Shown in pieces: positions 1 to 49,573 of a stretch of 49,573 bases of DNA (its first letter is position 1; each line of letters starts with the position of its first letter). The translations under genes and the position numbers were made by a program. The notes under the pieces were generated by a model. It made no database searches. It saw only the letters and a program-made list of their open reading frames with translations, and was not told where the DNA came from. Origin of the DNA: an uncultured bacterium (GTDB taxonomy: Bacteria > Patescibacteriota > Minisyncoccia > UBA6257 > 2-01-FULL-56-20); assembly GCA_963747905.1 (NCBI GenBank), contig CAVVHF010000025.1, positions 1 to 49,573 on the forward strand. The letters are read 5' to 3'.

Positions 1-39
1 AAAAGAGGAGGAGGTATTTTGGGATTCGCGTGATCAAGA

Positions 40-372
40 TTAACTCGCGAGCTTGCACGCTTTGCAGAAACGGGACTCGGGATCAATAGTAAGAATTTCG
101 TGTTCGATAGACTTCTCACATCTTTCGCAAACACCATACGTACCGTTTTGAATTTTTCCCAGTGAGATATCAATTTCGTTCAGGCGGTCCTTAAGAGATC
201 GCGTCGCTGCGAGCTGATCGCCTACCTCTTCCGACTTATCGGTCGCCTCATCGTCGTGGTCAATGTCACTACCAAAATCAATCGGCTTTTCATCGCGCGC
301 GATCTCCGCCGCGACCATCATGCGCTCTTTTTCCAACTTTGTTTTATATTCCTTTAATTGGTCTTGGTTCAT
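40..372 (-). CDS. DksA/TraR-family C4 zinc-finger protein (110 aa)
   Basis: ORF 40..468 trimmed to Met MNQDQLKEYK (ATG at 372). An acidic coiled-coil region is followed by a C-terminal CERC-x17-CKAC four-Cys finger, the DksA/TraR signature. Confidence 0.8.
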   Translation of the reverse strand: MNQDQLKEYKTKLEKERMMVAAEIARDEKPIDFGSDIDHDDEATDKSEEVGDQLAATRSLKDRLNEIDISLGKIQNGTYGVCERCEKSIEHEILTIDPESRFCKACKLAS

Positions 373-518
373 AGTTCTATAAGGATACGGCGAGATGGTT
401 CTGAAGGCAATGCGGCATGAGAATATCTTTGGTCTCTTTACGAAGATGATAAAGACGATAATAGGCAAAAGATATTCTCACGCAGTATCTTTTTGGGTTC
501 CTTTTCTAAACGGCAAAA

Positions 519-588
519 ACAAGAAGGGTAGATATCGTCCGATCCTCCCGGAGGATGAACCGGGCAGGACGATATCTACCCTTCTTGT
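519..588. repeat. 22-bp perfect inverted repeat (long hairpin) with nested palindrome; function unknown
   Basis: 519..540 ACAAGAAGGGTAGATATCGTCC is the exact reverse complement of 567..588. The 26-nt loop contains ATCCTCC-C-GGAGGAT (542..556). The outer flanks CGGCAAA (511..517) and TTTGCCG (595..601) can extend the stem. Confidence 0.6.
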
Positions 589-684
589 TCTATCTTTGCC
601 GGATTGCCGGATTAAATGGAAATAATACGGCAAAACCCGATAAGCCCATAAAACCTACTGAAAAACAAAAATGTTTTTCAAAAT

Positions 685-820
685 TGTTTTACGGAAAACA
701 CAATTAAAATTCAAAATGGCCATTTTAGAGCGTAAAACACGATTTTATTTTTAATTAATATAAAAATAAAGATCAAAAAACATTTTAAATGATGTTTTAC
801 GGAAAACACAATTAAAATTC
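685..820 (+). repeat. Two identical 28-bp direct repeats (685..712 and 793..820) in an AT-rich intergenic region
   Basis: TGTTTTACGGAAAACACAATTAAAATTC occurs twice, 108 bp apart. Each copy contains GTTTT-ACGG-AAAAC inverted arms. A degenerate third copy CGTAAAACACGATTTTA lies at 731..747, and a 14-nt palindrome AAAATGGCCATTTT at 713..726. Confidence 0.7.
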
Positions 821-846
821 TGGACGATTATTAATTAGCTATTAAT

Positions 847-852
847 TAATAT
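847..852 (+). promoter_or_regulatory. -10-like box TAATAT 6 nt upstream of the yraN-like ATG (leaderless-type arrangement)
   Basis: TAATAT-TTAATT-ATG(859); no Shine-Dalgarno sequence. Confidence 0.4.
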
Positions 853-858
853 TTAATT

Positions 859-1152
859 ATGAAAAATGTAGGAACAGACAAAATGGGAGAAAATATCGAA
901 TGTCAATATTTATTAAAGAACTTCTATTTAATATTAGCCAGGAATCATAAGGAAAGATTTAATGAAATAGATATTATAGCTCGTGCCCCTCATGGTGTGT
1001 CGGTATTTTGTGAGGTTAAAACTAGTAATTACAAGAATAGTGGGTTTATGCCGGAAGATAACTCCAGCCCGACAAAGCGGCAAAAAATAGTTAAAGCAAA
1101 CAATATTTCCTTGGCGTGGCATCCTGAATTGGCTTGGGAGAATGATGGATAG
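859..1152 (+). CDS. yraN: YraN-family (UPF0102) PD-(D/E)xK endonuclease-like protein, possibly C-terminally frameshifted
   Basis: GENIECQYLLKNFYLILARNHKERFNEIDIIA...VFCEVKTS...PTKRQKI matches the YraN pattern (GExDLIA, VFVEVK, KQRK). The gene is much more AT-rich than its neighbours. The expected C-terminal (I/L)xHxEN motif appears in the +1 frame (to 1192). Confidence 0.65.
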   Translation: MKNVGTDKMGENIECQYLLKNFYLILARNHKERFNEIDIIARAPHGVSVFCEVKTSNYKNSGFMPEDNSSPTKRQKIVKANNISLAWHPELAWENDG

Positions 1153-1225
1153 CGGGGAGCTATCCGACCTCCGACATTATGAGAATATCTAATAGCCTGA
1201 TCTTCTCAATCTTTTGGTACGCCTC

Positions 1226-1254
1226 TTGACAAATCCCAGCGAGTGGAGTACTAT
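1226..1254 (+). promoter_or_regulatory. Sigma-70-like promoter of the cold-shock gene
   Basis: TTGACA (1226..1231), 17-nt spacer, TACTAT (1249..1254). This leaves a ~55-60 nt leader before ATG 1316, consistent with the long csp 5' UTRs known elsewhere. Confidence 0.55.
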
Positions 1255-1315
1255 TATTAGGCAAACAAAGAAACGTCGTCGAACTTCTAGAAAAGCAACA
1301 ATATTAATTACAATC

Positions 1316-1513
1316 ATGCAAGGAACTATTAAGACCCTTACGGACCGTGGATTTGGTTTTATCGCGCGCGATGGCGAAGCGAAAGACCTTTTCTTCCACT
1401 CCAAGGAGTTGAATGGTGTCGCGTTTGATGATCTTAAGGTTGGCGATGTCGTCACTTTCGAGGTTACCGAAGGCGAAAAAGGGCCGGCCGCGACGAACGT
1501 CAGCCGAGCATAA
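1316..1513 (+). CDS. Cold-shock domain protein (CspA family, 65 aa)
   Basis: MQGTIKTLTDRGFGFIARDG...LFFHSKEL carries the RNP1-like GFGFI and RNP2-like FFH motifs. ORF 1214..1513 trimmed to ATG 1316. Confidence 0.9.
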   Translation: MQGTIKTLTDRGFGFIARDGEAKDLFFHSKELNGVAFDDLKVGDVVTFEVTEGEKGPAATNVSRA

Positions 1514-1517
1514 CGCC

Positions 1518-1594
1518 AAAACAAAAATTCCCTCCTGTTTTGAGACCTAGTGTGCGGACACAACAGTCTTAAAACAGGAGGGAATTTTTGTTTT
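1518..1594. terminator. Bidirectional intrinsic terminator with 24-bp perfect stem
   Basis: 1518..1541 AAAACAAAAATTCCCTCCTGTTTT is the exact reverse complement of 1571..1594. An A-tract lies on the 5' side and a T-tract on the 3' side. It sits directly after the csp stop. Confidence 0.75.
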
Positions 1595-1665
1595 CATGGC
1601 AGAGGAGAAGAAAGAAGGCTTGCGTTTTAATATCGTCAGTAATATTCTCTTTTTAGGAGGTAGTG

Positions 1666-2001
1666 ATGGGAAAATTCAAACAGCCGACCAATATCAGAAC
1701 GGTCGGCGGCGAAGCAAAAGGGAAGTATTCCGTGAGCGATGAGTGGCCGCCGAGGTCCTACTCCCGGAAATATTCCCTGAAATCGCGCGTTTTGACGCGC
1801 GTCGTTGAGGGGGAAGTTTACGTACAGAAGTATGCGTTGGAAAAGGCATCTACAACCACCATTCATCGCGCGGGTCATGCATTCGTGCAGGATCCAGATA
1901 CGGTTTACGCCATCGGGTCCGTGTACGGCGCGAAGACCGTTTCTTTTTCCAAAGCCCTCATCGATCCAACCTTCATCCCGCGGGAGTATGATGAAGATTA
2001 A
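1666..2001 (+). CDS. Hypothetical protein (111 aa)
   Basis: A strong SD AGGAGG (1655..1660) lies 5 nt before ATG 1666, and a hairpin plus T-run follows the ORF. No family recognised. The competing minus-strand ORF 1636..2070 lacks any such signals. Confidence 0.5.
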   Translation: MGKFKQPTNIRTVGGEAKGKYSVSDEWPPRSYSRKYSLKSRVLTRVVEGEVYVQKYALEKASTTTIHRAGHAFVQDPDTVYAIGSVYGAKTVSFSKALIDPTFIPREYDED

Positions 2002-2023
2002 TAGCGGTACAGTCCTTTTATCC

Positions 2024-2062
2024 CCGCGCTTTCGTTTTTTGGAAGCGCGGTTTTTTATTTTT
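2024..2062 (+). terminator. Intrinsic terminator
   Basis: CCGCGCTT (2024..2031) pairs with AAGCGCGG (2043..2050), followed by TTTTTTATTTTT. Confidence 0.7.
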
Positions 2063-2082
2063 CGGAGCACTATATGGAGAAA

Positions 2083-2091
2083 TGATATAAT
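2083..2091 (+). promoter_or_regulatory. Extended -10 box TGATATAAT 6 nt upstream of ATG 2098 (leaderless-type)
   Basis: TGATATAAT-AGAGAC-ATG. The same arrangement occurs at lemA (46562). Confidence 0.5.
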
Positions 2092-2097
2092 AGAGAC

Positions 2098-3111
2098 ATG
2101 CCTTCCTCTCGTTCGGAATCGTATTTTTCCATTGGCATCCTACTTGCGGCTGCGGTGCTCGTCGTACTGGTATTTCTACCGGAGCTGGATGCAATCGTGC
2201 TCGGCGTGAGCGTGGCGGTGCTTTTCCATCCGTGGTACGACGCGCTCAAAAAAGCGTTGCATGACCGGAGTGGCGCGGCGGCGGCGATCATCGTTCTGTT
2301 TGCGGTCGCAATCATTCTTGTACCGCTCAGTTTCCTGGGACTGCAGATGTTTGCCGAGGCGCAGGGATTATATGGCCAGATCGCTTCCGGCGGCGCAAGC
2401 GCGGTGCCGACGATCGTTTGGTTTCGCGCGGCTGTCCACCAATGGTTACCATCGCTCAATATTGACCTCACTCCGTACGTTCAGCAAGTGCTCGGCTTTT
2501 TAATTAGCGACATCGGTCCGATATTTTCCGGCGTGCTCGCTGCGGTTGGGACGCTTTTCCTTTCATTCTTTGCTCTCTATTATTTTTTGAAGGATGGTTC
2601 CAAGTTGCGGGCGACGATCGTAGCTCATGGGCCGTTGCCGCCGGCGCATGCGGAGGAGATTCTTGCGCGGTTATACACACGCGCGGGTTCTGTGATCCGC
2701 GGGTCCTTACTGGTGGCGGCGCTTTACGGCGTGCTCACCGGAATCGGATTTTTCATCTTTGGATTGCCGAGTGCGATTCTGTGGGGTGTGGTCACTGCGG
2801 TCGCGTCGTTCATTCCGGGGATCGGCGTCTTGCTCATCGTCGTGCCAGGGATCGTCTCACTCTATCTTGGCGGGAATATTGTTGGCGCGATAGGCCTTTT
2901 GGCATGGCTGTTCGTCATGTCAACGATGATCGAAGCGTATCTCCGCCCGCGGCTTTTGGGCGGCAAGGAAAAGATTCATCCAATGCTGATGCTTTTCGCC
3001 GTGCTTGGCGGACTCTCGTTTTTCGGTCCGATCGGACTTTTGCTTGGGCCGCTCGCGCTTAGCCTTTTATTGACACTCCTCGAAAGCTATCCGAAATTAT
3101 CGTTTTCCTGA
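2098..3111 (+). CDS. AI-2E family transporter (PerM/YhhT-like, UPF0118) membrane protein
   Basis: 337 aa and polytopic. The FFALYYFLKDGSKL segment and the Gly/Pro-rich C-terminal helices are typical of the AI-2E family. Confidence 0.8.
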   Translation: MPSSRSESYFSIGILLAAAVLVVLVFLPELDAIVLGVSVAVLFHPWYDALKKALHDRSGAAAAIIVLFAVAIILVPLSFLGLQMFAEAQGLYGQIASGGASAVPTIVWFRAAVHQWLPSLNIDLTPYVQQVLGFLISDIGPIFSGVLAAVGTLFLSFFALYYFLKDGSKLRATIVAHGPLPPAHAEEILARLYTRAGSVIRGSLLVAALYGVLTGIGFFIFGLPSAILWGVVTAVASFIPGIGVLLIVVPGIVSLYLGGNIVGAIGLLAWLFVMSTMIEAYLRPRLLGGKEKIHPMLMLFAVLGGLSFFGPIGLLLGPLALSLLLTLLESYPKLSFS

Positions 3112-3627
3112 CCGTCCGCTTGATTTTGAAAATTTAAACAGGAAGTGGGAAAGTATTCCCGCAACGACCAGGATGAGAATGATGATCTCGGGGTTTGAAA
3201 TGAATGACGATAGCCCGAGCACGGTGCCCCAGAGGAAGAGATACCATACGAAGTTACCCGCGAGCGTCAGGAGGAATGCCATGTTGAGCGGCAATCCAAT
3301 CCACGCGCCGATGAAGGTATTGATGAAGGGAAAATTGACGACGCCAAGCAGCGCGAGCGATAATTTTTCACCATACGGTCCGAGTTCGGCTCGACCCATT
3401 TTTATCCATCGCTCCACCCAATTGAAAAAGCGCGTTCCATGGAATTTTTCCTGCGTGAACTTTCCGAGCATGTAGCCCACATACATATCGAGCAAGGTGA
3501 TGCAGAGCCAGATGAGATGGATCTCCCAGATGGGAAAATTATTTTGCAGGGCGATGATAAAAACGATCGCGCTTGATGCGAACTCTTGAGGGATCAGCAC
3601 GCTTGCGACCAGCAACCACATAGGCAT
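3097..3627 (-). CDS. Integral membrane protein (176 aa, ~5 TM); weak resemblance to small multidrug-export-type proteins
   Basis: Hydrophobic ORF with a leaderless-type -10 box upstream. The GLPLNMAFLLTLAGNFVWYL segment is reminiscent of PF06695-like proteins, but this was not verified. Confidence 0.55.
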   Translation of the reverse strand: MPMWLLVASVLIPQEFASSAIVFIIALQNNFPIWEIHLIWLCITLLDMYVGYMLGKFTQEKFHGTRFFNWVERWIKMGRAELGPYGEKLSLALLGVVNFPFINTFIGAWIGLPLNMAFLLTLAGNFVWYLFLWGTVLGLSSFISNPEIIILILVVAGILSHFLFKFSKSSGRSGKR

Positions 3628-3633
3628 GCCATT

Positions 3634-3642
3634 ATTGTAACA
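3634..3642 (-). promoter_or_regulatory. Extended -10 box TGTTACAAT 6 nt upstream of ATG 3627 (leaderless-type)
   Basis: The minus strand reads TGTTACAAT-AATGGC-ATG. Confidence 0.5.
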
Positions 3643-3676
3643 GGGTTGCTGCTATTTTGGCGCACGTTGAAGGCGA

Positions 3677-3685
3677 TGCTATAAT
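3677..3685 (+). promoter_or_regulatory. Extended -10 box TGCTATAAT 6 nt upstream of the second ATG (3692) of the cofE-like gene
   Basis: TGCTATAAT-ATGTCC-ATG. This suggests the true start is 3692 (MAKFKNT...). Confidence 0.45.
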
Positions 3686-4411
3686 ATGTCCATGGCAAAA
3701 TTCAAAAATACGGCAGACTCAGCGCCGGGTATCCAGCCTGGCGAGACGATTGTCGTGGACGGCATCACCTACGAGAGATTCCCCATCAAGGTACCGCGCC
3801 TGATTGCGTTTGGAGAAGGGTTGGAGGATGTTATTAATGAATTTGTGAAGCCGCACTACCACGAAGGGGACTGGGTGGCGGTTTCGGAAAAGATCGTTTC
3901 TATCTCACAGAACCTCGTGCGGCATATTTCCACTGTTAAGGTAAGCTGGCTCGCGCGGTTCATCACGCTCGGCGTCAAAAAGCACAAGAATATGACTGCG
4001 TGGTCGCGGCCGGAAAAGATGCAGGTGGCGATCGAGATCGTCGGCGCGCCGCGAATCTTGCTTGCCGCCGGCGTCGGTGTCGTTGGAAAGTTGGTCGGCA
4101 AGCGCGGCTGGTTTTGGATCGTCGCCGGACACCGCGTGTCCGAGATCGATGGTTTCATTCCCGAGGATATGTATCCGTATACCGAATGGGGTGTCTTGCC
4201 CCCGCCGGATCCGCAAGGCGATATGGAGCGCGTGGAGCGGGCGACCGGGATCCCGATGGTCACCGCCGACGCGAACTACATTGACGTGCAGATTTTAGGC
4301 ATAAGTCACGGTGTGGGGCTTGATAAAAAAATCGTGCGGCAGATTTTACTCGACAATCCGCTGGGGCAGGGGAATAAAATGACACCGTTCGTGATCGTGC
4401 GGAAAATATAA
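3686..4411 (+). CDS. CofE-like (F420-0:gamma-glutamyl ligase family) protein
   Basis: WVAVSEKIVSISQN, SEIDGFIPE and the C-terminal NPLGQGNKMTPFVIVR resemble the CofE motifs (VxSKxVSKAEG, IDASN, GQxxExTPVVLxR). The stop overlaps the next ATG (TAATG). An alternative start lies at 3692. Confidence 0.55.
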   Translation: MSMAKFKNTADSAPGIQPGETIVVDGITYERFPIKVPRLIAFGEGLEDVINEFVKPHYHEGDWVAVSEKIVSISQNLVRHISTVKVSWLARFITLGVKKHKNMTAWSRPEKMQVAIEIVGAPRILLAAGVGVVGKLVGKRGWFWIVAGHRVSEIDGFIPEDMYPYTEWGVLPPPDPQGDMERVERATGIPMVTADANYIDVQILGISHGVGLDKKIVRQILLDNPLGQGNKMTPFVIVRKI

Positions 4412-5205
4412 TGAGCCTTCGTAGCACGATCAAAAAACATGTGGCGTTGCCGTGGCCATTGCTCTATATATATCGCAAGGCATATTATGCACCAAAGGAT
4501 TTTCCGGCAGCATGCGGTTTTATTTTCCATGGGACGAAATCGCCAACGAGCTTTGGTGGCCGCCTGGCGCTCGTATTAAAATTTTATAAAATTTCGTACT
4601 ACGTCGATTGTCCGCATACCGAGCACGAGATGATTTCGATTGCGCGGCAGATCCTGGATCTTGGCACGGCGACGGCGGGTGTGCCGGGCGCGATTGTGGA
4701 AGCCGGTTCGTTTCATGGCGGGAGCACGGCAAAGCTTTCGCTCGTAGCAAAGCTTTGTGACCGGCGGTTCCACGTATTCGATTCATTTGAAGGTATGCCC
4801 GAAAACAACGAAGCGCACGGCAAGAGCATCTACGGTCGCGAGCATCACTTTCCAAAAGGCAGCCACGCGGTGCCGTTCGAAGAAGTAAAGAACAACGTCG
4901 CGCGCTACGGCGACGCATCGCGCGTACAGTTTTATAAAGGATTTTTCAGCGACACGATGCCGTCTTTCCACGAGCCGGTCGCCGCGGCGTGTGTGAATGT
5001 CGATCTTGCACAATCCACGCGCGACTGCTTCCGCTATCTTTATCCACTGCTCCCGCTGGGCGGCATCATTATCTCGCAGGATGCGCATTTTCCGTGGATC
5101 ATCGAGTTGTTCAACGACAACGCGTTTTGGGAAAAGGAGCTTGGCATAAAAAAACCGGCGATGCCGGGGCTGGGCACTTCGAAGTTCGTGACGGTGAGGA
5201 AGTGA
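4411..5205 (+). CDS. TylF/MycF/NovP-type class I SAM-dependent O-methyltransferase
   Basis: IVEAGSFHGGSTAKL...FHVFDSFEGMPE...VQFYKGFFSDT...VDLAQST matches the macrocin-O-methyltransferase (TylF) family pattern. Confidence 0.7.
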   Translation: MSLRSTIKKHVALPWPLLYIYRKAYYAPKDFPAACGFIFHGTKSPTSFGGRLALVLKFYKISYYVDCPHTEHEMISIARQILDLGTATAGVPGAIVEAGSFHGGSTAKLSLVAKLCDRRFHVFDSFEGMPENNEAHGKSIYGREHHFPKGSHAVPFEEVKNNVARYGDASRVQFYKGFFSDTMPSFHEPVAAACVNVDLAQSTRDCFRYLYPLLPLGGIIISQDAHFPWIIELFNDNAFWEKELGIKKPAMPGLGTSKFVTVRK

Positions 5206-5287
5206 CAGATAATCTTGACATCTCGATTTTTTTAATGGATACTGCGGGTAGCTTTCGGGCATAAATCAATTTGGGAATGAGGACAAC

Positions 5288-6292
5288 ATGAACTTTTCTG
5301 TGGACCAAGAACGTCGTCGGCAGATCGAATATTCTTTTAACCATCTCCCTTCGCTGGTCCGCATGCCGGAATCAGTGAAAGAGCCTATCGCAGATCTTCC
5401 GGAGGCAGAAGCTCTCGATGTGTATCTTTTACCGCTGCATCAGACCGACGGTGCCACCGGCAAGGCCATGCCTGCCTATTCTTTGCTCAAAAAAGCAGAG
5501 GGGGAGGGAAGGGTCTATCCGGGATGTACCATTGCTATTCCGAGTTCGGGGAATACTGCCTTGAGCATCGGATGGGATATGTCTGCGTTCGGCATTGCGA
5601 AGACCATCGCGATCATGAACGCCGATACTCCCGATGGCAAGATCGCCCAATTGGGATTTCCGGGGGTGACGGTTGAATTTCCCCGGCCTAAACAGACCAC
5701 GCTTGAACGTGCCATTGAATTGGAAAGGGAAACCGGTGCGGTCTATATCCGGCAATACGAGGATTGGGCAAGCGTTGAAGGGCATAAGCCGACCGCGAGG
5801 CATATCATTGCGGAGATGCAGGATCGAGGGAAGAAGCTTTCCTTCATCAGCGTCGCGATGGGGACGTGTTCCTTGCTTCAGGCGATGCATGACTATCTCA
5901 TGGACGATTTTCCGAATCTTCATGTTATCGGGATTGCGAACGAAGGGGCCCACACGCCTGGAGCGCGTACGCTCGAGGCGATCAAGAGGGATATCAAATT
6001 TCCCTGGGAAGATGTGGTAAAGCCCTACGGCCCCGTGCTTTGCGACAATATGTCGGCGTTCAAGAGGAGCCTGTGGTTGATGCGCAAGATCGGAAGGCCG
6101 GTAGGTCCGACGACCGGTCTCAGCGCTGAAGGATTGTTCAGGCGCTTCCGGTATCTCTCTGAACATAGGGAGCTTGAACAATATGCGGTCGACGGCAAGT
6201 ACGTCGCGATCATCATCTCTATGGATGCCGCTCCGTCCTACGGCCCCGAATACGCTGCCGTATTAGGAAAAGATCTCGGAGGTATCGAGTAG
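5288..6292 (+). CDS. PLP-dependent enzyme of the tryptophan-synthase-beta/cysteine-synthase (PALP) fold
   Basis: GATGKAMPAYSLL carries the Schiff-base Lys context. YPGCTIAIPSSGNTALSIG matches xxTSGNTGxxLA of CysK/CBS-like enzymes. Confidence 0.65.
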   Translation: MNFSVDQERRRQIEYSFNHLPSLVRMPESVKEPIADLPEAEALDVYLLPLHQTDGATGKAMPAYSLLKKAEGEGRVYPGCTIAIPSSGNTALSIGWDMSAFGIAKTIAIMNADTPDGKIAQLGFPGVTVEFPRPKQTTLERAIELERETGAVYIRQYEDWASVEGHKPTARHIIAEMQDRGKKLSFISVAMGTCSLLQAMHDYLMDDFPNLHVIGIANEGAHTPGARTLEAIKRDIKFPWEDVVKPYGPVLCDNMSAFKRSLWLMRKIGRPVGPTTGLSAEGLFRRFRYLSEHRELEQYAVDGKYVAIIISMDAAPSYGPEYAAVLGKDLGGIE

Positions 6293-6312
6293 TCATTCCC
6301 AGATTTCGACCA

Positions 6313-6353
6313 GCCGCCGGCGCACTATGTGTTCCGGCGGCCTTTTCTTTTTT
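6313..6353 (+). terminator. Intrinsic terminator ending the cofE-like/MT/PLP operon
   Basis: GCCGCCGG (6313..6320) pairs with CCGGCGGC (6334..6341), followed by CTTTTCTTTTTT. Confidence 0.75.
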
Positions 6354-6379
6354 ATGGAATCGTATAATATAGAGGGACT

Positions 6380-7138
6380 ATGCATAACAATATTGGCTTA
6401 GAAAAAACCGGACAGGCAAACAAGGCGACGATATGGTTTATCGTCGGGTTTATCGTGGTTGTCACGGCGGGGGCGATCATCGCGGGTGCGTATTCGAGCG
6501 GTACGGCGTCGTCTTCGAACTCAAACACGGCCAGCAGCACCTTCGTGGCGACAACGGTGCCGGCGATCACATCAGCCGATTGGACGGAGGGTAACCCGAA
6601 CGCGAAGGTCTCGCTCGTGGAGTATGGCGACTTTGAATGTCCGGCATGTGGTGAATATTCTCCAGTTGTGGAGCAGGTCGTACAGAATCACAGCAGTACC
6701 GTGAGGTTTGTGTTCCGTAACTTCCCGCTTTATACCATCCATCCGTTCGCGGGGATCAGCGCGCAGGCGGCAGAGGCGGCTGGGCTCGAAGGAGGCATGG
6801 CGAAGTATTGGGCGATGAATAATCTCCTTTATAGCAAGCAGTCGGAGTGGTCGTTGGATACCAGCGTTGCTCCCGCCGATCTTGTCAGTAAATATTTTGA
6901 CGGATACGCGCAGTCGATCGGCCTTGATGTGAACACGTTCAACAATGACATTAATGCGGCGTCGGTGATGCAAAAGATCCAAACCGATGTGAATGGCGGT
7001 ACCGCCGCGCAGATCGACCACACACCGACATTCTTTGTGAACCTCAAACAGATCCCGAACCCAACGAGCCTTGCGGATTTTGAATCGGTGCTGAACGCGG
7101 CGATAGCATCATCTTCATCCGCGACCTCTACTCAATAG
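6380..7138 (+). CDS. Membrane-anchored DsbA-like thiol:disulfide oxidoreductase
   Basis: N-terminal TM helix, Ser/Thr-rich linker, then VEYGDFECPACGEY (CPAC active site) and a thioredoxin fold. TATAAT lies at 6363..6368 upstream. Confidence 0.8.
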   Translation: MHNNIGLEKTGQANKATIWFIVGFIVVVTAGAIIAGAYSSGTASSSNSNTASSTFVATTVPAITSADWTEGNPNAKVSLVEYGDFECPACGEYSPVVEQVVQNHSSTVRFVFRNFPLYTIHPFAGISAQAAEAAGLEGGMAKYWAMNNLLYSKQSEWSLDTSVAPADLVSKYFDGYAQSIGLDVNTFNNDINAASVMQKIQTDVNGGTAAQIDHTPTFFVNLKQIPNPTSLADFESVLNAAIASSSSATSTQ

Positions 7139-7577
7139 TTCGCATCTCGCGTTGGTGCGCGCGCTTTTTAATGGCCTCGCGCTTATCGGATTTTTTACGC
7201 GTGTGGCCGAGACCGAGTTCGATCTTAATCAAACCGTGTTTAAGGTACGCGCGAAGCGGGATGACGTGCCGGGATTTATCAATGAGCGCGCCCTGCAATT
7301 CTTTTATCTCATTTTTGGATAATAATAGCCGGCGCGCACGGTCTTCCTCGTAATCCGGCGGCGTGTTGCCGGACTGATACGGAGGGATGTGCGAGTTCAC
7401 GAGCCACGCCTCGCCGCCGCGGATGAGCACGTGCGCGCCGGCAATCTGAAATCGGCCGCCTTTTGCGCTTTTTACTTCGTGTCCCTGGAATTCGATCCCT
7501 GCCTCGTATTTCTGCAGGATCTCGTAGTCAAAGCGCGCTCGGCGATTTTCCGCAATGGTATCCATTCGTGTGTCCAT
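7128..7577 (-). CDS. smpB: SsrA-binding protein SmpB
   Basis: IAENRRARFDYEI...GIEFQGHEVKS...AWLVNSHIPPY...RRLLLSKNEI...PLRAYLKHGLIKIELGLGHTRKK is the canonical SmpB sequence. Confidence 0.92.
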   Translation of the reverse strand: MDTRMDTIAENRRARFDYEILQKYEAGIEFQGHEVKSAKGGRFQIAGAHVLIRGGEAWLVNSHIPPYQSGNTPPDYEEDRARRLLLSKNEIKELQGALIDKSRHVIPLRAYLKHGLIKIELGLGHTRKKSDKREAIKKRAHQREMRTIE

Positions 7578-7583
7578 GATTTC

Positions 7584-7589
7584 ATTCTA
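7584..7589 (-). promoter_or_regulatory. -10-like box TAGAAT 6 nt upstream of the smpB ATG (leaderless-type)
   Basis: The minus strand reads TAGAAT-GAAATC-ATG(7577). Confidence 0.45.
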
Positions 7590-7878
7590 CATTAGTTGTG
7601 AAAACTTATCAGAAAAAATAGAAGGCCCGCTGAGATATATTAAAAGAATATAAAATCAGAGAGCCTTGGTATAAATACTTGAATTTCTGTGTTATTTTAA
7701 AGGAACAGGTGGCAGTGGGGTGGGAGGCGCTAGCTAACGATCAAGACCAAGCCGATCGCAAAATCAAGACTAGCACGCGAAGAATATCATCCCGCCGGCT
7801 AGTAGGCGCCCTCGTGGAGAGTCGCTACTAAGGACCACTGCCTGGCTGTACTATACAATATCTTTTTAGAGTTGTCCA

Positions 7879-9603
7879 ATGAAAAAAGAATTATCTGCAA
7901 TAGTACAAAAGATCTTTGGCGCGGGTCCACTAGACGCACCCATCGACATTTCCGTCCCTGACGAGGAACTTTTCGGGCACTATTCGACGAACTTTGCACT
8001 GCGCGCCGCCAAGGCGAAGGGCGTTCCGCCACTCGAGCTCGCGAAGGAGTGTGCCACGCGCATTGCCGCTGGCGCACCTGCGGGATTTTTTCAAAAAGTG
8101 GAAGCCGCCGCGCCGGGATTTATTAATTTTTGGTTAAGCGATAAAACATTGCAGGATGAATTCAAGCGTATTGCGGCGGATAGAAAATATGGTAACGGGA
8201 ATATCGGAGAAGGGAAGACGGTGATTGTGGAATATTCCCAGCCGAACATTGCAAAGAAGATGCACGTCGGCCATATGCGCACCACAATCATCGGCGCCGC
8301 GCTTGCGAACATTTTGGAGCAGTCCGGCTATCGCGTGGTGCGGTGGAACTATCTAGGCGATTGGGGTACGCAGTTCGGCAAGCTCATCGCTGCGTATAAG
8401 ATGTGGGGGAATAAAGCGGCCGTCGAAAAGGACCCCATCGAGGAATTGCAAAAATTGTATGTGCGGTTTCACGCGGAGATGAAGACGGATCCGGCGCTCG
8501 AAAAACGCGGGCAGCAGGAATTTAAAAAACTGGAAGACGGCGATCGCGAGAATCGGAAGCTTTGGGAGTGGTTTAAAAAAGAATCACTCAGGGAGTTTAT
8601 GAAGATGTATCGCACGCTGGATGTTGATTTTGACGTGTGGATTGGCGAAGCGTTCTTTGAGCGTGAAATGAAGGCGACGGTCAAGGAGCTGATGGACGCG
8701 CACATCGCGGAGCGTAGCGAAGGCGCGGTGGTGGTCAAGCTTGATGACGTCGGATTGCCGCCCGCGCTCATTCAAAAATCCGACGGCGCGAGTTTGTACC
8801 TTACGCGCGATATCGCGAATCTTCGCTATCGTTTGAAAAAATATAAGCCGGCAAAAATATTATATGTGGTGGGTAATGAGCAGGCGCTCGCGTTCGAGCA
8901 GCTCTTCGCGGTAGCAAAAAAACTTGGGTGGGATGCCAAGGACGTTGAATTAAAGCATATAAAATATGGGCTTGTTTTGGGGAGCGGCGGCAAAAAACTT
9001 TCCACGCGCGAGGGTACAGCCCAGCTTTTGGAAGGCGTCATTGATGAAGCGGTGACCCGCGCGCGCGAGGTAATCGACGCGAAAAATCCCGATCTTGCGC
9101 CAAAGGAAAAAGATGCGATCGCGATGGCGGTCGCGCTCGGCGCGCTGCGCTACAACGACCTCAAGGAAAACCGTACCACGGATATTATTTTCGACTGGGA
9201 AAAGATGTTGGATTTTTCCGGCGACAGCGGGCCATATCTGCAATACACCTACGCGCGGTTGAAGAGTATCTTGCGCAAATCTAAAATCCCCAGTGCCAAG
9301 CTCCGGCCTGGCGCTGTTGATGTGACCACGCTCGGGCGTACCACCGAGCTCGCGCTCATACGGAAGCTGTTTGAGTTTCCCGACGTCGTCGAGCGCGCAG
9401 GCGAATTGTACTCCACGAGTACGCTCGCGGTGTATCTCTATAAGCTCGCGGTGACGGCGAATAAGTTTTACGAGACGACGCCGATTTTGAAAGATGACGA
9501 TGCCGCGCGGCGCAATGCGCGGCTACTGCTCGCCACCACCGCAGCGCAAGTACTGCAGAAAGGGCTGGGGCTGCTCGGGATCAAGACGCTTGAAAAAATC
9601 TAG
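7879..9603 (+). CDS. argS: Arginine--tRNA ligase
   Basis: 574 aa with SQPNIAKKMHVGHMRTTIIG (HIGH region), the Add-1 N-domain, and the DALR anticodon-binding C-terminal region. Confidence 0.95.
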   Translation: MKKELSAIVQKIFGAGPLDAPIDISVPDEELFGHYSTNFALRAAKAKGVPPLELAKECATRIAAGAPAGFFQKVEAAAPGFINFWLSDKTLQDEFKRIAADRKYGNGNIGEGKTVIVEYSQPNIAKKMHVGHMRTTIIGAALANILEQSGYRVVRWNYLGDWGTQFGKLIAAYKMWGNKAAVEKDPIEELQKLYVRFHAEMKTDPALEKRGQQEFKKLEDGDRENRKLWEWFKKESLREFMKMYRTLDVDFDVWIGEAFFEREMKATVKELMDAHIAERSEGAVVVKLDDVGLPPALIQKSDGASLYLTRDIANLRYRLKKYKPAKILYVVGNEQALAFEQLFAVAKKLGWDAKDVELKHIKYGLVLGSGGKKLSTREGTAQLLEGVIDEAVTRAREVIDAKNPDLAPKEKDAIAMAVALGALRYNDLKENRTTDIIFDWEKMLDFSGDSGPYLQYTYARLKSILRKSKIPSAKLRPGAVDVTTLGRTTELALIRKLFEFPDVVERAGELYSTSTLAVYLYKLAVTANKFYETTPILKDDDAARRNARLLLATTAAQVLQKGLGLLGIKTLEKI

Positions 9604-9661
9604 GGATGCGAGTAGAAAGAAGATAGCGTGGCATTTTGGCGCGATATCCGAAGGAGGCATT

Positions 9662-10015
9662 ATGCCTAATAAGGGAGCAAAACTTTTTCCTGACGACGTT
9701 CGGACAATTGTGTTCTCAACCGGCAAGATACGCACGGCCATCACCGCAAAGATCATTTTCCGCAATAAAGCGGCGATGGCTGCTATCCCGGATTGGGTGT
9801 GTCAGAGCGTGTTCTCGCCGGAAGGGATCATGTTGAAGAAGAACCTGTTTGTCGATTCTCACTTGGTCTACGACGTGAACAAGCAGGAATGCCTTCGAAT
9901 CCTGGATTGGTTCCCCGGGCCGGTCGACCATGGCGATACCATTGCACGGGAGGCGTTGATCCCATGGGAGGGCATTAAGGCTTTCAAGGCGCAGACCGAA
10001 GCCGAGCCAGCGTAA
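9662..10015 (+). CDS. Hypothetical protein (117 aa)
   Basis: SD AGGAGG (9652..9657) precedes ATG 9662, and an intrinsic terminator follows. No family recognised. The upstream part of ORF 9494..10015 overlaps argS and is discounted. Confidence 0.5.
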   Translation: MPNKGAKLFPDDVRTIVFSTGKIRTAITAKIIFRNKAAMAAIPDWVCQSVFSPEGIMLKKNLFVDSHLVYDVNKQECLRILDWFPGPVDHGDTIAREALIPWEGIKAFKAQTEAEPA

Positions 10016-10038
10016 TGGGTGAACCCGTGCAGATAACG

Positions 10039-10067
10039 CGGAGCGTACAAGCGCTCCGTTTTTTTCT
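10039..10067 (+). terminator. Intrinsic terminator
   Basis: CGGAGCG (10039..10045) pairs with CGCTCCG (10052..10058), followed by a T7 run. Confidence 0.75.
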
Positions 10068-10103
10068 TTGAAAATCCCCCCAAAACCTGCTATTTTAATA
10101 GGA

Positions 10104-13100
10104 ATGGTCAAGAACGCTTTGAAAAAGGTAACGGCAAAAAAAATTTCCACTCCGGCCTTTCTTAAAGAAGGCGAATTTGATCTTCCTGGGCTTGAAGAAA
10201 AAGTGCTGGTATTTTGGGATGAGCAACATATTTTTGAGAAGTCGCTTTCGAAAAAGAATGGCGCAAAGAGTTTTATTTTTTATGAAGGGCCGCCGTATGC
10301 CAATGGCAAGCCGGCGATTCATCACGTTATCAGCCGCATCGTAAAGGATGTGATTCTGCGGTATAAAACGATGCAGGGATATGAGGTCCCGCGCCGCGCC
10401 GGATGGGACACCCACGGCCTGCCGGTGGAGATCGCTACGGAGAAAGTGCTGGGGTTGAAATCGAAAAAGGATATTGAGGAGTTCGGCATGAAGCTTTTCA
10501 ACGAGAAAGCGCGCGAGCAGGTGTGGGTCTATAAGGATGAATGGGAACGGATGACGCGCCGCATCGGATATTGGCTTGATCTCAAAAATGCGTATATTAC
10601 GTACGAGCCAGAATATATCGAATCGCTATGGTGGACGCTCTCGCAGATTTCAAAGCGCAAATTGCTCTATAAAGGATTCAAGGTGGTGCCATGGTGTACG
10701 CGCGATGGCACATCATTATCGTCGCACGAGCTCGCCCAGGGATATAAGGAGGTGAGCGACACTTCAGTGTATGTTAAATTTAAATTAAAACCCGGGCAGA
10801 AGATCGGCAATTTTACTACTGATGACAAGACGTATATTTTGTCATGGACAACGACGCCATGGACCTTACCGGGAAATGTCGCGCTCGCGGTGGGCGAAAA
10901 GATCGACTACGTAAGGACGGAACAGAATGGTGAGAGTTTGATTCTCGCAAAAAGCCGTCAAGAAATTTTGAGAGAAAAAGAGAATCCAAAAGTAGTAATA
11001 ATAGATCAAGAAATGATAGGGAGTGTTTTGCTTGGGTTAGAATACGAGCCTCTTTTTAATGTTCCCTCTCTAAAATCGGAGAAGTCTTATAAGATCTATC
11101 ACGCCAATTTTGTGACGACGACCGATGGCACGGGAGTGGTGCACACGGCGGTAATGTACGGCGAGGACGACTACGCACTTGGTAAAAAAATTGGTCTGCC
11201 GGAACGCCATACGGTTGATGAGAATGGGAAATTTACCAAAGAGATTCACGGATTGACCGGAGAATATGTGAAATCAAAAGAAACGGAAGATCATATTTTC
11301 AAACACCTCGAAGCAAACGGTAATTTATTGAGAACAGAGGCGTATGTGCATGAATACCCGTTTTGTTGGCGCTGCGGCACGGCGATATTGTATTACGCCC
11401 GCTCATCGTGGTTCATCGAGATGTCCAAATTGCGCAGCGAATTATTAAAAAACAACAAAACGGTCAACTGGACGCCGGGTCATGTAAAAAACGGACGGTT
11501 TGGTGAGTGGTTACGCGAGGTCAAGGACTGGAATCTTTCCCGTGAGCGGTATTGGGGTATGCCGCTTCCGATTTGGGAATGCAAGAAATGCGGTCATACC
11601 GAAGTGGTCGGCAGTATGGACGAGCTTGATCGTCTGGCGGGAGGTTCGAAGAATAGGTACGTGGCGATGCGCCACGGGGAATCGGAGAATGTCATATTTA
11701 AGATCGTCGATTCCGGCGACCAAAATTGTCGTCTCACGCAAAAAGGGAAAAAACAGATAGCTCTGGTTGCTAAGCAGCTCAAGAAGAAGAAAATAGATCT
11801 TATTTTCTCTTCCGATATTGTGCGCGCCAAAGAATCGGCTGAGATCATCGCGAAGGAATTGGGAGTGGAGGTTCGTTTTGATAAGCGGCTGAGGGAAATG
11901 AACCTAGGCGCGCTTTCCGGAAAGCCGGTCAGTGAATACTGGAAGGAATTTCCAGTAGCGGAGAGCCGGTTCGCTGGCCATGTGGATGCGAACAGCGAAT
12001 CGTATACCGATATCCGCGCGCGAGCATGGAATTTCCTGGAAGGGATGGAAAAAGAATATCACGGGAAGAATATTTTGATCATGACGCATGAAACGGTCGT
12101 GTGGATGCTTTCGCAGGCAGCGTTGGGATGGAGCGACCGCGAAGCGATGATAAAAAAGACGGGAGATGGCACGAAGGATTTTGTGGCACCGGCGGAGATC
12201 GTCCAATTCGGCGTGAAGAAGATTCCGCGTAACGATACTGGCCAGGTGGATCTCCACCGCCCATTTGCTGACGATATCTTTCCACCATGCCCAAAGTGCA
12301 AGGCGGCAATGGTTCGCGTGCCGGAAGTTGCTGACGTGTGGTACGACTCCGGAGCGATGCCGTACGCACAGTCGCATTATCCGTTCGCGCTCAAAAAAAC
12401 CAATATAAAAACGCTTTCCGGTCTTGACTATCCAGCCGACTTCATCGCGGAAGGGATGGATCAGACACGTGGCTGGTTTTATACGATGATGGCGATTGCT
12501 ACCGCGCTTGGATACAAGGCGCCGTATAAGAACGTCGTCGCGCTCGGACTGATCAACGATAAGTTCGGGCAGAAAATGTCCAAATCAAAGGGGAACGTTG
12601 TTGAGCCGTTCGCGATCATCAATAAATATGGCGTGGATGCGCTGCGCTGGTATTTCTTTACCGGATCGCCGCTCGGCGAGCCGAAGAATTTTGATGAGTT
12701 CGAGATCGCAAAGGCGTTCCGAAAAACGCATCTCATTGTTTACAACTCATTTATATTTTGGAAGACGTATGCCGATCAGAAGGCAAAGATGCCTGCAACG
12801 CCCAAAAATATTTTAGATGAGTGGATCCTTGTGCGTCTCGATCGGGTAAATGACAGTGCTACAAAAAAATTGAATGCATACGAGATTCGCGAAGCGGCGC
12901 TCGAGATCGAGACGCTCGTGGATGATCTCTCCCGGTGGTACATTCGCCGCTCGCGTCGACGGTTACAGCGGCCGGAGAGCGCGGCGGATCATGCCGCCGC
13001 ATCGGCGACGCTTGGATATATTTTGCTTTCATTGATAAAGATGATGGCGCCATTCACGCCGTTCTTCTCTGAAATATTTTACGGAGCACTCGGCGGCACA

Positions 13101-13667
13101 AAGGGTTCGGTTCATTTAGATGAATGGCCGAAAACAGCTCGAACCGGTGGCAAAAAGCGCTCTGTGGATGCTGATAAGAAAATGATAGCGCAGATGGATA
13201 TCGCACGGGAATTTGCCACTGCCGGACTCGCAAAGCGCGTGACGGCGGGTATTAAAGTCCGGCAGCCGCTTGCCTCGATGACTGTCGGCATAAAACTTGG
13301 AAAGGAATTTGAAAAGATCATTGCGGAGGAGGTAAATGTAAAGAAAATAATCTTTGTCGCGAAACAAAAAAGTGTCGCGCTCGATACCGCGATCACTCCC
13401 GCTCTGCGTGAGGAGGGTCTCTTGCGCGAGGTGGCGCGCATGTTCCAGGAGTTGCGGCAGAAGGCCGGGCTTGAGCCGAAGGATAAGATCGTCGCGTTGC
13501 TCGATATAACGGCAGATGCAAAGAATGCGATTGAAAACAACGAAGCTGCATTCAGGGCAGACATCGGTGCGACGGCCGTGGAGTACGGCCGCAGTGATAA
13601 ATTTATTGCCGAGGAGACGACAAAGCTCGAAGGCCAGGAGGTCTGGGTGGCGATACGGAAGAGCTAG
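10104..13667 (+). CDS. ileS: Isoleucine--tRNA ligase (type 2) carrying an inserted histidine-phosphatase domain
   Basis: The IleRS motifs are intact: GPPYANGKPAIHH, editing motif TTPWTLPGN, FCWRCG, CKKCGH...CPKCK and KMSKSKGN. About 200 extra residues (nt ~11640..12248) carry the RHGESEN / SSDIVRAKESA / THE motifs. The start is set at the first ATG after the upstream terminator; the ORF-track start 10068 is TTG. Confidence 0.93.
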   Translation: MVKNALKKVTAKKISTPAFLKEGEFDLPGLEEKVLVFWDEQHIFEKSLSKKNGAKSFIFYEGPPYANGKPAIHHVISRIVKDVILRYKTMQGYEVPRRAGWDTHGLPVEIATEKVLGLKSKKDIEEFGMKLFNEKAREQVWVYKDEWERMTRRIGYWLDLKNAYITYEPEYIESLWWTLSQISKRKLLYKGFKVVPWCTRDGTSLSSHELAQGYKEVSDTSVYVKFKLKPGQKIGNFTTDDKTYILSWTTTPWTLPGNVALAVGEKIDYVRTEQNGESLILAKSRQEILREKENPKVVIIDQEMIGSVLLGLEYEPLFNVPSLKSEKSYKIYHANFVTTTDGTGVVHTAVMYGEDDYALGKKIGLPERHTVDENGKFTKEIHGLTGEYVKSKETEDHIFKHLEANGNLLRTEAYVHEYPFCWRCGTAILYYARSSWFIEMSKLRSELLKNNKTVNWTPGHVKNGRFGEWLREVKDWNLSRERYWGMPLPIWECKKCGHTEVVGSMDELDRLAGGSKNRYVAMRHGESENVIFKIVDSGDQNCRLTQKGKKQIALVAKQLKKKKIDLIFSSDIVRAKESAEIIAKELGVEVRFDKRLREMNLGALSGKPVSEYWKEFPVAESRFAGHVDANSESYTDIRARAWNFLEGMEKEYHGKNILIMTHETVVWMLSQAALGWSDREAMIKKTGDGTKDFVAPAEIVQFGVKKIPRNDTGQVDLHRPFADDIFPPCPKCKAAMVRVPEVADVWYDSGAMPYAQSHYPFALKKTNIKTLSGLDYPADFIAEGMDQTRGWFYTMMAIATALGYKAPYKNVVALGLINDKFGQKMSKSKGNVVEPFAIINKYGVDALRWYFFTGSPLGEPKNFDEFEIAKAFRKTHLIVYNSFIFWKTYADQKAKMPATPKNILDEWILVRLDRVNDSATKKLNAYEIREAALEIETLVDDLSRWYIRRSRRRLQRPESAADHAAASATLGYILLSLIKMMAPFTPFFSEIFYGALGGTKGSVHLDEWPKTARTGGKKRSVDADKKMIAQMDIAREFATAGLAKRVTAGIKVRQPLASMTVGIKLGKEFEKIIAEEVNVKKIIFVAKQKSVALDTAITPALREEGLLREVARMFQELRQKAGLEPKDKIVALLDITADAKNAIENNEAAFRADIGATAVEYGRSDKFIAEETTKLEGQEVWVAIRKS

Positions 13668-13691
13668 GCACACGCGTGAGGCTCTGTCGTG

Positions 13692-14672
13692 CTAGTATCC
13701 CACCTTCTTCTTTACTTCCATCATCTTTTTCGCGGCGACTGTGCCTGCTTTCTTTGATCCGTCAGCTAAAATTTTTCTGATTGCCGCGGGCTTGGCGAGC
13801 AATTCTTTCTTCGCCGCACGGAATGGCGCGAAATGTTCAACAACAACCTCGGTGAGTCGCGTTTTTAAAACAGAATAGCTTTCGCCGGAGAATTCCTTTG
13901 CCGCCATCGCGGGCTCCATATGGGTGAGCGCGCCATAGAGCTCCAACAAATTGGAAAGTCCGGGTTTGCGCTCGACATTATACACGATCATTGTATCGGA
14001 ATCGGTTACCGCGCGCGCGATCTTTTTCTGCACCGCTTCCGGCGTGTCGTCCAAAAACAAGCAGCCGTCCGGATCGGACTTGGACATCTTGCGCAGCGGA
14101 TCTTTGAGCGACATCACGCGGGGCGTTTTGGTGAGCAGCCCTTTTGGCTCGATGAACGTCGCGCCGAAACGTGCGTTGAACTTTCGCGCCACCGTGCGCG
14201 TGAGCTCAAGGTGCTGAAGCTGATCGTCGCCCACGGGCACCACCGCCGCGTCGTATAGGATGATGTCCGCCGCCATGAGTACGGGGTAATCAAAGAGCCC
14301 CGCGTTCACGTTCGCCGCCTGCCGCGCCGATTTATCCTTGTATTGTGTCATACGTTCCAGCTCTCCCATCGGTGTGATCGTGTTCAATACCCACGCGAGC
14401 TGATTGTGGAGGGGGATCTGCGATTGCTGATAGATGACGGATTTTTTCGGATCAAGCCCGGCGGCAAGGTAGTCTGCGGCGAGATTAACGATATTTTCAC
14501 TGAACACTTTTGGCTCCGGCCCTTCTGTGAGCGCGTGCAGATCTGCAAGAAAGAAGTAGTATTGATATTCGCCGGAGTCCTGAAGATCCACAAAGTTCTT
14601 GAGCGCGCCAAGATAGTTGCCAATATGGAGGCGACCGGTGGGCTGCATTCCGGAAACGAGAATGGGTTTCAT
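13692..14672 (-). CDS. trpS: Tryptophan--tRNA ligase
   Basis: 326 aa with SGMQPTGRLHIGNYLGA (HIGH) and KMSKSDPDG (KMSKS). The length is typical of TrpRS. Confidence 0.95.
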   Translation of the reverse strand: MKPILVSGMQPTGRLHIGNYLGALKNFVDLQDSGEYQYYFFLADLHALTEGPEPKVFSENIVNLAADYLAAGLDPKKSVIYQQSQIPLHNQLAWVLNTITPMGELERMTQYKDKSARQAANVNAGLFDYPVLMAADIILYDAAVVPVGDDQLQHLELTRTVARKFNARFGATFIEPKGLLTKTPRVMSLKDPLRKMSKSDPDGCLFLDDTPEAVQKKIARAVTDSDTMIVYNVERKPGLSNLLELYGALTHMEPAMAAKEFSGESYSVLKTRLTEVVVEHFAPFRAAKKELLAKPAAIRKILADGSKKAGTVAAKKMMEVKKKVGY

Positions 14673-14679
14673 ATGAAAA

Positions 14680-14688
14680 AGTATATCA
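14680..14688 (-). promoter_or_regulatory. Extended -10 box TGATATACT 7 nt upstream of the trpS ATG (leaderless-type)
   Basis: The minus strand reads TGATATACT-TTTTCAT-ATG(14672). Confidence 0.45.
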
Positions 14689-14747
14689 CAAAAACGCCTT
14701 CATAATATTGAGGACGAGGCAATTTGCGAAAAAAGAAAGGAGATGTT

Positions 14748-15349
14748 TTATTTATCGAAGACACTCAACAATTCCTGCGGGGTGTTAACGATCCGTGGAG
14801 GCGCGCCCTTCTTAAGGGTTTCTATTGATTGATAGCCCCACGTAACGGCGACCGTTGGCACTTTCATATGGTGCGCCTCCTTGATATCCCCGAGCGTGTC
14901 GGTGATAAAAAGGCAATCCTCAGCACCGATGCCATATTTATCGAACGTCATCTCGATCTTTGTAATTTTGCTCTTATGAACATCATTTCCCATAATTTCC
15001 GTAAAGTAATGGTCAAGATGATTCAGGGAAAGGAATTTTTTAATGAGGTCGGTGTTTGTCGACGACACGATGATCAACGTGCGGTCTTTAGCCCACGCTT
15101 CAATGACCTCCTTCATGCCCGGGAATACATCGCACGCCAGAAGTCGGGGCTCGTATTCTGCGAAGAAGTCGACGTTGTCGCGATGAACTTTCTTTACCTC
15201 TTCCTCCTTGAGATTTTCATTAATTCAAAGCGTTTCCGGTAGATATCTTCCGTGATTAATGGATGGATCATTTTATTTACCGTGAACGCCGCATCAAAAG
15301 AATCCGCGAGGACACCATCGAAATCAAAGAAAACTATTTTACGGCCCAT
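14748..15349 (-). pseudogene. HAD-superfamily hydrolase (phosphoglycolate-phosphatase-like) interrupted by a 1-nt frameshift
   Basis: The N-terminal fragment MGRKIVFFDFDGVLADSF... (15349..15194, DxDGV motif I) stops at TAA. The C-terminal frame (open from 15224) continues INENLKEEEVKK...LIIVSSTN...ITDTLGDIKEA (motifs II-IV). The span is 602 nt, one short of a multiple of 3. Confidence 0.7.
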
Positions 15350-15361
15350 GATCTTTGGTAG

Positions 15362-17413
15362 CTATATCTCTATCACCACCGGCAAGATCATCGGTCTCCG
15401 CTTGGTCTTTGTGTACAAGTATTGCCCGACCTGATCGCGCAACAACGTCTTCACGTAGTCCGGCTCCACCTCGCGGAAGTTCGGGATGCGCGTCATGAGG
15501 CCGCGGATACGTTTGCGAATTTCATCTAGGATTTCTTGGTTATCTTTTAGATAGATGAATCCACGCGAGATGATGTCGGGATTTTTGAGCAAGCGACCCT
15601 TGTCGCGGTCGATGGTAAGAATGATGACGAGCATCCCTTCCGCGGCGAGCGCGCGGCGGTCGCGCAAGACGACTTCTTCCACGTCGCCCACGCCGAGGCC
15701 GTCCACCATCACATAGTATGCGGGAACTTCTTCTTTCGTGACTTTGAAGGTGTCTTTTGTGAGCTCGGCGACCTGGCCGTTATCCATAAGTCGCACGTTG
15801 TCTTTCAACACGCCGGATTCGCGTGCGGTTATGCCGTTCGCGGCGCGCATGAAATAGTAACCGTGTATTGGCATTAGGAATTTTGGCTTGAGCAACTTGA
15901 TGACGAGCCCGATGTCGCCTTTTGGCGCGTGACCGGAAGAGTGAATGTCTACCAAAGCGGAGTGATAGACGATCGCGCCCTGGCGCGCGAGGTTGTCTTT
16001 GACCGTCTGCACGCTACGCTCGTTGCCCGGAATGACGGACGACGAGAGCACGAACGTGTCGCCCGGCTTGATCTTGATGGAGCGGTGTTCTCCGTTGATG
16101 ATCTTCATGAGGCCGGCGTTCGATTCGCCCTGCGCGCCAGTGGTGAGGATCAACACCTTATCATCTTTATATTTACTGATCTCCTCCACGGAGATGAGCG
16201 TGCCTTCCTTAGCTTTTACGAAGCCAAGGTTCTGCGCGATCTGGATGTTCGTCTTCATGGAGTAGCCGTTCAGTGCCACCTTGCGTCCGATCTTCTCGGC
16301 GATCTTGATGATTTCCGCGATGCGGGTGATGAGAGAAGAGAACGTGGCGACCGCGATGCGTCCTTTGGCGGCACGGAATATTTCCTCTAAATTTTTCTCA
16401 ACCGTTTTTTCCGAGACCGAATGCCCCGGCTTCTCGGCCGCGGTGGAATCCACCATAAAGGTGTGAACGCCCATCTTCCCGAGCTTTTCGAATTCTTCGA
16501 GGCCATGTGCATTGCCCTCGTCGTCGTAATCCAAGCGGAAATCCGCGAAGTGGACGATGTTGCCGATCGGCGTCTTCATCATTACGCCGGTGGTTTCCGG
16601 AATCGTGTGCGGCACGCCAAAGAACAGCGCGGTGAAGTTGTTCGAAAGTTTTATCTCGTCGCCATCCTTAACGAGCTGTATATTCATTTTTGGTGCGTTC
16701 GGAAAATCATCCGAGCGTTTTTCGATGATCGCTTTTGTGATGGACGTCGCGTAGATCGGCGGATTGCCGATTCGGGCAAGTACGTGCGGCAGTGCGCCGA
16801 TGTGATCGTAGTGGCCGTGTGTCAAGATAATGGCAGCGATGTTCTGCTTTTTCTTTTCGAGATATTCGACATTCGGAATAATGTAATCGATGCCGGGCGT
16901 CTCTTCCTCCGGGAACTGAAGCCCCATGTCGATGATTACGATTTCGTTCTTGTATTCAAGGAACGAGCAGTTGCGGCCGATTTCCTCCAGACCGCCGAGC
17001 GGCACGAGGCGCACCGCGTCAGGATTCGGCTTTTCGTTCGGATCATGCGCGACTTGCGGGCGGGGACCCATCTTTGAATGTTGCTGTTGCGTACCCGTTG
17101 CACGCGGTGCACCAGGGCCGTGCCGGTATTCGCGGCGCGCTTCGCGTTCTTCACGCGACCCTCCTCCTCCGGTATTGCCACTGCTGTGTTGTGGGCGTGG
17201 TTGCGAGCGAGCGGGGGATGGCCCCGGGCGGACGCCCGGGTGCTGCGGTGGACGCGGCCCTTGGCGCGCCAGTCGTGGCGGCGCAGTTGTTGGCCTGTTT
17301 GATATTGGCATCGGCGCACGAGGCCGAATCTCCGGCGGTTTTATGCGGGGACGCTCTTTTGGCGTGGGCGTTGATCCCACTGCGTTGTTATTATTTTCGT
17401 TCTTTTTAATCAT
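15362..17413 (-). CDS. rnj: Ribonuclease J with a ~130-aa Pro/Arg/Gly-rich N-terminal extension
   Basis: VRLVPLGGLEEIG, ILTHGHYDHIG (HxHxDH), beta-CASP and the C-terminal domain are present. Residues 1-132 are low-complexity. An alternative internal start (Met115, nt 17071) would give a standard-length protein. Confidence 0.88.
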   Translation of the reverse strand: MIKKNENNNNAVGSTPTPKERPRIKPPEIRPRAPMPISNRPTTAPPRLARQGPRPPQHPGVRPGPSPARSQPRPQHSSGNTGGGGSREEREARREYRHGPGAPRATGTQQQHSKMGPRPQVAHDPNEKPNPDAVRLVPLGGLEEIGRNCSFLEYKNEIVIIDMGLQFPEEETPGIDYIIPNVEYLEKKKQNIAAIILTHGHYDHIGALPHVLARIGNPPIYATSITKAIIEKRSDDFPNAPKMNIQLVKDGDEIKLSNNFTALFFGVPHTIPETTGVMMKTPIGNIVHFADFRLDYDDEGNAHGLEEFEKLGKMGVHTFMVDSTAAEKPGHSVSEKTVEKNLEEIFRAAKGRIAVATFSSLITRIAEIIKIAEKIGRKVALNGYSMKTNIQIAQNLGFVKAKEGTLISVEEISKYKDDKVLILTTGAQGESNAGLMKIINGEHRSIKIKPGDTFVLSSSVIPGNERSVQTVKDNLARQGAIVYHSALVDIHSSGHAPKGDIGLVIKLLKPKFLMPIHGYYFMRAANGITARESGVLKDNVRLMDNGQVAELTKDTFKVTKEEVPAYYVMVDGLGVGDVEEVVLRDRRALAAEGMLVIILTIDRDKGRLLKNPDIISRGFIYLKDNQEILDEIRKRIRGLMTRIPNFREVEPDYVKTLLRDQVGQYLYTKTKRRPMILPVVIEI

Positions 17414-17445
17414 GTTTGTACTACTGCTTAATTTTTATTTTATTT

Positions 17446-17856
17446 TTATTTAATTTCTACTTTTGCAATTTCTGCCCCGATCTTTTCCGTGATCGTTACC
17501 AGCGTTTTATCATCCATATGAGTCGCCCGTTCTGGGTTAAGCTCGTTCGGATTGTGGAGCGGCACCAGGTGCACGTGCGCGTGCGGCACCCCGAACCCTT
17601 CCACGGCGATTCCGATCTTCCTGGATCGCATCGCGTTTTGCAACGGCGTCGACAACGCCTTTGCGGTTTCAAATATGTTTTTATATTGTTCGTCTGGCAG
17701 GTTGAACACGCTCTCGATGTGTTCTTTGGGGATTATCAAAAGATGTCCGGGGTTAACGGGGTTCACATCCAAAAACACCAGAAAGTTTTCGTCTTCTTTT
17801 ATGATATGCGCCGGAATTTCTTTTCCGACTATTTTGCAGAAAATGCAATCAACCAT
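17446..17856 (-). CDS. HIT-family (histidine triad) nucleotide hydrolase
   Basis: CIFCKIV...PVNPGHLLIIPKEH...GVPHAHVHLVP carries the HxHxHxx triad. Confidence 0.9.
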   Translation of the reverse strand: MVDCIFCKIVGKEIPAHIIKEDENFLVFLDVNPVNPGHLLIIPKEHIESVFNLPDEQYKNIFETAKALSTPLQNAMRSRKIGIAVEGFGVPHAHVHLVPLHNPNELNPERATHMDDKTLVTITEKIGAEIAKVEIK

Positions 17857-17862
17857 GAAATA

Positions 17863-17868
17863 ATATTA
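17863..17868 (-). promoter_or_regulatory. -10-like box TAATAT 6 nt upstream of the HIT ATG (leaderless-type)
   Basis: The minus strand reads TAATAT-TATTTC-ATG(17856), immediately downstream of tRNA-Leu. Confidence 0.4.
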
Positions 17869-17870
17869 TG

Positions 17871-17954
17871 TGCTGGAGAGGGGAGTCGAACCCCTATGAT
17901 CTTGCGATCGCTGGCACCTGAAGCCAGTGCGTCTGCCAGTTCCGCCACCCCAGC
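17871..17954 (-). tRNA. tRNA-Leu (anticodon CAG), class II with long variable arm; no encoded CCA
   Basis: The minus strand reads GCTGGGGTGGCGGAACTGGCAGACGCACTGGCTTCAGGTGCCAGCGATCGCAAGATCATAGGGGTTCGACTCCCCTCTCCAGCA. The 7-bp acceptor (one G-U), D arm GCG/CGC, anticodon loop TTCAGGT and T arm AGGGG-TTCGACT-CCCCT are all present. Confidence 0.9.
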
Positions 17955-18027
17955 GTGTCAAAGGAGGATCGGTCTTAGTGATTGAAGTATAACATGAGGA
18001 GATATCAAAAGTCAATAATTCTAAGTG

Positions 18028-19683
18028 CTATTTTAGCACTCTTGCTGTGTTCAGATACCAACTCTCGATCTCTCTGAACCGGTCCGAGGGATTGGTGAGC
18101 AGCGTGGAGGTAGAGACGCCCTGTACGTTTTTGTTGGTCACGTAGACGTAGTCTGGGGAGTAGAGGAAGATGGCGGGGTAACCCGCAACAATGTCCGCCT
18201 GCGCGACGGCGAGCTCCTGCGACGACGACGCGGCATTCGGATTCTGTCGCGCGTGTTCAATGAGCGAATTCACGTTGGAATTGTTATAGAGCGAAAGATT
18301 GAGCCCCGGCGCGAAGTCTTGTGATGAATCCCAGAACGAGTAGAGGTCCGAGCTCGGACCGAGCACGTTGCCAAAGAGTAGTGATTCGTAATTGCGCGCG
18401 GGGATGATGTTGTTCACGATGTCATTCGACGGATCCGGCGTGATGTTGACCTGCACGCCGATGGCTTGCCACGCGCTTTGGAGGTATTCGGCGGTGCTGG
18501 TAAGGAAATCGATTTGCGGCACGGTAAGGTTGACGACGAGCGGGACGACGACGCCCTTGATCGTCTTCGACCGGAATACGCTTGAGCTGCTGACGGTCCA
18601 GCCGGCGTTGTCGAGCAAGTTTTCGGCGAAGGTGGTAGAGGCGGCGGTGTTACTCGCGACGGCGCTGTTATAATTCGCCGCGCCTTGCGGGACTGGCCCG
18701 TATTCCAGCGTGCCATTGCCACCCAGCGCCGCGCTCACGAGCGCGTTTCGATCAAGCGTCTCGGAAAGCGCCTCGCGCACGGCGGGGTCTTGCAGGCCGA
18801 GGTTTACGCTCTGATTAAAGAACACGGCGTAGTACGCAGACGTGGGCCACGCAAACGTGTTGCCCGGGCGAGTGATTTTTGTGATGTCCTTTGGAGAGAC
18901 GTTGCCGAATCCGTCGATTGTCCCGTTATTGAAGCTTTGCACGAGCGCATTCTCGTCGCTGAAGAAATCAAAATTGAAATTTTGGATGAGTGGATGCACC
19001 TCGATCGTTCCATCCCACGCGGCAAGCTGGTAGGAAGAAATAAATCCGTCGCTGTTTTTATCGTATGAAACAAATTGATAGGGGCCCGAGCCAACCGGTT
19101 TGAGATTGTAATCCGACAGATGCCAGTTGCCCGGCGGCGTGTCGGCAAAAAGATGTTTCGGTAAAATATATAAATTGTTGAGTGTGTCGCCGAAGAACGC
19201 ATAGGGATTGGAAAGGGTAAACTGTACTTCGAGTTCGCTCACGCGGCTGACCGTTACCCCCTGCCATGATTGGTAGAGCGGGGAGTTGGCGTCCGGGTTC
19301 TGGATGGAATTCACAGTAAATACCACGTCGTCACTCGTCAGTTGTTGGCCGTCTTGCCACGTAAGCCCCTGCTTCAACCGAACGTCCCACGTCTTAAGAT
19401 CAGCGGACGGCGTGATGTTGTCGGAAAGGTCGGAGAGATTGCTATAAATCATCTCGACGAGATCAAGATCGGTCTGCGATGACGCGATGACGGGGTTGAT
19501 GTACTCCGGCTGGCCGAGTATGCCCTCGGTATATTCACCGCCGGCGGCGGGAACGGCGCGCGTCGTTTGCGCGATCACAAATCCCACGACGACCGCAAAA
19601 CTTATGACTGTCCCCGCGAGAGCGAGAACGAGGGTAGTGCGTTCTTTTTTAGTGAGCGCCGCGAAGATCTTTTTGAACCACAT
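18028..19683 (-). CDS. ABC-transporter substrate-binding protein, family 5 (peptide/nickel type), membrane-anchored, orphan
   Basis: 551 aa with an N-terminal TM anchor. GGEYTEGILGQPEYINP and the overall length are typical of SBP_bac_5. There are no adjacent permease or ATPase genes. Confidence 0.75.
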   Translation of the reverse strand: MWFKKIFAALTKKERTTLVLALAGTVISFAVVVGFVIAQTTRAVPAAGGEYTEGILGQPEYINPVIASSQTDLDLVEMIYSNLSDLSDNITPSADLKTWDVRLKQGLTWQDGQQLTSDDVVFTVNSIQNPDANSPLYQSWQGVTVSRVSELEVQFTLSNPYAFFGDTLNNLYILPKHLFADTPPGNWHLSDYNLKPVGSGPYQFVSYDKNSDGFISSYQLAAWDGTIEVHPLIQNFNFDFFSDENALVQSFNNGTIDGFGNVSPKDITKITRPGNTFAWPTSAYYAVFFNQSVNLGLQDPAVREALSETLDRNALVSAALGGNGTLEYGPVPQGAANYNSAVASNTAASTTFAENLLDNAGWTVSSSSVFRSKTIKGVVVPLVVNLTVPQIDFLTSTAEYLQSAWQAIGVQVNITPDPSNDIVNNIIPARNYESLLFGNVLGPSSDLYSFWDSSQDFAPGLNLSLYNNSNVNSLIEHARQNPNAASSSQELAVAQADIVAGYPAIFLYSPDYVYVTNKNVQGVSTSTLLTNPSDRFREIESWYLNTARVLK

Positions 19684-19689
19684 ATAAAA

Positions 19690-19695
19690 AGTTTA
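19690..19695 (-). promoter_or_regulatory. -10-like box TAAACT 6 nt upstream of the SBP ATG (leaderless-type)
   Basis: The minus strand reads TAAACT-TTTTAT-ATG(19683). Confidence 0.4.
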
Positions 19696-19727
19696 GCGCA
19701 CTTATACTTTGCGCGCCTGTGCGCCGA

Positions 19728-19949
19728 TTAGTGCACTTGGATGAAAAGCTGGTAGACCGCGAGTGCAACGAAGATCACCGCAAGGACGATTGTGGAATAG
19801 AAGATCAGTTTCTCCATGCCGCGCCGCGCCTGGTAGTATCCCTCGCCGCTACCGCCCAAAAGGCCCGACATGCCGGAAGACCGCTCCTGCAAAAGGATGA
19901 GCGTGATGATGACGACGGAAAGAATGATCTGGATGATGGCAACGGTCAT
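19728..19949 (-). CDS. secG: Preprotein translocase subunit SecG
   Basis: 73 aa with two TM helices separated by LLQERSSGMSGLLGGSG, the Gly-rich loop typical of SecG. Confidence 0.8.
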   Translation of the reverse strand: MTVAIIQIILSVVIITLILLQERSSGMSGLLGGSGEGYYQARRGMEKLIFYSTIVLAVIFVALAVYQLFIQVH

Positions 19950-19953
19950 AAGT

Positions 19954-20331
19954 TTATAGTGCGAGGTGGATAAAGAAGTTAATAATGCTGACGATAAGCG
20001 TGGCGAAGAAGAGCGTGGAGAAGAAGTTTGCAGGCTCTATGATAATACTTCCGTGCAGGATGTCAATGTGATTGGCGATGATGGGGAGGAGATAGAGGAT
20101 GATGCCGTTCACAATGAGAATGCCAAGCCCGAGGGTGAGGATGATAATCGGACCGAGTACGAGCGTGAGAATCGGTTTCAACAGGAAGTTGAGTAGGGAG
20201 AGCACGAGCGCAATGAGTACGAGCGTAATCCAATTGCCGCCCAATATAAAGCCGGGGACCCACAGATACGCCAGCCACAACGCGAGCGCGTTGCCGCCCA
20301 CTATTATTACGAGACGCGCGAGCCAATGCAT
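19954..20331 (-). CDS. Phage_holin_4_2 / YvlD-like 4-TM membrane protein
   Basis: GNALALWLAYLWVPGF...LVLSLLNFLLKPILTLVLGPIIILTLGLGILIVNGIILYL matches the YvlD (DUF360) pattern. Confidence 0.65.
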   Translation of the reverse strand: MHWLARLVIIVGGNALALWLAYLWVPGFILGGNWITLVLIALVLSLLNFLLKPILTLVLGPIIILTLGLGILIVNGIILYLLPIIANHIDILHGSIIIEPANFFSTLFFATLIVSIINFFIHLAL

Positions 20332-20337
20332 AGTTCT

Positions 20338-20346
20338 ATTATAGCA
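20338..20346 (-). promoter_or_regulatory. Extended -10 box TGCTATAAT 6 nt upstream of the holin-like ATG (leaderless-type)
   Basis: The minus strand reads TGCTATAAT-AGAACT-ATG(20331), within the 20-nt gap after the gpmI stop. Confidence 0.5.
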
Positions 20347-20351
20347 TGCGC

Positions 20352-21887
20352 CTATATCAGCCCGTCCATCAAACTGTTTCCAGTCATATCCTGCGGCTTT
20401 GGGATCCCCATCAGTGCGAGGATCGTCGGCGCCACGTCAGCGAGAGAGCCGAGTGTTTCGAGCGCCAGGCGGTCGGCGTTCACGAATTTTTTCCCGCGAT
20501 ATTCCTGGGCGACGAGATAGAATGGTACGGGGCTGGCGTCATGTTGGCTTTCCGGCTCGCCAGTCACTTCGTTAATCATTTCCTCAATGTTGCCATGATC
20601 GGCGGTAATGAAGAGTAATGTGTCGGGATTGTCCGCGGCTTTCACAACGCGCGCGACTTGCGCGTCGAGCACTTTGATCGCCTCGAGCGCGGCATTGAAG
20701 TTTGCGGTATGCGCAATCGTATCAGCATTCGCGTAATTGACGAGGATAAAATCAAACCCGCGACTTTGGATTGCTTCCACAAGGCGGTCAGTGATGGCGC
20801 CGGCCATCATCTCCGGATGCTCATCCGGGCGCGGGCCGGTATTGGACGGCACGAGCGTGCGATATTCTCCTTTGAACGGCGGCTCGCGCAGGCCATTGAA
20901 AAAATAGGTGACGTGCGCGTACTTGTATGTTTCCGCCAGGCGTAGTTGGGTAAGCCCGGCATCGCTCAATACTTTTCCGATTGGATCCTTCACGGTGTCC
21001 GCGGGGAACGCGACGGGCACGTCGAACGCATCATCGTAATGGGTAAACGTCGCGACGTATAAATTATTGAACGTCGCGCGCGGAAAAAAATTGAAATCTT
21101 TTGTAATGAACGACGACGCAAGCTGGCGAATACTGTCCTCGCGATAATTAAAGAACACGAGCGCATCGCCGTCGGTCACTTTTTTATCTTCCGCGAAACG
21201 GAGAGCTGGCAGATATTCTTCAGTGGAGCCTTGTTTGTATGTGGCTTCAATGGTGGCCGTGGGATCGGTAACGAGCATGCCGCTCGTGCCGATCATCGCT
21301 TCGTACGCGGTCTGCGTGAGTCGCCAATTCTGGTTGCGATCCATCGCATAATAGCGGCCGACGAGCGTTGCCAAATATTCTTTCGGCACTTCATCCAGAA
21401 ATTTTTCAATAGAGCGCGGCGGACTGTCCTCGCCGTCCGCAAAAAGATGGAGATTTATTTTCATGATGCCCTCCTCCTGCGCCATCTTGATGAGCGCGCG
21501 CAAATGATCGAGCGACGCGTGCACGTTTGCTTTGGTGAGTAGGCCGGCGAAGTTGATCGCGCCGCCGCTTTCGCGTGCGTGCGCACATGCGGCTTTCAGT
21601 ACGGCGTTCTCAAAGAATGTGCCATTCTGGATAGCCATCGTGATCTTTGGATAATACTGATAGACGACTTTGCCGGCGCCGAGCGTGAGGTGGCCGACCT
21701 CGCTGTTACCGGTCTCGCCCCACGGAAGCCCGACGGCGATGCCGGAAGCTTGCAGGCTCGTGAGTGGATAATTTTCCGCGAGCCACGCGAACGTTGGCGG
21801 CTTTCCCACAAAGACAGGGTTTGTATGGTCGTTCCGGCCGATACCCCAGCCGTCGAGCACTATCAACACCGCGGTTTTCTTTGCCAT
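20352..21887 (-). CDS. gpmI: 2,3-bisphosphoglycerate-independent phosphoglycerate mutase
   Basis: 511 aa with VLIVLDGWGIG, SEVGHLTLGAG and ITADHGN, the metal and Ser-phosphotransfer motifs of iPGM. Confidence 0.95.
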   Translation of the reverse strand: MAKKTAVLIVLDGWGIGRNDHTNPVFVGKPPTFAWLAENYPLTSLQASGIAVGLPWGETGNSEVGHLTLGAGKVVYQYYPKITMAIQNGTFFENAVLKAACAHARESGGAINFAGLLTKANVHASLDHLRALIKMAQEEGIMKINLHLFADGEDSPPRSIEKFLDEVPKEYLATLVGRYYAMDRNQNWRLTQTAYEAMIGTSGMLVTDPTATIEATYKQGSTEEYLPALRFAEDKKVTDGDALVFFNYREDSIRQLASSFITKDFNFFPRATFNNLYVATFTHYDDAFDVPVAFPADTVKDPIGKVLSDAGLTQLRLAETYKYAHVTYFFNGLREPPFKGEYRTLVPSNTGPRPDEHPEMMAGAITDRLVEAIQSRGFDFILVNYANADTIAHTANFNAALEAIKVLDAQVARVVKAADNPDTLLFITADHGNIEEMINEVTGEPESQHDASPVPFYLVAQEYRGKKFVNADRLALETLGSLADVAPTILALMGIPKPQDMTGNSLMDGLI

Positions 21888-21893
21888 TGCTTT

Positions 21894-21899
21894 ATTCTA
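21894..21899 (-). promoter_or_regulatory. -10-like box TAGAAT 6 nt upstream of the gpmI ATG (leaderless-type)
   Basis: The minus strand reads TAGAAT-AAAGCA-ATG(21887). Confidence 0.45.
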
Positions 21900-21924
21900 G
21901 ATGAAACGAGGGGTTTGGCATAGC

Positions 21925-22160
21925 AACACAAACACAAAAGACCCAAGGATGGGTCTTTTGTGTTTGATCCAGCGTGGTGCTGGAATCCGGCTCGCCGCCG
22001 GGTATGTTCACTGTAGTAAAACCAAAATTATCATCAACTTTCTTTTAATGATTATTTAACATTCCCTAATGGCGGCGGAGGGGAGACCAAAAAATGATAG
22101 ACAAAACCCGGAGATCCCGGGTGACGAGCCAGATTCCGCAACTATGCCGCTCCCACCACG
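21925..22160 (-). ncRNA. Candidate structured noncoding RNA (~235 nt), class unknown
   Basis: - A TAGAAT box lies 6 nt upstream of the predicted 5' end GUGGUGG.
- 22155..22161 pairs with 21974..21980.
- A 13-bp helix joins 21983..21995 to 22126..22138; its single non-Watson-Crick pair is G-U only on the minus strand.
- A local hairpin lies at 22107..22123.
- The unit ends at the 21929..21967 terminator.
- It contains no ORF longer than ~12 codons. Confidence 0.35.
21929..21967. terminator. Hairpin with U-rich tails on both strands (bidirectional terminator-like)
   Basis: CAAACAC+AAAAGACCCA (21929..21945) pairs with TGGGTCTTTT+G-bulge+GTGTTTG (21950..21967). On the minus strand it is followed by TGTGTTG. 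Confidence 0.6.
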
Positions 22161-22166
22161 AAGGCA

Positions 22167-22172
22167 TTCTAA
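22167..22172 (-). promoter_or_regulatory. -10-like box TAGAAT for the candidate ncRNA
   Basis: The minus strand reads TAGAAT-GCCTTC-GTGGTGGGAG. The spacing matches the -10-to-start distance seen at the leaderless genes. Confidence 0.35.
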
Positions 22173-22206
22173 CTGATTGTCCATTAAAACTATCTAAAAC
22201 GATTTC

Positions 22207-22236
22207 TTGACCAAGCCGCCTGTTTTGCGCTATCAT
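22207..22236 (+). promoter_or_regulatory. Sigma-70-like promoter upstream of rny
   Basis: TTGACC (22207..22212), 18-nt spacer, TATCAT (22231..22236). About 50 nt of leader precedes ATG 22292. Confidence 0.45.
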
Positions 22237-22291
22237 AAAGGCAATTAAAAGTCATTAAACTCGATGAAACCTTCGGGAACTAACTATTATT

Positions 22292-23788
22292 ATGGAAATA
22301 ACCTATATAGCGCTCGGCGCAGTGGTGTTTTTGGCGGTAGGGGTAGTCGCGGGATATCTCGCACGCAGATATTCGGGGGCAAATAAGCTCGCCGAAGCGG
22401 AAACGAAGGCAAAAGAAATTATTTTAGAGGCAAAAGAAAAAGCTGCCTCGCTTTCGGTTGAGTTAAAGAACGAAGAAAAGGATCGCCGCAAGGAGATCGA
22501 TGCGCTTGAGGCGCGGGTGTTGCATCGCGAAGAAACGTTGGATAAAAAACTGACGGACCTTTCCGCAGAAGAAGGGAAGCTTCGCGCGCGCGAGGAAGGC
22601 GCGAAGGCAAAAGAAGAGACGGTTGCCAAAAAAGAGAACGAGATCGAGTCGCGCATTGAGAAAATCGGCAATCTTTCTGTCGCGGAAGCGAAGGAAGAGA
22701 TTCTGCGGCGCGCAAAGGAAGATCGCTCGAATGATCTTGCGCAGTCGATCCAGAAGATCGATCGCGAGAACCGCGAGGAGGTGGAAAAGCGGGCTAATGA
22801 TATCATCACGATCGCGTTGCAGCGCTACGCGCGTTCACATGTGGCCGAAATGACGACGACGATGTTCCATCTGGAGGACGAAGACATAAAAGGCAAGATC
22901 ATTGGCCGCGAAGGGCGCAACATCCGTGCACTTGAGCGCGCCACCGGCGTTGAATTTATCATTGACGAGGCGCCGGACGCGATCATTATCTCGTCGTTCG
23001 ACCCGTTCCGCCGCGAAGTTGCGCGCCTCGCGCTCGAAAGGCTCGTGAAAGATGGCCGTATCCAGCCGGCGAAGATTGAGGAGAGCGTAGAGGCGGCGAA
23101 AGCCGACCTCGTCAAGCGTACGCAGGAGATTGGCGAGCAGGCCGCACAGGATCTTGGTGTATTTGATCTTCCTAAAGAATTACTCCAGATGATCGGGCGT
23201 CTGCACTTTCGCACGAGCTATGGTCAAAATGTACTCGTGCACTCGACCGAGATGGCATACATCGCGGAAATGATGGCGCGCGAGCTCGGCTTGAATGCCG
23301 AGGTGGCAAAGAAGGGCGCATTGCTCCACGATATCGGCAAAGCGATTGATCACGAAGTTGAGGGGACGCATGTGGAGCTTGGCATGAAGCTGTTGCGCAA
23401 GTACAACATCGATGAGCGTGTCATCGAGGCGATGCAATCGCATCACGACGATTATCCATATGCCCGGCCGGAGGCTTACGTGGTCACCGCGGCAGACGTT
23501 CTGTCCGCAGCTCGCCCGGGCGCTCGGCGTGGCACGTTGGAGAACTACGTAAAGCGCCTCGCGGACCTGGAAAAGATCGCGAGCGATTTCGCTGGAGTAA
23601 AGAGCGCGTACGCAATCGCCGCTGGCCGCGAGCTTCGCGTCTTTGTCATCCCGGAAAAGGTGGACGATTTTCGCGCGCTTGAACTGGCGCGTGAGATTGC
23701 CAACAAGATACAAACGGAGTTAAAATATCCTGGTGAGATAAAAGTGAATGTGATCCGCGAGATGCGGGCAGTGGAATATGCCCGCTAG
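22292..23788 (+). CDS. rny: Ribonuclease Y
   Basis: N-terminal TM helix, a long Glu/Lys coiled coil, the KH domain (GKIIGREGRNIRALERATGVEFIID) and the HD domain (HSTEMAYIAEMMA...LLHDIGKA). Confidence 0.95.
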   Translation: MEITYIALGAVVFLAVGVVAGYLARRYSGANKLAEAETKAKEIILEAKEKAASLSVELKNEEKDRRKEIDALEARVLHREETLDKKLTDLSAEEGKLRAREEGAKAKEETVAKKENEIESRIEKIGNLSVAEAKEEILRRAKEDRSNDLAQSIQKIDRENREEVEKRANDIITIALQRYARSHVAEMTTTMFHLEDEDIKGKIIGREGRNIRALERATGVEFIIDEAPDAIIISSFDPFRREVARLALERLVKDGRIQPAKIEESVEAAKADLVKRTQEIGEQAAQDLGVFDLPKELLQMIGRLHFRTSYGQNVLVHSTEMAYIAEMMARELGLNAEVAKKGALLHDIGKAIDHEVEGTHVELGMKLLRKYNIDERVIEAMQSHHDDYPYARPEAYVVTAADVLSAARPGARRGTLENYVKRLADLEKIASDFAGVKSAYAIAAGRELRVFVIPEKVDDFRALELAREIANKIQTELKYPGEIKVNVIREMRAVEYAR

Positions 23789-23849
23789 CGACGGCCCGAC
23801 CGCAGGCGCTCGCGCGTAAAAATACAATTGTGATACAATAAACCCATCC

Positions 23850-25304
23850 ATGATAAACGATACTATTTTCAGCCACCCCGTCACCGCCGCCGTCATCGCA
23901 GCACTTTTACTTTTGGGGATCATCGCCAAGTTGATGAAGTTCTCGTTCGAGCGCATCGCAAAGTGGTATCTCTATATCGCCGTCTTTTCCATCGTCATCG
24001 TTATGAATTCTATATTCTTCCCCTTTATCGGCGGGAAGGATTTTTTCTTTCGGTTCGTCGTAGAATTGGCGCTCGCGTGCATGGTACTCTGGTGGGCGTT
24101 CGAAGCGAAGAAGGGCGATTTAAAAAAGCGCGTCGCCACGCTTTTCCATAAGCCACTTGTTATCGCCGTCACGGTGTTCGCGGCAATCTTCGAGCTTGCG
24201 TGCGTGTTCGCCTACGACTTCCACGCGGCATTCTGGTCCAACTACGAGCGCGGCGAGGGTGGTTTCCAAATGTTGCACTACTATCTTTTCTTCCTGCTCC
24301 TCGTGCTCATCTTTACTAACGAGAAAGACTGGGAGAACTTGTTCCGTTTCTCGCTCGTTTCTGCCGGCCTGATAATCTTATACGGCATCGCCGGAAATTA
24401 TTCCGTGGCGGGCTTTATCGGCCCATACGCAGGCAGCACGGCGCCGGCTGGCTGGTGGCACGAGCTCATTGACGGACGCTTTGAGGGATCGCTCGGCAAT
24501 TCGGCGTATGTGGACGCGTACCTTTTATTCTCGATGTTCTATGTTGGCTATTTGTGGGTTGCGAGCGCACGCGAGAAAACGCTCACGCAACTTAAATCAT
24601 GGGGATACGGCGTGGCGTTGGCGGTTGTCGTGATCTTCTTTATCCTCGCCCAGACGCGCGGCGCATTCCTCGGTCTCGCGGCAGCGCTCTTTGCGGCGGT
24701 GCTTTATACGGTATTCTCAAACAGCGGCAAAATTCGCAAATGGGGCCTTCTGGCGTTATGCGTCCTTGTCGTGCTTGGTGTCGGTATCTATGCGGCAAGG
24801 AATACCAAGTTTGTCTCCAGTTTCCCTGAGGGGCGCCTACTGCAGCTGAGCTTATCCGATCCGACGGCACAGACCCGTCTTTGGGTGTGGAATGAGGCGT
24901 GGCATGGATTTTTGGAGAAGCCGGTACTCGGCTGGGGTCCGGAGAACTTTACGCCGGTGTATGACAACTTCTTTAACCCGAAGTTCTACGTTCCCGGACA
25001 GAATAACGAGACGTGGTTCGACCGTGCGCATAGCGTGTACTTCGATTACCTTTCAGAGACCGGCATTCTTGGCCTTCTGAGCTACCTCGGCATGTTCTTT
25101 ATGTTCTACTGGGAATTTTTCAAGGGTCCGCACAAGCACGCGGAATCGCGCTTACAGAGGGCACTCGTCTTTGCTATCCCTATTGCGTACCTCGGCCAGG
25201 GCGTTGCCATCTTCGACGTCTTCCCGATGTACATCAGCCTGTTCGGGTTCCTCGCGTTCGCGGCATACTATTTCTCGGTCCATAAAAAAGAGGTAAAAGT
25301 GTAA
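23850..25304 (+). CDS. O-antigen ligase / Wzy_C-family polytopic membrane protein
   Basis: 484 aa with 10 or more TM helices. FILAQTRGAFLGLAAALF matches the Wzy_C signature (SRGAxLG). A large extracytoplasmic loop follows. Confidence 0.72.
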   Translation: MINDTIFSHPVTAAVIAALLLLGIIAKLMKFSFERIAKWYLYIAVFSIVIVMNSIFFPFIGGKDFFFRFVVELALACMVLWWAFEAKKGDLKKRVATLFHKPLVIAVTVFAAIFELACVFAYDFHAAFWSNYERGEGGFQMLHYYLFFLLLVLIFTNEKDWENLFRFSLVSAGLIILYGIAGNYSVAGFIGPYAGSTAPAGWWHELIDGRFEGSLGNSAYVDAYLLFSMFYVGYLWVASAREKTLTQLKSWGYGVALAVVVIFFILAQTRGAFLGLAAALFAAVLYTVFSNSGKIRKWGLLALCVLVVLGVGIYAARNTKFVSSFPEGRLLQLSLSDPTAQTRLWVWNEAWHGFLEKPVLGWGPENFTPVYDNFFNPKFYVPGQNNETWFDRAHSVYFDYLSETGILGLLSYLGMFFMFYWEFFKGPHKHAESRLQRALVFAIPIAYLGQGVAIFDVFPMYISLFGFLAFAAYYFSVHKKEVKV

Positions 25305-25315
25305 CCATCAATATC

Positions 25316-25981
25316 ATGGAAGACCGAACATATCAAAGAGTTGTTGCCATCATCATCGTAGCCGCCATTTTTGGCATCGCGGCGTACGGCTCGTACATGC
25401 CGATGCGCAAAGCGCAAATGTTCATCGCTACGTTACAGGGATTGCAGACCCAGCAGGGTCAGGCAACGTCATTGCAGGATCTTGAGAACAAGCTTTCCGC
25501 GCCACTCAATTATCCTTCGCCAATCGGTCAGGAAGAACTCGTACGTAATATGGCGAACAGCATCCTTTCGTTTGTTCAGCAGAGCACTGATGCAAGTTCC
25601 ACCGGCGCACTTATCGGCTATCTTAACAGCTATTACGATCCGATATTGAACCAAGGCAAAGGTATGAGCTTTGGCCAGGACCTTTACCTTGAGGGCGCCA
25701 TCAATGAGATCGCATTTGCGAACACCGGCAATCCGACGTACCTCGCCGCCGCGCAAAAGTGGTATTCAGAAGGAGTAGCGCTCGGTCCGAACCGCCCGCA
25801 GGCGCTCTATGGCCTCTTTGATGTTTATCGCGCGGAAAGCAACGCAAGTGGCACCATCGCGATCGGCGATACGATCCTTCACAACTGGCCGACAGATACG
25901 AATATTCAACAGGCGATGGTATTGTATAAGACAATGGCTTCAAGCACTGTCAAAGTAGCAACGACTACGGGAACGAAGTAA
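25316..25981 (+). CDS. Hypothetical membrane-anchored protein (221 aa)
   Basis: An N-terminal TM helix is followed by a helical soluble domain. The gene starts 12 nt after the ligase-like gene, so the two are probably co-transcribed. No family recognised. Confidence 0.5.
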   Translation: MEDRTYQRVVAIIIVAAIFGIAAYGSYMPMRKAQMFIATLQGLQTQQGQATSLQDLENKLSAPLNYPSPIGQEELVRNMANSILSFVQQSTDASSTGALIGYLNSYYDPILNQGKGMSFGQDLYLEGAINEIAFANTGNPTYLAAAQKWYSEGVALGPNRPQALYGLFDVYRAESNASGTIAIGDTILHNWPTDTNIQQAMVLYKTMASSTVKVATTTGTK

Positions 25982-26241
25982 GATTTTTTAATTCGCGATT
26001 TCCGTTGAGCGGCGATAGAAGAATATCTTGGATCAGGATTGTACGAAAACAAGTTAAATACTCTTTGTCGAATTTAAAGTTTGGCAACGAAAAAGAGCGC
26101 CTTGGTTATTTAGAAAAAAACGTTTGGGTGTAAACGTGAGGTTTTCCAATCAGAGTCTATCAATATAGATCTTAAAGATAATCATTCTGCTATCTGCCCG
26201 CAATCGCTTTGCTAAAGAATAGGATTTTAGGGCAAACATTC

Positions 26242-26247
26242 TATAAT
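26242..26247 (+). promoter_or_regulatory. -10 box TATAAT 6 nt upstream of ATG 26254 (leaderless-type)
   Basis: TATAAT-AAAAGT-ATG. Confidence 0.45.
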
Positions 26248-26253
26248 AAAAGT

Positions 26254-27198
26254 ATGGACCGTTTTGATGTCCCCATCCTCTTTGTCGTTTTCAATCGTCT
26301 CGACACCACGCAGCGTGTTTTTGGAAAGATAAGAGAGATTAAGCCGAAACGTCTCTTTGTGGTGGCCGATGGGCCGCGGGATGATTATCCCGGAGAAAAA
26401 GAGCGATGTGCGGCGGTCAGGGAATATATTTTAAAGAACATCGATTGGGAGTGTGATCTTCAAATCCGTTTTCGGGATAAGAATTGGGGGGTCCGCCGAT
26501 CGCCATCGGATGGGATAAGTTGGTTTTTTTCAAAAAACGAACGTGGGATCATCTTGGAAGATGATTGTCTGCCGAACAACTCTTTTTTTGTGTTTGTTCG
26601 CGAGATGCTCGATCGGTTTGCCGGCGACGAAAGGGTCATGCATATAAGCGGTAATTTTTTTCAGAAAGATGCTGTTGATGGTGCAAGCTATTATTTTTCG
26701 CAAATCCCTCACATATGGGGATGGGCGACATGGCGCCGCGCTTGGGAAAAATATGATATTGATATGAGAACATACCCCGATTTTCTCAAGAGAAAAGGAT
26801 TCCGTGGCATATTCAAATCTGACTATTGCCGTACCGAATGGAAGTGCCTGCTTGACCAGGCGTATACTCCTCGGTTTAACAGTTGGGATTTTCAATGGAC
26901 CTACGCGCTTTTTGACCGCCATGGGATGGCGGTCACGCCGAATAAAAATTTAGTTGAGAATCTTGGTTTTCGTGATGACGCAACACATTCTTCCGATGGA
27001 GAAAACCCGCTTGGCAGCCTCGTCGCGGAGAACATGTCTTTCCCTCTCGTGCATCCCGCGTCCATTGTGGCAAATAAAGAGGCCGACGAATATGAAAGCC
27101 GGCATTTTTTCTATTTTACGCGAGCTAAATATATACTTTGCAAAGTAGGTCTTTTCCGTGGCGTTCAAAAGATTTATCAATATATCAAAAAACGATGA
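26254..27198 (+). CDS. Nucleotide-diphospho-sugar glycosyltransferase (HlpA-like / GT-A fold)
   Basis: VPILFVVFNRLDTTQRVFGKIREIKPKRLFVVADGPR...GIILEDDCLP resembles the HlpA-like GT family. ORF 26209 (TTG) trimmed to ATG 26254. Confidence 0.6.
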   Translation: MDRFDVPILFVVFNRLDTTQRVFGKIREIKPKRLFVVADGPRDDYPGEKERCAAVREYILKNIDWECDLQIRFRDKNWGVRRSPSDGISWFFSKNERGIILEDDCLPNNSFFVFVREMLDRFAGDERVMHISGNFFQKDAVDGASYYFSQIPHIWGWATWRRAWEKYDIDMRTYPDFLKRKGFRGIFKSDYCRTEWKCLLDQAYTPRFNSWDFQWTYALFDRHGMAVTPNKNLVENLGFRDDATHSSDGENPLGSLVAENMSFPLVHPASIVANKEADEYESRHFFYFTRAKYILCKVGLFRGVQKIYQYIKKR

Positions 27199-28403
27199 AT
27201 ATTCTCGAGGTCAATACCAAGGATCATCGTGGTGGCGCAGCACAGATATTTTGGTCGCTCAAGGAAGGACTTCGCCGCAGGGGAGATGTGGTAACCGGTT
27301 TTGTCAGCCAAAAGATTTCCAATGATCCCGCTATAAAGACTGTCGGACAGTCGCGCACGCGAAAGTTATTATCATTTACCCTTTCCAACGATATCGTTTT
27401 CTATAATTCCAATTCGATTTTGGCGTCAGAAGAATTTCGCTCCTGCGATGTTGTGCATCTGCATAATATCAGCGGGCATTTTTTTGACCTTCGCGCGCTC
27501 GTGGCAATGGGAGAGAAAAAACCGGTGTTGTGGACGTTTCATGATATGTATCCCATAGATCATTATTACGCTTATAGCTCTGGAGAACATCCCGTGAGCG
27601 GCCTTTTTGATGGAACGACACGCCATTGGTCGGGGAGATTCTTGTGGTATAACAAGCAGTGGCTTAAAAAAACAAAGCTTGGCATCTATCGCAATGCCCG
27701 ATTCGGGATCGCGGTTCCTTCGGAGTGGCTGAAGCAAAAGGTTGAGGCGACGCCGCTCGCGGGAAAAGAGATCACGGTCGTTTATAATGGTATCGACATC
27801 GGTGTGTTCCATCCACGCGACCGTGCTGCGTGTCGTGCCGCGCTTGGCCTGCCGCAGGACAAAAAGATTGTTATGTTCGTTTCCGACGGAGGGATGAACA
27901 ACTCTTCGAAGGGAGGTTGGTATGCCGCGCAGGCGATGGCGTCTTTAAAAAATGACGACGCGTGTTTCATGGTTATAGGGGGGAGCACGGCGGATGCCGC
28001 ACAGAAAAATATCTTGAGCATTCCTTTTGTCAAAGACCGCGACCGCATGGCGGAATATTTTTGCGCAGCGGACTGTTTTCTTTATACTCCTCTTTTTGAT
28101 AATATGCCGCTTGTCGTGTTGGAGGCGATGGCATGCGGGACGCCAATTGTCGGATTCCGGACGGGCGGTATCCCCGAGGCCGCGCGAGAGCAAGAGAACG
28201 GCTTTTTTGCAGAAGCAGGCAGCTGCGGCCAGCTCGTTGCCGCATTAAAAAAAATACTTGCGTTGCCGCACGATGACGCTGTCGCTATGGGCGCGCGATC
28301 AGTCAAAAGGATTAGTGAGGAGTTTACGGAAGAAGGCATGGTCTCGGCATACGCCGATCTCTATAAAAAAACGATCGCCGATTGGAATGAGAGGAAAATA
28401 TAA
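27195..28403 (+). CDS. Glycosyltransferase family 4 (GT-B, group 1)
   Basis: The C-terminal motif is LYTPLFDNMPLVVLEAMACGTPIVGFRTGGIPE (the EX7E region). The ATGA overlaps the upstream stop. Confidence 0.8.
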   Translation: MNILEVNTKDHRGGAAQIFWSLKEGLRRRGDVVTGFVSQKISNDPAIKTVGQSRTRKLLSFTLSNDIVFYNSNSILASEEFRSCDVVHLHNISGHFFDLRALVAMGEKKPVLWTFHDMYPIDHYYAYSSGEHPVSGLFDGTTRHWSGRFLWYNKQWLKKTKLGIYRNARFGIAVPSEWLKQKVEATPLAGKEITVVYNGIDIGVFHPRDRAACRAALGLPQDKKIVMFVSDGGMNNSSKGGWYAAQAMASLKNDDACFMVIGGSTADAAQKNILSIPFVKDRDRMAEYFCAADCFLYTPLFDNMPLVVLEAMACGTPIVGFRTGGIPEAAREQENGFFAEAGSCGQLVAALKKILALPHDDAVAMGARSVKRISEEFTEEGMVSAYADLYKKTIADWNERKI

Positions 28404-29380
28404 TGGACGATCTTTCGCCACCGCTGGTTTCCGTAATCATGCCGACCTACCGGCGTCCGGCGCTCGCACTCCGCGCAATAAAAAGCGTTGCGAGGCAAAC
28501 CTATCCAAATGTTGAGTTGCTTGTTGTTGATGATGATTCCGGCGATGAGACGGAAAAAAAAGTAAAGGAATTCTTTGCGGGCCATCCCGATCTCCGTGGA
28601 ACATATCTTTTGCTCAAAAATGGAGGCCCGTCGGTTGCACGCAATGCCGGAGTGAACACTTCCCATGGCGAGTATCTTGTTTTTTTGGATGACGACGATA
28701 TACTATTCCCCGATTTTATAAAAGAGACCTTATCGGCCTTGGGCGGAGCGGACGCGTCGTATGGTGCGGCATCTTCCGATTATATTGCGGTGGATGGGCA
28801 TACCTGGAAGACATATGAAATCGCCAATTTTGAAAATGTTCTCGGGCCGATTGCACGGAGTACCATGTTCCGCAGGAAGATATTCTTCGGGGACGAGCTT
28901 CGGTTTGACCCTGCGCTCCGTTCGGTGGAGGATCTGGATTTTGGTATGCGTTTTTTTAAAAAATATAAAGCGCTTGCCGTGCACCGGCCGCTCAACGAAT
29001 ATTTTCTTCGTGCTCCTTCTTTTGGCAGCAGCAAGGTTTTTCTTTCGGGAAATTATCAGAACCTTTATGAGAATTTTATTCTTATTCTGCGGCGTTATGC
29101 ATCTGACATAGCGCTCCGGAAAGATATGGATATTATCTTTACGGTGCAGGCGGGAAATCTTGCGGCAAAGGCCGGGCGAATGGATACCGCGCGTGTGCAT
29201 TTTCGGAGGGCGCTGTCCCTTCACTGTTCGGCGATGCCCTTATTCGAATATCTATTGACCTATCTAGGGCGGTCGATATTTATGGCGTGCTTCATTTCCA
29301 TGTGGCATATCAATCGCACGATGCACATTTTAAAATCGCGCGGAAAAATAAAAAAATTAGAAAGAGAGCATGTGTTATAA
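28403..29380 (+). CDS. Glycosyltransferase family 2
   Basis: VSVIMPTYRRPALALRAIKSVARQTYPNVELLVVDDDSGDET...FLDDDD is the classic GT2 N-terminal pattern. TAATG overlaps the upstream gene. Confidence 0.85.
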   Translation: MDDLSPPLVSVIMPTYRRPALALRAIKSVARQTYPNVELLVVDDDSGDETEKKVKEFFAGHPDLRGTYLLLKNGGPSVARNAGVNTSHGEYLVFLDDDDILFPDFIKETLSALGGADASYGAASSDYIAVDGHTWKTYEIANFENVLGPIARSTMFRRKIFFGDELRFDPALRSVEDLDFGMRFFKKYKALAVHRPLNEYFLRAPSFGSSKVFLSGNYQNLYENFILILRRYASDIALRKDMDIIFTVQAGNLAAKAGRMDTARVHFRRALSLHCSAMPLFEYLLTYLGRSIFMACFISMWHINRTMHILKSRGKIKKLEREHVL

Positions 29381-29401
29381 TCGGGAGATACTACGTCTGC
29401 T

Positions 29402-30517
29402 ATGAAGATCGCCATCAATCTGCTCCCCTCCTTGAGCTATCAGGGGATAGAAGCGTACTCGGTCAACCTTATTAATGCGCTTGCGGAGAACTTTCCGGAC
29501 GACGAGTTCGTTTTGATTAAATCGCCTTTTTCTCCCGATTTTTTTGATTTTCACCATAAAAATGTTTCGGCATATGTTATTCCGGTAAAACGCCCGCGCA
29601 AATATCTTTTGGCGATCGCCCAGCAGCGCAAGATAAAAAAAGCGATGAAAGACACGGGGGCCGACATACTATTTTGCCCCTCTCCTGCTGCACCCTTTTT
29701 TATAAAAAATAAGATCGTCACTATTCACGATTGCGCATACGACCGTTTTCCTGAATTCGCGAATCTTGCCTCCAAACTCTATTTCAAGGCGATGTTCTAT
29801 GCCGCGAAACATTATTCAAAAGGCGTGATCACGGTTTCAGAGTTTGCGAAAAAAGAGTTGGTTGGACTCTATGGGTTTCGCACGACTCAGGTATATGCGA
29901 TTCCTCTGGCATTACCAGAATCGCCGGCGATCGCCGATGCGGCGCAAGAAGAAGTGCTCAAGAAATTTAATGCGAAGAAGAGGCGCTATTTCTTTTATAT
30001 AGGGGATACGCGACCGAGAAAGAATATCCTCGGGTTACTTTGTGCATTCGCGCTCTTTCCGCGGAGAGAGAATTATAAGCTGGTCTTAGCAGGGAAGATA
30101 GAAAAAAGATTTCTTGACGTCGCCGACGAGGCGAAAAAGCTGCACGTTGCGGACAGTATCGTTCAAACAGGTTTTGTGAGCGACGAAGAGAAAGTTGCGC
30201 TCTATAAGAATGCTGTAGCCCTTATCTTCCCGAGTTATTACGAAGGGTTCGGGCTTCCAGTCCTGGAAGCCCAATCGTTTGGTACGCCAGTTATTACTTC
30301 TGAAATATCTTCGCTCCCGGAAGTCGGCGGGGAGGGAGCTTTATACATTGACCCATACAACCCTTATGCTATCGTTTCTGCTATGGATACGCTGCTTGAT
30401 GATATAGTCATAACTGAAAGATTGGTTATGGCGGGCTATAAAAACATTGGACGTTTTTCTTGGAATAGGACGGCAACGGAAACAATGGCAGTTTTGCGTA
30501 AGGCGGCGAACAAATGA
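29402..30517 (+). CDS. Glycosyltransferase family 4
   Basis: IFPSYYEGFGLPVLEAQSFGTPVITSEISSLPEVGG is the GT4 EX7E motif. Confidence 0.85.
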   Translation: MKIAINLLPSLSYQGIEAYSVNLINALAENFPDDEFVLIKSPFSPDFFDFHHKNVSAYVIPVKRPRKYLLAIAQQRKIKKAMKDTGADILFCPSPAAPFFIKNKIVTIHDCAYDRFPEFANLASKLYFKAMFYAAKHYSKGVITVSEFAKKELVGLYGFRTTQVYAIPLALPESPAIADAAQEEVLKKFNAKKRRYFFYIGDTRPRKNILGLLCAFALFPRRENYKLVLAGKIEKRFLDVADEAKKLHVADSIVQTGFVSDEEKVALYKNAVALIFPSYYEGFGLPVLEAQSFGTPVITSEISSLPEVGGEGALYIDPYNPYAIVSAMDTLLDDIVITERLVMAGYKNIGRFSWNRTATETMAVLRKAANK

Positions 30518-30559
30518 AGTTTATACTGATGAAGATGGATAATATTAGTCACTGTGAGA

Positions 30560-30565
30560 TAAAAT
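30560..30565 (+). promoter_or_regulatory. -10-like box TAAAAT 6 nt upstream of ATG 30572 (leaderless-type, internal to the cluster)
   Basis: TAAAAT-ATTCTC-ATG. Confidence 0.35.
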
Positions 30566-30571
30566 ATTCTC

Positions 30572-31678
30572 ATGCGCATCCTTCAGGTCAATAAATTATA
30601 TTATCCGTGGATCGGCGGTGTCGAAACGGTCGTCCAGGATATCGCAGAATCTTTCAATAAGAAAGAAGGTGTTGTGGTAGAGAATCTTGTCTGCCAACCG
30701 CGCGGGAAACGGGTGGTTGAAAAAGTAAATGGAGTGGAAATCTATCGGGCGGGGAGCTGGGGAATGATCTCTGGCATGCCGATATCGCTGGATTTTTTCC
30801 GCCTGTTCCGCGCACACGCGAAAGATTCTGACGTGATCATTCTCCATCATCCGTTTCCGCTCGCCTTCGTGGCATATTGGCTTTTTGGAAGAAAGCAGCG
30901 AGTGGTGGTTTGGTATCACTCGGATATCGTGCGCCAAAGACTGCTCAAGATCCCATTCATGCCTTTTATTCGTTTTGCGCTCGGCCACGCAGATGTCATC
31001 TGCGTTTCAAATAATGCGCTTATAAAAAATTCTACCGTGCTCCGTGATTTTTCCGGAAAATGCAGGGTGGTCAATTTTGGTATTGATGTTGCGCGGTTTC
31101 AGGAGACCGATAATGTGCGGCAGAAGGCGGAAGAAATACGGAAGAGATATGGGGCGCCGCTCGTGCTTTCGGTTGGGCGCTTGGTGTATTACAAAGGATT
31201 TCTTTATCTTATCGCCGCCATGAAAGATATTTCTGCGCATTTGCTGATTGTGGGCAGCGGGCCTTTGAAAAATATTTTACAGAACGAGATCGATGAACTA
31301 GGTATCGCTGCAAAAGTTCATATTATTGATTCCGTCGATGATCTTGTTCCTTATTATCATGCATGCGACATTTTTGCGCTTCCGTCATGCGAGCCATCGG
31401 AGGCATTTGGCATTGTGCAAGTGGAAGCCATGGCGTGTGGAAAGCCAGTGATAAATACAGATCTCCCGACCGGCGTTCCGGAAGTGAGCGTTGATGGGGT
31501 AACGGGGAGGACGGTGTCTATAAGAGATGCGAGTGCTTTGACCACCGCACTCCGGGAGATTTTATCCGACAAAGAAGAGTACCTCCGGTTTTCAAAAAAT
31601 GCTTTGGCCGAGGTCGCGAAGCGTTTTACTAAGGAAAGATTTTCTAGCGAGATGGAGAAATATATTCTAGGAAACTAG
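30572..31678 (+). CDS. Glycosyltransferase family 4
   Basis: MRILQVNKLYYPWIGGVE...ALPSCEPSEAFGIVQVEAMACGKPVINTDLPTGVPE. Confidence 0.85.
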   Translation: MRILQVNKLYYPWIGGVETVVQDIAESFNKKEGVVVENLVCQPRGKRVVEKVNGVEIYRAGSWGMISGMPISLDFFRLFRAHAKDSDVIILHHPFPLAFVAYWLFGRKQRVVVWYHSDIVRQRLLKIPFMPFIRFALGHADVICVSNNALIKNSTVLRDFSGKCRVVNFGIDVARFQETDNVRQKAEEIRKRYGAPLVLSVGRLVYYKGFLYLIAAMKDISAHLLIVGSGPLKNILQNEIDELGIAAKVHIIDSVDDLVPYYHACDIFALPSCEPSEAFGIVQVEAMACGKPVINTDLPTGVPEVSVDGVTGRTVSIRDASALTTALREILSDKEEYLRFSKNALAEVAKRFTKERFSSEMEKYILGN

Positions 31679-33150
31679 TTTGCCTCAGCCGTCCTCGCTC
31701 CCATAATATTCTTTATTTCCCCCAGCATTGGTTCCTCGAAAAGGAAGAGTGCAGAGAGATAGACCGCCATAGAGATCAAAATATTTATGATTACCTCCAC
31801 GTGTGCTGTGGCGAGCAGCACGGTCATGATGGCCATCAACGCACTGGCGCCGATGATGCGCCCAAGCCGCGGTAGAATGCTGAACGGGCTCAGCTTCTTC
31901 ATGGCATACCATAAATAGCTATTGCCCAATACCTGCGCAATAAGAGTGGCAACCGCCGATCCGGCCATTCCCCAATGGGGAATGAGGAGTATATCAAAGA
32001 GGACATTTCCGGCGCCGGCGATGGCGGAGGAAATAATCAGGTTTTTCTGATGGTCGTATGCGAAAATGCCAGTGGCGACCACGCTGCCGGCATAATCAAA
32101 TGAGAGATTGAGCATGAGGATTGAGAAGGCGAGGCCTCCCGCGATGTATCCGGCACCGAAGACCACCCGCATGATCTGCGTCCCGAGAATTGCACCGCCC
32201 AAGGAGAGTGGTATTGAGACGAGGAAAATGAGTGCCAATGTGCGTTCAAGCACGAGTCGGAACTTTGCGTTGTCGCGTTTAGCGAGCCGTGATAAAAGCG
32301 GCATGGTACTCATTTGAATGACTCCCGGCACGAGATAGAGCACCTGGACGATGCGGATCCCAGCAGAATAGATGCCGACGGTCGCTGCGGTTTTCATCCA
32401 GCTGATGATGAGGATGTCGGTGCTGGTGAGTAGGACGCCGAGCGCGCCCGTGACGGCGAACGGCCACGCGGTTTTGATGATCGCGATCATGCGTTTAGCG
32501 GACGCTCCCGCAAGGATATTTTTAAATCTCCCCCTCAGGAGCCAGATTGCCGTTATGGCGCCGACCGCGGTGCCGATGGCGTAGGCGTAGGTGAATGATA
32601 GTGCGGTTGCCGATATCGCAAGGAAGACGAAACCAAGGATGGTGATGGTAACATTTTCCAAAAGGAACGAAGCGGCGTCCCATTGCATCTTCTCTTCGGC
32701 GCGGAAAAGCGACGCAAGGAATTCTCGCGTGCTGTCAAAAATGATTATGAGCGCAACTAACGGAAGGAGGATCTTCGCGCCGGGGAGTGTCGAGAAGAGC
32801 GGGGCGACGAAGATGACGACGAGCACGCTCGCGGCGAGTATAATCGCCTTCATAATGAGCGTCGTCGAAAAGAGCGATTGCCGTTCTTCTGGTGATGCTT
32901 TTGCGCCATCCCGGATAAGGACGGAATTGATTCCGGGATCCACAAATATGCCGAAGAATCCTGCCAGGGTCACGGCATACGAAAAGACGCCATATCCTGC
33001 GGTGCCAAGGATGCGCGCGGCATATATAATGATGAAGGCCTTTACGATCCGGGATCCAAATTGAGAGATCGATAACCAAACCGTGTTTTTCGCCACTGTC
33101 TGCTTGGTGGTGGTATTCTTAAAAAGAAAATCTTTTATTTTTTTAAACAT
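31675..33150 (-). CDS. wzx: Wzx-type polysaccharide flippase (MOP superfamily)
   Basis: 491 aa with ~12-14 TM helices. The N-terminus KNTVWLSISQFGSRIVKAFIIIYAARILG is typical of Polysacc_synt. ORF trimmed from the GTG at 33243 to ATG 33150. Confidence 0.78.
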   Translation of the reverse strand: MFKKIKDFLFKNTTTKQTVAKNTVWLSISQFGSRIVKAFIIIYAARILGTAGYGVFSYAVTLAGFFGIFVDPGINSVLIRDGAKASPEERQSLFSTTLIMKAIILAASVLVVIFVAPLFSTLPGAKILLPLVALIIIFDSTREFLASLFRAEEKMQWDAASFLLENVTITILGFVFLAISATALSFTYAYAIGTAVGAITAIWLLRGRFKNILAGASAKRMIAIIKTAWPFAVTGALGVLLTSTDILIISWMKTAATVGIYSAGIRIVQVLYLVPGVIQMSTMPLLSRLAKRDNAKFRLVLERTLALIFLVSIPLSLGGAILGTQIMRVVFGAGYIAGGLAFSILMLNLSFDYAGSVVATGIFAYDHQKNLIISSAIAGAGNVLFDILLIPHWGMAGSAVATLIAQVLGNSYLWYAMKKLSPFSILPRLGRIIGASALMAIMTVLLATAHVEVIINILISMAVYLSALFLFEEPMLGEIKNIMGARTAEAN

Positions 33151-33215
33151 GGGGAAATGGGCTAGTGTATAATATATACAAAGGATAGCTGAAAAAATGA
33201 CTTCCGTAAATTGAT

Positions 33216-33773
33216 ATGGCAAAGATAAAAAAGAGAACGCCACGAGAGCCGGAACATCCCAAAAAAGTGGTGGTGACCGTTTCCGGCGGCTTTGATCCGC
33301 TCCATATCGGCCATGTGCGCATGTTTGAGCACGCGCGGGCGCTCGGCGACGAGCTTGTGGTCATCCTGAACAACGACAATTGGCTTCGGGCAAAAAAAGG
33401 ATTTGCGTTCATGCCGGAAAAGGAGCGCAAAGAGGTGATTGAAGCAATCCGTTCTGTGGATCGGGTGGTAATCACCAAGCATAGGCCGAACGATCCCGAC
33501 ATGAGCGTCTCCCGCGCCCTACGCGCGGTGCGGCCGCACATTTTTGCGAATGGCGGTGACCGGAACGAAGCCAACGCGGCCGATCCGCGATCATCGCTCT
33601 ACAAAGATCTCGGCACCTGTAAGGCGTTGAATATCGATATGGTGTTCGGCGTCGGCAAGGGAGGGAAGATCCAGTCCAGCTCGTGGCTTTTGAAAAAACA
33701 TTTTGAGCACGCGGCGGAAGGGGCGGTTGCCGCAAAGCAAAAGCCGGACCACCGGAGATTAAAAAAAGGTTAA
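33216..33773 (+). CDS. Cytidylyl/adenylyl-transferase (CTP_transf_like; RfaE-domain-II/TagD-like sugar-phosphate nucleotidyltransferase)
   Basis: VVVTVSGGFDPLHIGHVRMFEHARALGDELVVILNND carries the (T/H)xGH motif. It is followed by VDRVVI and FANGGD. Confidence 0.72.
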   Translation: MAKIKKRTPREPEHPKKVVVTVSGGFDPLHIGHVRMFEHARALGDELVVILNNDNWLRAKKGFAFMPEKERKEVIEAIRSVDRVVITKHRPNDPDMSVSRALRAVRPHIFANGGDRNEANAADPRSSLYKDLGTCKALNIDMVFGVGKGGKIQSSSWLLKKHFEHAAEGAVAAKQKPDHRRLKKG

Positions 33774-34091
33774 ATATTTTTTGAAAGTAACCAATGTTGC
33801 GATAGCCTTATTATGATCAGTAATGATCATAAACTCGATGGCTTGGGACTTCGCAAGAAGTCCTCTTTGCAATATTAAGGGGTCATCTCCTTTTCCCAAC
33901 AAATAAAATCTTTAATTTTCTGAATGTCAAAAATAAGTAATCCCTTTCGGCAATACGATTGGGGAATTTTTTCGCTAGGCAAATGTTTTGGATGTGGCGC
34001 GTATGACCCCGCTCACCATCCTTGTGGCTGAGAGCAACCCGAAAGATAAAGGCACCGTCGTCGGACTTATTTTAACGCTCGTGTCGAAAAG

Positions 34092-35030
34092 CTAACTTAT
34101 CGCCTCGCGGATTCCTTTCCCGAACTCCATTTTTGGCTTCCAGCCCAGTATCTTTCGCGCGCGGCGCGCGTCGAGGCTGATGCGGTATATTTCTCCGGCT
34201 CGATATGGCGCATAGATCGGTTTTCCCATAAAATCCATTGCGCCTGCGATTGCCTCAAACATCTGCTTGTCGGTAACGATGGTGCCGGCTCCGATATTTA
34301 CCGTGGTGTTCTTTCCGTGCCGGAGCGCGGCAAGGTTCGCCGCCGCCACATCGCCGACGTAAACGTAATCGCGCGCCTTGGTGCCGTCACCGAAGATGGT
34401 GGGTCGATGCCCGGCGCGCATGAGCTCGCTGAAGATCGCCACGATGCCGGCCTCGCCGTGAGGGTTCTGCCGCGGGCCGAACACATTTGCATAACGGAAT
34501 ATAAAATAATCAAAGTCGAACTGTTTTGCATAAAATTTTATCGTTTCCTCGGCGAGCTGCTTAGATAAGGCGTATGGTGACAGGGGATTTTCGGGCGTGC
34601 TCTCGTCCACGGGGATACGCTTGGGGTCGCCGTACATCGCGCCGCCCGTGGAGGCAAAAATAAATTTCTTGCCCATTGCGCCGCCTTTTGTCTTTTTATT
34701 GCCGCGGCCGTGATGTCCGAACGCCAACGATAAGTTTACGGTGCCGAGCACGTTCGTGGTGAGCGTGGGGATTGGGTCGCGCATCGAGCGTACTACTTCC
34801 GCGATCGCCGCATGGTGGTTTACGACTTCCGGTTTTTCTTTGGCAAATATTTTTTCCATCAGCGCAAGGTTCGTGATGTCCGTCTTATAGAACGCTGCCT
34901 TCGGGTTGATATTTTTACGGAGGCCTTTTGAAAGATTATCGATTACCACCACGCGGTGGCCCGCTTTTATGTAGGCATCCGTGATGTGCGATGCGATGAA
35001 CCCTGCCCCGCCGGTCACAACGATCTTCAT
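34092..35030 (-). CDS. NAD-dependent epimerase/dehydratase (UDP-hexose 4-epimerase-like SDR)
   Basis: MKIVVTGGAGFIASH (GxxGxxG) and SPYALSKQLAEE (YxxxK). ORF trimmed to ATG 35030, whose ATGA overlaps the upstream stop. Confidence 0.85.
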   Translation of the reverse strand: MKIVVTGGAGFIASHITDAYIKAGHRVVVIDNLSKGLRKNINPKAAFYKTDITNLALMEKIFAKEKPEVVNHHAAIAEVVRSMRDPIPTLTTNVLGTVNLSLAFGHHGRGNKKTKGGAMGKKFIFASTGGAMYGDPKRIPVDESTPENPLSPYALSKQLAEETIKFYAKQFDFDYFIFRYANVFGPRQNPHGEAGIVAIFSELMRAGHRPTIFGDGTKARDYVYVGDVAAANLAALRHGKNTTVNIGAGTIVTDKQMFEAIAGAMDFMGKPIYAPYRAGEIYRISLDARRARKILGWKPKMEFGKGIREAIS

Positions 35031-36370
35031 TCTGGATTCACAAAAATAGATTTGATTGTCTTCAAGATGATCGCCCAATCGAGGATCGGCGAACGGTTCT
35101 TTAAATAGTAGATGTCGTACTGCAGTTTTTCGATGACGTCCGCGTCGGTGATGTCCGCGCGGTGGTTGATCTGCGCCCATCCGGTGACGCCGGGCTTGAT
35201 GAAGAGTCGTGCCTCGTAGTACGGGATTCGCGCCGCGAGCTTTGTCACGAACTCCGGTCGCTCCGGGCGCGGTCCGACGAACGAGAGGTCGCCGCGGACG
35301 ACGTTCCAGAGCTGGGGCAGTTCGTCGAGGTGCGACGCGCGGAGCAGGCCGCCGATCGGCGTCGTGCGGGCATCATTCTTTGAGGCCCACTGTGCGCCAT
35401 CCTTCTCCGCATCCACGCGCATGGTGCGGAACTTGTAGAGTGTGAAATTCTTTCCTTTTTCTCCCACGCGTATCTGCTTATAGATGATCGGGCCGCGCGA
35501 GGTGACCGCGACGAGGAGCGCGATGACGATCTCGAATGGGAGAAGAACGATGCCGAGCACGAGCGCGCCGATGAATTCCGAGGCGCGCTTAAGAGGGTCA
35601 TAGAAGCTCACGGCCTGCGCGATATTCTCAAGGAACCACGTTTCCTGCACTTCCGCGATGGGAACTTTACGCATGATCAGTTCATAAAAACTGATAAGGT
35701 CAGTTACGACGATGCCGCTTGCAAAGAGCTCGTACAGTACCGCCACGAGCGCGGGTTCGTGTTTGAGCTTGCCCGAAATGACAATGAGGTTGATGCTTTC
35801 ACGCGTGGCGATTTTTTTTATTTCTTGCGGCGCGCCGTATGCAGTCTTTTCATCCAACTCCGCCTTGATGGCGTAGCCGAGCTGGGGATTCTCAGCGATG
35901 GTTTTCAGTATCTCGGCCGTGATCGCTCCATCACCAATCACAAGCATTTTATTCGGCGCGCCGCCGAATGCCATCATGCGGTTCAAGAATCGCCGCCAGA
36001 ACACCTCGATGATGGCAAAGACGACGATGAAGATCAGGAGGGTGGTCTTTGGCGCGATGCCGAACGCGGGGATCAAATAAAAGAGCAGCACCGCGATCGC
36101 GGCGTTTACGCCGATACACAAGAAGAGCGTTTTGACGAAGTCGATATTATTGCGTAGGCGGCGCAGATCATAGAGCCCGGCGATGTAGAAGACGATGATC
36201 CACAAGATGAAAATAATGGTAAACGCGAACACTTGGGCGTTTAGGAGCTGCGTGTAAAAATTGCCGCCATAGCGGATGAGTAATGCAATGAAAAGCCCGG
36301 CGTAGAGCGCCGCTATGTCGGCCACGAAAAAGAGGAAGACCTTCAATTTATTCCCAAAGCCAAGATCCAT
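35027..36370 (-). CDS. Polyprenyl-phosphate glycosylphosphotransferase (bacterial sugar transferase, WbaP/EpsB-like initiating enzyme)
   Basis: N-terminal TM bundle plus the C-terminal domain GPIIYKQIRVGEKGKNFTLYKFRTM...DELPQLWNVVRGDLSFVGPRP...KPGVTGWAQI. Trimmed to ATG 36370. Confidence 0.88.
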   Translation of the reverse strand: MDLGFGNKLKVFLFFVADIAALYAGLFIALLIRYGGNFYTQLLNAQVFAFTIIFILWIIVFYIAGLYDLRRLRNNIDFVKTLFLCIGVNAAIAVLLFYLIPAFGIAPKTTLLIFIVVFAIIEVFWRRFLNRMMAFGGAPNKMLVIGDGAITAEILKTIAENPQLGYAIKAELDEKTAYGAPQEIKKIATRESINLIVISGKLKHEPALVAVLYELFASGIVVTDLISFYELIMRKVPIAEVQETWFLENIAQAVSFYDPLKRASEFIGALVLGIVLLPFEIVIALLVAVTSRGPIIYKQIRVGEKGKNFTLYKFRTMRVDAEKDGAQWASKNDARTTPIGGLLRASHLDELPQLWNVVRGDLSFVGPRPERPEFVTKLAARIPYYEARLFIKPGVTGWAQINHRADITDADVIEKLQYDIYYLKNRSPILDWAIILKTIKSIFVNPE

Positions 36371-36380
36371 AACGTCTTTA

Positions 36381-37256
36381 TTATAAGCGGAAGCGGGAGA
36401 ATGCGTAAATGAGACCCTCGATAATGGCAAAAGCGAGGATGATGGTGCCGAGCGCGATGGCCCATTCCTTCGTCCGGTGTTCCGGCTGATACATGGTCTG
36501 CTTATTGTCAAAGCGCACTTCGGTGGAGGTCATGGTAAAGGGCTTATGAAAGAGCGTTACCCAGAAATAGTTCATCGCGTAGCGCCAGCCCATAGTAAAA
36601 GTGCCCTCCTTGGCGAGCCGTCGACCGGAGGAGCGAAGGGCGAATGCGAATGACCAGCGCACTTTACCCACCGCGCGGAGTCGGCGCGCGAGGTCCGCGT
36701 CGTCGCCGTAAAACGTGAGATCCACGTTGTGTCCGCCAATCTTTGCGAGGGCGTCGCGGCGCACAATCTCCGTACCTCCTTGGACCATCGACGTGTCGTG
36801 GAGGATAAAATTGTTCACGAGGTAGACGAGATAGGTCCCGACATAGAACATCTGCACAAGCACCCGCGCCGCGAACGGCAGATCGTAATAGATGAACGGG
36901 CCTGAGAGACAGACGAGGCGTTGGTCTTTTGCGAACGCGCGCTCGGCGCGGTCGATCCACCCCGCTGTCAGCTCTGTGTCTGCATCCAGAAATGCCACTA
37001 GGTTTCCCTTGGAAGCCATGAATCCCGCCTCGCGCGCGCGGTTGGCGCCGCGCCGCGGCTCGTGGATGAGCGCTACGTCGGGATACTCGCGTGCGACGAT
37101 CTCGCAGGTTTTATCGTTCGAATTATTATCCACGACGATGATCTCGTACCTGTCGCGGCCGGCGATGTCATGGATTATCGCATCAAGGGAGTGCCGGATA
37201 TAACTCTCTTCGTTGTAGGCGGGGATGACAAAACTGATCTTGATCGTGCCGTTCAT
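36381..37256 (-). CDS. Glycosyltransferase family 2 with C-terminal TM helix (paralog B)
   Basis: ISFVIPAYNEESYI...EIIVVDNNSNDKT...FLDADT...LVCLSGPFIYYDLP, with a C-terminal WAIALGTIILAFAIIEGLIYAF. About 40-45% identical by eye to the GT2 at 37796..38512. Confidence 0.82.
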   Translation of the reverse strand: MNGTIKISFVIPAYNEESYIRHSLDAIIHDIAGRDRYEIIVVDNNSNDKTCEIVAREYPDVALIHEPRRGANRAREAGFMASKGNLVAFLDADTELTAGWIDRAERAFAKDQRLVCLSGPFIYYDLPFAARVLVQMFYVGTYLVYLVNNFILHDTSMVQGGTEIVRRDALAKIGGHNVDLTFYGDDADLARRLRAVGKVRWSFAFALRSSGRRLAKEGTFTMGWRYAMNYFWVTLFHKPFTMTSTEVRFDNKQTMYQPEHRTKEWAIALGTIILAFAIIEGLIYAFSRFRL

Positions 37257-37786
37257 GCCGTGCCGAGAGTGTCTTGATAAAGCGGGTTGATGATGATGAC
37301 ATACACGCTTGCGCATACAAAGATACCGGTCCACACAATCGTCGATTGCCATGGGTAGCCCATGAACATCCCCGCGAGCGCGAGCGCGGAGATAAGCGCG
37401 CCGAGTGCGTCAATTTTCACCTTACGGAAAAGCGCGCGTGAATTTTTGACGGAGGGAAGATCGCCCGCATATTTGAGCACGGCAAGGATGAAGAGTACGA
37501 TCATCGCGATGGTGAACAAGAATGGATTACTGAAGAAAAAGACCGAGATAAAATGGAGAATGACAAGGATGATGTCGATGAACACCTGGGAAGTTTTCCC
37601 CGGCGGGATAATCGTAGAAAAATGTTTTATGGAATAATAATCGTTCCACACGAGCATCGCGTAGAAGAGCATCGGCGGCCACGCGAGAATAATGTTGTGC
37701 CGCGCGATGATCGCGCCGATCGCGCCAAAAAGCACAAAAATCGATGTTGCGATAATAGCTCTTTCTTTTGGGGACGGAGTGGCCAT
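37253..37786 (-). CDS. Hypothetical 6-TM integral membrane protein (177 aa)
   Basis: Six hydrophobic segments. It is translationally coupled (ATGA overlap) to the downstream GT2. No family recognised. Confidence 0.55.
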   Translation of the reverse strand: MATPSPKERAIIATSIFVLFGAIGAIIARHNIILAWPPMLFYAMLVWNDYYSIKHFSTIIPPGKTSQVFIDIILVILHFISVFFFSNPFLFTIAMIVLFILAVLKYAGDLPSVKNSRALFRKVKIDALGALISALALAGMFMGYPWQSTIVWTGIFVCASVYVIIINPLYQDTLGTA

Positions 37787-37795
37787 AAATAGTAT

Positions 37796-38512
37796 TTAGC
37801 GAATTTCGGTGTATTCCTTTTTCGTTGGTGTTTTATGGAAGAATGCCATCGATAGATAGCTGATCCCATAGAGAGAGAATGTTCTTATCAGTCCTTCATG
37901 GATAAGCCGTCGCCCGGAGCCGAGGATGTGAAAGCTCATGAGGAATTTTACTTTGCCAACCTTGCTGAGTCGCCAGGCCAGGCTGGTATCGTCACCGTAG
38001 AAGGCAATCGTGGTGTCGAGGCCGCCGATCTGTGCGAGTGCCTCCTGTTTCACCACACAATTCGCAAAGAGCGCCATGAATCCGGTAAGCCAATAGATGG
38101 GCGTTGCGGTGATACCCCATAATAGTTCCGCAAGGAGCTTTTGGAAAGGGGGGAGATCGTAATAGCGGAATGGGCCGGAGAGGCACACGAGCTTAGGGTC
38201 TCGCGCAAATTCCTTTTTGATCTTGTCGATCCATCCGGCGGGGATCCGCGTATCGGCATCAATGAAGGCGATATAGTCGCCCGTTGCTTCCATAAATCCC
38301 CGTTGCCGCGCGTGCGAAGGTCCCTTTTTAGATTCATGGAGTACGGCGACTCCACGATACTTCTTTGCCGTGGCCATGGTCCCGTCGGTCGATTCGTTGT
38401 CGACGACGATGATCTCAAAAATATCTTCGCTATGCTGTTCCTGCACGCTTTGAATACAGGGACCGATATAATGCTCTTCATTGTAGGCCGGTATCACGAT
38501 GCTGATCTTCAT
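37796..38512 (-). CDS. Glycosyltransferase family 2 (paralog A)
   Basis: MKISIVIPAYNEEHYI...EIIVVDNESTDGT...FIDADT...LVCLSGPFRYYDLP. Confidence 0.85.
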   Translation of the reverse strand: MKISIVIPAYNEEHYIGPCIQSVQEQHSEDIFEIIVVDNESTDGTMATAKKYRGVAVLHESKKGPSHARQRGFMEATGDYIAFIDADTRIPAGWIDKIKKEFARDPKLVCLSGPFRYYDLPPFQKLLAELLWGITATPIYWLTGFMALFANCVVKQEALAQIGGLDTTIAFYGDDTSLAWRLSKVGKVKFLMSFHILGSGRRLIHEGLIRTFSLYGISYLSMAFFHKTPTKKEYTEIR

Positions 38513-39711
38513 CGGAAGTGTTTTTCTTTATTATAGTCGCTTATGGTCTTCTCATATATTCCTTCCCATTCTTTCGCAATCTGCGCTTCGGAAAAATTCT
38601 CCGCGTATATCCGCGCTCCCGCACCCAATTTTTTTGCAACGGCAGGATGGGTAAAAAGATAGACAGCCTTTTCCGCCACCGCTGCTTCGTTGTTCGGCTC
38701 CACCACGTAGCCGTTTTTGGCGTTGATATATTCTGGCAGGCCGCGCGCATTAACACCGATCACTGGCAGGCCCGCCGCCATCGCTTGCATCATCACGAGG
38801 CTTTGCGTGTCATCGGTGCTTGTGATGCCGAATATATCCGCGGCATTGTACGCCTCGCACAATGTGGGATGGTCCACGAAGCCGATGAATTTAACGGAAT
38901 CCTCAATATGCAAGGATCGCGCGAGTGCGTGCAGATCCGGCTCCATCGTGCCTTTCCCGGCGAACACGAGCATCGCATCGGGCACCGCTTTCTTTATAAT
39001 GGGCAACGCTTTAAGCAAAACCTCGGGATGTCGTTCTATGGAGAGGCGCCCGGCATGGATGATGGTCGCGTCGGTAAAGCCGAATTTTTTCTTGAGCGCT
39101 GCCGCTTTCGTCACAGGATGGAACACGTTAATGTCGACAGGGTTGGAAATGACCTTGGTGTGATCCTGTTTGAACCCGAGTACGCGCATCTCGTCAAACA
39201 CGCATTGTGACGGGGCGGTCATGAAATCGCAATGTTCGTAATACCAATTTACGTAATCAAGGAAGAGCCTATCGAACCATTTCGCCTTGACGGGGCTGTA
39301 GCGGAGAAATTCCTTCACTGCGGTATGCTGTGTCCCCACGAGCGGCTTTTTGAGCCGCCATGAGGCGAGCATGGCTTCCAGCCCGACGCCAAAGAACATC
39401 TGCGTATGGATGACGTCGGGGTTGAATGCAGCAATCTCTCCGCCGTGCATCCCGAGCGGTATCACCGCCCTGCCCTGTTCCGTTCCCATCGGGAACGGGA
39501 TCGAAAAAAGCCGATGGATCTGTATGTTCGGACCGAGGTCAAGCTCGCGAAATGGCGCTTTGATGGCGGCGTAGTTCTTTGCACTGTAATACGGCGTATA
39601 AAAATGAATGACGTGCCCGCGTGCGGCGAGTGTTTTGGCAAGTGAGATCACCGAGTCCGAGATTCCGGAAAGCTCGGGATAAAAGTTGTCCGAGAATATT
39701 GCGATGCGCAT
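38509..39711 (-). CDS. Glycosyltransferase family 4
   Basis: MRIAIFSDNFYPELSGISDSV...ITSTDDTQSLVMMQAMAAGLPVIGVNARGLPE. Its stop overlaps the next start. Confidence 0.85.
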   Translation of the reverse strand: MRIAIFSDNFYPELSGISDSVISLAKTLAARGHVIHFYTPYYSAKNYAAIKAPFRELDLGPNIQIHRLFSIPFPMGTEQGRAVIPLGMHGGEIAAFNPDVIHTQMFFGVGLEAMLASWRLKKPLVGTQHTAVKEFLRYSPVKAKWFDRLFLDYVNWYYEHCDFMTAPSQCVFDEMRVLGFKQDHTKVISNPVDINVFHPVTKAAALKKKFGFTDATIIHAGRLSIERHPEVLLKALPIIKKAVPDAMLVFAGKGTMEPDLHALARSLHIEDSVKFIGFVDHPTLCEAYNAADIFGITSTDDTQSLVMMQAMAAGLPVIGVNARGLPEYINAKNGYVVEPNNEAAVAEKAVYLFTHPAVAKKLGAGARIYAENFSEAQIAKEWEGIYEKTISDYNKEKHFR

Positions 39712-39712
39712 G

Positions 39713-40375
39713 TTATTCGGTTTCGATCTTTTTTCCGAGCCGCGCGAAATATTTCCGCTGGAAGTACGCGATGGCGATCACGATAACAGCCGCCGCGATG
39801 GCGACGTATATGCCGAGATTGAGATAGTGTTCGATTGTGTTGTACGCCGCGCCGAAGTAGTAGCCGATGATCAAATATAAAAGGGATGAAGGGATGATGA
39901 TGGCAATGGACCAAAATGCGTATTTTTTGATGTCCATCTTTGTGGCACCGACGAGGATAAGTCCGGGCGTCGCGAGGAATGGCACCATCTTTATCATAAA
40001 GAGCGATTTTCCGGAATGTTGCTCCGCTAGTTTTTCTGTTGTGGCGATACGCTCCGGCGTGATGCCAAAATAGTGGCCATATTTATCAAGAAATCTTTCC
40101 CTTCCCCAATAGCCGATCGCATAGTAGACGAGGTCGGGAATAAAGTTCGCGAGGATGGAAAGCAAGAGTACGATCCACACATTCATATAATGGAGCGCTG
40201 CCGCAAACGCTCCGGCCGCAGTGACCACCGGGCCTTCGATCAGCATCACGATAAAAAGCAGCGGATAGCCATGCTGGAGTACCCACTGGACGGTTGCTTG
40301 GAATCCCAAATTGAGGATCGACGCCATATTATCTATTTTACCTTTTTTGTGCGATTTTTGCTGGTATTCGCTCAT
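39713..40375 (-). CDS. dedA: DedA-family (VTT/SNARE-associated domain) membrane protein
   Basis: YPLLFIVMLIEGPVVTAAGAFAA...ANFIPDLVYYAIGYWGRERFLDKYG is typical of DedA. It is the first gene of the minus-strand glycan operon. Confidence 0.82.
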   Translation of the reverse strand: MSEYQQKSHKKGKIDNMASILNLGFQATVQWVLQHGYPLLFIVMLIEGPVVTAAGAFAAALHYMNVWIVLLLSILANFIPDLVYYAIGYWGRERFLDKYGHYFGITPERIATTEKLAEQHSGKSLFMIKMVPFLATPGLILVGATKMDIKKYAFWSIAIIIPSSLLYLIIGYYFGAAYNTIEHYLNLGIYVAIAAAVIVIAIAYFQRKYFARLGKKIETE

Positions 40376-40422
40376 TTGCCGGCTTATTACCCGCGGGGTA
40401 TTATCAAGACAATATCAAAGAT

Positions 40423-41430
40423 ATGGAAAAATTTGATTCCCCGGAAAAAGCTCAGCATTTCTCGTTTGATGAGCAGTTTAAAAATTTGGAGGAGGTGTGG
40501 CTTCCGGGAGGCACCGCCGAGGTTGGCGATTTTACGCCGGAAAATTTAAAGGACGAAGTGCCGATTTTTCTCGCGCAGGCGTGGGGATTAGGATTGGAAT
40601 CTTATAAGCTCGCCATGGAACAATTGTTCAATGATGAACGTCGCGTTCTCTCCATCGCTCATCCGCGTATCGGCGGCAGTATTAATTCAAGTATGAATGT
40701 AAAAGAGCTTTCCGAAAAATATCCAACTGCGGAACTGCGCAAAGCGTTGAATATTCTGGAAGTTTTGGAAGAAAAGGGGATTAAAAAAGTCGACGCAATT
40801 GCACATTCCGAGGGCGCCATTAATATCGCGATCGCCGCGATGATGTATCCCGAAAAATTTCGGAGTATTGCGTTCTTTGGGCCAGCGGGGATGATGGAAG
40901 ACGAAAGCTGGCCACGCCTTGCTAAGGGGTTCGCCGGGCAGCGTGACCGCGCCGAATCATTAAAGGACGTTCCCATCACTGAGGGGGAGCGCGCGGTGGG
41001 GGCGGCGTCAGGGAGGGAAGTTTTAAATTATTTTTTAAAAAATCCTACGCGTGCGATGAGTGAAGTTGCAGCGATGAAGAGCGGGCATCAACAGGTAAAA
41101 GATCTTCTGCCATATTTACATGATCTTGGTATTCATATTGCGGTGATGAGCGCGGAAAGCGATCCGGTGTTCCCGCAGGCGGAAGTTCGGAAGGCGGCAG
41201 ATATGGACGCCGTTGATACATTTATCTCGGTGCGCGGTGGACACGGAACGATCGGCGAACATCCTGAACTGGTGATGCCGAGCATTGAAGCGGCATTTGA
41301 GGCGTTCGCGAAAGAAGGGAGAACTCCCGAACAAGAGCAGATGCTTGCCGATCGCGAATATCAAAGTGGCGTGCGTTATATTCCGGGCGAAGGCCTGGTG
41401 ATCGCTCCGTATGTAAAGAGGGGTGAATAG
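40423..41430 (+). CDS. Alpha/beta-fold hydrolase
   Basis: Nucleophile elbow VDAIAHSEGAINIA (GxSxG-like AHSEG), with a later Asp/His region SAESDPVF...RGGHGT. Confidence 0.65.
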   Translation: MEKFDSPEKAQHFSFDEQFKNLEEVWLPGGTAEVGDFTPENLKDEVPIFLAQAWGLGLESYKLAMEQLFNDERRVLSIAHPRIGGSINSSMNVKELSEKYPTAELRKALNILEVLEEKGIKKVDAIAHSEGAINIAIAAMMYPEKFRSIAFFGPAGMMEDESWPRLAKGFAGQRDRAESLKDVPITEGERAVGAASGREVLNYFLKNPTRAMSEVAAMKSGHQQVKDLLPYLHDLGIHIAVMSAESDPVFPQAEVRKAADMDAVDTFISVRGGHGTIGEHPELVMPSIEAAFEAFAKEGRTPEQEQMLADREYQSGVRYIPGEGLVIAPYVKRGE

Positions 41431-41436
41431 TTTTTC

Positions 41437-41445
41437 TGTTATACT
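41437..41445 (+). promoter_or_regulatory. Extended -10 box TGTTATACT 6 nt upstream of ATG 41452 (leaderless-type)
   Basis: TGTTATACT-GCATAG-ATG. Confidence 0.5.
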
Positions 41446-41451
41446 GCATAG

Positions 41452-42102
41452 ATGCTCGCGGTCTTCAAAGAACATAAAGGATTTTGGACGCCGTCACGGG
41501 CGCGCTCGATGTGTTTCGGGGTTCTCTTGCTTATATTGAGCGTTATCATCCAAATCGTGTTGGGCCGTTTTTCTTCACGCGTCGCCATCGGTGCGCCAGC
41601 AGTGCGGGATATTTTCCTGGACAATCTGCCGCTCGTGAACCTCAGCCCCATCATTGTGGGCGGCGCGATCGTGCTGTGGGTATTCGCGTTGGTGCTTTTA
41701 ATCGTCCATCCGCGCTATCTTATCTTCAGCGCTAAGGCGATTGCGCTCTATATCATTTCCCGCGCATTCTTTTTTAGCCTTACGCATCTCGGCCCGTATC
41801 CGCTGCACTATTCTCCGAGCGTGCACAACGACGGATACGGCCTGTATCATCTCGTCACGTTTCAAGGCAATTTTTTCTATTCAGGACATACCGCGTTCCC
41901 GTTCCTCCTGGCGCTGATCTTCTGGGATAATAAATATTTGCGGTATCTCTTTCTTATTCTGACCGTATTCTTTGGGGCGAGCGTGCTTTTGGCGCATGTG
42001 CACTATTCCATTGACGTGTTTGCCGCGCCGTTCATTGTGTACGGTATGTATGTCATTACCGCCAAGCTTTTCCCACGCGATTACGCATTGTTTGCCTCTT
42101 GA
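41452..42102 (+). CDS. PAP2-superfamily (PAP2_C / sphingomyelin-synthase-like) membrane phosphatase-related protein
   Basis: A polytopic protein with FYSGHTAFPF (SGH motif) and LAHVHYSIDVFAAP (HxxxD motif). Confidence 0.62.
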   Translation: MLAVFKEHKGFWTPSRARSMCFGVLLLILSVIIQIVLGRFSSRVAIGAPAVRDIFLDNLPLVNLSPIIVGGAIVLWVFALVLLIVHPRYLIFSAKAIALYIISRAFFFSLTHLGPYPLHYSPSVHNDGYGLYHLVTFQGNFFYSGHTAFPFLLALIFWDNKYLRYLFLILTVFFGASVLLAHVHYSIDVFAAPFIVYGMYVITAKLFPRDYALFAS

Positions 42103-42149
42103 TACACCGCCGCACGCGCGGTATCATTAAAAAAACATAAATAAAAACC

Positions 42150-42962
42150 ATGAACGAAAAGGATAAAGTACCTGCCGAAGAGATCGATCTCAATGTTGGA
42201 GAAGTCGATGTTGTCGTTTCTAAGAATAGCCAAAAAAAGGACATGTTTTTGCCGGTCAGCATTCTTATCGCCGCAGTGATGGTGGGCGGCGCGATCGTTT
42301 TCGCGACGTTATATAAAGGCGCCCCCGCGGTCCCGGCGGGCGGCGCGGGCGGGAACGGTAATGTTGTCGAGGCGACCTCCACAACCGCCAACCCGGCGAC
42401 GGCGATGACACTTGGTCCGCGCGACGCGATCCTCGGCAACGCGAATGCCCCGGTGACGCTCATCGAATACGGCGATTACCAGTGCCCGTATTGCGTGCAG
42501 TTCTTTAGCCAGACCCAGCCGCAGATCGTCCAAAATTATGTGAACACGGGCAAGGTGCGGGTGGTGTTCCGCGATTTCGCGTTTCTCGGTGCTGAGTCCA
42601 CTGCTGCCGCTGAGGCCGCGCAATGCGCGGAGGATCAGGGCAAACTGTGGGCGTATCACGATGCGCTCTATAGTGCTAAGTTGACAGATGACAATAATGG
42701 CGGCAATGAGGACGACGGATTCTATGCCACCGCGGAGTTCTTAAAGCTTGCCCAGCAGGTGGGGCTCAATATCCCGACGTTCACGAGTTGCATTAATAAC
42801 AACACCGACGCGAACATCGTCGCGCAAGAGAAAGGTGCGGCCGCGAACGCCGGCGTCGATTCCACGCCATCGTTCATTATCAACGGGCAGATGCTCACTC
42901 CGCCAGGCGCGCAGCCGTACTCGATTTTCCAACAGGCTTTGGACGCGGCATTGAAAGGATAA
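42150..42962 (+). CDS. Membrane-anchored DsbA-like thiol:disulfide oxidoreductase (second paralog)
   Basis: TM helix, Gly/Ala-rich linker, then IEYGDYQCPYCVQFF (CPYC). The architecture matches the gene at 6380..7138. ATAAAT lies 7 nt upstream of the ATG. Confidence 0.8.
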   Translation: MNEKDKVPAEEIDLNVGEVDVVVSKNSQKKDMFLPVSILIAAVMVGGAIVFATLYKGAPAVPAGGAGGNGNVVEATSTTANPATAMTLGPRDAILGNANAPVTLIEYGDYQCPYCVQFFSQTQPQIVQNYVNTGKVRVVFRDFAFLGAESTAAAEAAQCAEDQGKLWAYHDALYSAKLTDDNNGGNEDDGFYATAEFLKLAQQVGLNIPTFTSCINNNTDANIVAQEKGAAANAGVDSTPSFIINGQMLTPPGAQPYSIFQQALDAALKG

Positions 42963-42971
42963 AATAAAGCC

Positions 42972-43208
42972 ATGATCGAAGGTTGGACGACGTTGGTTAT
43001 CGGCATTATGATGATCATCTCGCCGTGGGCACTCGGGTTCTCTGATATATCTCTTGCAAAGTGGTGTAATATATTATTAGGACTCATTCTGGTAATTGTG
43101 GGTGCGTGGAAAATATTCGGAATGATTCCTGTGGATGTGTTATCCGTCACGGAAGAGCCGCAAAAAAGAAAACGTAGAACAAAAAATAACGTCGAGCCGC
43201 AAAAATAA
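42972..43208 (+). CDS. SPW-repeat small membrane protein (78 aa)
   Basis: Two TM helices carrying the MIISPWALGF (SPW) motif, with a basic C-terminal tail. Confidence 0.55.
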   Translation: MIEGWTTLVIGIMMIISPWALGFSDISLAKWCNILLGLILVIVGAWKIFGMIPVDVLSVTEEPQKRKRRTKNNVEPQK

Positions 43209-43232
43209 TTTTTTAAAATAATCAAAAAAACT

Positions 43233-43478
43233 ATGGCTAAAGTAACCATCTACAGCACGCCGACCTGCGTCTATTGCAAAATGGCAAAGGAATTTTTTAC
43301 AAAAAATAATGTTGCGTATGAGGAGCATGATGTCGCGTCGGACTTGAAGGCCCGTGAGGAGATGGTTAATAAGTCCCACCAACTCGGCGTGCCGGTCATT
43401 GATATAGATAACCAGATTGTCGTCGGATTCGACCAGAAAACATTAGAGGGTTTATTGGGGGTGAAGAAAGCAGCGTAA
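43233..43478 (+). CDS. Glutaredoxin-like protein (NrdH/YruB type, 81 aa)
   Basis: VTIYSTPTCVYCKMAKEFF (CVYC), then GVPVIDI...VVGF. Confidence 0.85.
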   Translation: MAKVTIYSTPTCVYCKMAKEFFTKNNVAYEEHDVASDLKAREEMVNKSHQLGVPVIDIDNQIVVGFDQKTLEGLLGVKKAA

Positions 43479-43495
43479 TTTTTAATCGAAATTTA

Positions 43496-44425
43496 ATGTA
43501 CGATCTCATTATTATTGGCGGTGGGCCGGGCGGCATTGCCGCCGGCGTTTATGCCGCGCGCAAAAAAATAAAGGCAGTCCTCATCACCGACAGCTTCGGC
43601 GGACAGTCTTTGGTTTCTAATGGTATAGAAAATTGGATCGGCATAAAATCCATTTCCGGATTCGACTTAGCAAAGTCTTTAGAGGAACATCTCCGTGCGC
43701 AAGCGGGTATTGATATCATGGACAGCGACCTCGTCGCTACCGTCGCCAAACATGATGATGGAACATTCTTGGTGACGACAAAGAATGGAAAGACGCTCAT
43801 GGCGAAATATATTCTGCTCACGTCCGGCAGCCGTCGCAAGCGACTTGGCGTGCCGGGCGAGGACCAGTTCGATGGCAAGGGCGTGGTGTTCTGCACCACG
43901 TGCGACGCGCCGCTCTTTGGCGGTAAGACGGTGGCGGTCGTTGGCGCCGGCAACTCCGCGCTTGAGGGAGTGGAAGATCTTTTGCAATATGCGTCAAAGA
44001 TCTATTTGGTCGTCCGCTCGGAGATCTTGCGCGGCGACCCGGTCACGCAAGAAAAAGTAAAGAGCCATCCGAACGTGGAGATCTTATGGAACACCGTCAT
44101 CGAAGAGATCCATGGGGGCGCCGAAACGCAACTGGTGAGCGGTGTTAAGTATAAGAACGTAAAGACCGGAGAAGAAAAGGAGCTTCCTCTTGATGGTGTG
44201 TTTGTAGAGATCGGGCTCGTGCCGAACTCCGATTTTGTGAAAGACCTCGTTAAGCTGAACGAGGTCGGTCATGTGGTGGTTGATCATAAGACCCAGCAAA
44301 CTTCCTGCCCGGGTATCTGGGCCGCAGGCGACGTAAGCGACGTGCTCTACGACCAGAACAACATTTCCGTCGGCGACGCAATCAAGGCGACGTTGAACAT
44401 CTACGATAAGATTAAAAAAGGATAA
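43496..44425 (+). CDS. trxB: Thioredoxin-disulfide reductase-like flavoprotein
   Basis: YDLIIIGGGPGG (FAD), VVFCTTCDAPLF (redox CxxC), VAVVGAGNSALEG (NADPH) and GIWAAGDV. Confidence 0.82.
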   Translation: MYDLIIIGGGPGGIAAGVYAARKKIKAVLITDSFGGQSLVSNGIENWIGIKSISGFDLAKSLEEHLRAQAGIDIMDSDLVATVAKHDDGTFLVTTKNGKTLMAKYILLTSGSRRKRLGVPGEDQFDGKGVVFCTTCDAPLFGGKTVAVVGAGNSALEGVEDLLQYASKIYLVVRSEILRGDPVTQEKVKSHPNVEILWNTVIEEIHGGAETQLVSGVKYKNVKTGEEKELPLDGVFVEIGLVPNSDFVKDLVKLNEVGHVVVDHKTQQTSCPGIWAAGDVSDVLYDQNNISVGDAIKATLNIYDKIKKG

Positions 44426-44429
44426 AAAT

Positions 44430-44454
44430 TGCCCGCTTGACGGGCATTTTTTTT
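44430..44454 (+). terminator. Intrinsic terminator after the trxB-like gene
   Basis: TGCCCG (44430..44435) pairs with CGGGCA (44441..44446), followed by a T8 run. Confidence 0.75.
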
Positions 44455-44464
44455 GCCCTATAAT
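44437..44464 (+). promoter_or_regulatory. Sigma-70-like promoter of groESL
   Basis: TTGACG (44437..44442, inside the terminator loop/stem), 16-nt spacer, TATAAT (44459..44464). CIRCE follows 5 nt downstream. Confidence 0.6.
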
Positions 44465-44469
44465 TCCTA

Positions 44470-44496
44470 TTGGCACTCGCTAGTCCCGAGTGCTAA
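44470..44496 (+). promoter_or_regulatory. CIRCE operator (HrcA-binding inverted repeat)
   Basis: TTGGCACTC-N9-GAGTGCTAA versus the consensus TTAGCACTC-N9-GAGTGCTAA (one mismatch), placed between the promoter and groES. Confidence 0.9.
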
Positions 44497-44521
44497 ATCA
44501 TTTAAAATAATAAAAGACGGC

Positions 44522-44857
44522 ATGAATTTCAAACCATTATCAAATCATTTGTTCCTTGAGCCGGTCGAAGAAGAGAAAACGACGGCGAGCGGCATTGTCC
44601 TGCCGGATACGGCGGAAAAAGAAAAGCCGGTGAAGGCAAGAGTGGTTGCAGTCGGGCCGGGCAAGAAGAATGACAAAGGCGAGCTCCAGCCGATGACGGT
44701 CAAAATTGGCGACGTGGTGCTTTTCAAAAAATACGGGCCGGACGAGCTCGAGCTTGAAGGAAAGAAATATCTGGTCGGCGACGAAGATGATATATTAGCA
44801 ATCATCGAAGAAGATGGAAGTTCGCCAGTAGCACTTGCCCCGCAACCGATAAAATAA
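44522..44857 (+). CDS. groES: Co-chaperonin GroES (with ~15-aa C-terminal extension)
   Basis: [34 protein letters not shown]...VVAVGPG...[9 protein letters not shown]. ORF trimmed to ATG 44522. Confidence 0.92.
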   Translation: [111 protein letters not shown]

Positions 44858-46525
<1,668 letters not shown>

Positions 46526-46561
46526 AAATAGCACCCAATAGTTGCTCCCGCTCGTATAGCT

Positions 46562-46570
46562 TGATATAAT
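46562..46570 (+). promoter_or_regulatory. Extended -10 box TGATATAAT 6 nt upstream of the lemA ATG (leaderless-type)
   Basis: TTGCTC (46542..46547), N17, TATAAT (46565..46570), CTAGAC, ATG(46577). Confidence 0.5.
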
Positions 46571-46576
46571 CTAGAC

Positions 46577-47131
46577 ATGACAATAACTTGGATAGTGACA
46601 ATCGTGGTTGTGTTGGTTCTTCTGTGGCTCGTTTTGGCCTATAACGGGCTCGTTCAGTCGCGCAATAGGGCACAGGAGGGATACTCGGATATTGATGTCC
46701 AGCTGAAGCGTCGCTACGACCTCATTCCAAATCTGGTGGAGTCGGTAAAGGGCTACGCCTCACACGAAAAGACGGTCTTTGAGGACGTCACAAAGGCGCG
46801 CTCGAACGCCATGCAGGCGACCGGTACGGATAAGGCTGGCGCGGAGAATCAGCTCTCGGGTGCCTTGAAATCACTTTTTGCGGTCGCGGAAAATTATCCT
46901 GACCTTAAGGCGAATCAAAACTTCCTTAGTTTGCAGAATGAACTGACCGACACGGAGGATAAGATCCAGGCTGCCCGCCGTTTTTACAACGGCATGGTCC
47001 GCGACTTCAATACCAAACTTCAGGTCTTCCCGACAAATATCTTCGCGAGCATGTTCGGTTTTACCAAAATGGACTTCTTTGGCAATGACCTGAGTGACGC
47101 AGAGAAGCAACCGGTCGCGGTCAAGTTCTAA
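46577..47131 (+). CDS. lemA: LemA-family membrane protein
   Basis: An N-terminal TM helix followed by YNGLVQSRNRAQEGYSDIDVQLKRRYDLIPNLVE...ARRFYNG, the canonical LemA pattern. Confidence 0.9.
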   Translation: MTITWIVTIVVVLVLLWLVLAYNGLVQSRNRAQEGYSDIDVQLKRRYDLIPNLVESVKGYASHEKTVFEDVTKARSNAMQATGTDKAGAENQLSGALKSLFAVAENYPDLKANQNFLSLQNELTDTEDKIQAARRFYNGMVRDFNTKLQVFPTNIFASMFGFTKMDFFGNDLSDAEKQPVAVKF

Positions 47132-47180
47132 AACGCTATGGGGCATATGTTTTTGGGTCATAGAAGATTAAATGCCCAAA

Positions 47181-47246
47181 AAAACAGAGAGTAGGCTTCT
47201 GTAGTCATGCGAAGACGAATGCCTACAGAAGCCTACTCTCTGTTTT
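47181..47246. terminator. Bidirectional intrinsic terminator with 24-bp perfect stem
   Basis: 47181..47204 AAAACAGAGAGTAGGCTTCTGTAG is the exact reverse complement of 47223..47246. The loop is 18 nt, with A-tract and T-tract flanks. Confidence 0.7.
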
Positions 47247-47266
47247 GTTAAATATTAATTAAAACT

Positions 47267-48175
47267 ATGGCTGCTAATTTATATACATTACAATCTTCGA
47301 ATGTTCGGCGCACGTGGTTATTGTTCGTCGTATTTTTTTTGGTCGTCATCGGGCTTGGGTATGCGATCTCGATGTATTACGGAGACCCGAGTTTTTTGAT
47401 CTTTGCCATCATTTTTAGCGTCGTCTATTCATTTATCAGTTATTATTCGTCCGCGTCAATCGCGCTCTCGCTTGCAAAGGCGAAGCCGGTGACGAAGGCG
47501 GATAATCCGATGCTGTACAACCTGGTGGAAAATCTTACGATCGCCGCCGGTCTTCCGATGCCGAAGCTGTATATCACGCCGGAAATGCAGATCAACGCGT
47601 TTGCGACGGGTCGCGACCCGCAACATGCGGCGGTGGCGGTGACGCAGGGCGCGCTCGAGCGTTTGAATAAGACGGAGTTGGAGGGTGTGCTTGCGCATGA
47701 GCTTTCGCACGTGGGCAATCGCGACATTTTGGTTTCTACCGTGGCTGCGGTGTTGGCGGGGATCGTCGCACTCATCGCGGATATCTTTTTGCGCTCGCTC
47801 TTTTTGGGCGGCATCGGCGGCGGACGTGGTCGGGGCAACGGCGAGGCACAGGAAATATTTTTCATCGCCGCAATCGTGCTTTCCATTCTGGCGCCGATCG
47901 GTACGATGCTGATTCAGCTCGCCATTTCCCGGCGCCGCGAATCGCTCGCGGATGCGTCGGGGGTTTTGCTCACGCGTTATCCGGAGGGGCTCATCTCCGC
48001 GCTGCAGAAGATCCAGCTTGACACAACGCCGATGGCGTCCGCCAAGGATTCCACCGCGCACATGTGGCTTGACACGCCATTCAAGGGAAAGGGTGCGTCG
48101 TGGTGGCACACGCTCTTTGCGACCCATCCGCCGATTGAAACTCGCATCAAGGCGCTACAGCAGATCTCGGGATAG
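47267..48175 (+). CDS. htpX: Zinc metalloprotease HtpX (peptidase M48)
   Basis: Four TM helices, LEGVLAHELSHVGNRD (HExxH), and a downstream ESLADASG. Confidence 0.9.
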   Translation: MAANLYTLQSSNVRRTWLLFVVFFLVVIGLGYAISMYYGDPSFLIFAIIFSVVYSFISYYSSASIALSLAKAKPVTKADNPMLYNLVENLTIAAGLPMPKLYITPEMQINAFATGRDPQHAAVAVTQGALERLNKTELEGVLAHELSHVGNRDILVSTVAAVLAGIVALIADIFLRSLFLGGIGGGRGRGNGEAQEIFFIAAIVLSILAPIGTMLIQLAISRRRESLADASGVLLTRYPEGLISALQKIQLDTTPMASAKDSTAHMWLDTPFKGKGASWWHTLFATHPPIETRIKALQQISG

Positions 48176-48199
48176 CTTCTATCGCCGCGCGCTATTAGC

Positions 48200-48895
48200 A
48201 TGCACTATAAATTTTCAAAAACCGTTGTCGTTGCGCTCGGCGGTTCTATCGTCTATCCCGATGGGATCAATGTGCAATTTTTGAAAGATTTTAAAAAATT
48301 TCTCGCGCCATTTTTGAAGCGCGGCGTTAAGTTCGTATTAGTGATCGGCGGCGGAAAGCTTTCGCGCAATTTTCAGGAGGCGGCGGAACGGGTAACCCGC
48401 GTGACTGACGAAGATAAGGACTGGATCGGCATTCACGCTACGCGTCTCAACGCGCACCTACTGCGCACGATTTTCTGCGCCGCCGCCGACCCGGTGATCA
48501 TCGACGCGCGCGGGAAGATAAAAAAGCCTCGCGCGCCGGTGACGATCGCGTCTGGCTGGCGTCCAGGATGGTCGACGGATTATGTCGCCATGCGCATCGC
48601 GGCGGACTTTGGCGTGGGCGAAGCGATCATCGCCGGCAAGCCCGCGCACGTGTATAACAAAGATCATGCAAAGTTTGCCGACGCGGTGCCGTTCAATGAG
48701 CTCACCTGGCGCGAATATCGTAAGCTGATCCCCGCCAAATGGAAGCCGGGCCTGCACGCGCCCGTCGACCCCGTCGGTGCCGCGCTTGGCGCGCGCGAAG
48801 GCCTGAAGGCCATCATCATCGACGGTCGCAATCTACCGAACTTCCGCGCGCTCTTGAATGGAAAGGAATTTAACGGTACTATCATCGGAGCATAA
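48200..48895 (+). CDS. pyrH: UMP kinase, archaeal-type (amino-acid-kinase fold)
   Basis: VVVALGGSIV, VLVIGGGKLSRNF, IGIHATRLNAHLL and the C-terminal GTIIG resemble archaeal PyrH (GGGKLAR) rather than the bacterial GGGNIFRG type. Confidence 0.7.
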   Translation: MHYKFSKTVVVALGGSIVYPDGINVQFLKDFKKFLAPFLKRGVKFVLVIGGGKLSRNFQEAAERVTRVTDEDKDWIGIHATRLNAHLLRTIFCAAADPVIIDARGKIKKPRAPVTIASGWRPGWSTDYVAMRIAADFGVGEAIIAGKPAHVYNKDHAKFADAVPFNELTWREYRKLIPAKWKPGLHAPVDPVGAALGAREGLKAIIIDGRNLPNFRALLNGKEFNGTIIGA

Positions 48896-49573
48896 AGGAA
48901 GAATAAGGAGAGGTGTGCGAGCGGTTGAAACAGCGATCCTGGAAAGATCGTATGTCCGAAAGGGCATCGAGGGTTCGAATCCCTCCCTCTCCGCAATAGG
49001 AGTAACTAAATCTTTTTCAGAAAAATTTAACCGCGCTTCGCGGAGCGAAGCGTATGGTGTGGTGGGGGTAGAAACGAGAATACGATTTTTTAGAGAAAGG
49101 TTGGAGTCGAAGATTTTTTGGAGGGAGAGTTTTTTGGAGGAGAGGTCGGCATTTTTTGCTGTTTCGTCCAGTAATGAAGCGTCGTGTATGAAATCCCGCA
49201 GGGGTTGGAGCCAAAGCGTGGCGTCGTGTTCCAGTCGGGCGATCTGTTCTTCGGCCGACTTCCTCTCGGACATGAGATCGCGCTTGCGGGCAAGGAAGGT
49301 ATCTCGGTCTATATCCTGCTCGGAATAGAGATCGACGAAGCGGCTCATCTTGGCGTCCAGTTGGGCAATCTTCACTCGCAGGTCTTGGATGGCTGTTCCG
49401 GCAACGGACTCCGCTTTCCGTTCGTCTTCGTCGGCCATGCGATACAGCTCATCCGCCCACCCTACGGGCAAGGCATACGTTGAAAGCAGGGCAGATAGTT
49501 GGGTACTCAACGTCTCCTCGCGGATATACGACTGCGAGCATGAGCCGCGCTTCTTGGTACAGCGATAATAGAC
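48833..49573 (-). CDS. Large serine recombinase, C-terminal part (5' end beyond the window); the 3' end of the ORF runs antisense through tRNA-Ser
   Basis: The frame is open from the window edge: VYYRCTKKRGSCSQSYIREE (recombinase zinc-ribbon), then the coiled coil VKIAQLDAKMSRFVDLY...EEQIARLE. The last ~55 codons (EREGFEPS...) are antisense to the tRNA, so the native stop is uncertain. Confidence 0.7.
   Translation of the reverse strand, partial: VYYRCTKKRGSCSQSYIREETLSTQLSALLSTYALPVGWADELYRMADEDERKAESVAGTAIQDLRVKIAQLDAKMSRFVDLYSEQDIDRDTFLARKRDLMSERKSAEEQIARLEHDATLWLQPLRDFIHDASLLDETAKNADLSSKKLSLQKIFDSNLSLKNRILVSTPTTPYASLREARLNFSEKDLVTPIAEREGFEPSMPFRTYDLSRIAVSTARTPLLILPLCSDDSTVKFLSIQERAEVR
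48907..48993 (+). tRNA. tRNA-Ser (anticodon GGA), class II; no encoded CCA
   Basis: GGAGAGG acceptor pairing with CCTCTCC, D loop GAGCGGTTGAA, anticodon arm CGATC-CTGGAAA-GATCG, long variable arm, and T arm GAGGG-TTCGAAT-CCCTC. The D stem has one mismatch. Confidence 0.87.
48994..49573 (-). mobile_element. Edge of a putative integrated element (serine-recombinase-bearing) abutting tRNA-Ser
   Basis: The recombinase gene ends at or within the tRNA-Ser(GGA) gene. tRNA genes are classic integration targets. The rest of the element lies outside the window. Confidence 0.4.

Follow-up and report, generated by a model that had tools for sequence, protein, structure and literature searches.

A histidine phosphatase embedded in isoleucyl-tRNA synthetase, or encoded just upstream of it, in Parcubacteria

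Introduction

Why should an isoleucyl-tRNA synthetase (IleRS) carry a phosphatase? To our knowledge, the accessory catalysis of bacterial synthetases is essentially the hydrolytic editing of mischarged amino acids, and we know of no role for a phosphatase in isoleucylation. The question arises from contig CAVVHF010000025.1 of assembly GCA_963747905.1, from an uncultured bacterium (Minisyncoccia; UBA6257; 2-01-FULL-56-20), of which a stretch of 49,573 nt (here called the window) was studied. A sequence-only reading had noticed about 200 extra in-frame codons within ileS, at 11640-12248, and had seen in them a complete histidine phosphatase domain. The codons are indeed there, and every string that it quoted lies where it was placed. 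What has here been tied to IleRS, over a major branch of the candidate phyla radiation, is a chemistry other than editing, that of a phosphomonoesterase whose active site is intact. The pairing, fused or immediately upstream in hundreds of related species, suggests that a phosphatase has an undescribed task beside a tRNA synthetase.

Results and Discussion

The synthetase around the insert

The reading frame containing ileS runs without interruption from 10068 to 13667 in the list of open reading frames. Comparison with homologues favors the Met at 10104 as the start, and homologues of 1187 aa cover 100% of the resulting protein, so that ileS occupies 10104..13667 of the forward strand and encodes 1187 amino acids plus a stop (all features within ileS given below are likewise on the forward strand). 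Translation and synteny identify its neighbors as argS (7879..9603, forward strand), conserved upstream, and trpS (13692..14672, reverse strand), conserved downstream in closer relatives. No T-box or other known RNA element was found upstream of ileS, the only Rfam match being one tRNA.

The whole protein scores 828.1 bits with TIGR00392 (ileS), above the cut-off of 621.4, and its end shows the type-2 organization in Pfam, an anticodon-binding domain (PF08264, aa 905-1056) followed by the type-2 C-terminal DUF5915 (aa 1090-1186), together at 12816..13661. The class I signatures and the editing motif, which had been described as intact, are kept in 118 to 120 of 120 fused homologues. AIHH, the HIGH-type signature (aa 71-74, 10314..10325), has H73 and H74 in 119, the single exception being gapped there; the CP1 editing-domain motif WTTTPWTLPGN (aa 248-258, 10845..10877) forms an invariant block from W248 to N258; and in the KMSKS loop (aa 824-828, 12573..12587) K, M, K, and the final S occur in all 120 and the middle S in 118. 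The AF2 model of the whole protein (pLDDT 87.6, pTM 0.80) has an overall fold like that of solved IleRS2 (TM 0.79 to 8c8v by Foldseek), and phmmer relates the protein to type-2 references with E=1e-225. The order of domains (catalytic HUP, CP1 editing, zinc knuckles, KMSKS, anticodon-binding, type-2 C-terminus) is the same as in Priestia megaterium IleRS2 (PDB 8C8U/8C8V/8C8W) and Thermus thermophilus 1ILE. With every sequence hallmark of a working type-2 synthetase present, the gene is, as judged from its sequence, a housekeeping-type IleRS2 of a Parcubacteria/Paceibacteria (Minisyncoccia) bacterium, with isoleucylation and Val editing as its predicted activities.

The catalytic domain is interrupted in its second half, some 110 residues ahead of KMSKS, at the loop of a Cys4 zinc knuckle. 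Two CxxC halves bracket the insert, as had been claimed: CKKC on one side (11580..11591; C493 in 120 and C496 in 119 of the 120) and CPKC on the other (12288..12299; C729 and C732 in all 120), with DLHRP beginning at 12249, right after the insert. When the protein is aligned with P. megaterium IleRS2 (8c8w), residues 31-512 correspond to 14-478 of the chain and residues 713-1082 to 484-847, leaving about 5 residues in 8c8w where the window protein has an enzyme domain of about 200. Insert-less IleRS of Patescibacteria have a linker of about 15-20 aa here, and none of the solved IleRS structures matched by Foldseek contains a phosphatase insert.

The leucine-specific domain of bacterial LeuRS is a comparable lineage-specific insertion module. 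Class Ia synthetases carry other such modules, including CP2 and CP3 of IleRS, ahead of KMSKS within the second half of the Rossmann fold (PMC11685878). All of these are small and non-enzymatic, whereas the present insert, at a possibly equivalent point, is an entire enzyme that brings an active site of its own.

The inserted domain

The insert (aa 513-715, 11640..12248, GGSKNRY...NDTGQV) on its own matches Pfam PF00300 (His_Phos_1) with E=3.5e-36 and 125.1 bits against a cut-off of 21.7, the envelope spanning aa 522-678 (11667-12137), and the proposed identity as a histidine phosphatase therefore stands. AF2 folds it confidently (pLDDT 93.7, pTM 0.90) into the alpha/beta/alpha fold of the family. 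Foldseek places the model at TM 0.75-0.80 from GpgP, PspA, and PhoE, and a profile search of the PDB gives PhoE as best match (6e-26). Fold, size, and catalytic residues are shared with the small branch-1 phosphatases PhoE (1EBB/1H2E), the phosphoserine phosphatase PspA (4IJ5), the glucosyl-3-phosphoglycerate phosphatase GpgP (4PZ9/6S2Q), and CobC (6NRU), at 23-33% identity and TM 0.75-0.80. Those are free-standing metabolite enzymes, however, and the insert reaches the threshold of none of their families.

The hallmark catalytic set of branch 1 is intact, as first read. R523, the nucleophile H524, and G525 of the RHG motif (11670..11678), the phosphate-binding R574 (11823..11825), and the second catalytic histidine H662 (12087..12089) are present in all of 120 fused proteins spanning 55-90% identity, while the catalytic acid E598 (11895..11897) is E in 119 and D in one. 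Pairwise identity among these proteins averages lower for the insert than for the core (51% vs 69%). The catalytic residues thus stay constant within a domain that otherwise changes more quickly than the synthetase around it, so selection is on the active site. Over all architectures, the R-H-R-[E/D]-H set is found in 149 of 162 domains. The insert is thus a complete and apparently active histidine phosphatase of branch 1, close in type to the small enzymes PhoE, PspA, GpgP, and CobC, its activity being predicted from these residues.

Three deflationary accounts may be taken together: the domain might be a non-catalytic scaffold or pseudo-enzyme, it might be the organism's glycolytic phosphoglycerate mutase (dPGM), or the fusion might be an artifact of assembly. 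Superficial PGAM-like motifs and the a priori suspicion that attends fusions in metagenome bins speak for them, but collectively they are extremely improbable. Essentially invariant catalytic residues tell against a pseudo-enzyme. A mutase is unlikely because the window encodes an iPGM (20352-21887, 8 kb from the insert) and because the scores with dPGM models fall short (27.7 vs 81.7 bits for pgm_1, TIGR01258; 91 vs 225 for dPGM_arch, NF038349). The scores are also below threshold for CobC (TIGR03162, 93.1 vs 162.9) and SixA (TIGR00249, 39.1 vs 74.5, with only the N-terminal 70 residues aligned). Of the earlier label "PGAM-like," then, membership in branch 1 holds and the suggestion of a mutase does not. 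An assembly chimera is ruled out, because the same fused architecture recurs in 120 or more independent clusters at 90% identity (JGI, ENA, NCBI, and Logan assemblies), the junctions being common to hundreds of independent assemblies; nor is there any discontinuity in GC content or skew at either junction.

Both linkers to the insert have pLDDT of at least 93 in the whole-protein model. Taken with the pTM of that model, this suggests that the phosphatase is rigidly attached to IleRS.

Fused and free-standing forms

The fusion is clade-wide in Parcubacteria/Paceibacteria (Minisyncoccia) and no curiosity of one genome. All of the 120 best homologues are fused. A query consisting of the insert and both flanks matched 194 clusters (50% identity) at 1e-30 or better, and nearly all of the best 150 of these 194 cover it in one stretch. 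Complete genomes with the fusion include CP179887.1, OY970175.1, and OY970382.1. Among species-representative genomes there were 566 matches, under labels such as Nomura-, Wolfe-, Lipton-, Lloyd-, Sungii-, Taga-, and Nealsonbacteria, Minisyncoccia, and Paceibacterota. A search with the insert alone returned no fused proteins, although these exist at up to 90% identity; this reflects how that search selects its candidates, and so it says nothing about which form is closest.

In the loci retrieved, where the phosphatase is not within ileS, it is next to it. In 80 of 80 retrieved loci, the domain is either inside ileS (about 75) or encoded by a separate upstream reading frame between argS and ileS (5). 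For the nearest free-standing relatives, the gene lies directly between these two in 11 of the 11 cases examined, and look-ups of free-standing relatives gave the order argS-phosphatase-ileS in 6 of 6, usually with gaps of 0-20 nt or overlaps. P0003 and P0084 are examples of free-standing orthologues. Just one of the 80 loci has a second copy nearby, making the two forms nearly mutually exclusive (79/80), and in the window itself tblastn found no second or remnant phosphatase gene, the argS-ileS gap included. The ileS of the window contains, in fused form, a phosphatase for which related genomes have a gene of its own, closely coupled and placed between argS and ileS, and one form takes the place of the other.

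Neighbor joining trees (without support values) of the phosphatase and of the IleRS core are congruent. They place 97 of 106 inserts in one clade and the other 9 among free-standing genes, and a single fusion event is accordingly not cleanly supported by them. An apparent split of ileS at one locus (P0001, on a 270-kb contig with identical synteny) was considered and rejected, as its four abutting or overlapping reading frames look like frameshift errors.

The zinc-knuckle loop (512/713) is not the only site of insertion. A second site in IleRS, at 891/896, is used in P0340, P0285, P0384, P0355, and P0389, and a third, at 757/778, in P0355. Tandem pairs occur in P0332, P0377, and others, and the number of phosphatase copies per IleRS ranges from 1 to 4. 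Several assemblies replicate these architectures, with contigs reaching 1-2 Mb and with differing genes around ileS. A search with the site-2 segment of P0340 returned mostly fragments of insert-less IleRS but added one confirming cluster (P0389).

Such a distribution invites the thought that the domain is a neutral hitch-hiker, an ordinary housekeeping phosphomonoesterase of small molecules with no functional tie to IleRS. By constructive neutral evolution, an upstream gene would have been copied repeatedly into tolerant loops of ileS through local duplication or template switching, after which the redundant free copy was lost. Loops of class I synthetases do tolerate insertions, the nearest solved relatives of the domain are all metabolite phosphatases, the use of three or more loops by 1-4 copies makes geometry seem uncritical, and the trees imply several transitions between fused and split forms. 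However, adjacency alone is no explanation for P0340 and P0355, whose embedded phosphatases sit in quite different neighborhoods without argS synteny. The linkage seen in 80 of 80 loci and 6 of 6 look-ups, the near-complete mutual exclusivity, the confident and rigid modeling of the linkers, and a loss of positive charge upon fusion (see below), suggestive of a changed encounter with the substrate, also weigh against a passenger. We consider it unlikely on balance, with an appreciable chance nonetheless. A gene that is either translationally coupled upstream or inserted, and that recurs in other loops and lineages, presents a pattern usually read as a "Rosetta stone" for shared function.

Charge and possible function

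The free and fused forms differ strikingly in charge. The free phosphatase has a pI of 9.9 and +10.8 charges per 100 aa, resembling SmpB and IF3 encoded in the same loci, while neighboring enzymes do not exceed +6; free-standing phosphatases of Patescibacteria are in this way far more basic than PhoE (pI about 10 vs 6.2). In the fused inserts the pI is 8.3 and the charge +2.0 per 100 aa, equal to that of the IleRS core. The additional positive charges of the free form are spread out and do not make up a single patch; binding to IleRS, or a composition bias of small proteins, could account for them instead.

We lean, evenly poised between belief and doubt, toward a phosphatase dedicated to IleRS, acting on a phosphate of something that IleRS handles, with the end of tRNA as the favored object. 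The domain would be a functional partner and not a passenger, and would hydrolyze a phosphate on an IleRS ligand. As to which, our guess is a tRNA end blocked by phosphate, for example by a 2',3'-cyclic, 3'-, or 2'-phosphate or by pyrophosphorylation of the CCA end; clearing the block at the synthetase would leave the tRNA chargeable. The tRNA end is favored because the RNA-binding type of charge carried by the free enzyme vanishes once the enzyme is tethered to a protein that itself holds tRNA. A precise channel from active site to active site is disfavored, because the domain sits at three loops in 1-4 copies, an arrangement that a neutral combination of neighbor gene and loop tolerance could also produce. 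Against the tRNA end, it may be observed that the nearest solved relatives all act on small molecules and not on RNA or protein, and that it is not obvious why the repair of tRNA ends should be linked with IleRS and not with the CCA-adding enzyme. Two points of the sequence-only reading, a position near the active site and action in cis on a nucleotide, tRNA-end, or alarmone-type substrate, keep the status of proposals.

A bolder version, which we think unlikely, would make IleRS a platform for a "pre-charging" step, in which an obligate partner phosphatase unblocks the 3' (or 5') end of tRNA, or another IleRS-bound ligand, before aminoacylation. The step would operate in Parcubacteria/Minisyncoccia and a few further lineages and would take away a phosphate or pyrophosphate that acts as a block. 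Most genomes would have the partner built permanently into IleRS, and some would have it as a free protein of RNA-binding-like character. If true, pre-charging would constitute a new kind of quality control or repair at synthetases, separate from the editing of amino acids, and the GNAT domains co-inserted in some lineages would be a second accessory activity.

The substrate might alternatively be protein. Kinase toxins like HipA and HipT target active-site loops of synthetases, and the branch-1 members SixA, PGAM5, and Sts-1 dephosphorylate proteins, so one can imagine a phosphatase acting in cis to remove inhibitory phosphorylation, by such toxins for example, from IleRS or from a partner such as ArgRS. 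An intact catalytic set permanently tethered to its putative substrate would suit this role, and variation in copy number would fit an arms race. The similarity to SixA is weak (39 bits), however, falling short of the 74.5-bit threshold; no kinase is conserved in the neighborhoods examined; and the idea leaves unexplained why the free form has a charge like that of RNA-binding proteins. We regard this account as improbable.

GNAT domains occur together with the phosphatase inside the IleRS of P0310 (a 13-member cluster) and P0284, which brings to mind self-protection: the phosphatase, with GNAT in some lineages, might inactivate at its target a phosphorylated or aminoacyl-nucleotide-like inhibitor of IleRS. 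An analogue exists in processed microcin C, which is acetylated by MccE/RimL and hydrolyzed by HinT. The copy number of 1 to 4 and the separate curation by NCBI of an IleRS-with-GNAT family (NF040702) fit such a picture, but only a minority of lineages have GNAT, the substrates of histidine phosphatases are phosphomonoesters and not adenylate-type diesters, and this analysis identified no known phosphorylated natural inhibitor of IleRS. We hold detoxification to be quite improbable.

The dedicated-partner reading and its competitors are directly testable with recombinant proteins, because both free and fused forms are available. The answer could reveal repair or unblocking of tRNA ends, defense against toxins or antibiotics aimed at IleRS, or regulation specific to ultra-small episymbiotic bacteria.

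Relation to other fusions

The family NF040702 (IleRS, N-acetyltransferase domain-containing) provides a curated precedent for an IleRS with an extra catalytic domain. There, the accessory domain is GNAT and the lineage is another; the window protein has no GNAT match and scores 320 bits against a threshold of 1999. The IleRS with both GNAT and phosphatase are not members either, at only 218-241 bits. The RNase H/acid phosphatase of the Mycobacterium Rv2228c type (NF005567) likewise joins a CobC-like histidine phosphatase to an enzyme that processes nucleic acid. The insert matches its phosphatase half with 87 bits, below the threshold of 326, and that fusion with RNase H is end to end, in contrast to insertion into a loop.

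A search of the literature on tRNA synthetases or IleRS with histidine phosphatase (including PGAM, CPR, Parcubacteria, and acetyltransferase) found no description of such a fusion, as the sequence-only reading had surmised, and a 2026 preprint on IleRS evolution and a paper on Parcubacteria synthetases make no mention of one. NCBI names many of the fused proteins only "class I tRNA ligase family protein," so that the domain is hidden in public annotation.

An isoleucyl-tRNA synthetase containing a phosphatase

The window's ileS is a single uninterrupted ORF (10068..13667, + strand), with its start at the Met codon at 10104, as indicated by 1187-amino acid homologues with end-to-end coverage. 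The strings from which the sequence-only reading had proposed a histidine phosphatase within the synthetase were all found in place, all on the + strand: AIHH (10314-10325), WTTTPWTLPGN (10845-10877), the first CxxC, CKKC (11580-11591), the insert, running from GGSKNRY to NDTGQV (11640-12248, residues 513-715), DLHRP (from 12249), the second CxxC, CPKC (12288-12299), and KMSKS (12573-12587). The NCBI equivalog model TIGR00392 identifies the whole protein as IleRS (828 bits; cut-off 621), and Pfam His_Phos_1 recognizes the insert on its own (E=3.5e-36; 125 bits, cut-off 21.7), as that reading had anticipated. When the protein is aligned with P. megaterium IleRS2, its residues 31-512 correspond to chain positions 14-478 and residues 713-1082 to 484-847. 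The reference therefore has about five residues where the window protein has 200, in line with the short linker that the sequence-only reading ascribed to type-2 IleRS. GC content and skew run smoothly across the insert junctions, with no break.

Modeled alone with AlphaFold, the insert is predicted to form a complete branch-1 histidine-phosphatase fold (pLDDT 93.7), with TM scores of 0.75-0.80 to GpgP, PspA, PhoE, TIGAR, and the riboflavin-pathway HFP. The full-length AlphaFold2 model, built on a 106-sequence alignment, has a mean pLDDT of 87.6 and a pTM of 0.80, and its pLDDT is about 95 for the insert and 93 or higher for both linkers. It resembles solved type-2 IleRS (TM 0.79 to 8c8v), and the extra domain is absent from all of those it matched. 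In a profile search, the best solved relatives of the insert were PhoE, PspA, and CobC. Since the insert fell below every curated threshold tried (dPGM, CobC, GpmB, PspA, and SixA), it is, to judge from its sequence, a generic small "PhoE-like" phosphatase and not a mutase. A role as a glycolytic mutase is unlikely, because the dPGM models were missed and because the window has a cofactor-independent phosphoglycerate mutase of its own, 8 kb from ileS (20352-21887, minus strand; matches to Metalloenzyme and iPGM_N with E about 1e-64 and 2e-54).

The components, IleRS2 and a PhoE-like histidine phosphatase, are ordinary. The sequence-only reading knew of no such fusion, and a full-text literature search found no earlier account of the combination; targeted reading of a paper on Parcubacteria synthetases and of two from 2026, a survey of how IleRS domains evolved and a Minisyncoccota review, turned up no relevant description of it either. 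The nearest precedents are the NCBI IleRS-with-GNAT family and a mycobacterial RNase H/acid-phosphatase fusion. The window's IleRS belongs with synthetases that carry an accessory catalytic domain, and there is a real chance that it will lead to new biology.

Breadth and conservation of the fusion

Full-length fused proteins were missed when only the insert served as query for homologues; the full-length query found them, at up to 90% identity, so a negative from such a search calls for caution. All 120 of the best full-protein homologues carry both PF00133 and PF00300. These proteins, drawn from JGI, ENA, NCBI, and Logan, range from 90% down to 55% identity and from 1103 to 1261 amino acids (except for one 837-amino acid fragment), and the named members are Paceibacterota, Parcubacteria, or Patescibacteria. 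In public records the fused proteins go by no other name than "isoleucyl-tRNA synthetase" or "class I tRNA ligase family protein". When 1.84 billion representatives at 50% identity were searched exhaustively, with the insert plus 45-residue IleRS flanks as query, the result was 194 clusters at E<=1e-30, and nearly all of the best 150 span flank, insert, and flank in one stretch, down to 33% identity. At least 566 relatives were confirmed in species-representative genomes, the labels among the matches listed being Nomura-, Wolfe-, Lipton-, Lloyd-, Sungii-, Taga-, and Nealsonbacteria, and Minisyncoccia. The fusion is neither an artefact nor rare.

Many MAGs with Parcubacteria-type fused ileS (retrieved loci L005-L084) are titled "uncultured Candidatus Saccharibacteria", probably a placeholder, and an 8.5-kb contig with such a gene (L064), binned as Spirochaetia, is probably mis-binned. 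On a 270-kb ENA contig (L001, 4470-8047), the insert-bearing ileS lies in four abutting or overlapping ORFs (286, 220, 296, and 399 amino acids), probably through assembly frameshift errors rather than as a real split gene.

Across the 120 fused proteins, R523, H524, G525, R574, and H662 are invariant, and residue 598 is E in 119 and D in one. The zinc cysteines, four in number, are kept as well, and so are HIGH and KMSKS, two of the motifs that the sequence-only reading described as intact in the window. The insert diverges faster than the synthetase core (mean pairwise identity 51% versus 69%). An invariant catalytic set in a fast-diverging insert is the pattern to be expected, on sequence grounds, if the domain is a working enzyme and neither a passenger in decay nor a spacer of purely structural use.

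Free-standing counterparts and history

The nearest free-standing relatives are about 190 amino acids long and 36-46% identical to the insert. All six that were looked up are encoded between argS and ileS, in a smpB/argS/ileS neighborhood like that of the window, and the gaps around the phosphatase gene in such loci are usually 0-20 nt or overlaps. The IleRS beside a free-standing phosphatase lacks the insert (about 940-965 amino acids) and retains both CxxC knuckles with a 15-20 residue linker between them. Of the 80 genome loci that a mixed alignment retrieved, about 75 have the phosphatase in frame at the identical site of ileS, five have a separate ORF between argS and ileS (abutting the ileS start in four), and none has the domain at any other position. 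A second copy lies nearby in only one of the 80, so the fused and the free form take each other's place. In the window, neither a second copy nor a remnant was found, the argS-ileS gap included. The one second copy, a phosphatase-like match of 83 bits, lies about 1 kb downstream of a fused ileS (L073, 9070-9585).

The split-type loci L002, L004, L062, L079, and L087 carry a distinct IleRS lineage, with HSPHRPWVDE...DVGNP replacing DLHRPY...EVxDVW and, in some, a degenerate first CxxC; they retain the order argS-phosphatase-ileS despite this.

In a neighbor-joining tree of the phosphatases (trees were made without support values), a single clade contains 97 of the 106 inserts, and the other nine lie among free-standing genes. 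The neighbor-joining tree of IleRS cores is congruent with it: one block of split-type IleRS is an outgroup, and other split-type IleRS nest among fused ones, beside the same genomes whose inserts looked "free-like". From this congruence, phosphatase and IleRS seem to have co-evolved, and the fused or split state probably changed more than once.

Other sites, copies, and co-inserted domains

Among representatives of the best 150 of the 194 clusters, eight carry a pair of phosphatase domains, and a partial protein carries four. Direct alignment placed tandem pairs at the canonical site (site 1, 512/713) in P0332, P0377, P0349, and P0380; copies at site 1 and at a second site (between core residues 891 and 896, at the start of the anticodon-binding domain) in P0285 and P0384; copies at a third site (757/778) and at site 2 in P0355; and a copy at site 2, with site 1 empty, in P0340. 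One further cluster, P0389, has a site-2 layout. None of these multi-site and tandem copies has lost the catalytic set; over all 162 domains, 149 have it intact. There are several full-length members of the tandem forms and six of P0355, the latter on contigs of up to 1.06 Mb. The P0340 gene is complete and lies on a 268-kb NCBI contig with a different neighborhood (AlaRS, UvrB, UvrC), and its flanks best match Chloroflexota-labelled IleRS. Identity between embedded domains is 30-36%, and they usually resemble one another more closely than they resemble PhoE.

At its empty site 1, P0340 (locus L089, residues 530-560) retains PRNDAGEVDLHRP, with the PRNDxG motif that sits after the insert in fused proteins; either the motif is IleRS's own rather than the insert's or the site was vacated cleanly. 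Two-domain IleRS (P0285, P0384, P0332, P0377) carry two distinct paralog types, "a", always at site 1, and "b", in tandem at site 1 or at site 2. The four copies of the partial protein (P0311) are in tandem, the first near core residue 442.

P0310 (locus L092, 5001-9686; 13 members, contigs up to 2.1 Mb) has phosphatase and GNAT acetyltransferase domains inside IleRS. P0284 has both, and its editing domain also contains a RAYT/IS200-like tyrosine-transposase domain (81 bits, with the cut-off at 80). NCBIfam NF040702, the curated IleRS-with-GNAT family, includes neither of them. The GNAT co-insertions prompt a lesser rival explanation, that the phosphatase is an inhibitor-detoxifying module.

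Candidate function

The main rival is a neutral hitch-hiker, a phosphatase with no functional tie to IleRS. Because the association with IleRS persists and has been re-invented, including in genomes without argS synteny, the sequences argue for a functional partnership, more than mere adjacency. Since three loops and a variable copy number are tolerated, they speak against a substrate being channeled precisely from one active site to the other.

The free-standing enzymes are basic (mean pI 9.9, +10.8 net charges per 100 amino acids; PhoE has a pI of 6.2). In four loci they carry +12 to +18, a range shared with SmpB and IF3, and the neighboring enzymes NUDIX, OTCase, ArgRS, and IleRS carry at most +6. 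Fused inserts, in contrast, have a pI of 8.3 and +2.0, the same as the IleRS core, and the difference is spread over the whole domain. Because the basic charge is present in the free form and absent when fused to a tRNA-binding enzyme, the substrate may be RNA, with tRNA the obvious candidate: the free module would need an affinity for polyanions that would become dispensable once it was joined to the synthetase. The best guess, though one of low probability, is that the phosphatase clears a blocking phosphate from a tRNA end at the synthetase. A cis-acting protein phosphatase is another lesser rival.

Surroundings of ileS in the window

A 117-amino acid ORF with a GGAGG ribosome-binding site and no Pfam match (9662-10015, +) occupies the slot in the argS-ileS gap that the phosphatase gene holds in split-type genomes; L001 has an 83-amino acid gene in the same position. 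Then come a terminator-like hairpin plus T-run (10038-10059, +) and, directly after these, a promoter-like element (10068-10096, +; TTGAAA-17-TATTTT with a TG extension), ending 8 nt before the ileS ATG. The gene may be transcribed from a promoter of its own, its mRNA being leaderless or near-leaderless. Upstream of it, no T-box or other Rfam element was found. RNase J (15362-17413, -), tRNA-Leu(CAG) (17870-17954, -), RNase Y (22292-23788, +), and tRNA-Ser(GGA) (48907-48994, +), along with argS, ileS, and trpS, make this a neighborhood rich in RNA metabolism and translation.
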